The translations under genes and the position numbers were made by a program. From sequence record NC_007623.1: a DNA stretch of 64,000 nucleotides, one strand, 5' to 3'. Below the pieces are notes generated by a model that worked only from the letters and a program-made list of their open reading frames with translations, searched no databases and had not been told where the DNA came from. Positions within the stretch are counted from its first letter, which is position 1. Every line of letters begins with the position of its first letter. This document shows positions 1 to 64,000 of the stretch, in pieces.

Positions 1-19
1 ACGCTCTAAGGAGTTTATA

Positions 20-466
20 ATGTCTCACCTCGCCCATGTAAACGATTACCGGGGTTACCTGACCAGTCAAGGGGTTACGTGCCCGTATGCGTTGACCACG
101 GCCTGCCAGGAAGCCTACATCCGCGCCATTCTCAAACGCCATGCTCGTTCCCAGGACAGTTTCACCCTGGCAGAAGACGAAGAGAATAGCATCTGGGTGC
201 AGCTCGATAAGTGGAATTCGGTGTATCCGATCAATGCTTCCTTCATCGTGGAATCGGTTAAACTCCGTCTGACCCGTATTCGCGGCTGTCTGATGAAAGA
301 AGGTAAAACACCCGGTAATGCGGAATTCGATGTGTATCTGGATGTGAAGCGAACCTGTCCCGAGTCGGGTGACACCACGGTGGATAAACTCGATGCCACG
401 GACAATGATCTGTTCTGTGAGCTGGTTCATTTCCTCTACAATGAATTGGTGAAAGGCAATGAGTAA
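20..466 (+). CDS. Hypothetical protein (148 aa)
   Basis: ORF preceded by AAGGAG Shine-Dalgarno; its stop overlaps the next gene. Confidence 0.65.
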   Translation: MSHLAHVNDYRGYLTSQGVTCPYALTTACQEAYIRAILKRHARSQDSFTLAEDEENSIWVQLDKWNSVYPINASFIVESVKLRLTRIRGCLMKEGKTPGNAEFDVYLDVKRTCPESGDTTVDKLDATDNDLFCELVHFLYNELVKGNE

Positions 467-1976
467 TCCAGTGAGTTCGTATTTCCAATTGAGTGATCCG
501 GTTGACGGCGTGCTCCCAGGTGATGATAAACAACTCATTGACCTGGATGAGTACTACGAAGAAACCGGTCAACCCGTGGTGGATGCGATGGTCCAAGGGA
601 GTGAGAGCCTCGCGCTCAATCGCTTCTCTCGGGACATTGCTATCCAACTCAAACTGAAGAATGCGTATGAAATGGATCCTTTCCCAACGGAACGTAATGC
701 CGTGATGGGAGCGGAAGGGTTTATCTCTACCATTACGGAAGGGTTCAAGAAGTTCATTGAAGGGATCATCAAGTACATCAAGATGGCCTTTAAATGGGTT
801 ATGGAACACATTAAAGGTCTCCTGGGCTTCCGTAAGAGCGCGCGTATTAACCAGGCGATTAATGACTCCTTTGAGAACCTCCGGGAGGAGTTCCGTCAGA
901 CCTTGAACGGTCTGGGCTTCCCAAGTGCGAATTACAACCTGGAGAAGTTCATTGGGGAGTTCCCTAATGCCACCGACCGCATTGGTCAACTGACGATCCT
1001 CCGTACAAAGTTCGAAACCGATGAAGAGAGTATCGAGGCTCTTCGTAAAGTCTTCCCACTCTTCGAACAAATCATTGGTAAACTAACGGAGGCTTCTGAC
1101 AAGGCAATACGTGCGTCTGAAAACCTTAAAAGGACCATCCGTAACGAATACAACGCTACCCGGGGTCGGGCTCACCTCCGAGAGTACGTAGACGGTGCGA
1201 ACTCCCCTGAGGTTAACCGAGTCCAGAAAGCGGTGTTGGAAACCCTGACCTTCGTTAAACCGGATGGTTTAGTGGAACAGATCGGTCAGCTCCTGGAAAC
1301 CCTCTACAAGGTGAAGTTCGAAAACGAGGCGTTGAATGAAGGGTTCCATACCGTCCGAGAGACCCTTAAAGAGAACATTCAGGCTCAACGGGTGAAGTTG
1401 ACTCGGGTGAACACTCCGGTGATCATGGATCTCGTTCAGCAGCTCAACGCAGCGTATCTGACGATCTCGGATAAGGCGATCGACATGTCTCGGATTCGTC
1501 TGAGTGAGTTGGGTAATCTGGTGGATGTAACCGATGCTGAGAAGGTCAAGAGCATTGCGGGATACTACCAAGTCCCTGGACTCCTCAGTGATTACCAGGG
1601 CGTGGCGGTTGCCATGCGTAACTTCAGCCAATATTGCCAATCTGTAACCAGTCAGCTGTTGGCGGTTGAAAACCAAGTAGCAGCGTTGGTGGGTTGGTAT
1701 CACCGTTCTCACATGTGGTATTACCATGGTCTGCTGGATGACATTGAAAAGCTTCGTGAAATCAATATCCAAGCTCGCGAGGCGGGGCACTCTCCTGTGG
1801 CGAATGCGGAGGGTTATCCGACATTGACGTTGGATTTTATTCCGGAAGCGGATGCAAAGACCTTCCTGGAGAAGATGAGTGGGACGATGAAAATCGTGAT
1901 TGAAAACGACATTGGTGAGCTTCGTTCCAAGTACAATGCCTTGGCACGACAAACTGGATGGGGGAGACCCGTATGA
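459..1976 (+). CDS. Internal head (inner-body-type) protein, probably proteolytically processed
   Basis: 505 aa. Acidic N-terminus with GSE and GAE motifs, followed by the amphipathic helix 'GAEGFISTITEGFKKFIEGIIKYIKMAFKW' that is shared with other head-protein paralogs in this window. Confidence 0.65.
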   Translation: MSNPVSSYFQLSDPVDGVLPGDDKQLIDLDEYYEETGQPVVDAMVQGSESLALNRFSRDIAIQLKLKNAYEMDPFPTERNAVMGAEGFISTITEGFKKFIEGIIKYIKMAFKWVMEHIKGLLGFRKSARINQAINDSFENLREEFRQTLNGLGFPSANYNLEKFIGEFPNATDRIGQLTILRTKFETDEESIEALRKVFPLFEQIIGKLTEASDKAIRASENLKRTIRNEYNATRGRAHLREYVDGANSPEVNRVQKAVLETLTFVKPDGLVEQIGQLLETLYKVKFENEALNEGFHTVRETLKENIQAQRVKLTRVNTPVIMDLVQQLNAAYLTISDKAIDMSRIRLSELGNLVDVTDAEKVKSIAGYYQVPGLLSDYQGVAVAMRNFSQYCQSVTSQLLAVENQVAALVGWYHRSHMWYYHGLLDDIEKLREINIQAREAGHSPVANAEGYPTLTLDFIPEADAKTFLEKMSGTMKIVIENDIGELRSKYNALARQTGWGRPV

Positions 1977-2704
1977 ATCGTGAAGTGTGTGAACTGGGTA
2001 TTAAAGCCCTGCACGAACTGGAATTGATCCGTAAGACCAGTGAGGACGACCTCGCTCTGCTGAAAGAAGGGATAGGACCTGAAGCCGCTTATGCCATCAT
2101 TGACCGGTACTGGTCGGGTGAACAGGCGGAAAAAATGAAGGTTCGTGTTACGGCTCAGTTCCCTAAGGACAACGGGGGTATTATCCTCAGCACGTCGTTG
2201 GGTGAACAGGCTGGTTATATCCTGGCTCTGGGGGCTACCAAGGCCTTCTTTGCGGTGGCGTTCCCCAGGATCGGGGCTCGACTGGAACAGGTGTTCTCGT
2301 CCATTAACCAAGCAGACCTGAATGACCCCGTCGCCCTGGAGAAGTACAACGAACTCCGTAAGGAACCAGCCCGGTTCTTTGAGTACTTTGCTAACGGGTT
2401 TTTCGAAGGGAAAGAGAAGGTTGCAGACGGTGAGATTACCTGTTGGACTCAACTGCGTGATCACGCCCGTTGTGTGGATGACGGAGATTACCTCTTCCTG
2501 GATGACTATGACTTCGAATTGAAGCAGGTTAAGGAGAACTTCTACCAGTATTACCTCTCACCCTCTTCGATCAAAGAGCAATCTCTGGCCGGTATCGATT
2601 ACTACACCCAACAACTTGGTGTTCGGGTGCGGTTGGCTAAGTTGTTCTCGTGTTTCTTGGACGAGTTGATTGAGGGTAATCTTCCCTCTAAAGACACCGA
2701 GTAA
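1973..2704 (+). CDS. Hypothetical protein
   Basis: ATG at 1973 overlaps the upstream TGA (ATGA coupling) and follows GGGGAG; a hairpin follows the gene. Confidence 0.6.
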   Translation: MNREVCELGIKALHELELIRKTSEDDLALLKEGIGPEAAYAIIDRYWSGEQAEKMKVRVTAQFPKDNGGIILSTSLGEQAGYILALGATKAFFAVAFPRIGARLEQVFSSINQADLNDPVALEKYNELRKEPARFFEYFANGFFEGKEKVADGEITCWTQLRDHARCVDDGDYLFLDDYDFELKQVKENFYQYYLSPSSIKEQSLAGIDYYTQQLGVRVRLAKLFSCFLDELIEGNLPSKDTE

Positions 2705-2716
2705 CGTAAAGGTGCT

Positions 2717-2748
2717 CCTACCCACTCCCTTAACGGGGAGTGGGTAGG
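2717..2748. terminator. Long-stem hairpin between convergent genes (likely bidirectional terminator)
   Basis: CCTACCCACTCCC-TTAACG-GGGAGTGGGTAGG; the arms are identical to those of the hairpin at 28536. Confidence 0.75.
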
Positions 2749-2758
2749 GGTATACGTC

Positions 2759-5689
2759 TTAAATGGTGGTCGTCATTCTGACGTCATGGGGTTGGAAGAT
2801 GATATCAATGGCTTCCTGTATCGATACCAATCCATCGCTGGTTAAGGCGAGTCGTTTACGGATGCTGAAACCAGTGAGGTCATCCAAGTTACTGATGACA
2901 TCCACGGTACTGTCGCCCGCAAACGCACTCAACTTAACACTCACCACCTCTTCACTCACATTCTCCTTTAAGGCTTCTGCAAGGTCTAAGGTACTGACTG
3001 TTGTCTTATCAAACAACGCCATATTGAGTTGGCGAGGAGTGCTCTCCTCCAAGGCGGCGCGGAGGTTGGGGTTACGGTAGCCATTTTCCGTGAGGTAGTA
3101 GGTGACCGAGAATGCCAGATCCTGCCGAAGGGTGGATTCATAGTTACTGTTGATCACCACCCGCTGATACCCCAGCTTACTCCGAGGTTGATAGAACAGG
3201 TCAGTTTGGTCAATCGCTTCCGAGCTAAAGGCCAGCATGTCTTGGTTAATACCGTTGACAAAGAAGTCCTTCGTGTATTTAGCAAATTGGATATCGTATT
3301 CGTCTTTGCTGAACTGATAGTTCGCATCGAAGGCAATGAAGTCCCAATAGTACTTCAGTTTACGGGGTTCCAACTCAACCGGAACACCATTCTCGTAAAC
3401 GATATCAATCCCCCTCCGGTACAACAACCGCATTGTACCATCCGGGTTATAGACGATGTCACCCGCCTTATGTTCGATCACTGGTTTCCCTTCACTGTCG
3501 AACACAATCTGACCATTCTCCCGTTTCACCTGGGTAGTCTCATACCGTTCCGGGACATCCGCTTCGTAGTGCTTGTACTGGGCTTCACCCACCAGGGGAC
3601 GAATCCGACTGTACAGGTTACCCAACCGACGACCGAACTCAACTTTGTAATGGGTTTCAATCACCCCCACCATCGGGATATCAAAGATGGTCTCATCAAT
3701 CTTGTCATCGATTTGAGACTGAGTCACCTCTTTATCCCCCGCCCGGGTAAAGATAAAGGTGACATCTGTGGTCAGTTCACTACCGGTCTTACTCTGCTGA
3801 CTTCCAAACTGCCAGAAGTTAGTAAAGTACAAGACGTCTGCCACATCCACATCAAACTGGGTGTTTAAGGTGAACTCCCAGACCCGTTCCTTATTGGGCA
3901 ACACTCCCACCAGTTTACCTGCTACACTGGCCAGGCTGTTACTGTCCAGTGGGTTAATGGACAGTTGGACCCCTACACTGGTATTCGGCAATTCCTTATA
4001 CGAATCCCCCGATTGAGTCACCAAGGTGATGAGATACCCGGTTTCTCGGTGTTCAATGGTGATTTGTCCTACGCCCAGTTCCAGACCCAACGCCGCGTTA
4101 TCGTCCACAAAGGTTTGATACCGAATGATCGGAGAGTCCAAATGATAGGTCCTGAGGACGGCTTGCTTGTTCGTGGTATCCAGTACGTAGTAGAAAGGGG
4201 TATAGACCAGGGTATTCTCCGCCATCATGTCCACCTGCTGTTCAGGGGTCATGTTGAAGTAGGCATCCCGAGTCAACTTGTTCACCAGAACACTGGTGGG
4301 TTTATTGATGTTGAACAACACATTGTGAGGAATAGTCACCCGTTCCCCGTTGTCCAATACCACCCCGCTAGCCACCAGGTCTTCGACTGACGCTAAATAG
4401 CTCCCGACGTAACACGCCATCGGTGCGTAGAAGCCTTTGTTATCCTGAATAGGCAATTCCTTCGTTAATGCAAAGGAACGCTTCGTCATGTAGTCAATGA
4501 CCTTAACCGAACTGTACCCGCGGTTCTCCGCCGCCCCTTTCAGGTTGTTTTCGGTAATCGGGAGGGTGCGTTGTTGGCGACCGTCGATCACCCGTTGTTT
4601 AATTTCCGTAAAGGGAATGGGATCTGTACCGCCCGAGACAATCGCATCCATCTTCCAGGCAACACCCCCCGCATTCACCAGAGGGACTGAATAGGGATCC
4701 AACTTATCAGACCCATACCGATAGTCCCGGTAGGCGGGTTTAATGTCCATCGGGGACACCGTGGTAAGGTCTTTGGTTAACGCCCCTTTGGTGGTATACG
4801 TGTAGATGTTGATAATCCCCCGGCCAATGTCATTCCCTGACGTGATGTACACATCTGGGATCTCATACGAGAACCGTTTATTCACGGTATCGATACTGAG
4901 GGCTAGGGTTACATTCAACGGATCAAAGACATCTTGGTCGTAGGACACCCGGATCTCTTTCAGTTCCCCATTCCGTTGCAACATCGCACGAACCCCATAC
5001 AGGTTGTCCGTGTACTCAATAATCCCCCGACAGCCAGAGGCTTCGTTAGACGTGAGGTTCTCCGTGGCCTTACAGCTCAATTGAGCTACGGGAATCGATA
5101 CCATCACATACCGACGGTCATCCACTTGCTTGAAGGTACGGTCCAAGAGGTTCGTGGAAATAGGAATAAAGGGGTTAGGCGAGCTGTCGTCGTAAACGAT
5201 CTTCCACCCATTCCGTTCGTTGTACTGGATCCGTATCCCATTGACGACCCAGAAGTCGTATCCGTTGACATTCAAAATGGTATCCTTGGGTACGAGGATC
5301 TCTTTATACACCACGGTGTTCTTACCGACGGTTTGACGACGGTCCACAGCAATCTTCAGGAAGTTCTCAATATCCATGGTGAGAATCATCACTGAAGTCG
5401 AGGGATTCGCAAACAACCCAAACCGCTCTTCATCCGACATGTTCATGCTCAGCTCACTGACATTCCGAGCGTGCAGCAGGAACTTACGGCTGTTGACATC
5501 CAAGAGGCGGTTAATGAAGCCATGCGACGTACCCAGGATTAAATCCATGGCCAAGACAAAGGGGTGACTCTTACTGTTGAGTTTAACGGTCCCGTTGAAC
5601 CAGTTATTCTCGATCTCATTCACAATGAGGTTAATACCCCGAATGGGGTTGTTTGCAATACGTTCCAATTCATCTTGACTAATAGCCAT
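2759..5689 (-). CDS. Large baseplate structural protein (phiKZ gp87-like)
   Basis: 976 aa. Size, reverse orientation and position next to a gp88-like gene match the conserved phiKZ-like block (from recall). Confidence 0.6.
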   Translation of the reverse strand: MAISQDELERIANNPIRGINLIVNEIENNWFNGTVKLNSKSHPFVLAMDLILGTSHGFINRLLDVNSRKFLLHARNVSELSMNMSDEERFGLFANPSTSVMILTMDIENFLKIAVDRRQTVGKNTVVYKEILVPKDTILNVNGYDFWVVNGIRIQYNERNGWKIVYDDSSPNPFIPISTNLLDRTFKQVDDRRYVMVSIPVAQLSCKATENLTSNEASGCRGIIEYTDNLYGVRAMLQRNGELKEIRVSYDQDVFDPLNVTLALSIDTVNKRFSYEIPDVYITSGNDIGRGIINIYTYTTKGALTKDLTTVSPMDIKPAYRDYRYGSDKLDPYSVPLVNAGGVAWKMDAIVSGGTDPIPFTEIKQRVIDGRQQRTLPITENNLKGAAENRGYSSVKVIDYMTKRSFALTKELPIQDNKGFYAPMACYVGSYLASVEDLVASGVVLDNGERVTIPHNVLFNINKPTSVLVNKLTRDAYFNMTPEQQVDMMAENTLVYTPFYYVLDTTNKQAVLRTYHLDSPIIRYQTFVDDNAALGLELGVGQITIEHRETGYLITLVTQSGDSYKELPNTSVGVQLSINPLDSNSLASVAGKLVGVLPNKERVWEFTLNTQFDVDVADVLYFTNFWQFGSQQSKTGSELTTDVTFIFTRAGDKEVTQSQIDDKIDETIFDIPMVGVIETHYKVEFGRRLGNLYSRIRPLVGEAQYKHYEADVPERYETTQVKRENGQIVFDSEGKPVIEHKAGDIVYNPDGTMRLLYRRGIDIVYENGVPVELEPRKLKYYWDFIAFDANYQFSKDEYDIQFAKYTKDFFVNGINQDMLAFSSEAIDQTDLFYQPRSKLGYQRVVINSNYESTLRQDLAFSVTYYLTENGYRNPNLRAALEESTPRQLNMALFDKTTVSTLDLAEALKENVSEEVVSVKLSAFAGDSTVDVISNLDDLTGFSIRKRLALTSDGLVSIQEAIDIIFQPHDVRMTTTI

Positions 5690-6762
5690 TAGCGTTTACC
5701 CCACAATTCCAGTTCCATAGTCGCCAGATTAATCCAGGGATACGAGCCGTAACCCGACAAGTACCGTTCCCTGAACGGAAGTTTGTAGTAATACTGATTC
5801 CTGACCCGAGGGTGCAGGTTAGGGTTGACCCTCAACGTGGTACGGTTAAAGGCATCTGCAATTTGGATATTGTTAAACCGGAATCCCTGACAATCAAAGG
5901 AGATATCCAGTTCATCAAGCCCTTGACCCCTCAGACTGTTCTGAGTACGGTCAATGGTACTGTACGCCCCCGACGGGAAGGTCGTAGGCCACCCACCCCC
6001 ACAGCAGAAGATCCATTCGATATTCCGCATGTTCTTGTTCATGATGAGGTGGTAAATACGGGTGGTGTAGTCCTTATAGTTCTGGAACAACGCATTGGGG
6101 TACGGTTCCATCCCTTCATCCCCGAGGGTCACCGCTTCAATGTAGTGAACCCACACTTCGTACATATACGCCAATACGTTGTGTTTAATGCCGTGATAGG
6201 TTTGTCTCAGGGTATAGTCGTAGTTGACTTTCAAGACCCCATCGACCCACGCATACACTTCTTTACGGAACCCAGGCTCACTTTTGCCCGACGGTAACGA
6301 GAGATCAGGAAACCCTGAACTGACTTTAAGAAAGTTCGTTGCGGGTGGGATCCAAGGGTTCAAGGGATCCAGGGGAGTAATATCGTTCGCATTCGCCGCT
6401 CCCCAAACCGGATCCAGTAACCCTTTTACGTACGCGTTCAAACTGTTCCGTTGAGGACGGTACAATGAGACCAATTGAGGATGAAGGATTACATTCTCAT
6501 CCGACAGATTCAGCATGGGACGCGACATAAACGCTAATCCTATGGTGTCGTCTGGGATGGGCGCTAACTGATTGCCAGGCCCTAGAATACGAAATCCACG
6601 TAACAGGTTTGTCAAGGCGTTATCAAAACCAGGACCGCCATTCTCACGGAACGCGTAATTCCACCATTCCAGGATGGTTTCTTTCGTGACTTCTCTGCTG
6701 GGTGGCGTATTCCCAGGTGTTCTGTCCAACCAAGCGTCGTAATTATTCGGGTCTTCAGCCAT
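5689..6762 (-). CDS. Virion tail/baseplate protein (phiKZ gp88-like)
   Basis: 357 aa. Motifs 'GLAFMSRPMLNLS' and 'DYTTRIYHLIM...WPTTFP' and synteny. Confidence 0.6.
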   Translation of the reverse strand: MAEDPNNYDAWLDRTPGNTPPSREVTKETILEWWNYAFRENGGPGFDNALTNLLRGFRILGPGNQLAPIPDDTIGLAFMSRPMLNLSDENVILHPQLVSLYRPQRNSLNAYVKGLLDPVWGAANANDITPLDPLNPWIPPATNFLKVSSGFPDLSLPSGKSEPGFRKEVYAWVDGVLKVNYDYTLRQTYHGIKHNVLAYMYEVWVHYIEAVTLGDEGMEPYPNALFQNYKDYTTRIYHLIMNKNMRNIEWIFCCGGGWPTTFPSGAYSTIDRTQNSLRGQGLDELDISFDCQGFRFNNIQIADAFNRTTLRVNPNLHPRVRNQYYYKLPFRERYLSGYGSYPWINLATMELELWGKR

Positions 6763-6795
6763 TGTTTATTACCTTAAAGTGATCAGGGGTTTATC

Positions 6796-7890
6796 ATGAT
6801 AGGACAAGTATTGTCTCTAGGTTCCTTCTTCTTGGACATCGCCAAGCAGCTGTATCCTGAGAGCAAGGATATCGCCTCGGCGGCCCAAGTAACGGACCGG
6901 GCCAAACATTCATACAATGTGATTTCCACGAGCTCGGTACAACGTAGTGCAGCCCGCACTATTTTGAATCCGATGGTCGCCATTGAGGGGTCCCTTATCC
7001 ACCAGGAATACACCCCGGATCTCATGACGGTGGTGACCCTACGGGATATTACCGCAACACTGACTCACCTGGCGTTGCAGAATTCCGTAGAAGTGGGGGT
7101 TAAGGTGGAGAACCTAATCGGGAGCATCAGTCCCAACCGCGGTGGGATGATGAGTCTCTTCTCGGGACTGGAAGCGATGGATAACAACATCAAACCCAAA
7201 GACCCAGCTACCCCGAACCAAGTTCAGGTCAATAGCAAGACCTACAGTGAACTGATGGAGTTCACCCCCCTGGCGGTGGGTAAAGTGGTGAACGCCACGC
7301 TCTACGGAGCGAATGGTAACAAGATCGAAGTTCCCCTCACCATTCGTCAGATCCCGATTCCGGTGACCCATGAGAACCTGGTGACCCTCTTCTCTGCCGC
7401 TAAACCCGATGAAGGGTTGAAGATGCGATGGATCATGAAGAAGAGTGGTGAGATCACCACGCCTCAGTGGTTCGATGGCAGTGACATCGTTAAAGCCCGT
7501 TTTAAAGCGAAAATGGGTGATACCTCCGGGTATTACAAGGAAGCCATGAAACGGGATACCCAGAATAAACTGGAAGCGATTCGTACGGGGATCATTAGCA
7601 TGAACTCCATGGCGAACACGGTCATCATCACTCAAGATACGGCGACTCAGCTCGAACTGGAAATCGGTCGTAAGTTTGCGGACCCGGTTAGCCGTGAAAA
7701 AATCTTCGAGAGTATTTCGGCGAATACCCTCGTTATCGTGAATGATGACCGGGGTATTTTCACGTTCTACACCGATGGTCAAACCATGCCGGAAGTTTAC
7801 ACACGTCGAGACTTGTCCGTTAAGTCCAAGAAAGAAGGCTCTGCGAACACGCTACAAGATCTCGTTAAACTGCTCAACGGGGGTCTCTAA
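6796..7890 (+). CDS. Head/inner-body protein (phiKZ gp89-like)
   Basis: 364 aa. Divergent from the gp88-like gene and first of the head-protein operon; 'GLEAM' motif. Confidence 0.55.
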   Translation: MIGQVLSLGSFFLDIAKQLYPESKDIASAAQVTDRAKHSYNVISTSSVQRSAARTILNPMVAIEGSLIHQEYTPDLMTVVTLRDITATLTHLALQNSVEVGVKVENLIGSISPNRGGMMSLFSGLEAMDNNIKPKDPATPNQVQVNSKTYSELMEFTPLAVGKVVNATLYGANGNKIEVPLTIRQIPIPVTHENLVTLFSAAKPDEGLKMRWIMKKSGEITTPQWFDGSDIVKARFKAKMGDTSGYYKEAMKRDTQNKLEAIRTGIISMNSMANTVIITQDTATQLELEIGRKFADPVSREKIFESISANTLVIVNDDRGIFTFYTDGQTMPEVYTRRDLSVKSKKEGSANTLQDLVKLLNGGL

Positions 7891-8774
7891 TGAATATCTT
7901 TGAATACGTGAAGGGTGTTAAGACGTTCAAGAAGAACGAACTGATAACCAAGCTCACTACCCTCACGGTGGCCAGTAACGACCTGATTTCGAACCTCGAA
8001 CGAATGGTAGCGAATAAGGTGGATTTGAGCCATGAAATCAATCAGTGGGTGATTACCAAGAGTATTGTTCGTGAACTGGACAATAACGGGTACCGGGGTG
8101 TAGGCTTGGTGGGTGCTACCCGGGGATCGTGTGAAACGATTATCAGTTTGGTCCCCGGGTTAACGAAACGGGTGAATGGGTATAAAGACGAAGTCTGGGA
8201 CGGTAAGCTCCTGACCTTGCGTCAAGTCAATATCCTGAACCTGATGGAACACGTGGAGTATTGGTTGAAATACACCAATATGGTCTACAGTGTTCTGCTG
8301 GACTTGAACAACCAGTCAGTCACCACCCCTGAGAAGGCCTTGGATAAGGCCGACTTGAAACTGGTGAATGGGACCCTGGAGTTCTACAAGTCGGTTACCT
8401 TGGACCTCCTGAAAGGGTCTCGTCGTCTCCTGGAGGGTCTGGATGATCTTCCGGATGTGGAAGTCAGTGAAACCTCGTTGGCTGTTCTGGAAGCCACTGA
8501 TCCTAAAGCCGCTCCGGATTACCTGAAGCGAGGCTTTGGGGTCCATCTGCTGAATCCGAAGTATTGGATCGGTTTGGCGAACATGAACCTGAACATTGCA
8601 CGTATCGAGAAGATGCGTCGGGACAACGAACTCTTCGCCATGAAGATCTCGAAAGCTGTGAACATGAAGAACGGTGTCAACGACGCCGAAATCGATCGTC
8701 AGATCGAGGTGCTTCAGGACGAGATCATCAAGAACGTTAACACCATTGAAACCATCGAGAGACGCTATGAATAG
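7890..8774 (+). CDS. Head/inner-body protein (phiKZ gp90-like)
   Basis: 294 aa, TAATG coupling to the upstream gene, C-terminal coiled coil, synteny. Confidence 0.55.
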   Translation: MNIFEYVKGVKTFKKNELITKLTTLTVASNDLISNLERMVANKVDLSHEINQWVITKSIVRELDNNGYRGVGLVGATRGSCETIISLVPGLTKRVNGYKDEVWDGKLLTLRQVNILNLMEHVEYWLKYTNMVYSVLLDLNNQSVTTPEKALDKADLKLVNGTLEFYKSVTLDLLKGSRRLLEGLDDLPDVEVSETSLAVLEATDPKAAPDYLKRGFGVHLLNPKYWIGLANMNLNIARIEKMRRDNELFAMKISKAVNMKNGVNDAEIDRQIEVLQDEIIKNVNTIETIERRYE

Positions 8775-9279
8775 TTTTCGTCGCTCCCCCAATGGGTTTG
8801 TGAACGCAAAGCTGACGGATGCGGAGATGACAGAGGCCTTTACCAACCTCAATCTCCTCCGGAAGGATGCGTACAGTGATTTCGAATTGGTCATCAAAGG
8901 TCATGTGGCCATTGAAACCATTCGGGATGTCAGTCGGCTGGTGGGTCCCAGTTTCCGTCAGTTTATGGAAGCCAACTACGACAGTGGCCGTGGACCTATT
9001 GCAGGGTTGATCAAAGACATTGTTCATTACCTCAATGGGCGTATGGGTCACCACTCGCTGATTACGTCGCTCCGTATTGAAGAGCGTAAACTCCTGAGTG
9101 CGTCGAAAGTGCGTAAAGCGACCTACCGTCAAACCCAAACCACGGGCAGTCCGCTTCCGCTCCTGGAAGACGACTACATCGTCCACGACTACGATCTCTA
9201 TCGCCTAATGTCCGGTATCAGTCCTTCCAATGTAGGGCGGACCTTGTTGCTACTGGGCGGTGAGAATTACTACAGCTGA
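8767..9279 (+). CDS. Hypothetical (probable virion) protein
   Basis: ATG at 8767 overlaps the end of the previous gene and is a more plausible start than 8674. Confidence 0.6.
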   Translation: MNSFRRSPNGFVNAKLTDAEMTEAFTNLNLLRKDAYSDFELVIKGHVAIETIRDVSRLVGPSFRQFMEANYDSGRGPIAGLIKDIVHYLNGRMGHHSLITSLRIEERKLLSASKVRKATYRQTQTTGSPLPLLEDDYIVHDYDLYRLMSGISPSNVGRTLLLLGGENYYS

Positions 9280-9301
9280 CCCTTAGGTGGAGAAGAGTGC
9301 A

Positions 9302-10597
9302 ATGAATGATGATGAAAAGACGTTGGCTGCTGAAATGGCTGCGGTCAGTGCAGTCAAATCCCAGGAGATCGTGGAAGCCGCCCGTTCCACGGCGGAACTG
9401 TCGGAGTACCAGAACAGCCTCGATGATCTGTTCGATCGCGTGATTGAAGTCCAACGCACGTTGAACACTCTGGAAGCCCACGAGGTGACACCGGAGTTGG
9501 CTGAACAGCTCGATAAAGAACTGATTGCGGCAGAAGCCCTCCCAGAGGCCGTAGAAGGGGCGGAAGCCTTGGGGTTTACCCTTCTCCCTAAGGCATACCT
9601 TGCGACGCGTCTAGCGGGCTGTGAGAGCTTCCTGAGCGACTTCTTTAAGAGCTCCCGGGAAGTAGTCAGTTTGATTGGAACCTTCTTCCGGGATTCGTAC
9701 GTTCTCTTTATGGAATCCCAGGAGAGTCTGAGTAAGCAGATTGACCTGCTGGAAACCCGGTTGTCCTCTGTCGAGAAGTTTGGCAGTCAAGGTACCTTTA
9801 TCCTGGGTCACCGTCTCTTTAACCGGTTTAAGATCAACGGTAAAGTGGATGAGAACTGGTCCGGTAACCTGACCAAGCTCAACCAAACCCTGTCGGGTCT
9901 GAGTAATAACTATTACCTCAACAGCAAGAATGCGTTGGCGGCATCATTCAGTTACTTCGGTGGGTTTGCAGGTCTGACCCAAGTGGAAGTGGATGAACGC
10001 CTCTGCATGATGCCGGTGAGTCTACCATCAACGCCGTTTAAGGAATGTACTTATCCGGATAAACGCCGTTCGGGACCTAACGTGGTGGCTAAACGGTCGG
10101 TCGAGCTGATGGGTGGTGCGTACTTCTACGATGTTCGCAGTACCGTTAAACCGGTGATCCTGAAGAACCCTGACGACATTCAAGACTTTGTGATCCGTTA
10201 CACTGAAATTGATCACACCGGTTTCGATAACAACGAAGAGTATACCCTTCGGGATGTTGGGGCTGAAGTGAAGGCGTTGTCGAGTGAAGACATTAAGACT
10301 GTCATCAAACTCCTGCGTCAGCTCTTGAAAGACTGGGGTAAGGTCTTTGAAATGGCGGAGACCTACCGCGTAACGGATTCGGATTACAACGACATCATTA
10401 AAGGTTTCCTGGAAGCCGATATCAGTGATGAGGCGAAGACGGTGTTGTCGAAGACGTTCGCTAAAGTCGTTCGTAAGAACCAAACCGAGCTCTTGGGTAT
10501 TCGCGCTGAGGTCTCGAACTACCTCACTCTGATTGTCAACGGGATGGTGTCTATCTGTAACGATTCCATTGGGCTTTACGAAGAAAGCCTGGACTAA
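9302..10597 (+). CDS. Internal head protein paralog
   Basis: Acidic helical propeptide with GAE and GCE motifs; SD GGAGAAG before ATG 9302. Confidence 0.6.
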   Translation: MNDDEKTLAAEMAAVSAVKSQEIVEAARSTAELSEYQNSLDDLFDRVIEVQRTLNTLEAHEVTPELAEQLDKELIAAEALPEAVEGAEALGFTLLPKAYLATRLAGCESFLSDFFKSSREVVSLIGTFFRDSYVLFMESQESLSKQIDLLETRLSSVEKFGSQGTFILGHRLFNRFKINGKVDENWSGNLTKLNQTLSGLSNNYYLNSKNALAASFSYFGGFAGLTQVEVDERLCMMPVSLPSTPFKECTYPDKRRSGPNVVAKRSVELMGGAYFYDVRSTVKPVILKNPDDIQDFVIRYTEIDHTGFDNNEEYTLRDVGAEVKALSSEDIKTVIKLLRQLLKDWGKVFEMAETYRVTDSDYNDIIKGFLEADISDEAKTVLSKTFAKVVRKNQTELLGIRAEVSNYLTLIVNGMVSICNDSIGLYEESLD

Positions 10598-10610
10598 GCG
10601 GGGTGAGGGT

Positions 10611-11624
10611 ATGAGCGCGGGTTATAAAAGCCAATACGTTGATGCCCTCGAACAACACCAGGACCTGATGCAGGCTCACTCAGAACTCCTTGAGTTGGGC
10701 AGTATCATGGGAATGGATGATGTCGAGGGCAGTGAGGCGTTGAAAGAAGCCGCCATGGACAGTTTGTCTTCGGTAGGTCGGGGTTTGTTCAGTGTGAGTA
10801 AATGGGTCGGGGGTAAAGCGATTGATGGCTTTATTCGTGGTATGACGACCGCAGGTAATCAACTGAACAAGAGTTTCAATGACAACCAAGGACTTATTAA
10901 AAATGTCCTTAAAGACGCTGGTAAGGTGGCTGACAAAGATATTCAGGTTACTGGCAAGAAGATTGGACTGATTACCGCGACCGGTAATCCTGACCGTATT
11001 CTCCACGACATGGAACTCCTGGTTAAGGACCTCGAAGTCGTTGAACAGCACGCCAAAGACCTGATGGGGTTCTTGGACCGTGAATTGGTGACCTTGAGGC
11101 AGTTGAAATCGGCTAAGAAGTCCGAAGACATTCACAAGGTCATTGACGCGTTCAACGGGTTGGAATACCCGGTTATGAAGTTCGCTGACCGGTTGGATAA
11201 GGCGTATAAGTCTGAGGTGCTACCGGGTGGTCGTTTCTTCCTCTTCAAACAGGAAGAAGACGATAAACCTGCGGTGTATTCCATTGGGGGTGAACCGCAT
11301 GAAGGGGAAGGGGTGACCCTGAACCTGTCTAAAACCGAGGTCACTGACATTCTGAATAAACTCGGGAAGGTCAATGCGTTGCACTTGCGGGTTAAGGCAT
11401 CGTATGAGAGTTATCTCGGATTCATCAAATCTTGGGCAGAAATGGTCAAAGGTGTTGATGGTAACTTGAGTCAATTGGATCAAGTGAGTAAGACGGTAAT
11501 AGGCGAAGCTGAGAAGCTAATGGCCGGGAACATGGGGGCTCTCGCATTTTATAGCGGATTCACTCCTCGTGTGGTCGGTTATACCGATAAGTACATTCAT
11601 GGTGTACTTGGGGTATTCGCTTGA
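10611..11624 (+). CDS. Internal head protein paralog
   Basis: SD GAGGG; N-terminal 'EGSEALKEAAMDSL' motif. Confidence 0.6.
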   Translation: MSAGYKSQYVDALEQHQDLMQAHSELLELGSIMGMDDVEGSEALKEAAMDSLSSVGRGLFSVSKWVGGKAIDGFIRGMTTAGNQLNKSFNDNQGLIKNVLKDAGKVADKDIQVTGKKIGLITATGNPDRILHDMELLVKDLEVVEQHAKDLMGFLDRELVTLRQLKSAKKSEDIHKVIDAFNGLEYPVMKFADRLDKAYKSEVLPGGRFFLFKQEEDDKPAVYSIGGEPHEGEGVTLNLSKTEVTDILNKLGKVNALHLRVKASYESYLGFIKSWAEMVKGVDGNLSQLDQVSKTVIGEAEKLMAGNMGALAFYSGFTPRVVGYTDKYIHGVLGVFA

Positions 11625-11676
11625 TTTGTTTATAAACAATCATTCCATTTCGTTAACGAAACAAAGGAAACAACTC

Positions 11677-12933
11677 ATGAGTATTCTCGATCGCTACACT
11701 GGCATGGAAGAGCTTCTGGAGAACGGCGCGGACAACCTCGAAGATGGTGTGACCGAAGCCGCTGTCGAAGAAGTTCGTGCTGACATCGCCGAGGTTGTGG
11801 CAGAGGTAGAACAGGTCGCGGCTGAAGTCGAAGAACTGCGTGATGACCTGGAAGAGCACGAAGAAGTCGTCGAAGAACTGGCTGAAGAAGTCGAAGGCCT
11901 GGAAAGCATGCTGAGCTCGGGTCAGTTCAGCTCCGTTGGTTTCGCTCACAGCTACAACAAGGCCCTGCGCCTGAACGCCAAGCTGGGCGGCCAATCCTTC
12001 GAACGCCTGGGTGCGGAATCCATCTCCGACGCTGCCACCGCCAAGATCGCTTCGGTGACTGGCGTTGAAGCCTTCATGGACACCGTGAAGAACGCCGGTA
12101 AGAAAGCCGCCGAGTTCATCAAGGCGATCTTCAACACCGTCATCAACTTCTTCGTGGGTCTGTTCAGCACCGCTGCCGGTATCGACCGTCGTCGCGCACA
12201 GCTCGCCGACAAACTCGGTAAAGCCGACAAGCTGAAAGAGAAAATCAAGCTGGGCAAATGGAACATCGGTGTCGACTACGCCAAGAACGGCGCGGACATC
12301 CTGGACAAAGGTCCGTTCACCAAAGTCCTGAGCGATTCCCTGCCGGCCTTCATCGACATCGGCAAGAACCTCGACGGCGTCAACGCCTCCCAGTTCAAGA
12401 CTGCGTACAACAGCCTGGTCGCTGACGTCAAAGCCGTTGTGAAAGAAACCGGCGGAAATGCCACTGAGAAAGGTTCCGGTGACAAGCGTCAAGTCCTGGC
12501 TGCACGTGCCGGCTTCGGCATCTATCTCACCTTCGAAGAGAAGGTCGATACCGATGAAGAAGTCCTGGCTGCCGCGCGTTCCATCAAGCTGTCCTTCGGC
12601 AAGAACAAGGACGCCTCCGAGTTCGCCAAAGGTGAAGCGGCTGTCAAGGCAACCAAAGCACAACTGGAAAGCCTGCTGAAAACTGTGAGCAGTACCGTAT
12701 CCGTTCTGAAAGACAGCAAGATCAGCCAGAAGTTCTCCAAGGCTGAACGTGACCGTGTCGTCGGCACCCTGAACGCCAAAGGTGGTGACAAGGACGCCAA
12801 GGCCGGCACCGACAAGGCGATCAAACTGGTGCGCGCGCTGTACAGCACCGGTGCGAGCCTGACCCAGTCGGTCAACCGTCTGCTGGCTTACCAAGCCAAG
12901 CAATCGCTGGATCTGGTTGCGGCTCACCTGTAA
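11677..12933 (+). CDS. Abundant internal head / ejection protein (phiKZ gp93-family-like)
   Basis: Very acidic coiled-coil propeptide with GLE, GAE and GVE motifs; strong high-expression codon bias (C-ending codons); followed by a terminator. Confidence 0.7.
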   Translation: MSILDRYTGMEELLENGADNLEDGVTEAAVEEVRADIAEVVAEVEQVAAEVEELRDDLEEHEEVVEELAEEVEGLESMLSSGQFSSVGFAHSYNKALRLNAKLGGQSFERLGAESISDAATAKIASVTGVEAFMDTVKNAGKKAAEFIKAIFNTVINFFVGLFSTAAGIDRRRAQLADKLGKADKLKEKIKLGKWNIGVDYAKNGADILDKGPFTKVLSDSLPAFIDIGKNLDGVNASQFKTAYNSLVADVKAVVKETGGNATEKGSGDKRQVLAARAGFGIYLTFEEKVDTDEEVLAAARSIKLSFGKNKDASEFAKGEAAVKATKAQLESLLKTVSSTVSVLKDSKISQKFSKAERDRVVGTLNAKGGDKDAKAGTDKAIKLVRALYSTGASLTQSVNRLLAYQAKQSLDLVAAHL

Positions 12934-12964
12934 GGTCGAGTGTTAGGATCTATTCCTAGAGGTA

Positions 12965-12996
12965 CTACAGGTAGGGGGATCTCCCCCTACCTGTAG
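12965..12996 (+). terminator. Long-stem hairpin terminator
   Basis: CTACAGGTAGGGGGA-TC-TCCCCCTACCTGTAG followed by CCTTTATGTCGC. Confidence 0.75.
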
Positions 12997-13060
12997 CCTT
13001 TATGTCGCAATACTGTAATTTCGATGCTATGTACTCAACTTGACTATTAGGTTGTTAACG

Positions 13061-14107
13061 ATGAATACGCATCCTGTAGCGCCCCTCCGATACGTGAATT
13101 CACCGACGGTGTATGAAGAGTATGAGGAGGATAGGGAGGGTTATAATCTAGTCAACGACGAAACGACTATGGTTGCACTCTCCAGAGAGAACGACAAGAT
13201 CAGTGGATTAGAAAGTGTCTACAACTACGTTCTCCACCGACATCAGAATCGGTTGACTGCTTCGACCGGTACTGAGGGGTTTATTGATTCCGTTAAACAC
13301 GGTATCGGTAAACTCATTCAAGTGGTTAAGGATTTCTTTAAGTGGATTTGGAGTTTCTTTGGGACCAAAGGGAAAGCCCTGAAAGACAAAGGAGATGAAC
13401 TGGAGGTCGCTCTTAAAGCCAATGGTGTACGGGAGGATGACATTCCGTATCCCAAAGCCGCCTTTTATATCTTCCCTAAAACGACCAAGTTACCGTCGAA
13501 TGTGGCGTGGGTGGGTAGCGTCATCGGGGATATTGAGCGTGGGATTAAGACGATTGAACGGTACAGTGCAAGTGTGGGGAACTTCTGTAAGGAATTAGGT
13601 CGTCTGATTGACCATTCGAAATACGCAGAATTCACCACCAAACAGAAGGCCTTCTACCAAGAGGTTAAGGGTCTGTTAGGAGTGAACGCGAACCAGGAAG
13701 CCACCCTGGTGGTTAAAGATGACCTGGTCGTGGGTAAGAACACCGTGGAAGTGACGATTAACCTGACGCGGGGGCTGGGTGTCCTGTCGGCTGATCGAGT
13801 GAAGAACGCGACCTTTAAGACTAATGTTTCGCAGGTGCGCGAACTCCTGGTCAAGCACAATCGTCTAACAGAATCCCTCAAGGACATGAACACTAAAGTC
13901 CATTCGTTGGAGAATGACTTTGTAACGGCGCTAATGGCAAGTTTGGACGTTAAAGAGGCGTCTCCTGAAGCTCAGGCTGCCATTAAGGAGATGAAAGCCG
14001 TGATTCGTAAAGCCATGGCGAGTCTTAAAGTCATGGAGACGGAAGTGTATCGGAGTGCTAACGCTGTTTACGCGGTGTTGGAAGCCGCTGTGAAGAGAAG
14101 GAGCTAA
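13061..14107 (+). CDS. Internal head protein paralog
   Basis: 'SGLESVY' and 'TGTEGFIDSVKHGIGKLIQVVKDFFKWIWSFF' parallel the 459 and 11677 proteins. Confidence 0.65.
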   Translation: MNTHPVAPLRYVNSPTVYEEYEEDREGYNLVNDETTMVALSRENDKISGLESVYNYVLHRHQNRLTASTGTEGFIDSVKHGIGKLIQVVKDFFKWIWSFFGTKGKALKDKGDELEVALKANGVREDDIPYPKAAFYIFPKTTKLPSNVAWVGSVIGDIERGIKTIERYSASVGNFCKELGRLIDHSKYAEFTTKQKAFYQEVKGLLGVNANQEATLVVKDDLVVGKNTVEVTINLTRGLGVLSADRVKNATFKTNVSQVRELLVKHNRLTESLKDMNTKVHSLENDFVTALMASLDVKEASPEAQAAIKEMKAVIRKAMASLKVMETEVYRSANAVYAVLEAAVKRRS

Positions 14108-14112
14108 AGGTC

Positions 14113-14598
14113 ATGCAGCTTAGCTTATTGAATCAATCTGTTGTGGTGAAAGCCGCGCTGGGTGATTACACGGACATTAACCCTCGGTTTGGGATTACCA
14201 CGAGGATTAACGATACTGTGTTCAAATACGCCCCTCATGGAGAACTGCGTCAGAGTGTTCTGATTGAGCGCTTGGATCTTGGAGAATTCCTGAAGGGGAT
14301 TCCCCAGGACATTAGCCAGGTGACGTATAAGGAGACCCCTGAGATCGTTGTGAGTCTTCTCCAGGAAAAGCTGGGGGTGTTCCCAGAGGAACAGGAACCA
14401 ATTGTTCAACCCAGCACCCCCCTCGTCCTCAAGGAGGATGATCCTCATACCACGTACTTTGAACTCTGGCGGAGTTTTGTAGGGTTACCCGGTCTCTACC
14501 GTCACGAAGTCGACTTGGGCCTGGTTAACGACACTCTCATAATTGACGCACGTTACTCGACGATTTACAAGGGTAATGTCACCGTTAAGGTTAAGTAA
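14113..14598 (+). CDS. Small virion structural protein, beta-rich C-terminus
   Basis: 161 aa; C-terminal 'IIDARYSTIYKGNVTVKV' resembles segments of the 16012 and 50944 proteins. Confidence 0.55.
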   Translation: MQLSLLNQSVVVKAALGDYTDINPRFGITTRINDTVFKYAPHGELRQSVLIERLDLGEFLKGIPQDISQVTYKETPEIVVSLLQEKLGVFPEEQEPIVQPSTPLVLKEDDPHTTYFELWRSFVGLPGLYRHEVDLGLVNDTLIIDARYSTIYKGNVTVKVK

Positions 14599-14605
14599 GG
14601 GGACG

Positions 14606-16015
14606 ATGATGAACGCAGCCTATCGTTTAGGTTTGCTGGGGATGATCCTGGGGGAAGTGGGTAAGGACGTTCTCTCCGAGGAGAAGACCCCCGAATTGGT
14701 TAACTACCTGGAAAAACATGGGGTTAGTCAATTAACTGAAGAACACATCATGGGTCAGATTGTCAACACACTGAATATTATCAGTCGTGAGTTTGACTAT
14801 TACGACGCCAGTGAGTTGAAAGTGAATACTGTCCTGGACCGTTACCTGAAGGAAACCCTGAGCAGTATTGAGAATGGAATCTATCAATTCCCTCGGGATA
14901 TTTCCATGCTGATTTGTTCGTTGGGGAATAAGGGTGGGGCGTTTACGGAGACGGAAGGAGTAGGTGAACTGATCAGCACGGGTAAAGGGTTGGTCAATTA
15001 CCTGCTGGAACAGGATGAGGGTAGTTTGAGGAATACCCCAGCTGAGGTGTATTCTGCTACCGCTCGTAAACTGGAATACATTGACAAGATTCTGAGTTTG
15101 GTGGACATCTTTGTAACCTCTCGTCAGGGGCTGTTGGCGGGCTTGGAAGAATATGCGCCGATGGACTACACCTACCTCCATCCGATTGAGGTCAATCATT
15201 GGGGGGTTCCTGGGTTGGAGTGTGCGGGAGGTGATACCTGTGAATGCGGGTGTGTGCTCGACCACCCATTGCATGTTCTCCAGGGCTTGGAAGATTACCT
15301 GGATGGTATTCAAAGCACCGACCGTGATTATTTCCTGACCGTTGCTGAAATGAACGGGGTTAAACTCCGTTCCATTGAAGGGAGTGAGGGTCAAGTTTTC
15401 GACTCCATTAAAGCGGTTGCTCGGAATGCGTACCAAGCGGCTTTGAGTGGGTGGGAACAACTGAAAGCCTGGTACGAGTCGTCTGAGAAAGAGAAAGCTG
15501 ACAACGACGCGGTAGCAAAGACTGGGGAGGACAATAAGAAAGCAGTCCAAACCATGCCCACTAAGAATGTCACTATCAATGACAAGGCGCGTGAGGGGAT
15601 TAAGACCCTGGCGGAGAAGGTGGATGTCTCTGGGGCAATGTCTCAGGTTGTGAATCGGCTTCGGACACCCACGGACGTAGGGGGTGTGATCGATGGATTG
15701 TTGGGTCTTCTTAAGAAAGAAGAAGTCAACGGTGAGAAACTCCGGGCTGATAAGAAAGCGGTTGATACCACCCTGGCTGAATTGAGAAAAGCCTCACAGC
15801 AGACCAGTGGGAATGATGAAGACAAAGAAGCAGTTAGTGCGGCTAAGGCAGCGGTGCAGGAAACGGTTAAAGCTGCTAAAGAAGCCGTCGCGGAGGCCAA
15901 GAAGAAGATTGGTGAACACGATAAGTTGGTTAAAGGTCTTCGTAAAGCCATTAAAGGTATTACACCCCACATCTTTATTAAAGAGGGTGGGAACACTGGG
16001 GGGACGAACACATGA
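14606..16015 (+). CDS. Processed head protein with C-terminal Lys/Ala coiled coil
   Basis: Three GLE motifs plus GSE, a Cys/His cluster and a K/A/E-rich helical C-terminus; SD GGGGA. Confidence 0.6.
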   Translation: MMNAAYRLGLLGMILGEVGKDVLSEEKTPELVNYLEKHGVSQLTEEHIMGQIVNTLNIISREFDYYDASELKVNTVLDRYLKETLSSIENGIYQFPRDISMLICSLGNKGGAFTETEGVGELISTGKGLVNYLLEQDEGSLRNTPAEVYSATARKLEYIDKILSLVDIFVTSRQGLLAGLEEYAPMDYTYLHPIEVNHWGVPGLECAGGDTCECGCVLDHPLHVLQGLEDYLDGIQSTDRDYFLTVAEMNGVKLRSIEGSEGQVFDSIKAVARNAYQAALSGWEQLKAWYESSEKEKADNDAVAKTGEDNKKAVQTMPTKNVTINDKAREGIKTLAEKVDVSGAMSQVVNRLRTPTDVGGVIDGLLGLLKKEEVNGEKLRADKKAVDTTLAELRKASQQTSGNDEDKEAVSAAKAAVQETVKAAKEAVAEAKKKIGEHDKLVKGLRKAIKGITPHIFIKEGGNTGGTNT

Positions 16016-16767
16016 AGACACTTCATCCACGTGTCTTGGAACAGATTCAAGCACAATTGCCCAAAGACAGCGTTATCCTGGGTACTCAGCCTGGTGATGA
16101 AGACGTCGGGTATGTGGTGGTTCAGTTGAATAACGACGAAACCATGCTCCCTATCCCGAAGAAGGATATTGGAGATTACATGGGGGTCAGTATTCCTGAA
16201 CTCCCGGTGGGTGACCAGGAGCCGTTGGCTCAGGTGTTTAAACGGCTCAGTAATGCGTTTAAACTCTTCCTCGTGGAAGGGGTGGACTATACGGTTCCAG
16301 AAGGGAAGGTAGACCTGCCCAAGAACGCACCCTCTCCTTTCCAGATAGTCACCCTGGAGATCGCTCCGACCAGTATCCTGTGGAAAGGACGCCTGGTCCT
16401 TAAACTGCTCAATAAAGCCCGCTTAGGACCTTCAGGGGTTCTTAAAGCCACCGACTTGGATACCCCTCGTCTCCAGATGGCGTTAAGTTCTAAAATCTTC
16501 CAGGGGAATGGGAACCTCTTTACGGAGAACCGGTCTCGGTTGTCTGACACCTTCTGTCAGCAGGTGGTTGATTACCTGAACATCGTTAAGATCCAGTCGG
16601 TTACGGTGGATCGGCTGAAAGGGGGAGAACTGATCGATAACGTATCGGATTGTTTCTCAGGCTTGGTGATCATTAAGCTTGAGGAGGGTCCTCATCTGTT
16701 TATTCGGTACCGTTCCGAAGGGGAAGAAGATCCTCAACCATCGCCCGGTGACGTAGACCCGGAATAA
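16012..16767 (+). CDS. Virion structural protein
   Basis: 251 aa, ATGA-coupled; contains 'VTLEIAPTSILWKGRLVLKL'. Confidence 0.55.
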   Translation: MKTLHPRVLEQIQAQLPKDSVILGTQPGDEDVGYVVVQLNNDETMLPIPKKDIGDYMGVSIPELPVGDQEPLAQVFKRLSNAFKLFLVEGVDYTVPEGKVDLPKNAPSPFQIVTLEIAPTSILWKGRLVLKLLNKARLGPSGVLKATDLDTPRLQMALSSKIFQGNGNLFTENRSRLSDTFCQQVVDYLNIVKIQSVTVDRLKGGELIDNVSDCFSGLVIIKLEEGPHLFIRYRSEGEEDPQPSPGDVDPE

Positions 16768-16780
16768 CCAACGTCTGGTA

Positions 16781-16818
16781 CTGGGGAGGGAGAAGGGGGG
16801 AACCCCTCTCCCTCCTAG
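16781..16818 (+). terminator. Purine/pyrimidine hairpin
   Basis: GGAGGGAGAAGGGG...CCCCTCTCCCTCC, with no U-tract. Confidence 0.55.
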
Positions 16819-16826
16819 ACCACATC

Positions 16827-18335
16827 GTGCAGGCAGTGAATATGCTTAAAACTTTTGTTGAATGCGAAGAAAACTACGACGCTTATTTGCGTCCTGCGAT
16901 TTATGATTCCATTAAGGCTGTATTGAACTTCTACGGGCTAGACTCCGCCACCGCCATTTACTACAACGGTGAGAATGAGATTGCGAAGACCGTAGGGAGC
17001 AATATGAGTGACGGTCCTCATGCAGATCGGTACACGGATGGAATTTTCAGGAACAAGATCTTTATTGTTCCTGAGGTGAACCGTAGTGAAGCTTGGACGA
17101 ACCGTCGTCAGATGGTGGAGCGTCCCGTACTGTACAACAAGGAACTGGGTATCCTGTTGTGCCCTACGTTTGAGAACAAACGGATTGATGTCAAAGTCGT
17201 CTCGATGTTCAACTCAGAGAACACCGCCCGGCAAATGAAAGACCGTATGAATCGGCTCAAGGAGAACCAAGTCGTTGACTTCACCTTCTCCCCAACGACC
17301 CATATGGTCATTAATCCTCCTATTCTGGAATTCCTAGAGGTGATTTACGACCTCTTGAAGAAGAACAACCCGTCGGTACCCGACCCGTCTGAATGGTTGG
17401 GTAAGATGTGGCAATTTCCGGTGCGTGTGATCAGTAACGTAGCGGGTAACCACAAACGGGTAGTTATCCCGCTTAAACAGAACCGGGTCGGCATTCAGTT
17501 CTCCGAACCCTTTGTAGCGAAGACGAATAAGAGCGCGACTTATGGTCGGTGGGAAGTGGAGTTTACGTACAGCTTCTTCTTCAATGATTTCATTGGGTGG
17601 GAGTTTGAGTATCCCCTGAACATTTATCAGGATGAAATACCCAGTCAGTATATTCCGAGGGTCCAACCTCAACATGAATTACCGGAGTTCATTAAAGCCG
17701 CTCCTGAAGTAGAAGCCGGACGGGAGATTATGTTCCCGGAAGGGTTCAGACACACCCCCTTCTATTTGAAGCTGCCTAAGCATGACCCTTGGGCGTGGCC
17801 TAACTTCGATTGGATGCAACCGGTGATCCAAGCACGACTCAAAGTCGAGGATGAACCCACTCAGGTACTTTGTAACCTATTTGATATTCCTGACTTTGTT
17901 TGGTACGACAATGCTAAGGCGTATTTACTTCGTCGTCATGCGATTGCCTTCCAGCATTTTGAAACCCCTTTTCTGATTCAAGTCTTTGAAAATGACCAGT
18001 TAATTGCCCCTGAACACCTGACCCTGGATGAGAAGGGGTCTATAACGCTTCACAGCAGGCCTGTTTTAAACAAAACATATCGAGTAGTGGTAACCCTCGA
18101 CTATGCGATAAGAGACTATTCTGACGCATTCTGGAGCGATTTAATCGATCATCCTGAAGACTGGGGTATTTTGCCTCAAATCTTTGATTGGTTCGATTTC
18201 AGTGAAGTGCCTGAACCGTGGTACTTACACATCAACTACCTCCGGAAACACATCCATAAGGGATGGGGTCGTTGGACCGAGCGCTTTAACCGATATGAGA
18301 TGGGCTTTGGTTTGTGGGCCTACCGGAACGATTAA
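16827..18335 (+). CDS. Conserved tail/baseplate protein (phiKZ gp98-like)
   Basis: 502 aa, first of the conserved four-gene gp98-101 block (from recall). Confidence 0.55.
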   Translation: MQAVNMLKTFVECEENYDAYLRPAIYDSIKAVLNFYGLDSATAIYYNGENEIAKTVGSNMSDGPHADRYTDGIFRNKIFIVPEVNRSEAWTNRRQMVERPVLYNKELGILLCPTFENKRIDVKVVSMFNSENTARQMKDRMNRLKENQVVDFTFSPTTHMVINPPILEFLEVIYDLLKKNNPSVPDPSEWLGKMWQFPVRVISNVAGNHKRVVIPLKQNRVGIQFSEPFVAKTNKSATYGRWEVEFTYSFFFNDFIGWEFEYPLNIYQDEIPSQYIPRVQPQHELPEFIKAAPEVEAGREIMFPEGFRHTPFYLKLPKHDPWAWPNFDWMQPVIQARLKVEDEPTQVLCNLFDIPDFVWYDNAKAYLLRRHAIAFQHFETPFLIQVFENDQLIAPEHLTLDEKGSITLHSRPVLNKTYRVVVTLDYAIRDYSDAFWSDLIDHPEDWGILPQIFDWFDFSEVPEPWYLHINYLRKHIHKGWGRWTERFNRYEMGFGLWAYRND

Positions 18336-18350
18336 GAAGGAAATGAAACC

Positions 18351-19646
18351 ATGTCTCTGGATATTAACCCTATCGGAAGGGATATTCCGATTGAACCTGA
18401 AACGCCCCGGATCTACAGTGAGACGTATCGACATTCCATTGTGGATTCCGTTTGGCAACCCGAACAGAGCCTGCTCTCTGAAGTTGAAGGTCGTCCTCGT
18501 CTCTGTCAGTACTTCCGTCAATTCCTGAATCCAGGTGAAGAACCTAAACCCTTCTACCCTGGAAACACCGATACGTATCAGAGTTACGTGCGTATTGACC
18601 GGTTACCCCTCAAGATCGATGGGGATGAGACGTTTAACTTTGATCCTCAGACCGGTGAATCCACCAAGATCTTTAACTTCTGGTTTACCACCGATGCCAA
18701 CCCTATTCGTCATGATGTGTTTATTGTGGATATTGGGGATGGTCGAGCAGGGCTCTTTGCGTGTACGGAACAACCGGAAATTCGTAATTTTACCGCAAAT
18801 AAGGTGTACTTCGTTACCGCGGTATTGAGGGGTATCCTCGACCAGGAGACGGATGCCATTCTCCAAGGACGGGTGGTCCAACACCGGGTGTATTCCAAAG
18901 ATTCTGTACTCCATGGAGGGGCTTCCCTGATTACTAAAGGGGAAGAGGAGGTTGGACAGAAACTCTTCCAGTGGAATCAAACCATCGCCAGTCATATCCT
19001 GAAACGGTTCTACTGGAACCCTGAACGCACCATCGTGTTCGATAAGAAGGGGACCAATGAGAAGGATAAGGTGTATGACCCTTATCTGGTGAACTTCCTG
19101 TCTGCGTTCATTACCCCGGACATGCGACAGAACTACCCACCCATTAACCAGTTCTCGGTTCAGTACGGGGGATTGGAGTACAGCCGGTGGGGAACGAACA
19201 ACATTTGGGAAGTGTTATTGAGGGGGGATTTGAATCTCTTGAAGGTGTGCGACAACAAAGCCGCCTTGGTGGAAGTGACCCGGTTAATGAACAGCCGGCT
19301 GTACGGTAACCTGGCGTCGAGTAAGATCCGGTGGTTCGTGACCACCAACCCTAAGGACTTCATTGCGTATCGGGTTCATTTCAATATGGATGGGTATCCC
19401 ATTGTTATTCCCGGGAAACAAGAGGACATTACGTACCTCTTTAGTCAAGGCTTTTACCAAGGGAAACCCGAAGGCGCCTTTGAGAACCTCCTGTACCGAA
19501 CCCTCACCACGAAAATCACGGATCATAAAGAACTCTTAGCCTATTGCGAAGGGTACTTTGATAAGGAACCGGTGGAACAACTGTACGAAGGGGCTATTCT
19601 GCTGATGCTGCTGAAGTACGCGCGTAAATTTGGAGGTCCGCTATGA
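18351..19646 (+). CDS. Conserved virion protein (phiKZ gp99-like)
   Basis: Motifs 'SLLSEVEG...YFRQFL' and 'PIRHDVFIVDIGDGRAGLF'. Confidence 0.6.
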   Translation: MSLDINPIGRDIPIEPETPRIYSETYRHSIVDSVWQPEQSLLSEVEGRPRLCQYFRQFLNPGEEPKPFYPGNTDTYQSYVRIDRLPLKIDGDETFNFDPQTGESTKIFNFWFTTDANPIRHDVFIVDIGDGRAGLFACTEQPEIRNFTANKVYFVTAVLRGILDQETDAILQGRVVQHRVYSKDSVLHGGASLITKGEEEVGQKLFQWNQTIASHILKRFYWNPERTIVFDKKGTNEKDKVYDPYLVNFLSAFITPDMRQNYPPINQFSVQYGGLEYSRWGTNNIWEVLLRGDLNLLKVCDNKAALVEVTRLMNSRLYGNLASSKIRWFVTTNPKDFIAYRVHFNMDGYPIVIPGKQEDITYLFSQGFYQGKPEGAFENLLYRTLTTKITDHKELLAYCEGYFDKEPVEQLYEGAILLMLLKYARKFGGPL

Positions 19647-20377
19647 GCATGCCCTTAAGTCGGTATAACACCATACGCACCCGACTAATCGAACTCTACA
19701 ACATTCTGAATAACCGGTCCTTCGATGTGTGGGTAACGCCCGCAATGCTCATGAGTTTGGAAGAACTCCGGGATCGGGAAGAATACTCCCAGGAGGGGTT
19801 CGTTGGAGATCCGAATTACTACAACGAATACCAAGTTCGACGGATGAGTGTTCCCAGGATCATTGATATCCTACCTAACTTGTCCAGTGAGAAGGATTTG
19901 GGATTCAGGGAACCTCAGATTGTGATTCCGTTGATCTACGAATCCATTCAGGAGTACATTTGCCTCTGGTGTGAACTCTTTAAGAAAGCACCGGAGTTTC
20001 CAACACCCTCCATTGATGAACTCCGTAAGCTGGAACTCCTGGCGTATACCCTCTTTAATTTCTACAAACGGATTAAACCGTACCTGGATAAGAAGAAACT
20101 ACGGGAACTGGGGGGTGATGTTCAAGAGACCGATAAACGGAACCTAATGCAGTTGTCAGCGCTGTTTAGTATCAACGCCATGGGAACCCCCAAAGCTGAG
20201 ATCAGTTTCGTCAGTCATTTGGATGAACTCTTCGGGGACGATACGTTGAACCCGGGTCTCTCACTCAGTGAACAGCCGTATATCACGAACAAAGCTGTAG
20301 CGGATAGTTTAGCCACGCATGATACACCTGAGGATCTCGGTCCTTGGTTGTTCAATAAACCGACAGGATTACTGTGA
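19643..20377 (+). CDS. Conserved hypothetical protein (phiKZ gp100-like)
   Basis: 244 aa, ATGA-coupled, synteny. Confidence 0.5.
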   Translation: MSMPLSRYNTIRTRLIELYNILNNRSFDVWVTPAMLMSLEELRDREEYSQEGFVGDPNYYNEYQVRRMSVPRIIDILPNLSSEKDLGFREPQIVIPLIYESIQEYICLWCELFKKAPEFPTPSIDELRKLELLAYTLFNFYKRIKPYLDKKKLRELGGDVQETDKRNLMQLSALFSINAMGTPKAEISFVSHLDELFGDDTLNPGLSLSEQPYITNKAVADSLATHDTPEDLGPWLFNKPTGLL

Positions 20378-21717
20378 GTATGGAATTACCACGTCCATTA
20401 GCTAACTTAATCGCCTTAGCAAACTCGGTGAATACGCAACGGTCGGATAAGAAGATCCGACTGTTTGCAACGATCATTACTCCGGTGGAACAGATTGAAC
20501 TGATTATCCCCACGGGGATGGCTCGGTTGTCGATGTATTCAGCGAACTGTTCCGATGACTGGCGTATTCAGGGCAACTTGCAACCCGGGGTTTACCTGAA
20601 CCGAATCCTGCCCTATAAGGACAATCTCTTTATTGAAGTGGTCGAACGTCAAGGCCTTCATCAAACCATGAGTCGGTTCCGGTGTATCCCCTTGAGTGAC
20701 TCGAACCCTGAGATGGCCGGTAACAGTGTCCATTTGGCTCACCTGGAAGGTAAGGACAGTATTAACCTGATAACGGTTAAGTTCCAGATGATTGAACTGG
20801 GGTACGCTTTGCTGAAGAATGAGATGGTGTCTGACAAGCACTTAATGACCACCTTGGACGATGCACTCCACTACCAACTCACCAAATACGGTAAGCAACT
20901 TCAGTTGACGGGTAAGGATGCCTTTAGAGGGGTGGACATTGAGCGTCCTATCGATAACCCTCGGGTCTTTAAGTTGATTGATATACCGTCTGCGGTGCCT
21001 TTACCCCAGTTAGGGATGTGGATGCAGACCCATGAGGAGTTTGGGATCTATACCAAAGGCTTTGGGATGTATTACCAGAAAGGCCTTTGGATGATTTACC
21101 CGCTCTTCAAGATCGGTCGGTATGAGAACGGTAAACGGGTACTGAGTATTTATCGACTACCGCCTGATGCAGTCCCTACCCTCCACGCCACGTACTTTAC
21201 CCAGGACCGGGTTACAACGATTCTGGCAACCGGTACAGGCCGTCATGTAGATGGAGCAGACATTGATCGTCAGAATGAGGGTACGGGTAAACGGTTGATC
21301 AGTTCGGATGCGGTCATGGGTGAAGTGGGTAACTACTACGCTAAGGGTCAGTCAGCATCAACCCGTCCTGATTCCCTCTCCGAATACCAAACCGCTAAGC
21401 GGAGCAGTGGGGAGGAGATTATACCCTTTGAACCGACCCCTACCAATAACCTCTGTAAGCACTTATCTGTGAACGCTTACAACGATGGGTCGTTGGAAAC
21501 GATTCAGTGGAATAATTCGAACAGGGACTTACTAGAACCAGGTATGCCTGTACGGTTCTTCTTTATGAGTGGAGATGATCGCTTGAAGTACAAGGAGGGT
21601 ACTCTGATTGGTGCTCGTACTGAACTCATGAAGGATACGGAAAGTCCAGATATTATCTTTAGGGAACATTCTGCTTTAACCCTCTTCTTGAATGATAAGG
21701 TGTTTGATGCTCCTTAG
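20374..21717 (+). CDS. Baseplate hub-type virion protein (phiKZ gp101-like)
   Basis: Motif 'GIYTKGFGMYYQKGLWMIYPLF', recalled as typical of this family. Confidence 0.6.
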   Translation: MSMELPRPLANLIALANSVNTQRSDKKIRLFATIITPVEQIELIIPTGMARLSMYSANCSDDWRIQGNLQPGVYLNRILPYKDNLFIEVVERQGLHQTMSRFRCIPLSDSNPEMAGNSVHLAHLEGKDSINLITVKFQMIELGYALLKNEMVSDKHLMTTLDDALHYQLTKYGKQLQLTGKDAFRGVDIERPIDNPRVFKLIDIPSAVPLPQLGMWMQTHEEFGIYTKGFGMYYQKGLWMIYPLFKIGRYENGKRVLSIYRLPPDAVPTLHATYFTQDRVTTILATGTGRHVDGADIDRQNEGTGKRLISSDAVMGEVGNYYAKGQSASTRPDSLSEYQTAKRSSGEEIIPFEPTPTNNLCKHLSVNAYNDGSLETIQWNNSNRDLLEPGMPVRFFFMSGDDRLKYKEGTLIGARTELMKDTESPDIIFREHSALTLFLNDKVFDAP

Positions 21718-22066
21718 GTAATTTATCACTTAATGTATTTATTGTATTGTAAACTGGCTGACAAGCGGGTGGGGAAAGGGGTTTATTTCCTAATAAAGAG
21801 TGGAGTAGTTACGGAGTAACTACGACTTCCTTGTTCTATCTTTTGATCTTTCTCTATTCTCTTTAGATCTTTCTTTTGATTTATACGGAATACAGAGAGG
21901 GAAGAGAGGGAATACCCCTTATACCCCCGAAAAAAAGGGGGGATGAGGAATAAGGAGAGAGAACCGTAGGTTAATCAGTATTCCAACACGTTCTGATTAA
22001 TACATTCAGCAAGCAGAGCTGAGAAGATTGCTCTGCCATTACCGATTCACTACCGGAGTAACTACC

Positions 22067-22312
22067 ATGACTGGGGATTTCGACCATCTCAGTAACCGTC
22101 AACTGGCAGACTTACTGGCGGGTTACCATTTGTACGGCACTAAGCGGACGAGCGAGATACCCGGGCCTGTAATGCTCAAACTCATCCGAAAACGCCTCCG
22201 GGCAACTGAACCTCTACCTGATATCATTCCCTGTCTCGACGACGGCAAAGACGAACGTGTGCTCGGTCTGTTTGGTGAACGCATCACGGTTAAAGGAAAA
22301 GAAAAACAATGA
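22067..22312 (+). CDS. Hypothetical protein
   Basis: SD GGAG before ATG 22067; coupled to the next gene. Confidence 0.55.
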   Translation: MTGDFDHLSNRQLADLLAGYHLYGTKRTSEIPGPVMLKLIRKRLRATEPLPDIIPCLDDGKDERVLGLFGERITVKGKEKQ

Positions 22313-22749
22313 CACATCGTGGGAATAATGAAATTAAGAATACATTTGATCTCTTACACGTGAGTGTAGAGGATCAAACGAATGCGGGGATATTAATACG
22401 GTTATTGGAAAGGGAGGCGAAGATTACCTTTGCTAAGGCGGATACGTTGTTTGTGATGCTGGTAAGGCGTCTAGCAGCGCTTAGGCGAGGCGATCAGGTA
22501 GAAAGGAGTACGGTAGAGGCGGGTAAGGGCAATCGGCTCTATTGGAAGCTTACAGAAGCGTACAGAGTACTTCAAGATAAACCCCCTACTGATCCTCCGT
22601 TGTGTAAAGTCCCTGACGGGTTGGAAGATGTCTTCTTAGCCTTTACGAAGACAGAACCGTTGTATCAAGAAGGCCCCGGGTATTACGGGGCGGTGTATGC
22701 AGGTGACCGCTTACTGACCGCACCCCCGCCTGTAGACTTTGAGTCATGA
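22309..22749 (+). CDS. Hypothetical protein
   Basis: 146-aa ORF, ATGA-coupled. Confidence 0.6.
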   Translation: MTHRGNNEIKNTFDLLHVSVEDQTNAGILIRLLEREAKITFAKADTLFVMLVRRLAALRRGDQVERSTVEAGKGNRLYWKLTEAYRVLQDKPPTDPPLCKVPDGLEDVFLAFTKTEPLYQEGPGYYGAVYAGDRLLTAPPPVDFES

Positions 22750-22799
22750 AAACAGTAAATGTTTACGGGTATACCCACTCACTACCCCCTTACTGACCT

Positions 22800-22826
22800 C
22801 CCTACCTAAGCCGAGCTTAGGTAGGG
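22800..22826 (+). terminator. Hairpin terminator
   Basis: CCCTACCTAAG-CCGAG-CTTAGGTAGGG. Confidence 0.7.
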
Positions 22827-22857
22827 GGTGTTATACCGCATTTAAGCTAAAGGGGAA

Positions 22858-22873
22858 CTCAAACCTATATTAC
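22858..22873 (+). promoter_or_regulatory. Putative phage early promoter (variant)
   Basis: CTCAAACCTATATTAC resembles the motif at 28602 and 41609 and lies upstream of a strong SD. Confidence 0.5.
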
Positions 22874-22915
22874 CGGCGTGATTATACCCAATGGATCATT
22901 TAGGAGATTCGGTTT

Positions 22916-23622
22916 ATGCATTACCAAGTGGTGTTTGAACAAGACCTATTGGGTAAAACCCATACACATGACACCGGTCTGTTCATTAACGGTGAATCCA
23001 AACGGTTTTTACCACGTTGTTGGATCATAACGAATCGGTGTTGTATGACGTGTACGACGGACACCTGGTGATTATCCGTGAAACCAGCGAGGGGGAAGTG
23101 GAGGAATACCTAAGCGATCGGTCGTATGATTACCAGACGTTACCGTTGTTGGTGGTGATTGCGTGCTATAAGCACAATAAGCGGGTGGTGAAGATGGGGC
23201 GGAGTACCCATACCCTGATGTTCCACGACAACAAGGACGGGCGGTTTGAAGCCGTATTAGAAGCCGGTAAAGTCACCCTCCACGATAAGGAGGGGTTAGT
23301 CTTTACCCAAGACGGGGATTATTACCTGTCTCTACCGGAAGAACACGTGGCGAATATCATGCTGGAACGGTTGAATCACAGCTTGAAGTTCTTTGACGAG
23401 AAATACAAGGTTCGGTTTAAAATAGGACGGAACTATGCGTATTTCCCGTTAACGGAAGTCTTTGCAGACCCTGAGGTTCGGAATATACGACTGCGGTTGG
23501 ATAACCTAACGATTACTCAACAGAGCTGGGATCGTATTCGGGAGCAGCTCATGGACCTGTTGGAAGATTACACCCAACCTACTCGAACTGTTCGTATGGA
23601 TCTACCCATTAAGGGGGACTAA
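22916..23622 (+). pseudogene. Frameshifted hypothetical gene (or a CDS from 23017)
   Basis: TAGGAG-ATG at 22916 opens a 51-codon frame; the long ORF is in the -1 frame, is open from 22996 and has no SD of its own. Confidence 0.45.
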
Positions 23623-23981
23623 TGGCGTATCAGGAATATGGATCTACGTTCGTTCACGACGGTAAAGTCTACCACCTCAATGACTTCCTCCGTCGAAGTG
23701 AAACACTCCCCGTTAAAACGGTTCCCTTAAAGGACTTTGAATGGCTCCTGGCGTATGCCGTTGAAGAGGATAAGGACAGGATTAAGCGAGCGGACTATTC
23801 CTTTCCGTTGTTGATTACGGAATGGGAAGGGGAGTGGGTGATCATTGATGGCTGGCACCGGTTCCTTAAAGCCCATTGGGATGGGCAATCCGCCTTGAAC
23901 GTTAAGGTCATTCCAACGGACTGGTTTAAAGGTAAAGGAAGGCCCTTTAAACTAAAGGGTTACCGTAATCGCGTTACATAA
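23622..23981 (+). CDS. ParB/sulfiredoxin-like N-terminal domain protein
   Basis: 'ADYSFPLLITEWEGEWVIIDGWHRFLKA' contains the ParB/Srx-type IDGxHR motif. Confidence 0.65.
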   Translation: MAYQEYGSTFVHDGKVYHLNDFLRRSETLPVKTVPLKDFEWLLAYAVEEDKDRIKRADYSFPLLITEWEGEWVIIDGWHRFLKAHWDGQSALNVKVIPTDWFKGKGRPFKLKGYRNRVT

Positions 23982-23990
23982 CGTGACATA

Positions 23991-24026
23991 CCCCTACCCC
24001 CTAGCGCTCAGGCTAGGGGGTAGGGG
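23991..24026. terminator. Bidirectional hairpin between convergent genes
   Basis: CCCCTACCCCCTAGC-GCTCAG-GCTAGGGGGTAGGGG. Confidence 0.75.
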
Positions 24027-24046
24027 GTCTATTATTCATTTTGTCT

Positions 24047-25579
24047 TTACATGGCGTCCCAATCTTTCACGACATCACCATTCTCATTAAAGCGTTGTTG
24101 CAAAGACCGTCTAAAGGCGGGTTTACCATTAATGTCATGTACAAGCCCTAACACGGGATCAAGATCATAGATAAAGAACCGCTTCTCAGGTGAACACCCT
24201 TCACCCCGTTGTTTACCAATGGAACAGGTAAAGTAATTCTTCATGGACGTCTTCGCCACATGAATGGTAATGACACCATCCACTTCGTTGGTAATCTTCG
24301 TAGACGTTTCTGTCATTGACTTACCAGAGACTTCCCGAGCGAAGTAGACCTCAGACTCATCATCCAGTTCTTTTAGTAGTTTCTTAGCTTCAGGGCTCAA
24401 CTGGTGAGGTGTTAAGAAACAAATACCCCGCGCAATCATAAATGACCGGACAGTGCGGAACAGTAATTGAAGTTTATCGGACTTATTCTCCCCAGGGAGT
24501 TTATCGAAATTCTGCAACGCCAAGTAATCATACCCGTACAGAATGATCTCGTGACCTTTGAGTTCCAATTGCCGTACCCGAGCGAACATCTTATCCCGGT
24601 TGTCTTTATGGGCTTCAATCTGGTTAATCACCAGGTACCACCCATTCTTCCGGAAGCAATCCGCAATAGCGGTTACAATGTCTACGCTTTCAGTCACCTG
24701 AAAGTCCCGGTCTTCTTTGTACTTGGTGGTTACCGCCAGCTTGTAGATCCGACGAATCACCAGCTCCATGGCATCCTCAGCCGATTCATACAGGATCGTT
24801 GGAATCTTAGCCTTATTCCGCAGCATGGGTTTGTTGTACATCCCCGCTGAAGCAATCAGGTGAGCCATACCGAAAGACTTACCTCGGTTCGTCATGGCTT
24901 CTAGGAGGTACATCTTACTTCGACGTAATCCTCCATCTGGTTCCAATCCTTGATTGAGACCTTGAATACCGGTTTTAATGATCCCTTCTACACTGTTCTC
25001 CGTCTTCGCCATCTCGATGATATCGAGCATACTTTCCGGCGTGCCTGTATTGACGGAACTCACCACTTCGGATTGACGTTCCCCATACGCGTTATTCACC
25101 CGCTCTTGGATCAAATCAATCAGTTTAGCAAAGTCTTCGGGTTTGGTATCAACGAGGTCCTTATACAGGACTTCTTTCATAGCCTTCTTGAACTGCTTCT
25201 CGAAGACCTCATCTTCCATACTGGAACGAATCTCTGTGATCTGTTTATACACCAGACGACGAGACAGTTCCTCTGTTTCCAGGTCTTCCAATCCAACATT
25301 CACCGCATCCCTGAGACTGTCATCATTCTTGCAGAAGATCGCTACCCGCTGCATCAGCAACGATTTTATAAGTGGATCGTCATTGGACTGGTCCAGCAGC
25401 CAGCTGATTGAAGACCGGATGCTGTCCCTGACACGTCGGTCTTGTGACATCACATCGGGATTTGGGGCTGGGAGTTCTTCCAGTAAGTCTGTCAGTTCTT
25501 CGATCAGGTTAGTGTCTTTTAGTTTTTTGGCCTGATAAATTGCTGATAACAGTTTTACTAACACCAGCAAATCGTTCAT
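24047..25579 (-). CDS. dnaB: DnaB-like replicative helicase (phiKZ gp118-like)
   Basis: 'IIKTGIQGLNQGL', Walker A 'AMTNRGKS', 'YDYL' Walker B and 'TPHQLS'; SD AGGGG before ATG 25579; sits divergently upstream of the capsid block as in phiKZ-like phages. Confidence 0.8.
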   Translation of the reverse strand: MNDLLVLVKLLSAIYQAKKLKDTNLIEELTDLLEELPAPNPDVMSQDRRVRDSIRSSISWLLDQSNDDPLIKSLLMQRVAIFCKNDDSLRDAVNVGLEDLETEELSRRLVYKQITEIRSSMEDEVFEKQFKKAMKEVLYKDLVDTKPEDFAKLIDLIQERVNNAYGERQSEVVSSVNTGTPESMLDIIEMAKTENSVEGIIKTGIQGLNQGLEPDGGLRRSKMYLLEAMTNRGKSFGMAHLIASAGMYNKPMLRNKAKIPTILYESAEDAMELVIRRIYKLAVTTKYKEDRDFQVTESVDIVTAIADCFRKNGWYLVINQIEAHKDNRDKMFARVRQLELKGHEIILYGYDYLALQNFDKLPGENKSDKLQLLFRTVRSFMIARGICFLTPHQLSPEAKKLLKELDDESEVYFAREVSGKSMTETSTKITNEVDGVITIHVAKTSMKNYFTCSIGKQRGEGCSPEKRFFIYDLDPVLGLVHDINGKPAFRRSLQQRFNENGDVVKDWDAM

Positions 25580-25604
25580 GCTAACCCCTGAGAGTGTAAA
25601 GTAG

Positions 25605-26150
25605 ATGATTTTTAAATACCCTAACGGTTTACCGTTCGAGTTGTATGTGGTAACCGGGGAGTTGGTTGACACCCTGGTGGCTCAATCCATCCCGCTCTGT
25701 GGATTGAAAGAAATTTCTGCATACCATGACAAGATCACCTTTGGTGAAATGGCTAACTTTGTAGCTTTGCAGTATGCGGCGGCCAAAGTCTTTGGTGTAG
25801 AAATGCCTGACCCTACGGCGTACTTTGGTCATGGGTATAACGCGGGGATGGTAGCCGAAGCATTTAATGGGGTGGACAGTGATGCAATAGCCACCCTCCT
25901 TCGTACCGCCAATCATTTCCGATCGACGGTTAATGGTCAAGTGATTCTCATTGGAGTCGAGGTAGGGGACCATAAAGCCACCGCTAGCTGGGAGAAACTT
26001 CAAGCCAAAACAATCTCAACCGCCGTATTGGAAACACTTTATGCAAGGGTCGGTTATTTGGAAAGTCATTTCGGTCCCGTACCGAAAGCAGGTTTAGGGG
26101 AATTGACTCTGGCTGAAGTGTTCAAGCTGATCCACCTTCAAAACCCCTGA
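25605..26150 (+). CDS. Conserved virion protein (phiKZ gp119-like)
   Basis: 181 aa between helicase and capsid gene; synteny only. Confidence 0.5.
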   Translation: MIFKYPNGLPFELYVVTGELVDTLVAQSIPLCGLKEISAYHDKITFGEMANFVALQYAAAKVFGVEMPDPTAYFGHGYNAGMVAEAFNGVDSDAIATLLRTANHFRSTVNGQVILIGVEVGDHKATASWEKLQAKTISTAVLETLYARVGYLESHFGPVPKAGLGELTLAEVFKLIHLQNP

Positions 26151-26232
26151 TTAAAAGGCTGCATGCATTTTATGTGCAGTTCTATTGCGCAACAAACATG
26201 TTTGTTACTCATCTCGAACAGGATTTATATCC

Positions 26233-28458
26233 ATGGCAAAGCAACTACGAACCTCCATTAATGGAGACAACAATCTTTTCAGCGATGTCTGCAAGTCCCT
26301 GGTAGCCGGTAGTCTTTCCAACATCACCGGTAACGAGAGCTTCGCAGACTTCCGTAGCACTCTTCAGAGCGCGGGCGGTCAGGAAGGTTTTCTGGTCAAC
26401 CGTCTGATTGGTCGTTCGCTCCCGAACGTCAGTGGTAACGAGAGCGCTGACCTGCACACGGGCTTCAACTCGGCTACTTACGACATCGTCCAAGGTATCC
26501 TGGAACGCAAGAGCCGTGACCTGATCCCCATGGACTGCGTTCGTATCTTCCAAGAAGCCGGTGATAACTTCGCCAAGGTGGAAGGTGCTGAAGGCTTCTC
26601 GATGCAGAACTTCGAGGGTCGTGAGCAAGAGATCCGTGCCGCCAACCTGACCCTGAACGCCCAGAGCCACCTTCAAACCGAAGGCGCTGAAGCCCTGTTC
26701 GCCACCGTCGGTGTGCGTTATCAAGACGAAGGCGCTGAGCTGATCGTTCGTGCAGCAGGTCTGGGTACCTACGCGTACGGCAACACCCCGTGGCAATCGG
26801 CTTCTGAACTGCGTCCGATCTTCGGCCTGCTCCGCAGTGGCGATATGTTCAAAGACGAAGCCCTGGCCGTCTACCCGGTATACCCGGACGATAACGCGAG
26901 CGAAGACCGTGCCTTCTTCGTGGCTGAGAGCGTCATCGCCCCGCGTCCTGTGAAATACGCGCAAGGTGATGCCTACGGTCGTGGTGAGCACGAAACCCAA
27001 ATGTTGGCGGTTCCGGTATCGATTCCGAACCTGCTCGCCCTGACCCAAGCGCCGGGCCAACGTCCGTGGAATTCCACCGACGAACTCGAATCCAACTCCA
27101 TCTCCGTGTCTCTCATCGCCGCAAGCGGTAAGCTGGACGGTACTGATATTTCGTTCTTCATCAAAACCGGTGCGATGTCGAACAACACCTTCGCACCAGC
27201 CAACAACGCCCAGACGAGCGATGAGCGCCAACTGAACCTGCAAGTCAAGCAACTGCCGGGCTTCTCGGTGAGCGACAAAGACGGCAAAGTGGTGGGTGAA
27301 ACCATTTTCGCCAGCTTCAAGTCCGCAGGTTACGAACCGCTGCTGGCCTTCCGCCTGACTGGTAGCTACCAACGCCAGACCAACGAGTTCAACCTGCAAC
27401 CGGGTACTGTGACCATCACCGCTGTTCGCAACATCACTACCGGTGTGGTCACCAAGATCGGCTTCGCTGACAGCACGGTTAAAGCCCTGATGCGCTCCTT
27501 CACCGAAGGTAAACTGATCGGTGCTATTACCACCCAGAACGTATCGAACACCAACCGCGGTAACTTCGGTTATCGGATTGAAGTGTACGATGCCAAGAAA
27601 CACCTGTCGGTGAAACGTCGTTCTCCGATCTCGGTGAAATACCCGATCTCGGCTGATGACGTCAACCAGGCCAGCCTGGACTTCGCACTGAGCCAGATGT
27701 CGGTGGTGATTAACAACCAATGCTCCGCTCACGCTTTCCAAGCGGCTGAGCAGCACCTCGAGTACGTCACCTCGATTACCGGTCAACCGGTGGTGGCCAA
27801 CGACCAAGGTTCGGAAGTGCTCGCGGGTCAGCACTTTGTAAGCCCGATCGCCATCAACCGTAGCTTCAAGCTGGTTGATGTGATCTCGGCTAACAGTTCT
27901 TCGGATGTGTTCGTGTCGGTGGCATCCGCCATTACCAACGAGATCGCTGATATCGTTGCGGCCCTGAACACCAAGTCCGGCTTGGCATCCATTGCGGAAT
28001 ACAGCACTGGTAATACCAAGAACGCCTGGACGGTGGTCGTCCATCAGAACTTGAGCCGTTTCATCTTCCGTTCGGGTGATGCACGGACCATTGGTCCGAT
28101 CAACAACCTGAAAGTGGTTGAAACCAACTTCGACAGCATGATCGGTAAGATGTACATCGTTCCGACCAACGATTCCAACAACGAAACCATTAACCCGCTG
28201 GCGGGTATTGGTGTTCTGGTATCGAAGGAGAACGTCGTTGTACAGGGTAACATCACGCGTGACAACAGCGACTTCGGTGTCGTGATGACCCTGCCGAGCT
28301 ACAAACACTGGCCGCTCAACGTGGTCATTGGTTCTCTGGTCATCGAAGATGCTGAAGACCTGCTGAGCGACAAAGGTCTCATCAACCAACTGGCCGTCAA
28401 ACGTGTCAAGGTTGAGAACATCGAGGATGCGAAACCCGACCCAAACGCCGGTCCGTGA
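26233..28458 (+). CDS. Major capsid protein (phiKZ gp120-like)
   Basis: About 740 aa; propeptide with GNE, GQE and GAE motifs; 'MQNFEGRE...AANLTLNAQSHLQTEGAEALF'; strongest codon bias in the window; followed by a terminator. Confidence 0.85.
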   Translation: MAKQLRTSINGDNNLFSDVCKSLVAGSLSNITGNESFADFRSTLQSAGGQEGFLVNRLIGRSLPNVSGNESADLHTGFNSATYDIVQGILERKSRDLIPMDCVRIFQEAGDNFAKVEGAEGFSMQNFEGREQEIRAANLTLNAQSHLQTEGAEALFATVGVRYQDEGAELIVRAAGLGTYAYGNTPWQSASELRPIFGLLRSGDMFKDEALAVYPVYPDDNASEDRAFFVAESVIAPRPVKYAQGDAYGRGEHETQMLAVPVSIPNLLALTQAPGQRPWNSTDELESNSISVSLIAASGKLDGTDISFFIKTGAMSNNTFAPANNAQTSDERQLNLQVKQLPGFSVSDKDGKVVGETIFASFKSAGYEPLLAFRLTGSYQRQTNEFNLQPGTVTITAVRNITTGVVTKIGFADSTVKALMRSFTEGKLIGAITTQNVSNTNRGNFGYRIEVYDAKKHLSVKRRSPISVKYPISADDVNQASLDFALSQMSVVINNQCSAHAFQAAEQHLEYVTSITGQPVVANDQGSEVLAGQHFVSPIAINRSFKLVDVISANSSSDVFVSVASAITNEIADIVAALNTKSGLASIAEYSTGNTKNAWTVVVHQNLSRFIFRSGDARTIGPINNLKVVETNFDSMIGKMYIVPTNDSNNETINPLAGIGVLVSKENVVVQGNITRDNSDFGVVMTLPSYKHWPLNVVIGSLVIEDAEDLLSDKGLINQLAVKRVKVENIEDAKPDPNAGP

Positions 28459-28535
28459 GTCCTGCGAATTACGGGCGGCTTGAGTATCCCGAGTTGCCCT
28501 AGTAGGTACCTCACGGAAATTGCGTGTACCATTAG

Positions 28536-28569
28536 CCCTACCCACTCCCCTAACCGGGAGTGGGTAGGG
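28536..28569 (+). terminator. Hairpin terminator after the capsid gene
   Basis: CCCTACCCACTCCC-CTAACC-GGGAGTGGGTAGGG. Confidence 0.8.
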
Positions 28570-28601
28570 TTATATTTGCAGTTATACCGTTTATTGGAAT
28601 A

Positions 28602-28618
28602 TTTTAAACCTACATTAT
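28602..28618 (+). promoter_or_regulatory. Phage early promoter motif
   Basis: TTTTAAACCTACATTAT, recalled as the EL-type conserved motif; a near-copy is at 41609. Confidence 0.7.
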
Positions 28619-28690
28619 CCTTGGGTACAAGACAATAGGTTATCTGACCGCGCACCAGATGATCTTGACACTAACTTGAGGATCCTCACC

Positions 28691-29827
28691 ATGAATGACG
28701 TTTCACCCTACCGGCATTTCCGGCTGACTTATGATATCACCAATATGAGCAGCAAACAGATTATTGTCAAGGCGAAAGGAGGGTTGAGTTACCTTATTCG
28801 CAAACCACTAGAGGCTTCGTGGTATCCCGGGGCGATGATCGATATCAAATTCGATCGTCTGTATGTCGGTGATTTCAGTTTTGATAAGTCAGCAGCGCGG
28901 AGTAAATTCGATCGTCTGTTGATTGATAAGATCCAAGCTCACCTGAGCTTTGTGTCGAGCAAAGAGTCGCACGTGGACATTCGGCAGTATCATGACTTCG
29001 GCGTCACGATCAAACTGAACAGGGATGTGGTTGAAGACCTGGAAGGTGAACCGATCCACAGTGATATCCTCGGTATCACGTTGTATAACCGGGAAGAGAA
29101 TACCGGCGATCTTTATCCCCTGAATACGCCAGACTACACCCTCAATGACCTGATGAAATGGGGAATCGGTGAGAGTGATGAGCCGGGAGGTCTTCATTAC
29201 TACGTGTATCTGAACGATCCCCTGAGTGTTCAAAACCCGTTGTACACCAATGTCATGGGTAAAGCGGTAATGGTCCCTACGGTCAGGGAGATGAATAAAG
29301 ATCATGGGTTGTATGTGGGATTGGTCTGCGGTAATTCACTACCGAAGAAGCTATTCTACACCTTTGACCATCTCTGCGATGAAACCCTGGGTTTCCTGGG
29401 TATCTTTAAGACCAAAGCAGAATGTGAGATGGGAGGGAACACGGAACGGGCAATGACTGCCGAGAAGAAAGTGGTTGAACTGAATAAACAACTGAGTTCA
29501 GCCAACAACGAGATTTCCAAACTGAAGGACTTGGTAGACGAGAATGTCCGTAAGAGTGTTGAGTTGGGTATCGAGCTGACCCACCTCAAAAGTGCTCATC
29601 GGTTGGAACTCATGCAAGCGAGAAATGAACGTCAACTGGAGGTGAATCGGCTGCAAATCAACAATGATGCGACCAAAGTACGGAGTGAAATGGACAAGAC
29701 CTTGAGTAAGGCGAATCTGGAGTTCACCCGCCAGCGGGCCAGCGCTAACAACTGGGGAGAAGTGGCTAAGGCGGTTGGGGCTATTGCAACCGTGTTTGCT
29801 GCGGGGTATAAACTATGTACTTCCTGA
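28691..29827 (+). CDS. Conserved coiled-coil protein with a hydrophobic C-terminus (phiKZ gp122-like)
   Basis: C-terminal heptad region and terminal 'WGEVAKAVGAIATVFAAGYKL'; directly upstream of the nvRNAP subunit. Confidence 0.55.
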   Translation: MNDVSPYRHFRLTYDITNMSSKQIIVKAKGGLSYLIRKPLEASWYPGAMIDIKFDRLYVGDFSFDKSAARSKFDRLLIDKIQAHLSFVSSKESHVDIRQYHDFGVTIKLNRDVVEDLEGEPIHSDILGITLYNREENTGDLYPLNTPDYTLNDLMKWGIGESDEPGGLHYYVYLNDPLSVQNPLYTNVMGKAVMVPTVREMNKDHGLYVGLVCGNSLPKKLFYTFDHLCDETLGFLGIFKTKAECEMGGNTERAMTAEKKVVELNKQLSSANNEISKLKDLVDENVRKSVELGIELTHLKSAHRLELMQARNERQLEVNRLQINNDATKVRSEMDKTLSKANLEFTRQRASANNWGEVAKAVGAIATVFAAGYKLCTS

Positions 29828-29844
29828 TATGGTAGGTAGGTAGG

Positions 29845-31557
29845 ATGGACCGGCAACTCATTAAACACATTGAAAATTCCATGCCGAAGTTCAATAAGTT
29901 ACTGGTGGATGGATTTCATCAGAAGGAGTTTAGTAATGCGTTAGGAGTGTTCGATCATTCCATGAGGGCCATTCTGAAAAGTGTTGAGAAACGGGGTGTC
30001 TTTTACAAGAAAACCGTACGAGCTTCACCTCGGGAGTTCATTGACTACTTGATCAACAGCAGTCGTAAAGTCTTCGATGTCCATAAGGAAAGCTTGTATC
30101 CGGTTAAGATCTGGATCCAGTATAAGGACCGAGGGGGTAAGTTAACGGACTTTTACACCTACACGATGCTCCCGTATACGGATAAGTACGGGGATCTGTG
30201 GTTGAGGGGATCGTTGTATAACCCTCAGATCGTACTCGCTGAACAGGGTCTACCCGTAACGAAAGAGAACGCCTTGTTCGTGAAAGTGCTGGGTTTCAAG
30301 TTTAAGATTGGAATCGAGCATTTCAATTTCTGTCAAGTCTTTACCGACACAGGGATTGAGACCCATCGTCACACGGATATCAACCTGGCGGCTAACCGGT
30401 TCTACAGTCCAACCGAATCCCGGAAGATCAAGGACAGTAAGACCCCTGTTCCGTTGTTGGCGTGGTATATCTTTGCGGACATGGGCTTCAGTACGGCCAT
30501 GGAGGAATATGCGGAGTGTGACTTCCGTATAGGCTCTCTGGATGCGCTGCTTAACGAATGCAAGGCAGAAGACCGGTGGGAAGTCTTTACCGGTCCTAAG
30601 CGTGCTTCGGATAATAAACCTTCGTTAGGTGATTATGTCAGTTTGGACATCGGTATTGCGGTACGGAACAAGTCTAGCAGTCGTAAGGAACTGAGCGCAG
30701 TCGGGTTACAGTACAGCTGTGCTTTATTGTTCATTGCGAACTGTTGTTCGTCGTACTTTGATATTGAACGGTTGGATGATCCGGACTATTGGAAGCTGAT
30801 CATAGGGCGGTGTTCCGTTAAGGCGGGTGACAGTGACGAGTACATCATGCGTTTGATGTATGAGCACTTCGATTCCATTCGGGAGTACCTGGATGAAGAT
30901 TCGATTAAGAAGTTCGCTGCTAAATCGATCGTAGTGACCAATATGTTTGATCTGTTCAACTACATCATTGCGAACCGCAGTGAGATTGTCCAGACCACCG
31001 ACCGTGCGTCAGCGTTCAATAAAGACTTGGCCAGTTTGGAATTCACGCTGGACAGTCTGCTGACGTCTGCCAATAACTTCAAGCACGATATCAAGAACAA
31101 CTCGGAAATCAACCAGAAAAAGGTGGCGAGGTTCTTGACTCACAATTTCCCTATTAAGGAGATCGACAATGCACAATACGCCAACCTTATCCTGGAACCC
31201 ACCCCTACGGATAATCCGTTCGTAGACTACGGGTTGGGCTGCATGCCCCAACACAAGGTCTATACCGGTGGTGGTAAGCGTAAACGGGGTGACTTCGACA
31301 CGTCAGATAGCTCAACCTTTACCCACGCGTCGCTTCCCTTTGTTCATAGTTTTTTACGGGTTACGAATCCTAATCCTGATGCACGGGGATTCCTTAATCC
31401 AAGCATTTATCTGATCAATAATCGTACAACGGGCTTAGACCCTCAATTTAAAGAACTCTACGAACGAACAGATAAACGCCTCAAGAAAAGAGAACCATGG
31501 CCATGGCAAACATCCTCCGTCCATCCGGACAAGTCAACCGAGGAACCGTCTCAATAG
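29845..31557 (+). CDS. Non-virion RNA polymerase beta-like subunit (phiKZ gp123-like)
   Basis: 570 aa; 'MLPYTDKYGDLWLRGSLYNPQIVLAE' parallels the RpoB N-terminal region; conserved position after the capsid gene. Confidence 0.75.
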   Translation: MDRQLIKHIENSMPKFNKLLVDGFHQKEFSNALGVFDHSMRAILKSVEKRGVFYKKTVRASPREFIDYLINSSRKVFDVHKESLYPVKIWIQYKDRGGKLTDFYTYTMLPYTDKYGDLWLRGSLYNPQIVLAEQGLPVTKENALFVKVLGFKFKIGIEHFNFCQVFTDTGIETHRHTDINLAANRFYSPTESRKIKDSKTPVPLLAWYIFADMGFSTAMEEYAECDFRIGSLDALLNECKAEDRWEVFTGPKRASDNKPSLGDYVSLDIGIAVRNKSSSRKELSAVGLQYSCALLFIANCCSSYFDIERLDDPDYWKLIIGRCSVKAGDSDEYIMRLMYEHFDSIREYLDEDSIKKFAAKSIVVTNMFDLFNYIIANRSEIVQTTDRASAFNKDLASLEFTLDSLLTSANNFKHDIKNNSEINQKKVARFLTHNFPIKEIDNAQYANLILEPTPTDNPFVDYGLGCMPQHKVYTGGGKRKRGDFDTSDSSTFTHASLPFVHSFLRVTNPNPDARGFLNPSIYLINNRTTGLDPQFKELYERTDKRLKKREPWPWQTSSVHPDKSTEEPSQ

Positions 31558-33842
31558 ATCCTAATGCACCCATCCCCGGGGCTTCTGGTACGACGATGGG
31601 CCTCGGCGCCCGTCAAGGTATGTACAACCAGATGTCACCCTCCATGCAACTCCGTGGTGTTCTCGAACACGGCCTGCAAGGGAATAGTCAGGGTGGGGGT
31701 GGGGGTTCCATCCATTGGGAACGCTACGGTAACTCCCTCTATGAAGACGCTGCACTCCGGGAGATCCGGGAGAATGCGAATTCTGAAATAGACAGTAACC
31801 AACTCTTCTTGGAGAAGTTTTCCCGTGCTGGGGTGGAATTGATTCAGCAGCTAGGAAGACGACAAGGGGCGTTCTATAACGAATACCGGGAGACCTTAGA
31901 AAACTTTCGTTTTGTTCCCAAAACCCCGGTTAAATGTCCCATTCGGGATGAATTCGTTAACAACCTGAACAAGTACCCTGAAACCCTCCGCTTTATCTCA
32001 ACGGCCTCTGTGCCGATGTTTGTCCAGCGACTGATTGTCCTGGGTAAACAAGGGTCTTCGGAGTTGACGACGTCGGACTATATGGGATCCGCAGTCTTTG
32101 CCTATCGGTCTGTTTTAACCATGGAGATGATCTCCTGGTTGTGCAAGAGTCCGGCAGGTCGACAGTTCACGTATAGGTTGACCCCTGAAATCCAGAAAAT
32201 GATCGCTAACCTGGAGCATTTCAAGGATACGTTTAGCCTCGCCTGTAACACGTTAGGTTGTACGAATCCTTATGCGTCCCTGGTGTATGAGGTGAAGACG
32301 CCAACCACGACGGAGAGCCATCTCATCCACGAAGCACAAACCGCCTTCCTTCATTCTAACTTTGGAGCGAACAACGGCGTGGAATCCCAGAACGATCCAA
32401 CCACTGAAGACATCTTTGAAATGGTGAGGAAACGGGCTGAGCTGGCCAGACGGGACAACCAGGTGTATACTCGCCCTGAAGATCCTCGGTTCCAACCCCC
32501 AGAAGTCCAACGCTGGAATAAGGTCCGGAATGATCTTGAAAACCTGACCGTTAAGAACAAGGATGAGTTTGATCTCACCAGTTATTTCCATTACATCGGT
32601 AAACCCAAGCATTATCTGATTCCGGAAACGGATTGGAAGCGGATAAAGAAGGTTTATAAACGCCACCCTGAACAGTCTCCTCAAGAAGAGAGTATCCTCC
32701 CGGGTTGTTTCCGTATTGTGATTATTGACCTGGAAAAGGATAACGGCTGGTTCAGCACTGTTGTAAGGAGTCGTACACTCGATATGGTCACTGCTCTGTC
32801 TAGCCCTGAAAAGCTGTTGCCGTTGCTGGAAGCTACGGAAGACGGTAATGACGTGGTGGTCCTGCCGGTGGAGAAGGTGGTAGAAGATACCAAGTCCCTG
32901 GAGATCACGCTGGAGACCTGTGAAGAATTGGAAGGGATCCCAGTGGTTACGGTGTCTGAAGGCATCGTCAGCGCGACGTCTAAGAAGCTGATGGCGGCTG
33001 TGGTGACGACCAACACCGCCCTGAGTAAGAACATGCCAGGGACCAACGCCACGTCGTTCTCCGCTACGATCTGGGATACCTTCACCTGTTCCGATGCTCG
33101 GGATAAAGTCCGACTCAAGAACGATCTCCCGTTCCTGTTTAAAGACTTTAAGGAGGGCGATCACTCCCTGTCGTATTACCACCGGATGAAAGCGGTTAAG
33201 GAGTACTTGGATGAAGGGATTCTGGATGAGGAGTTGGGTGAGTTCATTCGGACTCGTCTGACCGCAACGGTGAATGCGTGGTTCGTCAGTTCCCTGGGGT
33301 ACGAACGCCTACCAAGCTCACGGAACCATCTGTCGGTAACCGACATCGTCGAAGACTTCGACGAGCTGGATAAGATCCTGGAAGAAGATCATCCTGAAGG
33401 GTACCGACGGTTCAATGAACCGGGAGGGCCGGGTAACTACCTGACGGAACAAATGAAACTGTTCGTTCCCGATGGGAAATACGATGGTGTGGAAAGTGAA
33501 GAGGGTGGTCTAATCCAAGAAGCTCAGAAGAAGTTGGAGTTACCGTTGGAACGCCGCTTCCACATCACGGTGATCAATAAGCGCAATGGCCCGTTGCCGG
33601 ATCCATCGGGAGAACCCTTGATCATTAAGCGCAGTCGATTCCCGGAGTACTTCGATCTCATAGAGAAAGGATTCAAGGGAACGATGAAAGAGACGGATAA
33701 CCTGGACGTTATTGATAAACTGATTCAATTCTCCGGAGGTGATCAACTCTGGTTATTCAGTTACTCAGCCGTCGATAAGAATGTCGCCACTCTTCGGGTG
33801 GTCAGTCGAAGAAGCCCCTTGGTCCTGTTGGATCTCTTCTGA
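31497..33842 (+). CDS. Conserved hypothetical protein
   Basis: 781 aa with a Gly/Gln-rich N-terminus; follows the nvRNAP subunit. Confidence 0.6.
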   Translation: MAMANILRPSGQVNRGTVSIDPNAPIPGASGTTMGLGARQGMYNQMSPSMQLRGVLEHGLQGNSQGGGGGSIHWERYGNSLYEDAALREIRENANSEIDSNQLFLEKFSRAGVELIQQLGRRQGAFYNEYRETLENFRFVPKTPVKCPIRDEFVNNLNKYPETLRFISTASVPMFVQRLIVLGKQGSSELTTSDYMGSAVFAYRSVLTMEMISWLCKSPAGRQFTYRLTPEIQKMIANLEHFKDTFSLACNTLGCTNPYASLVYEVKTPTTTESHLIHEAQTAFLHSNFGANNGVESQNDPTTEDIFEMVRKRAELARRDNQVYTRPEDPRFQPPEVQRWNKVRNDLENLTVKNKDEFDLTSYFHYIGKPKHYLIPETDWKRIKKVYKRHPEQSPQEESILPGCFRIVIIDLEKDNGWFSTVVRSRTLDMVTALSSPEKLLPLLEATEDGNDVVVLPVEKVVEDTKSLEITLETCEELEGIPVVTVSEGIVSATSKKLMAAVVTTNTALSKNMPGTNATSFSATIWDTFTCSDARDKVRLKNDLPFLFKDFKEGDHSLSYYHRMKAVKEYLDEGILDEELGEFIRTRLTATVNAWFVSSLGYERLPSSRNHLSVTDIVEDFDELDKILEEDHPEGYRRFNEPGGPGNYLTEQMKLFVPDGKYDGVESEEGGLIQEAQKKLELPLERRFHITVINKRNGPLPDPSGEPLIIKRSRFPEYFDLIEKGFKGTMKETDNLDVIDKLIQFSGGDQLWLFSYSAVDKNVATLRVVSRRSPLVLLDLF

Positions 33843-33878
33843 ATACTTGATTTAATCGCGATTGAATTAAAACTATTA

Positions 33879-33910
33879 ACCTACCCTAGTGGATCTCCAC
33901 TAGGGTAGGT
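33879..33910 (+). terminator. Long-stem hairpin
   Basis: ACCTACCCTAGTGGA-TC-TCCACTAGGGTAGGT. Confidence 0.75.
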
Positions 33911-34040
33911 ATTCCTTATTGGTTTATTTATTTAACTTACAGTTATTTTCAGATCTAAATAATCAGGGTGAATAGCAACAATCCTATTAATTGTTAACTG
34001 TTTTACTCCCCATTTCCTACACACGAACGAGGATTCACAC

Positions 34041-34397
34041 ATGACCACTTCCAATGACAAAGCCAAAACCACCAACAAGTCCTTCACCGGTGAGCGCAAG
34101 GAAGGTTTCGCAGCCACAACTGTCGCCGGGATCGTCGGAGGCGTCCTGGGTGCCGCCGCCCATTTCAATGGCACCAAAAACATCGGTTCGTCCCTGATCG
34201 CCGGTGCGGCCGGTGTGACCGTCGGTTGGGCGGCGGGTCGTCTGGTGTCCCCTGTTCAACACCTCGGTACGCCAGCTACCATTCTGGGTAGTGCCTGGTC
34301 GGGTCTGCTCGGTGCGTCGATCGCCATCACCGCGGGTGAACTGGCTGGTTCGGTAATGGGTGCTGCCCAAGAAGCCCTGCCGAGCGCCGGCGAGTAA
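34041..34397 (+). CDS. Glycine-zipper membrane protein
   Basis: Three hydrophobic GxxxG-rich segments; SD GAGGA. Confidence 0.7.
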   Translation: MTTSNDKAKTTNKSFTGERKEGFAATTVAGIVGGVLGAAAHFNGTKNIGSSLIAGAAGVTVGWAAGRLVSPVQHLGTPATILGSAWSGLLGASIAITAGELAGSVMGAAQEALPSAGE

Positions 34398-34471
34398 GTT
34401 CTGCCCCAAGGAGAAGGTTATCCCTTCTCCTCTTCTTTTCAGTAACCCGCTCAGCCAGGAAGGTGTTTATT

Positions 34472-34636
34472 ATGAAATCCAGCGGCCTGCTTCTTCTGTG
34501 CGTTGGTGTTATGTTCGGCTTCTTGTTCGTGAACGCGAACTACGGCCAAGAGACTCAGGAAGATGAATCCCAAGAAGTGATCTTGGGACATCGTATTGCT
34601 CCTAACGGGCAAGAAATCCTGGTCTACCAACACTGA
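34472..34636 (+). CDS. Small single-pass membrane protein (54 aa, not in the ORF track)
   Basis: AGGAAGGTG SD; MKSSGLLLLCVGVMFGFLFVNANYGQETQEDESQEVILGHRIAPNGQEILVYQH; followed by a hairpin. Confidence 0.65.
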   Translation: MKSSGLLLLCVGVMFGFLFVNANYGQETQEDESQEVILGHRIAPNGQEILVYQH

Positions 34637-34647
34637 AGAACCCACCC

Positions 34648-34687
34648 CCCGCTTCCTTGTCCTGTTTAAGAGGGATGAGGAGGCGGG
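34648..34687 (+). terminator. Intrinsic terminator
   Basis: CCCGCTTCCTTGTCC / GGATGAGGAGGCGGG followed by TTCTTT. Confidence 0.6.
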
Positions 34688-34726
34688 TTCTTTACGTCTC
34701 TTTCATTTTTCACATAGGGAAATACC

Positions 34727-35158
34727 ATGCTAACGCCAGATGAAGCGAAGAAACGTCGGGTAAGAGTGGCTGAAATCTTTAGTCTGATTTCGGAGGCTAA
34801 TCAGCTTCTGGTTAAGGTCTCAGCCACCGCGAATGCTAACAGGAGTGAGGAGATGTTTGCGTTATCCATGTCTCTCCTGGAAGAGGCGGACACCAAGCTG
34901 AATGCGTACAAAAAGGAATTCCCCAATTGTCTCTCCTTGAAGTACAACCGTTGGATGCAAGTCGGGGTGAATTCTGAGGGTGGGGTGAGTAATAAACAAG
35001 GGCTTCCTCAACCCCCTCTCTTGACTGAAGACAATCAGCTCTCCCCTGAGTGGGTGACTTGGTACAGTCAGGTTATGGGGTATTCCCATTCCCATGCCTT
35101 GGAGGTGGGTGAACTTCTGTTGAATGCGTATCAGAACCTTCCTCCCTCCGAAGTGTAA
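34727..35158 (+). CDS. Hypothetical protein
   Basis: 143-aa ORF, SD AGGGA. Confidence 0.6.
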   Translation: MLTPDEAKKRRVRVAEIFSLISEANQLLVKVSATANANRSEEMFALSMSLLEEADTKLNAYKKEFPNCLSLKYNRWMQVGVNSEGGVSNKQGLPQPPLLTEDNQLSPEWVTWYSQVMGYSHSHALEVGELLLNAYQNLPPSEV

Positions 35159-35213
35159 AGGATTAACGGCAAACAGTCTCCCCCCTTAGGGGAGACTTTC
35201 TTGAGAAAGACGT

Positions 35214-35465
35214 ATGTTTAGAATGAATAAGGGTTGTTACCCTACCGGAATAAATCCTAATGGAAAGTTTCTGAGTCAAGAGGAATTGTGGAAACTCCCC
35301 AATGGGACTTATGTAACCTCCCCTTCGCACCATCATCACGTCTATCAACACGCCCGTCGTGTTGAAGTTCGAGATGGTCAATGCTGGCTGGTCACTGATC
35401 CCAGGTATATCTATTCCCTTGAAGACTTCTTTAAATACAACCTGCTCTACAGGAAAACCGCATGA
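35214..35465 (+). CDS. Hypothetical protein
   Basis: 83-aa ORF. Confidence 0.5.
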   Translation: MFRMNKGCYPTGINPNGKFLSQEELWKLPNGTYVTSPSHHHHVYQHARRVEVRDGQCWLVTDPRYIYSLEDFFKYNLLYRKTA

Positions 35466-35596
35466 AAAAGACCTGGATGTTGATGTCTCGTAGGAGACAT
35501 TCACCGAGCAGTATGGGATTGACCTAGGGAGTAAACTGGGCTCATTCATCGTTGATTAAAAACCTTTTGTCATTAATCCACTTATAGGACACCGTT

Positions 35597-36064
35597 ATGT
35601 CGAAGAAAATGCCGCCGGACTTCCGTAAACTGCACCTGGAAGCCTTGTACACCTACCTGAATGAAACCACGGGCGCGTGTGTCATCCTGGTTAACACCGA
35701 CGCCGGCCCTGAAGTGAAAGAAATCGGTCAAGGGAACCCCAGCGTCTTCTTCAACATCGGAGGGTTCGCGGTGAAGTACCTTCATTTCCATGAGGAGTAC
35801 GTTCATTTCGAATGCCGTTGCCAGGGGAAGGTATACGAGCTCTTCATCAAGTATGAAGATATCTTGGGTGTGCGGTATAACAGAGACTTGATTTACCTGG
35901 GTGGGGTGTGCCGAATAGTAGGTCAGGATGAAGACGGTCGGTTGATGCTCGCCCCTGGTGAAATCGCTCCTCCAGAACAGGATGATAAGAAAGAATCCTC
36001 CGTCCCCAAACCTCAGAACGGACACACCTCTCCGTTCAAGGTCATTGAAGGCGGTAAAGACTAA
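35597..36064 (+). CDS. sspB: SspB-like ClpXP protease adaptor
   Basis: 'LEALYTYL...VILVN...VFFNIGGFAVKYLHFHEEYVHFECRCQGKVYELFIKYEDILGV' aligns by eye with SspB (ALYEW...LVN...VLNISxxAVxxLxxxxxxxxFxxRFxG...VPxxAVLAI); disordered linker and C-terminal 'SPFKVIEGGKD'. Confidence 0.7.
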   Translation: MSKKMPPDFRKLHLEALYTYLNETTGACVILVNTDAGPEVKEIGQGNPSVFFNIGGFAVKYLHFHEEYVHFECRCQGKVYELFIKYEDILGVRYNRDLIYLGGVCRIVGQDEDGRLMLAPGEIAPPEQDDKKESSVPKPQNGHTSPFKVIEGGKD

Positions 36065-36083
36065 CCCCTCACTATCAATACCC

Positions 36084-36104
36084 CCGGTAGGGATAACCTA
36101 CCGG
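36084..36104 (+). terminator. Hairpin after the sspB-like gene
   Basis: CCGGTAGG-GATAA-CCTACCGG. Confidence 0.6.
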
Positions 36105-36189
36105 TGGTTAAATTATTCTGTTGAGTGTATCTAATACGTACATTGACCAGAATCATTTAGAGTTTCATAAACACCTGAGGTAATCCAAA

Positions 36190-36672
36190 ATGCTACCGAT
36201 TAAATCACGGCTACAAGAAATGATCATCAACGCCCAACCCCTCCCCGGCGTTGTGGATGACATTTACAAAGGCTACGAGGAAGTTAGGGTGTTCTTCTCC
36301 AACTTCGATCGGGTAATCACTCAACTCCCTTTCGATAAGGATATTCTCAATCACCTGCCCCGGGGTGAAGCCAAGACGGAGGACTTCTTCTTTCTCCACA
36401 CCATCTACCAGGAGCAGAACAAAGGCGCCATCCATGGCTTCGGAGAAGGGTATTCAGGGAACATTCGTTTCCGGATTAAGATCGTACGGAACACTAAAGG
36501 GGTCATTGCAGGGTTGACCGTAGGGACTCTGGGCTGGGGAATGAAAGATCTGGAACGGGATTTCAAGAACAAACACCTGTTGCATGGGGGTGTGGATTAC
36601 AAAGACGAACTCCTGGGTAAAGTGGTTCGTCATATTGAATTGGTCAAACTCTTCTACATCGAAGACATTTAA
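36190..36672 (+). CDS. Hypothetical protein
   Basis: 160 aa, SD GAGG. Confidence 0.6.
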   Translation: MLPIKSRLQEMIINAQPLPGVVDDIYKGYEEVRVFFSNFDRVITQLPFDKDILNHLPRGEAKTEDFFFLHTIYQEQNKGAIHGFGEGYSGNIRFRIKIVRNTKGVIAGLTVGTLGWGMKDLERDFKNKHLLHGGVDYKDELLGKVVRHIELVKLFYIEDI

Positions 36673-36697
36673 CATCTTTCAGAAGGAGTAACCCCCC

Positions 36698-37021
36698 ATG
36701 GTAACAGTTCGTAAGGAAGGTAAAGAACGGTCTCCTCTGTCGAGTCCCATCGTAGGCGAACGGGATTCCGTTGATTTCCATAACAACAAAGAACACCTGG
36801 AGAATGGGACGTATCGAGTTATCGAGTACGACGGGGAAATCAATTATTGTGTGTTAGACTATCTCGTTGAATCTTGGTACAGCGAGGAAGAACACATGGA
36901 ATTCCTCGATAATCTACACATGGACCATCTGGCCGAGAGAATAGGCGAGCCATACTGCGAAGACTTGGGAGAACCGTTCACCCAAGTCCTACATGACAAT
37001 TTCAGTGACCTTTTGACTTAA
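36698..37021 (+). CDS. Hypothetical acidic protein
   Basis: 107 aa, SD AAGGAG. Confidence 0.6.
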   Translation: MVTVRKEGKERSPLSSPIVGERDSVDFHNNKEHLENGTYRVIEYDGEINYCVLDYLVESWYSEEEHMEFLDNLHMDHLAERIGEPYCEDLGEPFTQVLHDNFSDLLT

Positions 37022-37038
37022 CAAGACGAGGGGGTGGT

Positions 37039-37824
37039 ATGAACACGTTTTACATCATTCAAGTCGACCAACGTTCCACTTCCCACCCGGGAACCATCAC
37101 TCAGTATTACGCCGAGGATCCCTCTTCTCGTGGTTATCCCGATTTCAGCAAGTCCTGGATGGACTGTAGCACTTTCCACAGCCTCGAAAGTGCTACTGAA
37201 GTCATTAACCGGATGCTCACTGATAAGAACACTCGCTTCGGTGATGGTTCGGTCTATCTTCCCCTCACATTCCGGATACTGCGTCGTGATTACAACGCAC
37301 CTGTTCCCGGTACGAAATACGAGTTCGATCTCTCCATTGTCGAGTTCTCCTACACCGATCCCTCCGACTTGAAAGTCAAAACAGTTGATCGCTGGGGAGT
37401 CGACTTCATATGGGGTGGAGGAGATAAACTCGCCAGGACTTTCTACCGCGTCGAAACGAATCCCGATCAACCCAACATGCCCTACTTGCCGGGTAAGAAT
37501 GAACCAAGTCTCTTCTACCCCAAGGCATTGGAGGGCGCTCACCCGTGGGTGTACTGGTATATCCGCAGTCATGAACTTGAGTTCACTTCCGCTTCAGTTA
37601 AAACTGCTTTGGAAGAGAAAGACAAGGTCATCGGTAAAATCAGTAACCAAAGTTCCAATGTGGAGCTTTACGACGAGATGTTTCCTAAAGCAGGCGACCG
37701 GGTTGCCGTGGGGGATCTAGTACTCCTGGGGGATGTTCTAGCTCTTCGTAATAAGAACTCCGATCTCACCCTGGAAGAAATCCACCAACAAAAATTGTCT
37801 CGTCGCGTTTCGAATAAACAATAA
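37039..37824 (+). CDS. Hypothetical protein, paralog of 38853..39659
   Basis: SD GAGGGG; colinear similarity with the 38853 protein. Confidence 0.7.
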   Translation: MNTFYIIQVDQRSTSHPGTITQYYAEDPSSRGYPDFSKSWMDCSTFHSLESATEVINRMLTDKNTRFGDGSVYLPLTFRILRRDYNAPVPGTKYEFDLSIVEFSYTDPSDLKVKTVDRWGVDFIWGGGDKLARTFYRVETNPDQPNMPYLPGKNEPSLFYPKALEGAHPWVYWYIRSHELEFTSASVKTALEEKDKVIGKISNQSSNVELYDEMFPKAGDRVAVGDLVLLGDVLALRNKNSDLTLEEIHQQKLSRRVSNKQ

Positions 37825-37893
37825 AGACAGTCAGTCAACAGAGGCCCTGTGAGGCCTCTGTTGGTATTTATTTCAGTAGTCAAGGAATTTGTA

Positions 37894-38358
37894 ATGGCTA
37901 GAAAAACCCTGTGTATGTTGATTCGCCATCACCAGTACGCGCTGGTAACCAATGACATCCAAAAGAGCGACTTCTTTTACACCTGCCCGTTTGAATCGAC
38001 CGTTGAAGGCCAACCGATTCTCTGTGCGGTGTTCTACAAGAAACCCAACCCCGAACGCATGAAAGCTGCGTATTCGCTGACGACTCTCCCCTGTCATTTG
38101 ACCCTTGAAGGATGGCAGAGCCTGATTGTGGATGCAGAACAACGCGCTATCCTCGTTACTCCCAGGCGGATCTATGATTTCCGTGGGGAGGAAATCAACG
38201 TGTGTAATGGAGAGAATAAGGGGTTTACCTTTGGAGCGGATGAATTCGTTCACCTTTTTGGTAAGTACCTCGACGTTAACGTTCCGTTGGGCGCTCTCTA
38301 CGCCGACAAGCAAATTGGTGAAGCATTTGAAGTTATCGCTGTAAAACCCCGTAACTAG
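37894..38358 (+). CDS. Hypothetical protein
   Basis: SD AAGGA before ATG 37894. Confidence 0.6.
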   Translation: MARKTLCMLIRHHQYALVTNDIQKSDFFYTCPFESTVEGQPILCAVFYKKPNPERMKAAYSLTTLPCHLTLEGWQSLIVDAEQRAILVTPRRIYDFRGEEINVCNGENKGFTFGADEFVHLFGKYLDVNVPLGALYADKQIGEAFEVIAVKPRN

Positions 38359-38433
38359 GAGGAGTGTTATGGGTACCCAAACGATCAGTTCGGCGATTAA
38401 CCCACAACCTTCCATTTCGTATTCGGGTGATTT

Positions 38434-38799
38434 ATGGAAAGAACGATCAAAGAAGTATTTGAATCGATGGCGAAGAATCTTCAAGATATCCAGCGCCTGA
38501 AGGGTCCTAACGCAAGGGTGTGTATTACCTTAGAGATTGACGGCGAAATAGTCGATTTCATCCTGCATCAGGGATATAAACATCAACCCACCCTCTTAAC
38601 TGCGATTATTATCTCAATCCGTATTCAAAATGTTGAAGGTATCCATCCCCAGGGAGTCATCATGATGTACAATGATGGCGAATTGTCGATGGGAATCTAC
38701 AAAGATGCTAAGTACGGCGGCGAAACGTTGGAAGGTGTGCTTCGTGTCGCCGAAGAATACATGAGTGAAGTCGAAGAAACCCCCCACACCCTCCATTGA
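38434..38799 (+). CDS. Hypothetical protein
   Basis: 121-aa ORF, SD GGTGA. Confidence 0.55.
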   Translation: MERTIKEVFESMAKNLQDIQRLKGPNARVCITLEIDGEIVDFILHQGYKHQPTLLTAIIISIRIQNVEGIHPQGVIMMYNDGELSMGIYKDAKYGGETLEGVLRVAEEYMSEVEETPHTLH

Positions 38800-38852
38800 T
38801 GGAATCCTCTACCCCGCGTCCTACAACCCTACTCCCTTAAAAGGAAGTCATC

Positions 38853-39659
38853 ATGTCTATTTCCTACATCATCCGGATTGATTCCCGTCTCAATAACCAA
38901 GGAGATGCCGTTACACGCTTCTATAACGTTCATGGTGGGGCGTTTGACCATCCCCGCTATATGACCCACTGGTACGACGCAAAAGCCTTCACAACGTTCC
39001 CTGAAGCCGTTAAAGTGGTTAAACGGATCATTGATGAGGAACCGGGGTTGTATTCCAAAGATCCTTACCGGGCGTTGTACGACCTCTGCTCCGCAGGGTT
39101 GGATCGCCCTATAGACCCGGATGGGTCCTACACCTTCGTGATTTACATTATCCGTTGCAATTCGGAGGATCCTTCGGACCCTCGAATGGAAGTGGTGGAT
39201 CGTTGGGATGTGGAGTTCTATCGGAATAAAACCCTACCCGACGGTCAGTTCAGTTCTATCGTATACCACGCGGAGGATAACCCCGAGGAGAGTGACCCCG
39301 GACGCTTCTACGTCCCAGGGGACAACGAACCCAGTGTCTTCTACTGTGACCGATTGGGTGGCGCGCATCCTTGGATCCATTGGTACATCATTACCCATGA
39401 GCTCGAATTCACCCACGAGAACATCGAATTCGCTAAGGATGAGAAAACCCGGGTAATCGAACAACTGCTGGAACAACAGAGCTGGGTGCCGTACTACAGT
39501 GAGAAATTTCCTCTCACTTCCCGAGAAATCGTTGTTCACCAACCCCTGCTGTTGGGGTATGTGTTGAGTAAGCGTAATGACAATCCTTCCCTGTCGTTGG
39601 AAGAGGTCCATTACCAAGAAATCACCCGGCGTAACACCAAACCGTCTGCTCATCACTGA
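38853..39659 (+). CDS. Hypothetical protein, paralog of 37039..37824
   Basis: SD AAGGA; shares 'VDRW', 'GAHPW..WYI..HELEFT' and 'LEE.H.Q...RR'. Confidence 0.7.
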   Translation: MSISYIIRIDSRLNNQGDAVTRFYNVHGGAFDHPRYMTHWYDAKAFTTFPEAVKVVKRIIDEEPGLYSKDPYRALYDLCSAGLDRPIDPDGSYTFVIYIIRCNSEDPSDPRMEVVDRWDVEFYRNKTLPDGQFSSIVYHAEDNPEESDPGRFYVPGDNEPSVFYCDRLGGAHPWIHWYIITHELEFTHENIEFAKDEKTRVIEQLLEQQSWVPYYSEKFPLTSREIVVHQPLLLGYVLSKRNDNPSLSLEEVHYQEITRRNTKPSAHH

Positions 39660-39692
39660 GCATTCCGTTAATCCTTATTCCACCGAGGGAGA

Positions 39693-40040
39693 ATGAACAT
39701 GAGAATGGTCCATTGGGCTCGATTGGTTAAAGAGTGCCTCCAACTTCAAGCCGTCAGCGATGATCGCTACCTGGGGGTCTGCTCAGGGTTGAGTTTGTTG
39801 TACCACAAGTACTTCCTGGCCAACGATCTCCCCCTCGAAGCCAACTACCCGGTGCTTACAGCCGCCTTTAAGGAACGGGTAGACCTGGGCCCACCGGCTA
39901 AGGAATCGGTTATGAGCGCTGAACACGCCCAAGAACTGGTTGAAACGGTGGAGGAGACCCTTCGTTACTACGTCAAGTTCTATGCGTGGGGTTGTAACCT
40001 GAAGGCTTCCTTCTGGGCGGAGGTAAAGGGTCAGCATTAA
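39693..40040 (+). CDS. Hypothetical protein
   Basis: 115 aa, SD GAGGGAG. Confidence 0.6.
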   Translation: MNMRMVHWARLVKECLQLQAVSDDRYLGVCSGLSLLYHKYFLANDLPLEANYPVLTAAFKERVDLGPPAKESVMSAEHAQELVETVEETLRYYVKFYAWGCNLKASFWAEVKGQH

Positions 40041-40097
40041 TCTTCCACATCCGTTCCAATCTATGTCGGGCACTCTTTTTCTAGAAGAGGTAACCCT

Positions 40098-40289
40098 ATG
40101 CCAAGTGTATCACGTAAACAAGCCAACCTTATGCGAGACGCCGCCCACAGCGCTGAGTTCGCTAAGAAGGTGGGTATCGATCACGAGGTGGCTAAGCATT
40201 GGTACGAGGAAGACAAGAAGGTGGGGTGGTTCGACCCCAGTTCCAATAAAGCGGAATCTTCGAAAAAGACCCCTTCCAAGTCCAGTTAG
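40098..40289 (+). CDS. Small basic phage protein ('MPSxSxKQxxxMxxAAH' type)
   Basis: SD GAGG; the N-terminal pattern is recalled from a widespread small phage protein family of unknown function. Confidence 0.6.
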   Translation: MPSVSRKQANLMRDAAHSAEFAKKVGIDHEVAKHWYEEDKKVGWFDPSSNKAESSKKTPSKSS

Positions 40290-40477
40290 TCGTTTCCGTA
40301 ATCTTTCCCTTGTAAGGGGTGCTCTCGTAACAGTAACCCTTAGCGGTTACTCGCAGTCGTCCGTGGCCGAGAGTATAAACAGTACAGGTCTATCTATTCC
40401 TTGTGATGGGGTGAATAGGTATGACAATGGCGAACGGACCCCTTTCGATTCAAGTGTAACACTGGAAGAAAAACACA

Positions 40478-40939
40478 ATGAATAAATACTGTGATCTTTA
40501 TGACGTGTTGGAACGGTTTGTTGGGCTGGTTAAACCTGTTGAATTTGGACTCCAACTGGGTTTTAAGGACCATCAGATTATCGGGGAGTTGAGATCTGTT
40601 GGTCTGCACTTGCCGCGTCAATCGGGTAAAACGACCCTGTTGTCCAAGTGGTGTTCGAAACACCCTGACGAAGTGTTCATCGTACACGGGTCTTCTCCAT
40701 GGTTAGAGGCTTTCAAAAGACTTTCAAACCTTCCCGAACTCCCCCCTTGGGTTTCGATCTCCAAAATACGAGACAACCAACCCTTGCTTACGGATCACTC
40801 GACCCTGAAGAAGATTAAATACGTGGTCGTCTATGGTTCGTCGGTTATTTTCTCCTACTGTGGACTCAAGCGTAAAGACTTCAACCAATGGGTGGCTGAC
40901 ACCTTTGGAACTGAAATCGTGGTGATCCATTTAGGTTAA
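40478..40939 (+). CDS. Small P-loop protein
   Basis: 'LHLPRQSGKTT' Walker A of the RQxGKT (terminase-like) type. Confidence 0.6.
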   Translation: MNKYCDLYDVLERFVGLVKPVEFGLQLGFKDHQIIGELRSVGLHLPRQSGKTTLLSKWCSKHPDEVFIVHGSSPWLEAFKRLSNLPELPPWVSISKIRDNQPLLTDHSTLKKIKYVVVYGSSVIFSYCGLKRKDFNQWVADTFGTEIVVIHLG

Positions 40940-40945
40940 GTTTAC

Positions 40946-41021
40946 TCCGTGATAGCTCAGTAGGTAGAGCAACTGTTTCGTAAACAGTAGGTCCCGGGTT
41001 CGAACCCTGGTCACGGAACCA
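40946..41021 (+). tRNA. trnT: tRNA-Thr(CGT)
   Basis: Complete cloverleaf: TCCGTGA/TCACGGA acceptor, GCTC/GAGC D-arm, ACTGT-TTCGTAA-ACAGT anticodon arm, CCGGG-TTCGAAC-CCTGG T-arm and encoded CCA. Confidence 0.95.
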
Positions 41022-41164
41022 AACATCGTTACCCCAAAGACTGGGACACACATGCTCGGCACCACCCTCCCCCAGATGCCCTGCGCCGTCCCGCTCCGCC
41101 AGCCATCCTGTTCTCTTCTCTCTTCCAGGGTGGACCGCGGCTTCTTGACAGGGGTGACGGTGTA

Positions 41165-41201
41165 CCTGTTCCCTACCTTTCTCAGAGGGGTGGGGAACAG
41201 G
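41165..41201 (+). terminator. Intrinsic terminator downstream of the tRNA
   Basis: CCTGTTCCCTACC / GGTGGGGAACAGG followed by ACCTTTTCTTT. Confidence 0.7.
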
Positions 41202-41238
41202 ACCTTTTCTTTATCCGCTATGTGCAGAGGATACCGTC

Positions 41239-41535
41239 ATGTCGTTCATTATAAAGGTCATGCGAGAGGACTGTGGGAATGGCACCTCCCGTGACTATGA
41301 AGGCATTATTGTGGGTCAGGGGGATCGGTTTGCTATCTCTTGGGATCCGCATAAAGAACAGCGGGAGCTCACGGTCGAGTTTGCTGATGGGAGAACCTTG
41401 CTCCGGGTGATTGATGGGGATCTTTACGTGGTGAATGCGGACGGTAAGACCATTTCCGGTACCCTCAAGAATAAGCCCTTGCTCCCCGGTACTTCCCACT
41501 CGAACCCCCGAGACAAACTCTCTTCTAAGCTCTAA
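41239..41535 (+). CDS. Hypothetical protein
   Basis: SD GAGGA; 'DLYVVNADGKTI' C-terminal motif. Confidence 0.6.
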   Translation: MSFIIKVMREDCGNGTSRDYEGIIVGQGDRFAISWDPHKEQRELTVEFADGRTLLRVIDGDLYVVNADGKTISGTLKNKPLLPGTSHSNPRDKLSSKL

Positions 41536-41556
41536 CCCGTAAACACCGTGTAAACA

Positions 41557-41589
41557 CCCTCCTACCTCCTTTACAGGGAGGTAGGAGGG
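41557..41589 (+). terminator. Hairpin terminator
   Basis: CCCTCCTACCTCC-TTTACAG-GGAGGTAGGAGGG. Confidence 0.75.
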
Positions 41590-41608
41590 TTTATTACGGT
41601 ATAGCGTA

Positions 41609-41625
41609 TTTTAAACCTAGATTAT
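41609..41625 (+). promoter_or_regulatory. Phage early promoter motif
   Basis: TTTTAAACCTAGATTAT, 16/17 identical to the 28602 motif and about 30 nt before ATG 41655. Confidence 0.7.
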
Positions 41626-41654
41626 TGATGCGTTAAGCCACGAGGAATAAATCA

Positions 41655-42191
41655 ATGTTTACTGAAAAACAAATGGAAGAACTTACCAGTGCTCGTAGAG
41701 AGGATGTGTGGAGTTATGACATATTTGAAATGACACTATTCCTGATGGAAACAGAGTGTGATGGTGGCGTCCCCTTCTTGAAACATATCATCATGTACAG
41801 TTTCAAGAAGATGCTCTCTGGAGAATCACTAGATCGTTATGCGATTGGACTGATGAATAAAATGATCTACGATACTGAAGGCCGTGATGCCAAGGGAATC
41901 GTAGAAAGGGTTGTGTTACAACGATTGACTGAAAGCGATATCCTGGAAGCCCACGCCTCCCTCATGATTTACATCACCAAAGCTAAGGAATTCCTGGAAG
42001 ACCTCAGTCAACGTTTCCCCGATCACTTCCAGAGTGTCAGCCGAGAAGAAACACCCAAAAAGTTCTGCTTTGCGAATAAACCGGCTCCGGAAGGGACGGT
42101 CAGGGAACTCGCCGCTAAATACGGTAAGTCGATCAGTGAAATCCGTAAACTCAAAGCAGCCGGTCGTCTTCATGAACTAGCACAGGGGTAA
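41655..42191 (+). CDS. Early protein with a C-terminal helix-turn-helix-like motif
   Basis: 'TVRELAAKYGKSISEIRKLK'. Confidence 0.6.
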   Translation: MFTEKQMEELTSARREDVWSYDIFEMTLFLMETECDGGVPFLKHIIMYSFKKMLSGESLDRYAIGLMNKMIYDTEGRDAKGIVERVVLQRLTESDILEAHASLMIYITKAKEFLEDLSQRFPDHFQSVSREETPKKFCFANKPAPEGTVRELAAKYGKSISEIRKLKAAGRLHELAQG

Positions 42192-42197
42192 TTGGTC

Positions 42198-42338
42198 ATG
42201 TTTTGGAAATTCACGTGTTACAACAAGGACACTTGGGAAGCCCCCCACCAAATGACCTTGATAGAAGCGGTCGAACTCTTTATGCGGGAAACCCAATACA
42301 GCCAGTGGGATATTCACTTCGTTGAGAATCTCCACTAA
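42198..42338 (+). CDS. Small hypothetical protein (46 aa, not in the ORF track)
   Basis: AGGGG SD; MFWKFTCYNKDTWEAPHQMTLIEAVELFMRETQYSQWDIHFVENLH fills the gap between two genes. Confidence 0.5.
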   Translation: MFWKFTCYNKDTWEAPHQMTLIEAVELFMRETQYSQWDIHFVENLH

Positions 42339-42377
42339 ACCGTTGTTAAACAATCTGTTAAACAGAAGGATAGCATT

Positions 42378-43136
42378 ATGAAACCCTTTCGAGTACCTGT
42401 TGGACGTCTCAGTAAAGATCGACTGGAATGGCTCATCCGTCATCGTAAAGAAAAGAAACGTGAATGTCCCTTTGGTGTTGCTCACTTCCCCAAAGGAACG
42501 ATCGCGGTATTCGAGTCCCCAACCCAGCGTTTTCTGAAAGAGGACGAACGTGAGTTTCCTGGTCAGCGGTACGCAACGTTCGAAGCGGAAGTGGAGGGTG
42601 TAGTCCCCAACGGACCGAACAGTTGGGTGGCTGTTCTAAAGGACCGTACGGCGATTAACATCGACTGGGCGCGCAAGATCATTAAACGGGGGGATGGTCC
42701 TCTCCGCGCCGCGGAGAATGACGTGGAGGACAGTCTGTGGAAAACCAGAGCCACCCACCCCCTGGATCCTGACACCCACCTTCCCATCAACAAACACCCC
42801 AACCACTACTACATCGACTCGATCTATCATGTTATCTACGGAAAATTGGAAGAGGTTAATAAAAATAACTTCGCCACTCATCTGATCGATGTGGATAAGT
42901 TGATTTCGCTGATGTGCGGTGATATCATTCGTCAGGCAACCTCCTGTGGTGATGGTGTTTACTGCCATTATCTCATCAGTAAGAAGAAGTTCCGCAAGAT
43001 CTTCAACCGTTGTCTGCCGCGTGCGCGCACCAGCCGGCGTAAAGAAGCTGAACGTCAGGCCAGGATCGAAGCATTCGAATACAACAGGTCGTTTGATGAC
43101 CGTTATGAAGACGATTACGACGACCCGGAGGTGTGA
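42378..43136 (+). CDS. Hypothetical protein
   Basis: 252 aa, SD AAGGA, acidic C-terminus. Confidence 0.65.
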   Translation: MKPFRVPVGRLSKDRLEWLIRHRKEKKRECPFGVAHFPKGTIAVFESPTQRFLKEDEREFPGQRYATFEAEVEGVVPNGPNSWVAVLKDRTAINIDWARKIIKRGDGPLRAAENDVEDSLWKTRATHPLDPDTHLPINKHPNHYYIDSIYHVIYGKLEEVNKNNFATHLIDVDKLISLMCGDIIRQATSCGDGVYCHYLISKKKFRKIFNRCLPRARTSRRKEAERQARIEAFEYNRSFDDRYEDDYDDPEV

Positions 43137-43370
43137 AGAAGTGTTAGAAGCCCCTTAACCTGAAGACCGCCCCACTCCGTCTTTAAAGGAATAACTCCTA
43201 CGTGAAGGAGGGGATTCACGTAAATGCCGTTAAATCACACGTGTAGTCCCCAACCCTTCTCTAAACGGATCTTCGGTAGAAGCCGAACGGTTTACTTAAT
43301 GGTCCGGTTAGCCTTTAAGCTACCGAGAGTGACAGATTAGATACCCCATCACTGTATTTTGGAGAAGGTT

Positions 43371-44354
43371 GTGAAACATAAAGAAACACCCTTTCAACGA
43401 GCCAGCAGCGGGCATGTCCTTCAGGTCGGTGACAACGGGTCTTGCCATGTGGGGGATCACGGGACCGCCATCGCTGGAAAAAATAGCGTCGCCACCGCTG
43501 CGAACAATGGACACGCTGTTTCTGGAGACTATGGGACAGCCATCGTTGAACGCTTTGGTATCGCCTCTGCCGGAAATAAAGGCATGGCTATCGCCGGAGA
43601 TTGCGGCAGTGCCACCGCTGGAGATCATGGTATCGCCACCGCGGGAAATTACAGTACGGCTACTGTCGGATACTTAGGTACTGCCACCGCCGGAAAGAAA
43701 GGGAAAGCTACCGCTGGAGATTGGGGGACTGCTATCGTTGGACTCGATGGCGTTGCGTCTGCTGGAAAGAATGGAAAGATCCACATCCAGTACTTCGACA
43801 GTGAAGCCAATCGTTACCGCACAGCAGTTGGATATATCGGTGAGGACGGTCTCGAACCTGGCGTTCCTTACCAATTGGATGAAAACCACGAGTTCGTAAA
43901 GGGAGACATTGCCATGACAAAATTCTCTACAGAGGGCCACGTGACTATACTCTTCCGAGGATTGGGTGTAGGTCTTATCAACGTCCAGGTCGTAAGGGTC
44001 ACTAAGGGTATAGGACATCCCAAACCCTTTTTCCATATTGAGGGATCTGAAGACAAGGGTTACCGTTTGCTTCATAACGGGAGTGAATGGATTGATCAGG
44101 TCTTTGAGGCTAAGAAAGCTGTACTCTTCATTGAGTCCCTCTACCCCCCTGTGACACCCGATAAAGAGACCGTGAAACTTACAGTGCCCGAGGATCAGCA
44201 AATCCTGGTTAAAGTACGTCGAGTGAATAAGCTGGCCTTGGATGCTGTTGTGTTCCACATTGACACCCTGGGTGGTGCGTATCAGGTATCCTATACCGAG
44301 CAACTGACCCCCGATCTCAATCAGTTGACTCATGTTGAGTTAGTGGTCATTTAA
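43371..44354 (+). CDS. Gly/Ala/Thr 8-residue repeat protein fused in frame to a second domain (internal start at 43914)
   Basis: About 10 repeats of the (T/S)AxAG(D/N)xG type, then 'YIGEDGLEPGVPYQLDENHEFV'; a second SD-ATG at 43914. Confidence 0.6.
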   Translation: MKHKETPFQRASSGHVLQVGDNGSCHVGDHGTAIAGKNSVATAANNGHAVSGDYGTAIVERFGIASAGNKGMAIAGDCGSATAGDHGIATAGNYSTATVGYLGTATAGKKGKATAGDWGTAIVGLDGVASAGKNGKIHIQYFDSEANRYRTAVGYIGEDGLEPGVPYQLDENHEFVKGDIAMTKFSTEGHVTILFRGLGVGLINVQVVRVTKGIGHPKPFFHIEGSEDKGYRLLHNGSEWIDQVFEAKKAVLFIESLYPPVTPDKETVKLTVPEDQQILVKVRRVNKLALDAVVFHIDTLGGAYQVSYTEQLTPDLNQLTHVELVVI

Positions 44355-44365
44355 GGACGTCAATC

Positions 44366-44611
44366 ATGGCTAAAAAGAACCTTAAGGTGTTCAAGACCCA
44401 CGGGGAATTCGATACGGAGGTGATTCGTCGTGCTCGACTTATCCTCGACGCCAGGGGTTACCGGGGGAAGATATGTGTGAACGCACTCGGTGAAAGTTCT
44501 GCGTGGAATAAAGCAGATCGCAATGAGGACGGTCATCGTCTGATCGACGACGACACTATCGCCGAAGTGGCTCGCTCGATGGTTTACGACACTCTCGATT
44601 ACGGAGAGTAA
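44366..44611 (+). CDS. Hypothetical protein
   Basis: 81 aa, SD AAGGA. Confidence 0.6.
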   Translation: MAKKNLKVFKTHGEFDTEVIRRARLILDARGYRGKICVNALGESSAWNKADRNEDGHRLIDDDTIAEVARSMVYDTLDYGE

Positions 44612-44617
44612 GTTTTA

Positions 44618-44972
44618 ACACGTTGACCGTATTATATACGGACAACATGTCGTTTTAATCCGCGTCTGCGGGTCCCGCCTGAACTTAAGGGTGATAAGGT
44701 GTGGTACTCGTCGAGTATGAGCTTGGCAAAACTCATACTCCGAACCCTATGGACGGTATAGCCGCTATCGTCAAGTCACACTGTTGAGCTATTGACCTGG
44801 ACTTCAGTCTCCTTTTCGGTGCTGTCGGCGGGAAGGTTCTCGGACGGTGAGGCGGCTTGTGAAGGTGCTAAACTAGCGCTGGTTGAACACCTAGCAAGTT
44901 AAGGGGAGGAGGGACAGCCATCGGCTCTAAGCAGATGGGTTCCTCCTCCCCTCGCTCCTTTTATTTTTTTTG
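44618..44972 (+). ncRNA. Candidate structured non-coding RNA ending in an intrinsic terminator
   Basis: No ORF of 60 aa or more; six or more helices seen by eye; long GC terminator stem (44903-44951) and U-tract. Confidence 0.5.
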
Positions 44973-45063
44973 TCTTAATACCGTGTTACTCGACCGGTTT
45001 CTAAAGGATACAGACTGTACGAATATTATGTCTTATCCCCCGACTTACCAAGAGGTTAAAGCG

Positions 45064-45540
45064 ATGTCGAAAAACAACGATCAGAAGAACCCCTCCACTC
45101 CTGAGGACGAGAAGGCTAAAGCGGTAACCACCCCTCCGGTGACTCCTCCCGCTCAGCCAGCTCCCGCTACCCCTCAAACGTCTCCCAAAGCCTCGAAAGA
45201 CGAGAGTGAAGAGGATAACCAGGACTTCGACAACATTCTGATCAATGTACTGTCGCTCTATGACAATGGGGAATTCAATAAAGAACTCCTTATTGAGATG
45301 GTGGAAGAAGTCCGTAAGGTTACCCGTCCGGGTCTTATCCCCGAAGAATACTACATCGATGTCGCCGTACAGCGTTATGTGGAATTCGCCAAACGCAAGA
45401 AGATCGACCTGAAAAACCTGTCGATCCTGGTGGGTAATCCTGAAACCTCGGTAGAACTGCGCTCGCTGAACTTCTACCGTGCAATGGAAGGCCTGGGTCC
45501 GACCTTCTTCATGCCGTACATCATTGAGAGTAAAGAGTAA
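45064..45540 (+). CDS. Hypothetical protein with a Pro/Thr-rich N-terminus
   Basis: SD GAGG before ATG 45064 (alternative start 45028); the track start at 44935 lies inside the terminator. Confidence 0.6.
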   Translation: MSKNNDQKNPSTPEDEKAKAVTTPPVTPPAQPAPATPQTSPKASKDESEEDNQDFDNILINVLSLYDNGEFNKELLIEMVEEVRKVTRPGLIPEEYYIDVAVQRYVEFAKRKKIDLKNLSILVGNPETSVELRSLNFYRAMEGLGPTFFMPYIIESKE

Positions 45541-45551
45541 CACTGAATAAA

Positions 45552-45593
45552 CCCCTAACCCCTAGCCCCTTTAACAGGGCTAGGGGTTAGGGG
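45552..45593. terminator. Bidirectional hairpin between convergent genes
   Basis: CCCCTAACCCCTAGCCC-CTTTAACA-GGGCTAGGGGTTAGGGG. Confidence 0.8.
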
Positions 45594-45612
45594 GTATAAC
45601 ATTTATTTTTGA

Positions 45613-48585
45613 TTAAGCAAAGGGATTGGTATCGGGACTGTTCTCTTCAGGATTGGTCCCATCCTCATTGCCTTCTTCACCCTCAGGAGAGGTTTCTTCT
45701 TCCTCCTCTCCTTCAGTACCTGCTTCAGAACCTTCCTCTTCCTCTATACCTTCCGGTTCTTCCTCTTCCCCGGGAGGGGTATTCTCTAAGGCGTTCTGAT
45801 CCCCTTCAGGGAGATTCGCCTTATCCCTGGCTTCTTGAAGGTCTTTATCAGCCTTATCGATCTTCTTGGCGTGTGCCTTAATGACCTTAGCGTCCGCATC
45901 ACGAGTCCCCGCAATCAGGGCTGCCAGGAACTCCCCGACATTCTGACGCTGACTCACAACGGCGTTCACCAAGGAAGCAAGACCACCACCCTTACCATCG
46001 TTAAGGATGTCGTCAAATGGCATCGGGAGGTTATAGCGCCTGAAGGCTTCAACCGTGAGGACTGACTTCACTTGCTCGTTAATCGCTGTCAGGTTCTTGT
46101 TATTCCCTTCTCCATCATCGGATTCGGGAATACCCAAGAGCTCAGCAATCTGTTTCAGGTTACCCGAATGACCTGCCATAGCGACCCACGACTCCACCAG
46201 CTGACTCACCGTATCCAAACTGTCCTTGAGCTTAGCAGTCGTTTCAACAGAACTGGGGATCGGGAAGTGGGCTTTAAGGTTAGTCAAGAAGTCAACGAGA
46301 ATCATTTTAATGATCTCTTCGTCAGACCCTTCCAGTTTCTCCTTACTGTCCGGTGACCAGAGTTTCTTATTCTCCGAGATCTTGGTCACCAACTTCTTCA
46401 TTAAAGGCACGTTCACGTGAGCATGCTTACGTTCGAAGTCAATAATGAAGTCTGCCAGGCGTTCTTGCCAGTTAACGATTTGGTTCAGGAGCATCTGGTG
46501 TTCAGCCAGGGCCTCAATCTGGAAGTTGTTCTGATCGTCACTGACATCCAACCAACTCCGAGACAGGTGGAAGTAGTTGGCGATCTTGTTCAACAGCTCC
46601 GTACGACTATTCTGATCGACCGGACGGAAGATGTTCTTTTCCAATTGATCGAGCTGAATATCCGAGGCGGGGAAGTAAGGGTTCTCGCCCGCATTGACTT
46701 TAACCGTTAAGGAGTTCTCCCTCAAGGTATCCACAATCATGGGGACTGACAGTTGAGATGTTGAGAGAATACTGTGCAACCGTGGGTTCGCTTCAAAGAA
46801 CGCCGCCCTGGTCGCCGCAATCCCCGCAAAAGGCTCTGCGTCGTTCTCCTGGAGGTTAATCGTCATTTGGGTGTGGGGTGTAGCCGCCTCCAGGTTCGCC
46901 AACGCGTCAGCGAGGTCTAAGGCCGCTAAACGGGCAATGTGCATTTTAGCCATTTGAGTCAACGACTGACCAATCCCTAAACGGTTATAGTTCAGGGCCA
47001 TATAGGTCATCGCTTCCCCAGGCACATACAAACACCGAATCCCCTGTCTCCGGAAAATGCGTTGCAGGAAGATCTTGTTGGCTTCCTCATCGATCTCAAT
47101 ACTGATGTTCTCCCCACGACCACTGAGGACTGACTGCATGTACCGTCGAATGATATTCGATTTCGAGATCTCAATGAACTCGGTCATATCGAAATCACAT
47201 TCTTTCCCTTCTTGGATTTGACGAAGCTGTTGAACCAGGTTGTTCGTACTACCGTTTTTAGGGCGGTTAGCAATCATACTGGCATTGCTTCGGTTACTCT
47301 GGTAGTACTCGAAGTCATTCGTATTCTTCAGGAAACTCCCATCCCGAGGATCTGTGAGGAGGATAAAGTCCGTTTGAGTTCCATTACTCCCGTTGATGTG
47401 AATCGGAATCACCGCTTCACTGGGAACCTTGTAGGTAATCCCCCGTCCATAGGGTGCAATCTTCAAGGCATCGACGGGTTTACTGAATTGAATGATCTGA
47501 CTCACCGGATTCCGTTGAGGGAACAAACGGTTACTCAACTCGTTCAATTCACCTTCCGTTAAGTTAACGGTAGTGGCTTGAGGATCAGCAGGCTTCTTAC
47601 GTTTGCGTTTCTTACCATCCGCATCCGTATAGTGCTGTTGATCATCTCCAGGGTTCGTACGAGCCACCAGAGCGGTTTGGATAATAAGGTCCAACCCTTC
47701 CGCTCCCGTTACCGCGGCAACATTCGACCGACGTTTACTTTCCTCGAACTTCTGGAGGTACAAGACCGCTGGGTTATCGGTCAGGGTAATATCAATCAGC
47801 TGAGCCAATTCCTTCGAGACAGAGTCTTTATCGTCTTCAAAGATATTGAATTCCACTTCAGCATTCTGAGAAGAAGGGTTCAGGAAAAGGGATTCTAGAC
47901 CACTGACGGTGTTATTTGTATTATGACTGGTTCTATTACCGACAAAGACACCTTTGTTCTTCACCCGGACTTTACCGTTGACGACTACGAACTCATGACT
48001 TAGCATCTCTTTAGCCTGGGTCATGAACTGTTCGTTACCGGCAACATCCCCGGATTGCTCCGCACCGTTGATCAAATAATCGAGACCTGGGCGACTCAAG
48101 TTAAACAGCACATAACTCCCGGTATTGAAGAGAATATCCGCGATCATTTCCCTCAAATCTTTCTCGATCTTATAGTCATTGGTATAGTAGCCATCCCAGA
48201 TGGTGAGGAGTTCATCATGCAATTTTGCATTTTTAATAGGGGACGGTTGGGTGTCGTAGGTGAGGATTTTGTCTTGCTTCCCATTGGGGTAGAGTAGACA
48301 CGTCTGCCAGATCAAGGTGGCTTTGTCGATATACGGCGTGATTAACCGCAAATCAGTAGCCGCGTTAATGTTGTTGCTGATGATATTACTCAGCTTTTCC
48401 AGTTTGTAAGGGTTAACCGTCCGATGACCGTTGATCTCATCCCGTTCAGGGGATGAACCGTTACGAGGCGTAGCATTACGCAGGGTCGCTGCAACCACTG
48501 GGTTTTGAGTCGTCAACGATTTACGCAAAGCAGCAAAATCCACCTGCGTGTTACCCTTGGACTGTCTACGAGATGTATCGACCAT
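45613..48585 (-). CDS. Portal protein (phiKZ gp129-like)
   Basis: About 990 aa; 'VPSEAVIPIHING' and 'YMALNYNRLGIGQSL' motifs; GNE, GLE and GAE sites; acidic C-tail; SD GAGG before ATG 48585. Confidence 0.7.
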   Translation of the reverse strand: MVDTSRRQSKGNTQVDFAALRKSLTTQNPVVAATLRNATPRNGSSPERDEINGHRTVNPYKLEKLSNIISNNINAATDLRLITPYIDKATLIWQTCLLYPNGKQDKILTYDTQPSPIKNAKLHDELLTIWDGYYTNDYKIEKDLREMIADILFNTGSYVLFNLSRPGLDYLINGAEQSGDVAGNEQFMTQAKEMLSHEFVVVNGKVRVKNKGVFVGNRTSHNTNNTVSGLESLFLNPSSQNAEVEFNIFEDDKDSVSKELAQLIDITLTDNPAVLYLQKFEESKRRSNVAAVTGAEGLDLIIQTALVARTNPGDDQQHYTDADGKKRKRKKPADPQATTVNLTEGELNELSNRLFPQRNPVSQIIQFSKPVDALKIAPYGRGITYKVPSEAVIPIHINGSNGTQTDFILLTDPRDGSFLKNTNDFEYYQSNRSNASMIANRPKNGSTNNLVQQLRQIQEGKECDFDMTEFIEISKSNIIRRYMQSVLSGRGENISIEIDEEANKIFLQRIFRRQGIRCLYVPGEAMTYMALNYNRLGIGQSLTQMAKMHIARLAALDLADALANLEAATPHTQMTINLQENDAEPFAGIAATRAAFFEANPRLHSILSTSQLSVPMIVDTLRENSLTVKVNAGENPYFPASDIQLDQLEKNIFRPVDQNSRTELLNKIANYFHLSRSWLDVSDDQNNFQIEALAEHQMLLNQIVNWQERLADFIIDFERKHAHVNVPLMKKLVTKISENKKLWSPDSKEKLEGSDEEIIKMILVDFLTNLKAHFPIPSSVETTAKLKDSLDTVSQLVESWVAMAGHSGNLKQIAELLGIPESDDGEGNNKNLTAINEQVKSVLTVEAFRRYNLPMPFDDILNDGKGGGLASLVNAVVSQRQNVGEFLAALIAGTRDADAKVIKAHAKKIDKADKDLQEARDKANLPEGDQNALENTPPGEEEEPEGIEEEEGSEAGTEGEEEEETSPEGEEGNEDGTNPEENSPDTNPFA

Positions 48586-48607
48586 TCTTAACCTCTTCGA
48601 GCGAACT

Positions 48608-50929
48608 ATGGACAATATTGAATTTAATGCTTATCTGACTGACGTGTTTCGTCTAGTCAGAACCATGGTCATCAAAATAGAAGCCATTGCCTTACGGGAT
48701 AACAAAGTCCTGGAGGAAGCGGGTTATCCTGTCGGGTTGGATAAAAGGACCTGGCGGTACTACATGAACCTGAATGGGGACTACCACCCCAATGATCAGA
48801 TCATGACCATTACGTCGATTGATACCGGTGACGAAATTGTCTTCAATAAAGACAACTTGGTGACCCATTTAGCGACGGCCAGGGAGTATGCCACCGGTGG
48901 CTATTGGTTCAATCGCTTGGTTGAACGGTACCCGGGACAAGCTGAATTGATTCGCGGCATTATTGCACCGATCCCCTACGAGGAGACCATAGAGGCCGAG
49001 GACTATAAGATCCTCAAATACAATAAGGCTTTGGTGCAGTGGAATGAGGACCAATTGATCCCTCAACTCCAAGCTTGGATCTACAGTGAAGTGGAACAAG
49101 TCTTCCGCCACGAATACCGGTTAACAGATGACTTGATGCTCCCTTTCGGGATTATGTTGCTGTATGCTGATCTGTTCAAAGCCATTTGTACCATTCGGCA
49201 TGAAGCCATTGGGACGCGGTACGCCCATGATTTCTATATTTGGAGTCACATTGATTCCTACGGGGCGTTCTCCAAGTACAAGGAAAGTTTAGATCGGTAT
49301 CAAACCATGTGGTTGTACCGCAACATTGCGTGGATTGATAACAACCCCGGTCAGCAGTATACCTTTGGGAAGTTGATGGACAACCTCCTGACCCACGCAC
49401 GTATTCCCCTGGCCAAGTTTGATATGGTGGAGAATACAGCGAATCAGTTGGAAGAATTGGTTCCCAATCCCCTGTACCGTAGGCTCCAGCTTAACTTGCA
49501 GGAAGACTACGGTCGAGAAGCCACGTTTATCGATACCCAACACATGATCGATAAACAACAACCCTTGGCAAAAGAGAACCCTAATCAAGCGTCCATGTAC
49601 TATCACGACGCGTTGCAGAAAGGGAAACACAGTAACCATTCTGAACTGCCCACGAAGACGTTGGAATCCAAAATGATGGATTACACCAACCGTCACATCG
49701 ATACCAAGATGTCGGTAGTCTTTAATGAATGGATTTACTTAACCGCTAAGGGGTACTTTAAAGGGCGTATTCTGGTTACCGATCCTAAATCCGGTAAACA
49801 GGTCAGACTCCCGGTTGGGGATGCCTACTACGTGTGGCGGTACTTGGTGGACTTCGCCAGGGATCAAAAACCGGTCAACATCTGTCCGGCGTATTACCAC
49901 AATGTATTGAAAGCGGTTCCTCCCACCCTGGAAGCCTTGATTGATATTGGGGGTCCTTCGTTCATTACGCCGATTATGGCGTATGACGTCCGTAACGTGT
50001 GGATTCCGGTGAACACCTTTATTGCACCGGAATACCTCATGGCGTATTCTGAAGAAGTCTACGCACTCATGTGGAAACACAAGAAGATGTCAAGTCAGTT
50101 CTACGACTTGAACATGCGCGCGCGGATGGAGAACACCACGAAGTTCATGTACGAGTCTGGAATCGCTACGATCACGGACCTGACTACCTACCAACAACTC
50201 CTGAACCGGTATGAGTTCGACTTTACGGAATACACTCCGGAAGAAGCCCGTAACTTTGCCTGGGAGATCTTCAAACGCATCACGGGTTGGGACAGCAACA
50301 ATAACCCGTCCTTGAGGATTAAACAGTCAAACCTCATTGATATCATGATGCAGCTGTCGTCTTACACCATCCAGGTCATTAAGGAAATCGATGACGGTAC
50401 GGACTTAACAGAGCTCCCCAGTGAGATCTTTATTGGGGATCCCCGGTGGATTGGGAAGGGAAATGGCGCCTTCGGGGATTACACCCATGTTCAGATGGAT
50501 ATTCCCACTCATTTCGATGGTGTTCGCACCGTTGAAGAGGTTCATCCCCTGGTTGAACCTATGATCCCTGAGGTGGCAGCGATTGCGGAAGGGTATGGGG
50601 TGGCGCGTAGCGATGATATCTTTGAACGGGTGGATTTCAGCACCAACCTGTTGGACTACGCGGTTCGGATAATCGATGACTCCTATTTCAGGCTGTTACC
50701 AGCAGATCGTATGGGCCTCCCTGAAACTAATTACGGGCGTCTGGTATTTAAAGAGCTGCATAAGGAAACCCCTGTAGGTCCAGCGGACTATGGTCGCCTG
50801 GTGTTTAAGGAGCTGAGTCCCCTGACGGTGATTGACCCAGCTAACTACGGCAGACTGGTCTTAAGAGGGCCGGTTAAGGCGATCACTCCTAGTGGAAGAC
50901 TTCAATTTAAAGACGTTAATAAGGACTAA
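48608..50929 (+). CDS. Baseplate/tail structural protein (phiKZ gp128-like)
   Basis: 'WRYYMNLNGDYHPNDQIMTITSIDTGDEIVFNKDNL'; divergent from the portal gene. Confidence 0.6.
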   Translation: MDNIEFNAYLTDVFRLVRTMVIKIEAIALRDNKVLEEAGYPVGLDKRTWRYYMNLNGDYHPNDQIMTITSIDTGDEIVFNKDNLVTHLATAREYATGGYWFNRLVERYPGQAELIRGIIAPIPYEETIEAEDYKILKYNKALVQWNEDQLIPQLQAWIYSEVEQVFRHEYRLTDDLMLPFGIMLLYADLFKAICTIRHEAIGTRYAHDFYIWSHIDSYGAFSKYKESLDRYQTMWLYRNIAWIDNNPGQQYTFGKLMDNLLTHARIPLAKFDMVENTANQLEELVPNPLYRRLQLNLQEDYGREATFIDTQHMIDKQQPLAKENPNQASMYYHDALQKGKHSNHSELPTKTLESKMMDYTNRHIDTKMSVVFNEWIYLTAKGYFKGRILVTDPKSGKQVRLPVGDAYYVWRYLVDFARDQKPVNICPAYYHNVLKAVPPTLEALIDIGGPSFITPIMAYDVRNVWIPVNTFIAPEYLMAYSEEVYALMWKHKKMSSQFYDLNMRARMENTTKFMYESGIATITDLTTYQQLLNRYEFDFTEYTPEEARNFAWEIFKRITGWDSNNNPSLRIKQSNLIDIMMQLSSYTIQVIKEIDDGTDLTELPSEIFIGDPRWIGKGNGAFGDYTHVQMDIPTHFDGVRTVEEVHPLVEPMIPEVAAIAEGYGVARSDDIFERVDFSTNLLDYAVRIIDDSYFRLLPADRMGLPETNYGRLVFKELHKETPVGPADYGRLVFKELSPLTVIDPANYGRLVLRGPVKAITPSGRLQFKDVNKD

Positions 50930-50943
50930 AGGAGAAGAGTCTA

Positions 50944-51342
50944 ATGACCAAAGAGTTGAGACTCATTAAGGAGTCTTTTTGTCGTCTTCACGGGTTAGAT
51001 AAGGCAACGGCCTTGAACATTGAATATCAAGGCCGTAATCCCACCACCCTCAATGCGATGTTCATCCTTCACGGGGACGGCATCCCTTGCACACGGTATG
51101 AGCACGAACGCATCAGTTTGACGCCCCACACCCTGAATCGTTCCCTGGACCTTGACAGCAGTCTTAAACTCCACCGTTCTGATATTAACGCTGAGATGAT
51201 CAGCGCTTGGTTTAATACCCATACGAACGAATCCCTGCTGCCCCAGGACGTGGGTAAACTCATTATTGGAGACCGCGTGACAGTGATCTGTTCCACGGAT
51301 TCTATGCGCTTTAAGCACTCCTTTTCGATGGCTTTTAAATAG
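50944..51342 (+). CDS. Small virion structural protein
   Basis: 132 aa, SD AAGGAG. Confidence 0.55.
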   Translation: MTKELRLIKESFCRLHGLDKATALNIEYQGRNPTTLNAMFILHGDGIPCTRYEHERISLTPHTLNRSLDLDSSLKLHRSDINAEMISAWFNTHTNESLLPQDVGKLIIGDRVTVICSTDSMRFKHSFSMAFK

Positions 51343-51350
51343 GAATCACC

Positions 51351-52298
51351 ATGGCACTTTCTGCTAATGAACTCCAGGATCAGAATCGATCTGAGGTTCC
51401 CGCTCAGACGACCACGAATACCTCCATGGGTAATCTGATCGCGAAATGTATCGTCACTGGTCAACCGATTACCATTCCCAAGTACACCACGCTCAATGAG
51501 CATTATGGTATTCTGGCTGAAGAATCCCTGGGAAGTAAGAATTCCCGAGATTTCTACTTGAAGTATTTCGGGATTGGTGTAAGGGGATCCAACTGTGATG
51601 GTAAAGACAGTCGGGGGGTCAGTCGATTGAAGGTTAACCAACACCAACCGATTGACATGAACTTGTTCACCGCAGTTCCCTTTATTGCACGTCCTTTGGA
51701 CGCCCCTTTGGACAACCTTAACCGCGAGAAGTTTCGTATGAGGACCGTGGAGGCTAGAAACGGTATTCCTTACGAGTTCTATTGGTTGAAGTTGGTTAAT
51801 TTCGATAACTATAATCCAACCGAAAACAAGATCACTCGTGATCCTGTAACCGGTCTGGAGGATGTTAAACCTTACATTCACCGTAAAGACGACCTGGACA
51901 ACCCACAACCGGTTGACTTTACCAGTGAGGGTAACATTCCTGTCAGCAATGAGTACATTAACAGTTCGGCTATTTTGGACTGTTCGTTGACTCAATCTGA
52001 TTTGCGTGAGATTTCACAAGCCTGCAAAATCTACTACGGGGATGCGGGATACGCATCCATTAACGAAGTGGGTGTTGCCTATGGGATTGATACTCAATTC
52101 CGTGGGGAGATTGCTGGAGGCGCGACTATCCAGTATACCGAGGTCATGAGTGCAGTCTTTGCTCACTACATGACCGAGCGTGATGGTCGCAATGCGCTCT
52201 CTAACATCAAGATCCAGCTTGCGTTTGACCACGGTGCAAGCGCGCCCATGCTCTTGCATACCAACTCAACTCAACCCCCAACTGGACAAGGAAACTGA
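51351..52298 (+). CDS. Conserved virion protein (phiKZ gp139-like)
   Basis: 'KYFGIGVRG...HQPIDMNLFTAVPFIARPLD...REKFRMR'. Confidence 0.6.
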   Translation: MALSANELQDQNRSEVPAQTTTNTSMGNLIAKCIVTGQPITIPKYTTLNEHYGILAEESLGSKNSRDFYLKYFGIGVRGSNCDGKDSRGVSRLKVNQHQPIDMNLFTAVPFIARPLDAPLDNLNREKFRMRTVEARNGIPYEFYWLKLVNFDNYNPTENKITRDPVTGLEDVKPYIHRKDDLDNPQPVDFTSEGNIPVSNEYINSSAILDCSLTQSDLREISQACKIYYGDAGYASINEVGVAYGIDTQFRGEIAGGATIQYTEVMSAVFAHYMTERDGRNALSNIKIQLAFDHGASAPMLLHTNSTQPPTGQGN

Positions 52299-52301
52299 CC
52301 C

Positions 52302-52934
52302 ATGGAAATCCCAGCTATACTAAAAGGAGAAGTTCACCTTCCACTGGTTGAGAATATGACGGCAGGTCAGGCAATTGAGATAGCCAACGCCTTCTATCAA
52401 ACCACCCTGAAACCGGAAGACTTCAAGGAAGCCCAAGCCATCGTTGATGGTGATAAAGTCATTCTGGACCTGCTCGACCCTGTGACGGGTGAGGTTGTGG
52501 TGCATTTCGTCAACAAAGCGGGTGTTACACGTAAGCCGCTGGACGATACCACCCTGGTCAATCCCATGGCGGCGGTCGTGAATGCCGATGAGAACATCAT
52601 CTGGGCGGGTCCACCGGAGTTTGTGGGGAGTGTCACGGAGCTGGATTGGCTGAGGTATATTACCGACGCGCCACCACCCATGACCCCTGATCCGATGGAC
52701 TATGCCAAACGGATGGCCACCCTGCTGAATCAGTACAACATTGCGGGTGGTCGGTGGACCAATAACTGGAGTGCGGACCTTCCACGCTCTGTGACGGCAT
52801 TCCACGTGGCATATCGTGGTGACGCCCAATGGGCTCCGTCCAAGTTCATGTTGAATGATCTTGTGTCTGAGTTCATCGTGGTGATTTACCTACCCTACGC
52901 CCACCCCGCCTGTTACGTGTGCTTTGCGTCCTAA
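52302..52934 (+). CDS. Hypothetical (probable virion) protein
   Basis: 210-aa ORF within the structural operon. Confidence 0.55.
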   Translation: MEIPAILKGEVHLPLVENMTAGQAIEIANAFYQTTLKPEDFKEAQAIVDGDKVILDLLDPVTGEVVVHFVNKAGVTRKPLDDTTLVNPMAAVVNADENIIWAGPPEFVGSVTELDWLRYITDAPPPMTPDPMDYAKRMATLLNQYNIAGGRWTNNWSADLPRSVTAFHVAYRGDAQWAPSKFMLNDLVSEFIVVIYLPYAHPACYVCFAS

Positions 52935-53509
52935 AGCCCTCTGATAGTGTACGGGTCTTAGCCATAGATCCGTCCACTACCTGTATGGGGGTGAGTGTCT
53001 TCGACATCAATATTGCTAAAGCTGAACCGTTTAAGTTGATTTACGCGAACACGATCTTTGGTAATAAGTTGTTGTTTGACATTCCAGCACAATTTGATGA
53101 TCGCGCGGACACTGGTATTGCGGCAAGAAGTTACGGTATGGCGCGCAGTTTAAGTCAACTGTTAGCTATCTTCGAACCCGACAGTGGGATCTGTGAGGAT
53201 AACTTCCTCGGTATGTCTCCGCTTACATTTAAGCAGTTGATTCAAGTGGTCTCCTTGTTACGTGAAACCTTCGTTACCCACGGTATTCATTTGTCGTATC
53301 TCCTCCCTCGTTTAGCTAAAGCCGTGGTGGGTGCAGATTTCAGTGGGAGTAAGAAGGAGGATGTTCATAAAGGGGTGATGGACTATCCGTGGTTAGACGC
53401 CGGCGAGATTGATTTGACGGTTCTGGATGAACACTCCGCTGACAGTGTCGCTATCGGCCTCTATCGGTGTGAGCAGATCGCCCGGCATTACGGTGTCTCA
53501 GAGAGGTGA
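52919..53509 (+). CDS. ruvC: RuvC-like Holliday junction resolvase
   Basis: 'VLAIDPSTTCMGVS', 'ICEDNF', 'AKAVVG...SKKEDV' and 'EHSADSVAIG' provide the RuvC acidic catalytic residues. Confidence 0.85.
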   Translation: MLCVLKPSDSVRVLAIDPSTTCMGVSVFDINIAKAEPFKLIYANTIFGNKLLFDIPAQFDDRADTGIAARSYGMARSLSQLLAIFEPDSGICEDNFLGMSPLTFKQLIQVVSLLRETFVTHGIHLSYLLPRLAKAVVGADFSGSKKEDVHKGVMDYPWLDAGEIDLTVLDEHSADSVAIGLYRCEQIARHYGVSER

Positions 53510-53513
53510 ACGT

Positions 53514-53885
53514 ATGACTGAAACAACTCAAGACGATGACCCAGAGCTACCCGCCAATTCTCCTCCTGTTGAAGGAGGAGTGGAACGGGAGATCTTTGGT
53601 AAATGGAAAGTATTGTTGATTAACCTCGGTGGTATCCTTTCCGTGTTGGTGGTGTGTTTAACGGCACTGATTAACTCGTTTACTATTTACCTGTCAGTAA
53701 CCACCAATGGTAAATGGCCCAGTGAGATGAGTATGTTCATCATGATGGTGGGGCCGGTGATCTGTGCATGGGGGTGGATGAACGTTAACGGTACCTTAAA
53801 GACTATTATGTCTCAATCGGGGTTTAGTAACAAAATGAGAACCAAGGTGGCTGAGATCATTGCGCCTAAGCCCAAGACAGAATAA
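53514..53885 (+). CDS. Two-TM membrane protein, candidate holin
   Basis: SD GAGGTG; acidic N-terminus, two hydrophobic segments and a basic C-terminus; faces the spanin genes. Confidence 0.45.
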   Translation: MTETTQDDDPELPANSPPVEGGVEREIFGKWKVLLINLGGILSVLVVCLTALINSFTIYLSVTTNGKWPSEMSMFIMMVGPVICAWGWMNVNGTLKTIMSQSGFSNKMRTKVAEIIAPKPKTE

Positions 53886-53895
53886 ACCCAATAGG

Positions 53896-53933
53896 AATCC
53901 TACCTGTAGCCTTTGCGGGCTACAGGTAGGATT
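53896..53933. terminator. Bidirectional hairpin terminator
   Basis: AATCCTACCTGTAGCC-TTTGCG-GGCTACAGGTAGGATT. Confidence 0.8.
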
Positions 53934-53946
53934 TATCACGCGTCTG

Positions 53947-54396
53947 TCATTCAGGTAGAGCTAAACTCTCAATTAACACATTGATGTTATCAATCAACTG
54001 TGAAATGGTACGCTGGCTGGCGTATAACTTCATGTTGCTGTCATCCAACGCCCGGGTCGTATTGATCAGCAGTACCCGGGTAACTCGATAACAGAGCTCT
54101 CGTGCCTCCCGAGAGGGTTTCTCCAAGCAGTCATACTCCAGCAGAAAGGTCGTTAAACTACTTAACTGACTAGGAGGCATCTCCGCGGGTGGGTTCTTGA
54201 GTTGAGGGAGCACTTGGGTCAGCCTTTCCTGAGCTGCCAGGACTTGCTTCCGGTACGTGTTGATCCTTACTTGCTCCGCTTGAACCTGGAGGATTGAGTT
54301 GGTCTCGGACAGTTTGGGATTGTTGCTGCATCCCACTAGGATCAGGGATACTAGACAGATTAACATCCACCCCATACTTTTCAAGTAGTTTTGCAT
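53947..54396 (-). CDS. Lipoprotein, candidate o-spanin (Rz1-like)
   Basis: Signal peptide with lipobox 'LILVG-C'; its 5' half overlaps the i-spanin gene in another frame; helical periplasmic domain with two further Cys. Confidence 0.7.
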   Translation of the reverse strand: MQNYLKSMGWMLICLVSLILVGCSNNPKLSETNSILQVQAEQVRINTYRKQVLAAQERLTQVLPQLKNPPAEMPPSQLSSLTTFLLEYDCLEKPSREARELCYRVTRVLLINTTRALDDSNMKLYASQRTISQLIDNINVLIESLALPE

Positions 54397-54631
54397 AGCC
54401 TGAGTTGTCCTCTTCAGTTCGCTGTTCCAACTGACGGGCGAGGGTTTGAGTCAAGGCGGCTGTGGCATTGGAATTGTTTTCCATGTTGTCAGCCACCCGT
54501 TGCAACTGGTTGGTAACGCGCTGAATCCCATTAACCGCTTCTACACTGATAGTGGGGTTACGTGGCACAATAGCCTGCCACGCGACAACCGCCAGAATCA
54601 ATATTAGAACCACGTCTCTAATCCATGTCAT
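54170..54631 (-). CDS. Type II inner-membrane protein, candidate i-spanin (Rz-like)
   Basis: SD GGAGGA; N-terminal TM 'VVLILILAVVAWQAIV', coiled coil, then a Pro/Ser-rich tail overlapping the lipoprotein gene. Confidence 0.7.
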   Translation of the reverse strand: MTWIRDVVLILILAVVAWQAIVPRNPTISVEAVNGIQRVTNQLQRVADNMENNSNATAALTQTLARQLEQRTEEDNSGYAKLLEKYGVDVNLSSIPDPSGMQQQSQTVRDQLNPPGSSGASKDQHVPEASPGSSGKADPSAPSTQEPTRGDAS

Positions 54632-54667
54632 AATGGATCCTCCTAACGGTATTGGGTTCATAACAGG

Positions 54668-55909
54668 TCAATCCTCTTGAATAACACTTCGAATGTAAAG
54701 GTGGTAACCGTTGTACAACGAACTGGGTTCGAAGCGATTGGTATACCCGTGATAAAGGTTTCCACCGTTGGTAATACCGGTGGTCTTGTTGAGGAATTTA
54801 CGTTGAATGCCTAGGTCGATGTCTAAAAGTCTCCTGTTGATGATTTTGCGAGTGAAGTACTTGGGAATAAGGCCATTACTGACCATTAAGGGAATAGAAC
54901 GGGTTTCATGGGTGTGGTAGGTGAAGGGATACTGGTACGTGGTGATGGGCTCCACGGACACATACAGGTTGGGATTATCCAGTACGATGAGGAAGGTACT
55001 GGGATCGGTTAACAGAGTCTTCCAGAAGCTCTCTGTACTGAAGAACCGTTTATCCACGACTTCACGTTCTGGATCAATGATCCGACTGAGGTCGATCATC
55101 GATTTCGAAATAAAGAGGGCGGAAAACCAATCCACCTTCTCCGTACGCAGCGTTAAGGTACGGTCACTCATTACCTGTACCACGTCATTCAGGTACAACC
55201 GACCTCCAATACTCATCCAGACTGTCTTATTCCTTAGACTGACCGGAGACCGTACGTGCAGGAAGTTGTAACTGTCGTGATCCTCAAAGTCGATATCCGT
55301 CTCTTGGAAGGTGTAGGTCTTGAGTTTAGAGAGGGTATTGAAGTTAAGGTAGTTCACATGAATGTTGTCATTCACATTGAAGTGCTTCCCACCGTTCAAC
55401 AGGTACACCGCCTGGTCATCCGCCACTGCTCGTACCAAATGCCCTCCATTGATCGTCCACAACCCCCGTTCAACCAAGGCGTTATAATCCACCGCCGTTC
55501 GATCGGTCTTGATGACCCGAATATCCGGCGCGCTTGCGACGTCCAGGTGCTCCTGGCGATCATTGGCGATCTTAGCGTCACCAGGATACAGGGTAAACCA
55601 TTTGTATTGGATGTCTTGAGCCGTTACGTACCGGTACTCATTGCCGGGGAGGGTATTACTGGTCTTAAGGGGGACATTGATCTGGGTGTCTAACCACTGT
55701 TGGATCACCCCATCGAACAACAGGAACTGGTTATGATAGTCCGCCAGGTCAATGACCACATCCCGGCCGTACAACCCATCTTTCACCACAATCTTTAATT
55801 CACAAAACGTAGCCACCAGTTCTTTGGTGGTCATCTCACTGATATCCACCAATTCCTCTCCTCGGGGGAAGATTTGGTTGATCCCAACCGCCCTTTTATA
55901 GATGTACAT
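54668..55909 (-). CDS. Conserved virion structural protein
   Basis: 413 aa; 'RNKTVWMSIGGRLYL' motif; divergent from the tail-fibre cluster. Confidence 0.55.
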   Translation of the reverse strand: MYIYKRAVGINQIFPRGEELVDISEMTTKELVATFCELKIVVKDGLYGRDVVIDLADYHNQFLLFDGVIQQWLDTQINVPLKTSNTLPGNEYRYVTAQDIQYKWFTLYPGDAKIANDRQEHLDVASAPDIRVIKTDRTAVDYNALVERGLWTINGGHLVRAVADDQAVYLLNGGKHFNVNDNIHVNYLNFNTLSKLKTYTFQETDIDFEDHDSYNFLHVRSPVSLRNKTVWMSIGGRLYLNDVVQVMSDRTLTLRTEKVDWFSALFISKSMIDLSRIIDPEREVVDKRFFSTESFWKTLLTDPSTFLIVLDNPNLYVSVEPITTYQYPFTYHTHETRSIPLMVSNGLIPKYFTRKIINRRLLDIDLGIQRKFLNKTTGITNGGNLYHGYTNRFEPSSLYNGYHLYIRSVIQED

Positions 55910-56024
55910 AGGGGTTCAACTCCTTAACGATTCTATGAAATCTACCCTACAGGCCCTATGGGTACTATACTCTCTAGGGGATTAATCATAAAATGCCTTA
56001 TTCATTGACTTTGGAGAAATTCTA

Positions 56025-56768
56025 ATGGCAAACATCGTCTATGGTTGGAACCCCTTCCAGGAACGCGTCGATTGCAGAGTGACGAACGAAATCATTAAAA
56101 CCTCTGGTAATCTCAACCGCGTCGAGTTCGTTCCCCGAGCAGCTCCTTTCTTTGCTCACAACTTCAAACTGTACCGTCAAGGGAGTAACCAACCACTCCT
56201 CCCGGGACAAGACTTCATCTTTGGTCATCCTTTCCAACGGTTTATTAAGACCTATCAGAAGAACGTGTACAGTTCCGTGATTCTGCTGAAACCGGTTGAA
56301 GTGGTCCTGATGGGGGAATATGACACCATTGGCGGACCGTTCGTGTTGGATGATGTGGCGTACGCTACCTTGGTAGCCAACATCATTAACAGCCCCCGGG
56401 AAGCCCTCTGGGAGAACCTGGTCAATGTCCCGACCGAGTTCCCTTCGGATCCTCATGAACATCCGGCTGCCCAGGTCTATGATTTTGCTCAGATGATGGA
56501 TTACCTGCGTGACCTGATCTTGGCGGTTACTCAAACCACCTCCGATTCCCCAACGACCTTGAAGACCCTGTTGGAACAACACCTCGCGGCTGACTTGGCG
56601 CAAGCCCACAGGGCGGATAAGGGAATGCTGGGTCTCGACAATGTAGAGAACTTGGGCAAAGCCACGGTCAATGATATCACGGGCAATTCGGACAACCTCG
56701 TCGTCACTGTAGCCGTTATGAAGGAAGCCCTCCGTCGACTGGCTGCGGGTACGCTGAACCTTAATTAA
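56025..56768 (+). CDS. Short tail-fibre-family protein (N-terminal module only)
   Basis: 'APFF', 'P.EFP..PHEH' and 'AH...LGLDNVEN' match the N-termini of the two following genes. Confidence 0.6.
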   Translation: MANIVYGWNPFQERVDCRVTNEIIKTSGNLNRVEFVPRAAPFFAHNFKLYRQGSNQPLLPGQDFIFGHPFQRFIKTYQKNVYSSVILLKPVEVVLMGEYDTIGGPFVLDDVAYATLVANIINSPREALWENLVNVPTEFPSDPHEHPAAQVYDFAQMMDYLRDLILAVTQTTSDSPTTLKTLLEQHLAADLAQAHRADKGMLGLDNVENLGKATVNDITGNSDNLVVTVAVMKEALRRLAAGTLNLN

Positions 56769-56778
56769 GGAGCCGGTT

Positions 56779-59700
56779 ATGCATTTTCCAATCGTCCGGG
56801 AATACAAAACCGATATTGTTCACAATAACCTGGAGAACCAAATTCGAGGTGAACCGTTTAAAGTCGATCCAGGAATCTGGTCCCGGATTATTGTGCCTAT
56901 CCACAGTCCGTTCTTTGTCGACAGCCTGAAAGTGACGTTCCCGAACGGTCAACCCATGGACGAGTCCCAGTACCGTATTTATCGCTTGATGCCTCGGTTG
57001 ACGGAACTCACCGCTCAGAAAGTTGCGTGTATGATCGAACTGCTGGACCCTACGATTACCGAAGGGAAGTTGGATTACGATGTGGTAGGGGAATTCAGCC
57101 TGTTTGATACCACCCTGCTCCACATGGTGATTGCTGCCTCTGAAGATGACCGTCCGGTCTGGTGGGAGAACATCAAGAACAAACCCGTGGTCTTCCCACC
57201 GGAGTGGCATACTCACAGCCTACTCTACGACATCATGGCCTTTGGTGACTTTGTTGAAGTCTTGGGGATGATCTCTGACGCGGTTGAAACGCATGGGAAA
57301 CCGTACCTTCAGATTAAGATTGACCATGCGTTTGAACTGTTCAATCATTACCTGGGGATTTACAAGAAGTCACTGGCTGATTTCTTGGCTCGTCATAAAG
57401 CGAGTTATAACAGCCACGGACTGACGGCCTTGCAAGTGGGATTGGAGAAAGTAGACAACTTCCCCACCGCTACCGCTTCCGGTGCCTTGGAAGGTAGACG
57501 TGACCGTCACCTCACGGTATCGGGACTTCAAGCCATTATTGACCACTATGGCTTTAATCCCAAGGACTTCATTGAGAACGGTAAACTTCCCATTGCTCAA
57601 TTCGGTAACACGAACTTCATTCCCCCGTCTATTGATGGATCCTTTGAAGGCTTGGGGGGTAAGAGTGAATGTGCAGCCATTACCATGGAAGCGGATGGCA
57701 GCATCGTCTTTCTGGCTAACCGAATGGATGGGCGTGTTGACGGACTGTATTACTCGGTTCTGGAAGATCCCTATACCAACCCCCGGTTAGTCTATACCAG
57801 TTACCGCTATTCCCACCCTCTGCTCTTAGCGGAGAATGCGGAATGTGATCGGATTGTCCAAGGGAGTGGACGTGAAGTCATTATGCTGGGGGATATTCGT
57901 AAGAACTTGTTTTACATTGGATTGACCAATGGTACCCTGGATCCCACTAAACACATTCTCACACCCATTAACCTGGATGCGCTAAAGGCTCCCTGGAATG
58001 GCAATCCGAACTTCTCCTGGAATACTTGGTTCAGAAGTTTGAGCGTGGCGTATCTGGGGAACTGGATCTACATCTTCCACGCCCACAACGTGGAGAATGG
58101 AGAACAAGCTGATGGTGTAACGGATTACCGGTATCGGTACCTGTACCGGGTTAGAACCAGTGATGTCAACGCCCAGATCCCGGTAACCGCTACGTTGGTC
58201 CGCCCCACCTTTAAAGACGGTGACGGTGTTCAATGGAATAACGCACCGTTCTTCCGGTGGTGTACCCCTCAGGGGTATCAGCGGGTGAATAACAATGATA
58301 CCTGGGAACGGTATTACTTTACCTTTAAACAAAGTGATAACCTCGCCTTTACGGGGATTTACCGTTCCCAGCCAACGGTGGTGTGCCCTATTCCGAACAA
58401 GCCGGGTAAATACCTGGTACGCTTTATGGCGGCCTGGTGGGGGCGGTACGTGGTTCCTGGACTAATAGGTACCTGGGACCTCCCGCTAGAGATGGTGTAT
58501 GAGATGGACCCTGAAACCGGTGTGATGACCCTCCTCCATCAAACACCTCGACGGGAAATCGATTTCCTGAACATTCCGTCCTCTGGCGACCCAAAAAACC
58601 GCCGCCTTAACCAATTGGTGTTCAACGATTCGGAACAAGGCATGGAAGTGCTGGATGATGGGACGATTGTGGCGTCCTACGGGGCCTATCAGTCGTTCCC
58701 CCGGTCAGCCTTCTACGTAGTACCCAGGTCGTTCAAGTCCCGGTATGACGTCATGAACCGGACGTGGATGACCGACTTAGGGGATATTGAAAACCAGCAA
58801 CTCATTGCGGAGAAAATTACCAGCCCGATTGCTTCCTCGATCAAACCACGTTCCTTCTTGTTGGGTAATGGCGGGGATGTGTATACCGCGGGGACCAATA
58901 CCCTACCGAGTGTTATCACCAACCAACTGTGGTACCGGCAGTCCCCTGGGAAGTTAGCGGAGCGTCCTGAGGTCTCTAACCTCTTCTTCAACAAGGTTGT
59001 TTCTCGTCCTCTGAGTAACGCGGTCTTCCGGGTGGAAGGTCCTCCTCAGGTGGGTGGAGCCTATGTGACTGTCCCTTCTAACCTGTTGGATCAGTACAAC
59101 ACGGACTTGGGGGAATTCACCTTCTGTATGGGAACGCAGAAAGCGAACCTCGACCTGTCGAAAGCAGAAGGGGAATGGCCCGCTGGTAATCTTCCTCAAG
59201 ACATCAAGGTTATGTCAGGACATACCCAGCAGATCAATCCGGATGGTTCGATGACCATGGTACCTACGGGGACTATTCTCTACCCATCGTCCATTACGGC
59301 TCGGTTTGTAAACCATGTCGCGAATCCGACTGCCTGTAGAAACTCCCCCGCGATGTTTATCGGGCTGTGTGATCCCACTGGTTTCCTGACCGATAAGTTC
59401 GGTTGGTTACCGGTGATAATGATCATCAACTACGGAGAACCTGGCACCACGTCTCGTCACTGGACAATCTTGGTCATCGACCCGGTTTATACCGGACCCG
59501 TCAATGCCCGAGTGGTCAGTGATTATACCGTGCTGGATGTGGTACACAATGTCCATCTACAGGGTGCTACTGGGTTGACACCTGCCAGCTGGGATGCCTT
59601 CCTGGGCGGGGGAGCTAACACATCGGGTGGGGGTGCGATGAGGGTAGGGTATTACCTCAAGAGCGCGACCGAGTTGGAAGGCTTTATTGACAGTGGGGTC

Positions 59701-60333
59701 ATTGCAGCAGGTCCAGGAGACTCACTCACCTCGTTTGGGACATTCCGGTATACGAACCGTAGTACGAAACGGTGGACTGAATGTATACCTAGTATTACCG
59801 GTCAAAGTGGGGGTGCTAACCACAAGACCGTTACACCGGATAACGGGGTAGCTAACCAAATGGCGTACAACGTTTCCACTGGGGGAGCCGCTACGATCTT
59901 TGAAGGGTCGGTGAATAACCCCTTGCTGGGATCGGTTTACCCCGCTACCGGTTGGTACTTGTTCTTCCAATCGGAACTCAGGGTGGTCTTCAACGGACAG
60001 AACTACACGTTGAAGTCCATCTCCGTGGATTTGTCGGCAATAGTCCCTAATCCCGCTAATAAGACGTTCTATTTGTACGCAGTTCTTAAGAACGGGAATG
60101 CGAGCTACGAAGTGACTTTGGAGAAACGAGCTGAGACACCGTTTATTGTGTGGGTCGGACGAGCGGTTACGAATGACCGTCAGATCCTCACCATTGAACG
60201 GTTTAATGTCTTTACGATTAACGGGAACCGGATCTCCGAGACGAAACGGGGGAACTGCATCCCGGCGTCGTCAGGCTTGGTGAATGCCGAAGGTCAACTC
60301 CCGTGGTTACGTTCTTCTGAAATGCTTCCGTAA
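56779..60333 (+). CDS. Tail fibre / receptor-binding protein (phiKZ gp131-family-like)
   Basis: 1184 aa; 'SPFF', 'HGLTALQVGLEKVDNFPTAT' fibre motif and 'PPSIDGSFEGLGG'. Confidence 0.7.
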   Translation: MHFPIVREYKTDIVHNNLENQIRGEPFKVDPGIWSRIIVPIHSPFFVDSLKVTFPNGQPMDESQYRIYRLMPRLTELTAQKVACMIELLDPTITEGKLDYDVVGEFSLFDTTLLHMVIAASEDDRPVWWENIKNKPVVFPPEWHTHSLLYDIMAFGDFVEVLGMISDAVETHGKPYLQIKIDHAFELFNHYLGIYKKSLADFLARHKASYNSHGLTALQVGLEKVDNFPTATASGALEGRRDRHLTVSGLQAIIDHYGFNPKDFIENGKLPIAQFGNTNFIPPSIDGSFEGLGGKSECAAITMEADGSIVFLANRMDGRVDGLYYSVLEDPYTNPRLVYTSYRYSHPLLLAENAECDRIVQGSGREVIMLGDIRKNLFYIGLTNGTLDPTKHILTPINLDALKAPWNGNPNFSWNTWFRSLSVAYLGNWIYIFHAHNVENGEQADGVTDYRYRYLYRVRTSDVNAQIPVTATLVRPTFKDGDGVQWNNAPFFRWCTPQGYQRVNNNDTWERYYFTFKQSDNLAFTGIYRSQPTVVCPIPNKPGKYLVRFMAAWWGRYVVPGLIGTWDLPLEMVYEMDPETGVMTLLHQTPRREIDFLNIPSSGDPKNRRLNQLVFNDSEQGMEVLDDGTIVASYGAYQSFPRSAFYVVPRSFKSRYDVMNRTWMTDLGDIENQQLIAEKITSPIASSIKPRSFLLGNGGDVYTAGTNTLPSVITNQLWYRQSPGKLAERPEVSNLFFNKVVSRPLSNAVFRVEGPPQVGGAYVTVPSNLLDQYNTDLGEFTFCMGTQKANLDLSKAEGEWPAGNLPQDIKVMSGHTQQINPDGSMTMVPTGTILYPSSITARFVNHVANPTACRNSPAMFIGLCDPTGFLTDKFGWLPVIMIINYGEPGTTSRHWTILVIDPVYTGPVNARVVSDYTVLDVVHNVHLQGATGLTPASWDAFLGGGANTSGGGAMRVGYYLKSATELEGFIDSGVIAAGPGDSLTSFGTFRYTNRSTKRWTECIPSITGQSGGANHKTVTPDNGVANQMAYNVSTGGAATIFEGSVNNPLLGSVYPATGWYLFFQSELRVVFNGQNYTLKSISVDLSAIVPNPANKTFYLYAVLKNGNASYEVTLEKRAETPFIVWVGRAVTNDRQILTIERFNVFTINGNRISETKRGNCIPASSGLVNAEGQLPWLRSSEMLP

Positions 60334-60337
60334 ACCC

Positions 60338-60370
60338 AAGGAGGGAGAGGGTTAACCCCCCTCCCTCCTT
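60338..60370 (+). terminator. Hairpin with a short U-tract
   Basis: AAGGAGGGAG...CTCCCTCCTT-CTTTT. Confidence 0.65.
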
Positions 60371-60388
60371 CTTTTCAAGGTTTAGTCC

Positions 60389-63300
60389 ATGGATCCGTTT
60401 AAAATCGTTCAATTTGATATTCGTGGAACGCGCCCGGAGAATAAGATCACCGGGGAGAAAATGCTGATCAAGGATAAGACCTGTCCTTGGTTGATCCCGA
60501 ATGGGTCCCCGTTCTTTGCTGAACCTGGCCTGTTCACGTTGTATGACGAACGGGGTGCCGAAATGACCCTCAACCGGGATTACTGGTTGGAGGAAGCCTT
60601 TATCCCGTTCTGTGAGATCAGTGGTCGGAATGTTTGTTGTTTCATTCGGTTAAGTGAGAGTATTCGTCAGAACAACGCTTTCGTTACCGGAGACTACCAA
60701 ACCATTGGGGCGTGGTTCGTACCGCGTAATAACCTGGACGAATGGCTGGAAAAAATGCGGGAAGGGAAGATTCCCATTGAGTGGGAGAAGGTCTTCGGTG
60801 TTCCACCCACCCTACCGCCCGAATACCATTTGCATAAAGCTGATACCGAAATTGGTGATTGGTATGAGCTGACGTTCTTCCTGGATACCATGGCGAACAT
60901 TTACCGGAGCCGAGATCCAGAGTTGGAGGATCAATCGGAAGTTGTGATCAATGAGGCGTTTACGAAGCTCAGGAACTTCCGTGACGCCCAGATGCGTCGT
61001 CTTGTCGAACACGACAAGAATTACAACGCCCCTCACCTCCAAACGAAGACCAACCTTAACCTGGGCAATCTGGATAACTTTGCTACAGCTACTCCCGAAC
61101 AGGATAAGGCGGGTACGGCTGATAACCTCTTCAGTACCACGCTGGGTGTTAAGGAACTGGTCAGGGGGTATACGCCGGATACGTCGGCTTCCATGCGTTC
61201 AGGGATTATTGCCATTAGTCGATTTGGAGGAACGGATTATATCCCTCCGGGTATTAGTGGTTCGTTTGAAGGTCTGGGGGGTGTTACCCCGGACTGTGCA
61301 GCGGTATTGGAACTGAATGATAACCTGGTCTTTATTCGGGCTCATTACGACGGACGGACGGAAGGGTTGTATTACACTGTGGTTCGGAATCACTTGAGCC
61401 TGAATCCCGACGTTTCCTTTACCGGGTATAAATACCAGCCCCCGTCGTTAACGGCCATTGGGTTCGTACCCAACCGGGTCTTTACAGGGAGTGGTCGGAC
61501 TATCATCATGGTAACCCGTGATGGGACGAACCAGGTGTACGCTGCGCTGACCAATGGTACATTGGATCCTTCTGCGCATGTGTTTGTCAAATGTAACATT
61601 GATTTGGCTATCCAAGATCTGGGGACGTCAGTTCGTCTAACGGAGTGGAGTCAAATACACACGTTGGGTAATTGGGTCTACTTGTTTGTCACGGCGATGA
61701 CTGAAGGTCAATGGGGTGGTTGGGGGCATAGTCGTACACGGGCCTACAGAGCCCCTCTCAGCGCGATTAAAAATGGGCAGCCTCTTACCTTCAGTCGGGT
61801 TAAAGTCTCACTGACGAACGTCCCAGGGGCCTTACAGAGCAATGTTGACTACATTGAGTTCACCCCTGCTCCTCCAGACGGTGAATTCAGTACTTACGGC
61901 CCCATTACCTTTGCGCCTTATAAGGCCAAGAAAGGGGTTAAGGGATCCCAACGACGTCCCCTGATGTTCTTCTCTGAATCCAGTGACATAGGACCTCAAT
62001 ATTGTTCCATGCATTACTTCGGGATGATGTTCTTTACTGGGAACATCAACGGGGTGGACCGTGTAACCGGGGTGTACATCGATTGCAGTTACGATTTCAA
62101 CCCTGAAACAGCGACCTTCGTAGTGGTTAAACAACCCCCCGTACAGACCGTTGACCTGAGCAAGATCATCAGCAAAAATTCAACGGCCTCTGTGCATTAT
62201 GCAGGTATTAGTGACGTCTTCTTCAACATCTCTGATCACTCCAGTCACCTCCTGTTGGAGAATAAGGTGATTGTTGGGATGTCACGTCTAGGGTTGAGGG
62301 TCTCTTTCCCGGGGTTGTTTAGCCGTTTGCAGTTCAACAAAAACCCGAATGTAACCGCCAGTGGGATGTTGCGGGATTACATGCACGCGGACAATGCGAA
62401 CTTCTCGGGGATGGGGGTGTGGGAAACGCCCAGTTACCCTATTAAGAACGGAGGGCGAATCAGTGCAGTGGGGTATGAACTTGCCGGGGAGTATTTCTGG
62501 GCAGACAGCGCTGTTGATCATAACCGGTCGTTCTTCTACCGGAAGGTCAGCGGTGAATACGCCGTCCGTCCTGGGATTACCAACAGCAACTACCCCACCT
62601 TATTGGCTCGACCGATCAGCGCAGAGGTGTACGAGAACCGGTTAGACCGTAATACTTCCCTGATCAGTGTAACCGGGAGTGCGGCGTTCCTGACCGCTGA
62701 AGGGATTGAAATGGGGAACAGTTGTTTCTCTGTAATGGGAATGAACCATTTCGACGACCTGGCCTCAGGGGTTGAATCCGATACCACATGCCCTCGGGAG
62801 TTTACCTTTAAAGCCCCTAAAGGAAATGGGATCGTGTTATCCTGCCCCAGAACCTTCAGTCGGGTAATGGACACTGGGGATCAAACCTTTACCCTGAAGG
62901 GTGAAAGCCATTGGGGTGTTAAGCGTAACGTCATGGATAAACTGATCCAGTTGATCCCCGCTACCCTCAGGGAGAAATGGGCGGTTGAGTTGATGGTGAT
63001 CAATCCCATCAGTGGTAAAGGGTTCAGTCGGATGAACTACGCGCTGGCGTTGGTTCATACCCGGGACATCGAAGGGGGTCGGTATGTGGTCAAGAGTAAA
63101 CTGTTGGCCTGTGCACCGGTGATTGGTAATCCAGTCTCGGGGGTCTACCCGATTGATGACCTTACGATTCTTGATCAAACCGCATTTATCACCACGGTGA
63201 ACAACAGTGGGGCTGGGGATGAGTGGAGTGACACAGAAGCGGATGTTGTGGCGTGTCCTCAGGTGTCGCTTTATGTGGATGAAGCGACGAATACCCTCTC

Positions 63301-63970
63301 CGGGCGTATTTCGTCGTTGTACAACGTCCGAGGCGAAGCCTTGGGGTTCAACAAAGCAGTCCTGACCTTCAGCCTTAATAAGACCACTCAGAAATTCTCC
63401 AGTGTTACACCCTTTAACAACGGGGAAGGGATGTCCGCGGCGTGGTGTGTGCAGAACCACGCCATTCCTAACGCCGGGTTAATTACCCAACAGCAAGGCT
63501 ACGTCTTTGAGGACACTGGCGGTGCAGGGTATGTAGGGAAGATCGGAACGAACACGTATTTGATTGGTTCCTGTTACCCGGAAGTGGGTTGGACGATTTT
63601 CTTCCAAGAAGAAGTCGAGATGATGATCAACGGTACCGTGTACAAAATGCCCGGTGGGTCTATCGACTTGAGGAATGTGTCCTCGAATCCTCGTAACAAA
63701 ACGTTCTACATCTATGCGACGGTTGAAGAGTCGGAAGGACGGTATATTGTCTCCGATGTTAAACTGCGGCGTTCCAGTGAGTTGCTGCATGTCGCAACCG
63801 CCGTGACGAACACCAACCAGATTGCCAGTATTACCCGGCAGAAAGTCTTTACCATCGGTGAGTTCCTATTAAGTTACACACGGACGGGAGGGATTATTCC
63901 GGTGAGTTCTGGTTTACCGCAGGATGAAGGTACGTTTAGCTTCTTGAAAGCCTCGGAACTTTTACCTTAA
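60389..63970 (+). CDS. Tail fibre / receptor-binding protein, paralog of 56779..60333
   Basis: 1193 aa; 'LNLGNLDNFATAT', 'PPGISGSFEGLGG' and C-terminal 'IPVSSGL...SELLP'. Confidence 0.7.
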   Translation: MDPFKIVQFDIRGTRPENKITGEKMLIKDKTCPWLIPNGSPFFAEPGLFTLYDERGAEMTLNRDYWLEEAFIPFCEISGRNVCCFIRLSESIRQNNAFVTGDYQTIGAWFVPRNNLDEWLEKMREGKIPIEWEKVFGVPPTLPPEYHLHKADTEIGDWYELTFFLDTMANIYRSRDPELEDQSEVVINEAFTKLRNFRDAQMRRLVEHDKNYNAPHLQTKTNLNLGNLDNFATATPEQDKAGTADNLFSTTLGVKELVRGYTPDTSASMRSGIIAISRFGGTDYIPPGISGSFEGLGGVTPDCAAVLELNDNLVFIRAHYDGRTEGLYYTVVRNHLSLNPDVSFTGYKYQPPSLTAIGFVPNRVFTGSGRTIIMVTRDGTNQVYAALTNGTLDPSAHVFVKCNIDLAIQDLGTSVRLTEWSQIHTLGNWVYLFVTAMTEGQWGGWGHSRTRAYRAPLSAIKNGQPLTFSRVKVSLTNVPGALQSNVDYIEFTPAPPDGEFSTYGPITFAPYKAKKGVKGSQRRPLMFFSESSDIGPQYCSMHYFGMMFFTGNINGVDRVTGVYIDCSYDFNPETATFVVVKQPPVQTVDLSKIISKNSTASVHYAGISDVFFNISDHSSHLLLENKVIVGMSRLGLRVSFPGLFSRLQFNKNPNVTASGMLRDYMHADNANFSGMGVWETPSYPIKNGGRISAVGYELAGEYFWADSAVDHNRSFFYRKVSGEYAVRPGITNSNYPTLLARPISAEVYENRLDRNTSLISVTGSAAFLTAEGIEMGNSCFSVMGMNHFDDLASGVESDTTCPREFTFKAPKGNGIVLSCPRTFSRVMDTGDQTFTLKGESHWGVKRNVMDKLIQLIPATLREKWAVELMVINPISGKGFSRMNYALALVHTRDIEGGRYVVKSKLLACAPVIGNPVSGVYPIDDLTILDQTAFITTVNNSGAGDEWSDTEADVVACPQVSLYVDEATNTLSGRISSLYNVRGEALGFNKAVLTFSLNKTTQKFSSVTPFNNGEGMSAAWCVQNHAIPNAGLITQQQGYVFEDTGGAGYVGKIGTNTYLIGSCYPEVGWTIFFQEEVEMMINGTVYKMPGGSIDLRNVSSNPRNKTFYIYATVEESEGRYIVSDVKLRRSSELLHVATAVTNTNQIASITRQKVFTIGEFLLSYTRTGGIIPVSSGLPQDEGTFSFLKASELLP

Positions 63971-63975
63971 GGTAA

Positions 63976-63996
63976 AGGGGGAGTAAACCTCCCCCT
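63976..63996 (+). terminator. Hairpin at the window end
   Basis: AGGGGGAG-TAAAC-CTCCCCCT. Confidence 0.5.
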
Positions 63997-64000
63997 GATC

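Follow-up and report, generated by a model that had tools for sequence, protein, structure and literature searches.

Bacterial SspB delivers proteins to the ClpXP protease. Strong conservation within SspB is restricted to the dimer interface and the groove for the ssrA tag (PMC9963277). Pseudomonas aeruginosa has a working SspB-ClpX system, in which the final eight residues of SspB are used to bind ClpX, and their change to alanine raises the KD from 27 nM to 179 nM (PMC13251409). Phages also encode homologs. Erwinia phage RAY gp39, described as a putative ClpXP adaptor resembling SspB (PMC10299810), and Pseudomonas phage pf16 gp18 (PMC5587285) have both been proposed to act with the ClpXP of the host. 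In the literature that we searched on phage SspB-like proteins the discussion is at the level of annotation or modelling (RAY gp39, pf16 gp18), and no biochemical test was found there.

The gene for gp86 in the genome of phage EL

The gene analyzed here lies in a stretch of 64,000 nucleotides (the window), whose coordinates become those of the Pseudomonas phage EL record (AJ697969 / NC_007623) on addition of 62000. A 4-kb stretch around the gp86 gene has 100% identity to positions 96000-100000 of that record, and the open reading frame itself is a 100% match to positions 97597-98064. Since 2005 ORF086 has stood in the record as "putative bacterial stringent starvation protein", so that gp86 as a relative of SspB is not new. 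Identification of the protein in itself adds little, as it has been annotated for so long and SspB-like genes are routine in jumbo phages. ORF086 is also present in nine other Elvirus or EL-like genomes, with protein identities of 94-100%. The sequence of MIZ-Pa99 (PV472050.1) has 98% identity to EL over the 4-kb query, while its taxonomy line reads Straboviridae (T4-like), which is probably a mislabel.

Table 1. Features of the ORF086 locus, in window coordinates.
Feature	Position	Strand	Remarks
CDS EL ORF086 / gp86 (CAG27180.1)	35597..36064	+	155 aa plus stop; SspB-family protein
Shine-Dalgarno-like AGGA	35586..35589	+	7 nt 5' of ATG; read from sequence
SspB-type substrate-binding domain, ~residues 7-104	35615..35908	+	helix 7-24, then beta strands
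Acidic, Pro-rich flexible linker, ~residues 105-146	35909..36034	+	low pLDDT
XB-like (ClpX-binding-like) C-terminal peptide F147-K-V-I-E151, then G-G-K-D	36035..36061	+	alignment
G+C-rich 8-bp hairpin CCGGUAGG / CCUACCGG, 5-nt loop	36084..36104	+	125-nt gap before ORF087

The features of the locus are collected in Table 1. An earlier note on this DNA, made from the letters of the sequence, had given the gene a Shine-Dalgarno sequence and a terminator of its own. The former is present just before the ATG. For the latter there is indeed a hairpin downstream, with a fold energy of -20.7 kcal/mol and z of -2.84, but it lacks a U-tract and is not called by a strict terminator scan. It may act as a weak terminator or in the stability of the RNA.

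The 19-nt motif labelled 'putative phage promoter' in the EL record (ATTTTAAACCTAGATTATT) has copies in the window only at 28601-28619 and 41608-41626, both on the + strand. The first of these has two mismatches, and by chance none would be expected in the window. The two copies flank a same-strand block, ORF079-ORF097, that includes ORF086 and a tRNA gene. ORF086 therefore lies inside this long block, without its own copy of the motif. Public sequencing runs that hold close relatives have flat contig depth and tagmentation adapters; these are probably libraries of DNA, not RNA, and nothing on transcription follows from them.

ARAGORN and Rfam return no tmRNA in the window, as had been noted before from the sequence. 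The tRNA-Thr gene that they do return (anticodon CGT; 40946-41021, + strand) is the sole RNA gene in the 64 kb. The nine ORFs flanking ORF086 match only PHROGs of unknown function or nothing, with no functional link found among them, so the neighborhood is uninformative on the role of gp86. Antisense to ORF086 runs an ORF of 147 aa with a GTG start (window 35582-36025, - strand). We reject this as a gene and regard it as a shadow ORF, with the homology and the signal of selection both in the + frame.

Pairwise dN/dS lies between 0.09 and 0.26 among six Elvirus orthologs, indicating that gp86 is a functional protein; the exception is a single pair so nearly identical that its few changes are uninformative. 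The folded domain is almost invariant across Elvirus, most of the substitutions fall in the linker, and the tail at the C-terminus is unchanged in five of the six genomes. The exception is vB_PQ1 (PQ516283.1; L106 151-663), in which the last residues diverge (EGKKSV) and the annotated protein is 15 codons longer. The shifted ending looks like a single-base indel. The vB_PQ1 assembly is 184 kb long with 488 annotated features, and its match to EL is in several separate pieces, so that a sequencing error is likely to lie behind the shifted ending.

Homology and fold of gp86

A Pfam search with gp86 gave no match, the gathering score of PF04386 not being reached, and a phmmer search of gp86 alone against the PDB sequences found nothing. 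PHROG 8945 ('SspB-like') matches with E = 1.8e-4. Six NCBIfam SspB equivalog models match as well, all far under cutoff; the best E value is 2.8e-7 (residues 12-141), and the best score of 30.5 bits compares with 191 bits for the cutoff of the curated family.

When 1.8 billion protein representatives were searched exhaustively with HMMER, only two relatives of gp86 from outside Elvirus were returned, the metagenomic proteins P0002 (E = 4e-5) and P0003 (E = 1.4e-4), with 35-38% identity to it. P0003 passes the Pfam SspB cutoff, with 29.5 bits versus 27. Among the recorded annotations there are no Pfam matches for the genes beside P0002 and P0003, and a metagenome scan with alignment A4 found no relative.

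We made a family profile of four sequences, these being gp86, P0002, P0003 and PHABIO_349 of phage Phabio. Searched against the PDB this finds E. coli SspB (8ET3 chain Y) with E = 5.8e-14 and the SspB of H. influenzae with E ~1e-10. When gp86 and P0002 (omitting P0003) were compared with four canonical SspBs by hhalign, the probability was 97.3% and E was 1.6e-11. An AlphaFold prediction from the single sequence is poor (pLDDT 54), and is superseded by an AlphaFold2 model built on an alignment of 21 sequences. In this model pLDDT is 94-96 over residues 10-100, with the N-terminal helix (residues 7-24) at ~94 and strands following it. The 13 best matches of the model in a Foldseek search of the PDB are all SspB (13 of 13), with TM scores by target of 0.64-0.75 and an rmsd of 2.1 Å over 94-98 residues for 1twb_A and 8et3_Y. 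Next in rank come the alpha-proteobacterial SspB orthologs of Caulobacter and Agrobacterium.

The earlier note had seen an SspB-like core and had proposed comparing gp86 with SspB by AlphaFold and profile methods. That comparison finds the SspB fold, and the profile, hhalign and Foldseek evidence all agree. Taking the profile matches with the model and its Foldseek neighbors, we therefore regard the fold and the homology as settled; gp86 belongs to the SspB adaptor family, of which it is a divergent member from a phage.

Such proteins are widely spread. Homologs of E. coli SspB turn up by tblastn in 78 deposited records of phages, among them pf16 and jumbo phages (phiKZ-like, RAY-like, Ralstonia and Xanthomonas). 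Many of the homologs carry the name SspB-like or ClpXP specificity-enhancing factor. A Foldseek search of predicted structures of viral proteins extends the list to proteins of Noxifer, PhiEaH1, PhiPA3 (gp270), 201phi2-1 and the Aeromonas phage phiA8-29. The last two phages appear to have two separate SspB-fold proteins each (BFVD B3FJK8 and B3FJL0 in 201phi2-1; A0A1W6DXU6 and A0A1W6DY71 in phiA8-29). Two metagenomic proteins of 380 aa, P0014 and P0015, hold a full SspA with its GST-like domains and a full SspB of the E. coli type in one reading frame. These are either natural sspA-sspB fusions or artefacts of assembly or frameshift.

The substrate surface and the C-terminal tail

Nine of the 32 positions that are invariant in seven canonical SspBs are retained by gp86, where the seven, a small set, are three enterobacterial sequences and those of Acinetobacter, pf16, an IMG/VR contig and Ralstonia phage FLC4-3B. 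Those retained include the equivalents of N54 and G78, which are universally invariant, and of A16, V32, I55, A59, L63 and F72. The P-Y-x-x-R signature of the N-terminal helix and the entire I-Y-A-R-E-x-G-x-G block are absent. The equivalent of A56, a residue of the tag pocket confirmed by experiment (PMC12304284), is Gly in gp86. Strong conservation in SspB is confined to two surfaces, the ssrA groove and the dimer interface, and gp86 keeps so few of the invariant positions that one of the two at least must have been remodelled. The reading that it is the groove must be taken as one resting on conservation, not on mapped tag contacts. Because so much of the canonical pattern is lost, the cargo of gp86 is probably something other than the standard ssrA tag.

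The loss of these positions bears directly on a canonical function, by which gp86 would be an extra SspB that boosts the clearance by ClpXP of ssrA-tagged products of stalled translation. The fold and layout are those expected of SspB, and some residues in the region of the pocket are kept or compatible, with an invariant N54 equivalent, A59 kept and Gly for A56. Yet the small fraction of invariant positions and the missing I-Y-A-R-E-x-G-x-G block argue against this function, and the host already encodes an SspB (PMC13251409). Moreover the pf16 protein, which has 52.8% identity to E. coli SspB where the two align, is what a canonical phage copy looks like, and gp86 is far from that. We consider it quite unlikely that gp86 serves in this way.

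The substrate groove had been described in the earlier note as looking diverged, on the strength of two cysteines in the sequence FECRCQG. Divergence in general is borne out by the positions lost, while the argument from the cysteines is not. C73 falls in the column of canonical A74, and relatives often have a cysteine there too. C75 falls in the column of F76; it is F, S or V in relatives and is unconserved even in the nearest of them, so that C73 and C75 are not a conserved pair, and we reject them as a special site.

Beyond the folded domain is the acidic, proline-rich linker that had been picked out from the sequence, at approximately residues 104-146, and then the ending SPFKVIEGGKD, exactly as it had been read. 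Within the linker the AlphaFold2 pLDDT is mostly below 60, falling below 50 at residues 104-106, 118-135, 137-139 and 141-146, and it is unalignable between phage lineages. MAFFT aligns F147-K-V-I-E151 of gp86 with L161-R-V-V-K165 of E. coli SspB. These columns, terminal in the other proteins, read LKVVK in P0002, LTVVK in P0003 and RAY gp39, LSVVK in Ralstonia FLC4-3B, LRVVK in pf16 gp18 and LTIVK in Erwinia SNUABM_54. The tail of gp86 departs from the canonical motif by an F in place of L, an E in place of the last K and the four added residues GGKD. The XB peptide binds the zinc-binding domain of ClpX at any position in a polypeptide, and XB-GGS fusions bind with KD ~65-70 nM (PMC12373786), so the GGKD extension need not block docking. 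The alignment of the tail, taken with these data and with those on the SspB of P. aeruginosa, makes it plausible that the tail of gp86 is a ClpX-docking peptide.

Endings of the form hydrophobic-x-V-I-x-G-G-K occur in other jumbo phages of Pseudomonas, as MTVIDGGK in Phabio, LTVIKGGKK in phiKZ gp232 (a protein that is identical in PA7), LTLIQGGKK in Psa21 and LRVIQGGKA in D6; the linkers are otherwise unalignable with that of gp86. The putative XB-GGK tail common to the SspB-like proteins of Pseudomonas jumbo phages is an only modestly new detail. In a maximum-likelihood tree of the binding domain, which is poorly resolved, EL groups with the canonical-tailed P0002 and P0003 (support 84/87), and the alternative of one clade for all the proteins with a GGK tail is not rejected (p-AU 0.245). 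A single origin of the GGK tail and convergence on Pseudomonas hosts would both be compatible with this weakly resolved tree.

The SspB fold might have been reused for a role without ClpX, so that the domain binds some peptide while the hydrophobic-x-V-I-x-G-G-K tail docks on another phage or host partner. The tail is a distinct variant seen only in Pseudomonas jumbo phages, phiKZ gp232 and the Phabio-type proteins have long regions absent from SspB, and phiKZ gp232 co-fractionated with interactors of the phage shell (PMC10449902), all of which would fit such a role. Nevertheless the tail is homologous by position to XB tails that are proven, the nearest relatives of the EL protein have the canonical LKVVK and LTVVK endings, and XB tolerates a C-terminal extension (PMC12373786). 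On balance a role independent of ClpX seems to us rather improbable.

Several sequence features of the related proteins were observed in the course of these alignments. Residues 129-137 in the linker of E. coli SspB (L006:2283-2777, - strand) read V-M-S-V-I-D-G-D-K, close to the Phabio-type C-terminal W-M-T-V-I-D-G-G-K, and P0003 has a similar Y-M-S-V-Q-A-D-G directly past its folded domain. The Phabio-type proteins (P0004-P0010; PHABIO_349, L002:3001-3714), of 229-251 aa, have a long conserved middle region absent from SspB, H-L-K-L-I-Q-N-H-R ... P-V-D-P-K-N-P-S-Y-P-F-P-V-D-R-F ... G-I-E-F-H-S-R-K, which includes a second XB-like element, L-K-L-I. In the SspB-like proteins of Xanthomonas phages LucasX and RTH11 the tail is D-F-R-A-x-R-K-P-x-S instead of L-x-V-V-K, which suggests a different docking peptide.

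A putative adaptor and its relation to known systems

The reading that we prefer, held tentatively as falling a little short of likely, is that gp86 is a phage adaptor of the SspB family that uses its tail to dock on the ClpX of the host and delivers cargo of a non-canonical kind to ClpXP. During infection gp86 would be located in the cytoplasm of the host and not in the phage nucleus, and would probably be a dimer formed through its N-terminal helix. The F-K-V-I-E tail would dock on the zinc-binding N-domain of P. aeruginosa ClpX. Docked gp86 would then tether the ligand of its remodelled peptide groove to the host ClpXP, leading to its degradation. This cargo would more likely be host or phage proteins chosen by the phage than the standard ssrA tag, because most of the positions conserved in canonical SspB are changed. 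We count in support of the adaptor the fold and homology, the alignment of the tail, its constancy within Elvirus beside a varying linker, and the GGK ending in five lineages of Pseudomonas jumbo phages. The published data on XB and on the SspB of P. aeruginosa, the location of homologs and, for the altered specificity, the lost canonical positions count on the same side.

Data on the location of related proteins come from other phages. GFP-tagged RAY gp39 is cytoplasmic (PMC10299810). The gp232 protein of phiKZ is a non-virion protein found in infected cells in fractions of high molecular weight, and the tagged constructs of that study are mostly diffuse and outside the phage shell (PMC10449902). 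In the available part of the phiKZ co-fractionation supplements PHIKZ232 and ClpX are listed apart, with no gp232-ClpX pairing (PMC10449902). Counted against the adaptor are this missing pairing in that part of the supplements, the scores of gp86 alone below the Pfam and NCBIfam cutoffs, the variant tail and the neutral neighbors of the gene.

Docking by the tail could also have the opposite consequence. Acting as a decoy, gp86 would occupy the N-domain of ClpX and deliver nothing, competing with the host SspB and with other substrates that depend on the N-domain. The processing of MucA that activates AlgU might be affected in this way, or phage proteins might be shielded from ClpXP. Free XB peptide inhibits the SspB-stimulated degradation by ClpXP, and that of lambda O and FtsZ (PMC3983244), and in P. 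aeruginosa the SspB of the host links AlgU-MucA to ClpX (PMC13251409). A competitive role has been proposed from modelling for pf16 gp18 (PMC5587285). It would also be consistent with blocking that the tail is conserved while most of the canonical-invariant positions, in the groove and dimer interface, are lost. However, a pure tail-decoy would have no need of the folded domain, which is under purifying selection and near-invariant in Elvirus, and which retains its core and the universal N54 and G78 equivalents. We think that blocking is unlikely. The suggestion of the earlier note, that the phage protein may either hijack or block ClpXP, is a reasonable one.

In infections by nucleus-forming phages many phage proteins, and the defences of the host, stay in the cytoplasm, where ClpXP patrols. 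An adaptor or blocker of ClpXP made by the phage, if that is what gp86 proves to be, would be a compact tool for takeover of the host. More broadly, EL gp86, phiKZ gp232 and the Phabio, Psa21 and D6 proteins might form a functionally distinct subclass, with a remodelled groove and an XB-GGK tail, that either retargets ClpXP to non-ssrA substrates such as cytoplasmic host defence or regulatory proteins, or occupies the ClpX N-domain to shut off host adaptor pathways. We rate the existence of such a subclass as somewhat unlikely. The conserved hydrophobic-x-V-I-x-G-G-K tail and the loss of canonical-invariant positions provide simple experimental handles.

Compared with bacterial SspB (PF04386; PDB 1OX9, 1OU8, 8ET3), gp86 has the same substrate-binding fold at ~17-21% identity. 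The two share a layout of N-terminal helix, beta domain, disordered acidic linker and a short hydrophobic-basic-V-hydrophobic peptide. The gene for gp86 is located in a phage block of genes of unknown function, whereas that for bacterial SspB is in the sspA-sspB operon. P0002 (149 aa) and P0003 (148 aa) resemble gp86 in size and layout but end in their canonical motifs, where gp86 has FKVIE followed by GGKD. With phiKZ gp232, PHABIO_349, Psa21_299 and the D6 protein, gp86 shares the SspB-fold N-terminal domain, the GGK ending and Pseudomonas hosts; these proteins are longer (235-302 aa), with a large lineage-specific middle, and their identity to gp86 is ~20-26%. RAY is a nucleus-forming jumbo phage like EL, with its gp39 in the cytoplasm, and pf16 gp18 is host-like in sequence. 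Both of these proteins end in a canonical terminal L-T/R-V-V-K, unlike gp86, in which the corresponding peptide is a variant followed by GGKD.

Follow-up and report, generated by a model that had tools for sequence, protein, structure and literature searches.

A conserved non-coding element between gp101 and gp102 of Pseudomonas phage EL and its reading as a candidate 3′UTR-derived RNA

Introduction

Does the long gap between gp101 and gp102 of Pseudomonas phage EL (Elvirus, Chimalliviridae) hold an RNA, and if so, of what kind? An initial annotation of the window, by which we mean the whole 64,000-nt stretch of DNA analyzed here (window position = EL position minus 62000), had proposed a novel, large, possibly pseudoknotted RNA with its own terminator at this locus, which might act as a ribozyme, scaffold, decoy, or guide-like or IS-derived RNA, or else be the mRNA of a translationally locked small peptide, and had tentatively placed it in an RNA-centered island devoted to host manipulation. 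This interpretation stood in part: the non-coding character of the region, its lack of a known family, and its terminator were borne out, whereas the pseudoknot, the ribozyme, the peptide, and the RNA island were not. The locus is a real, conserved, and unannotated non-coding element. We tentatively, and with somewhat less than even confidence, read positions 44612–44972 as an Elvirus-specific conserved non-coding plus-strand RNA trailer of the gp098–gp101 transcription unit; it is a candidate for a 3′UTR-derived small RNA (sRNA) of that unit. The mapping of non-coding RNAs in nucleus-forming jumbo phages has only just begun: in the giant phages 201phi2-1 and phiKZ, ONT-cappable-seq has mapped sRNAs that are shorter than 250 nt, mostly derived from 5′UTRs, and mostly of unknown function (PMC11512511; bioRxiv 10.1101/2023.10.13.562163).

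Genomic Setting and Coding Potential

The element begins behind the stop codon of gp101 (44609–44611) and extends toward gp102 (Table 1). RefSeq places the start of gp102 at 44935 (201 aa), which falls within the terminator stem, and the extension 44935–45063 is broken by stops or frameshifts in seven of ten Elvirus genomes. Judged by this lack of conservation, the true start is ATG 45064; the non-coding gap therefore measures 452 nt (44612–45063) and exceeds every other gap in the annotated part of the window, its first 48.6 kb. The genes gp098–gp102 are assigned only to PHROGs of unknown function or to DUF4774, and family searches gave no assignment for gp102. Distant homologues of gp101 (~31% identity) occur in phiKZ-like phages, where no long non-coding stretch lies downstream of them.

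Table 1. Features of the gp101–gp102 region (window coordinates).
Feature	Position	Strand	Remarks
gp101	44366–44611	+	81 aa, phrog_26983; last gene of the upstream transcription unit
5′ hairpin	44618–44650	+	AT-rich near-palindrome of 33 nt, holds CCGTA/TACGG; directly after the gp101 stop
Core	44655–44900	+	246 nt, conserved, non-coding
Hairpin CCGC/GCGG	44660–44673		
Hairpin GAGTATGAG/CTCATACTC	44713–44721 / 44732–44740	+	9–12 bp; sole helix with covariation
Hairpin GACGGTA/TATCGTC	44752–44772	+	7 bp
Composite hairpin	44856–44898	+	
Intrinsic-terminator-like element	44902–44972	+	GC stem, spacer, U-run
TATGTC promoter-like motif	45022–45035	+	37 nt upstream of the gp102 ATG, downstream of the terminator
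gp102, proposed corrected start	45064–45540	+	158 aa; AAGAGG 8 nt before ATG 45064

No open reading frame (ORF) is conserved among the Elvirus sequences, and the gap is non-coding, in keeping with the initial annotation. The 14-codon ORF that had suggested a locked peptide is indeed present at 44717–44761, but the peptide itself found no support: The ORF takes three amino-acid changes in contig L012, its only ones, through substitutions that keep the hairpin at this site paired; its one synonymous change, A44731G, also closes a hairpin mismatch; and no Shine–Dalgarno sequence precedes it. A 36-aa ORF on the plus strand is frameshifted in phiRU and otherwise shows non-synonymous changes only, and a 34-aa ORF on the minus strand is stopped prematurely in three genomes. 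The variable sites are distributed over positions modulo 3 as 4, 4, and 5, that is, without codon periodicity. Stop-free pieces from all frames matched neither Pfam nor PHROG, on which grounds a decayed gene was rejected. Within the element, the records of MIZ-Pa99, HHBS8_1, and vB_PQ1 annotate “hypothetical proteins” of 34–36 aa (L002:1832-2102, L003:1832-2102, L004:1832-2102); since these small ORFs are cut short or frameshifted in other genomes, or change there only non-synonymously, they are probably spurious calls.

Terminator and Promoter Motifs

The GC stem and U-tract said to close the region are present on the plus strand at 44902–44972. A 14-bp GC-rich outer stem enclosing an inner hairpin (44902–44952) is followed, 6 nt past the stem, by a run of 6–11 U (44959–44972), which gives the GC-rich hairpin and subsequent U-run of an intrinsic terminator on the transcribed strand; the minus strand has no such U-run. 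Spacer and U-run vary in length among the genomes, and the stem changes C44918U and A44935G are G–U compatible on the plus strand. With its 6-nt spacer the terminator is non-canonical; a simple consensus scan did not pick it up. It shares with the EL terminators at 41563–41593 and 45552–45593 a purine-rich/pyrimidine-rich GC stem followed by T-rich sequence, but differs from them in its longer stem, its inner hairpin, its spacer before the U-run, and the ~290 nt of conserved non-coding sequence that precede it. Between 41563–41593 and 44902–44972 the plus strand holds no comparable hairpin-plus-U-run, and ahead of the unit, at 41608, the EL record annotates a promoter.

A promoter of the element's own was not found. 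The element lacks the EL promoter motif TTTAAACCTAnATTAT (28603, 41610), and k-mer enrichment in intergenic regions yielded no usable promoter model. The EL record lists both copies of this motif (28603–28618 and 41610–41625) as putative phage promoters, and a third, degenerate copy at 22858–22873 ends in TATATTAC, which is similar to the early-promoter core of phiKZ. On the minus strand, a sigma-70-like match (TTAAAA, 16-nt spacer, TATAAT; 10/12) at 44631–44658, inside the 5′ hairpin, points antisense into gp101.

Past the terminator, the TATGTC at EL 45027–45032 recurs 43–50 nt upstream of the starts of gp102 homologues in contigs L024, L025, and L028, where the gaps before these 34–35%-identical homologues measure 55–66 nt and lack the element; it also occurs 36 nt before gp094. 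The sites (40062; 13001; L024:1683-1748; L025:3946-4000; L028:632-693) lie 36–50 nt upstream of start codons. TATGTC is a candidate for the core of a promoter used by a phage RNA polymerase and is reminiscent of the phiKZ TATG late-promoter core. Since it is common to homologues without the element, it points to an independent gp102 promoter past the terminator, which in turn argues against a role of the element as leader or attenuator.

Sequence Constraint across Elvirus

The element is present in 13 Elvirus sequences, namely ten GenBank records (eight distinct genomes) and three Logan contigs (L012–L014); EL's own copy is also in IMG/VR. Nine or ten of the 13 were aligned, and densities of variable sites were computed from nine. 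The aligned elements are 93–100% identical, with 26 variable positions in 364 nt, and covariation power is therefore low. Within the core, three blocks of 39–47 nt (44655–44699, 44739–44785, and 44789–44827) are invariant, and 13 of the 246 positions (5.3%) are variable, compared with 37 of 155 four-fold sites in gp100 (24%), 6 of 32 in gp101 (19%), 9 of 64 in gp102 (14%), and 29 of 157 in gp103 (18%). The variability of the core is hence ~3–4 times below that of the four-fold sites in the four flanking genes (p = 2e-7 against the pooled sites of gp100, gp101, and gp102, of which 52 of 251 are variable; p = 4e-5 against gp103), and its diversity equals that of codon positions 1+2 in the flanking small genes. 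That the core is less variable than synonymous sites makes a functional RNA plausible. Another gap of the same island, 43137–43370, diverges at an approximately neutral rate (p up to 0.12) and is unalignable in L012. The genomes are mosaic, and some pairs differ more in the core than in the flanks: Between EL and phiRU, p is 0.024 in the core but pS is 0 in gp101. Genealogy could therefore account for part of the low diversity, and on this comparison we regard the element as moderately constrained.

Hairpins, Crossing Helices, and Folding Energy

All hairpins of the initial annotation were recovered (Table 1), as were both of its long-range complements, TCCCGCC (44673–79)/GGCGGGA (44827–33) and 44739–46/44835–44. 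Its observations of helices, ORF, and terminator were thus accurate, whereas neither the helices nor the fold of the core rise above chance. The 5′ hairpin, which is followed by GUUUUAAU, varies more than any other part of the gap: C44628G breaks one pair in five of ten genomes, C44627U yields a G–U pair, A44647G closes a C–A mismatch, and the subsequent U-run is not conserved (UUUU vs UAUU). This hairpin could act as a weak terminator or mark a processing site. The hairpin at 44713–44740 shows one compensatory change (A44720–U44733 to G–C, in contig L012), a change to G–U (C44738U), and, in six of ten genomes, the closure of a C–A mismatch by A44731G. Its neighbor at 44752–44772 is invariant in all genomes and therefore uninformative. 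The composite hairpin carries G–U-compatible changes, with A44889G keeping its pair as U–G, and one break, in phiRU, where G44864U, a 1-nt insertion, and A44887G partly disrupt it.

The two crossing helices, which had been taken for a pseudoknot, occur at chance level, and one of them is broken by natural variation: G44828A, found in phiRU, L012, and L014 (three of ten genomes), disrupts TCCCGCC/GGCGGGA without compensation. The helix 44739–46/44835–44 is invariant, its sole variable base falling in its 2-nt bulge, and is therefore uninformative. Moreover, the long-range pairs 44786–44841 and 44788–44839 of the minimum-energy fold are broken in up to half of the genomes, and the variable sites do not avoid predicted pairs (14 paired, 12 unpaired; Fisher p = 0.29).

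The folding energies agree with the claim of a large fold no better. The whole 364 nt reach z = −3.6, but because of the two terminal hairpins; the plus-strand core folds with −84 kcal/mol compared with −79.3 ± 5.1 for shuffles (z = −0.94), a stability that 28 of 200 shuffles also reach. A scan of the whole window in 240-nt segments gives the core an ordinary z of −1.5, the background being −0.87 ± 1.39. Perfect long-range helices of at least 7 bp number one, compared with 2.0 ± 1.3 in 300 dinucleotide shuffles, and local helices of at least 7 bp number two, compared with 0.64 expected, a count reached by 13% of shuffles. Support for a large RNA of a novel kind, be it structured or pseudoknotted, does not exceed chance. 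Elsewhere, the 240-nt segment 44415–44654 folds unusually well on the minus strand (z = −4.6); the plus-strand segment 36735–36974, inside the coding sequence of gp088, is among the strongest in the whole stretch (z = −5.3) and, unlike the other outliers, spans no intergenic gap.

Comparison with Known RNA Classes

As the initial annotation had supposed, the element matches no known family. At Rfam gathering thresholds, the whole window yielded only the tRNA-Thr at 40946–41018, ~3.6 kb from the element; a permissive search (E ≤ 10) of 44300–45300 on both strands gave only sub-threshold snoRNA/miRNA noise, and ARAGORN detected no tmRNA in the window. The Rfam 15 families without a match include tmRNA, RNase P, 6S, SRP, riboswitches, self-cleaving ribozymes, ROOL/GOLLD/OLE/HEARO/raiA, and RsmY/RsmZ. 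The same lack of an Rfam match speaks against the proposed ribozyme and against a guide-like or IS-derived RNA, alongside which there is also no transposase or nuclease gene; an omega or bridge RNA was rejected, as no TnpB, IscB, or IS110-type gene is adjacent. A group I intron was dismissed as well: The gp101 homologues stand alone in phiKZ-like phages and the gp102 homologues do so in L024 and L025, RF00028 has no match at E ≤ 10, and the spacing of the crossing helices misfits P3/P7. For a type III toxin–antitoxin system, tandem direct repeats of ~34–45 nt upstream of the terminator were not found, the sole direct repeat being one of 16 nt with 75% identity, its copies 91 nt apart. An RNA anti-CRISPR was set aside since what we took to be the I-F and I-E repeats of P. 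aeruginosa remained unmatched in the window at up to three mismatches.

Bacterial 3′UTR-derived small RNAs, such as CpxQ and SroC of enterobacteria, offer the closest anatomy. Like them, the element lies between a stop codon (44611) and an intrinsic terminator that would belong to the same transcription unit, of which it is the only strong plus-strand terminator; it ends in a stable hairpin with a U-tail and has, further upstream, a candidate cleavage site in AU-rich sequence. Its length of ~300 nt is several times that of typical members, to which it has no sequence relationship; the likeness is one of anatomy. With the sRNAs of giant phages the element shares the origin from a nucleus-forming jumbo phage, the non-coding character, and a terminator close to a gene boundary, but unlike them it has no counterpart outside Elvirus. 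One of those sRNAs has been reported as conserved in EL, upstream of the homologue of phiKZ gp182, which is another locus, and the giant-phage sRNAs described to date all map elsewhere.

Weighing the Possible Roles of the Element

We infer transcription, processing, and function of the element from its sequence, and the following scheme is accordingly worded as a proposal. The phage RNA polymerase would read past the gp101 stop codon, transcribe ~290 nt with four or five local hairpins, and halt at the GC-rich hairpin and U-run of 44902–44972, so that a stable 3′ end might protect the message. Cleavage in the AU-rich stretch at ~44651–44658, after the first hairpin, could free a stable RNA of ~300 nt in the manner of a 3′UTR-derived small RNA. 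The three invariant blocks would then act through their primary sequence and local hairpins, by RNA pairing or protein binding, a compact pseudoknotted fold playing no part. A bolder version of this proposal, which we consider improbable, holds that the core and the terminator form a discrete, stable ~300-nt RNA of a new, Elvirus-confined family that works in trans while the phage takes over its host, be it as a decoy, a sponge, or an antisense regulator, via the three invariant blocks, possibly with a tertiary fold missed by nearest-neighbor energy models.

A serious competitor, although on balance an unlikely one, is that the stretch has no RNA function at all, being a spacer or decayed gene remnant with an ordinary terminator whose low diversity stems from recombination history or from a role at the DNA level, for instance as a protein-binding site. 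The ordinary folding energy and chance-level long helices speak for it; mosaicism is pervasive, with many 100%-identical blocks nearby, genes come and go in the hyperplastic accessory island, and the 33-nt near-palindrome of the 5′ hairpin could be an operator. It has to contend, however, with a variable-site density 3–4 times below that of the four-fold sites on both sides, gp103 included, with the neutral divergence of 43137–43370, and with hairpins that carry one compensatory and several G–U-compatible changes; moreover, neither a protein remnant (Pfam, PHROG) nor iterons or tandem repeats are detectable in the element. At the opposite extreme, the element is not a large pseudoknotted ribozyme-like RNA, and we likewise see little prospect for the broader reading as a large, compact, possibly pseudoknotted non-coding RNA of a new class (ribozyme, scaffold, decoy). 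The missing Rfam match would make such an RNA new, three blocks are strongly conserved in primary sequence, and one crossing helix changes only in its bulge; against this stand the core z of −0.94, long-range helices at or below chance, the uncompensated break of the other crossing helix by G44828A, the minimum-energy pairs lost in up to half of the genomes, and a single covarying pair that belongs to a local hairpin.

A cis-acting, riboswitch-like leader or attenuator that governs terminator read-through into gp102 is also quite unlikely. The layout is reminiscent of attenuation, with a long structured RNA, a terminator, and a gene 92 nt downstream, and sRNAs arising by premature termination in 5′UTRs have been reported in 201phi2-1 (PMC11512511). 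Yet gp102 has its own TATGTC motif between terminator and start codon, conserved with jumbo-phage homologues whose short gaps lack the element; no riboswitch family matched, and no strong or convincing antiterminator pairing competes with the 14-bp GC stem, for which reasons we rejected this candidate. Hardly any credence can be given to a small-peptide mRNA, whether for the 14-codon ORF or for the annotated ones of 34–36 aa: The ORFs exist, and two are called as hypothetical proteins in three records, but the amino-acid changes in L012, the missing Shine–Dalgarno sequence, the frameshift in phiRU, the premature stops in three genomes, and the lack of codon periodicity all stand against it. 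Returning to the trailer reading, its core is a non-coding block of 250 nt that varies 3–4 times less than silent sites, well defined enough to be deleted in EL and mapped at the transcript level; if a stable RNA is made, a genus-specific regulatory RNA would be added to the host-takeover island of EL. The element is a modest lead and no evidence for a new class of ribozyme-like RNA.

Distribution and the Surrounding Accessory Island

The search for relatives in other jumbo phages ended within the genus. Blastn against 50,697 phage records returned only the ten Elvirus records, even at E ≤ 5, with one place per genome, and neither blastn nor nhmmer detected a paralogue within the window; the “second places” in some genomes are most likely due to the perfect palindrome of hairpin 44713–44740. 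IMG/VR contains no carrier besides EL itself, and the first patterns, exact 20–22-mers from the invariant blocks, matched nothing in JGI metagenomes or GTDB genomes. A pattern with 19 specified bases had six matches, which were rejected as relatives because the similarity ends at the seed. Synteny followed via gp101 (phiKZ-like phages), gp103 (RisingSun, Miami), and gp102 (L024–L028) led to no relative with the element, either. Within phage records, IMG/VR, and the metagenome and GTDB scans, the element thus appears in Elvirus only.

Synteny accounts for this absence. Erwinia phage RisingSun and Klebsiella phage Miami carry the block of major head protein, polymerase, and gp081 homologue close to the gp103 homologue, with only one small gene between the gp081 and gp103 homologues in RisingSun and four in Miami; EL gp082–gp102 (33843–45540), which includes the tRNA-Thr and the SspB-like gp086, therefore forms an accessory island specific to this lineage. 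Homologues of gp102 with 31–41% identity exist outside Elvirus, and in L025 (238 kb) and L024 (4.5 kb) such a homologue adjoins that of gp103. The notion of an RNA-centered island dissolves on this evidence into a block of Elvirus-specific accessory genes, and the stretch 43137–43370, which had been counted among its RNA elements (as the element at 43140), does not, to judge from its nearly neutral divergence, behave like a conserved non-coding RNA. Within the same island, gp100 (43371–44354) is a DUF4774 repeat protein whose N-terminal half is 44–48% identical to Bbp36 of Bordetella phage BPP-1, and the match spans the region annotated as “variable region 2” in those phages.
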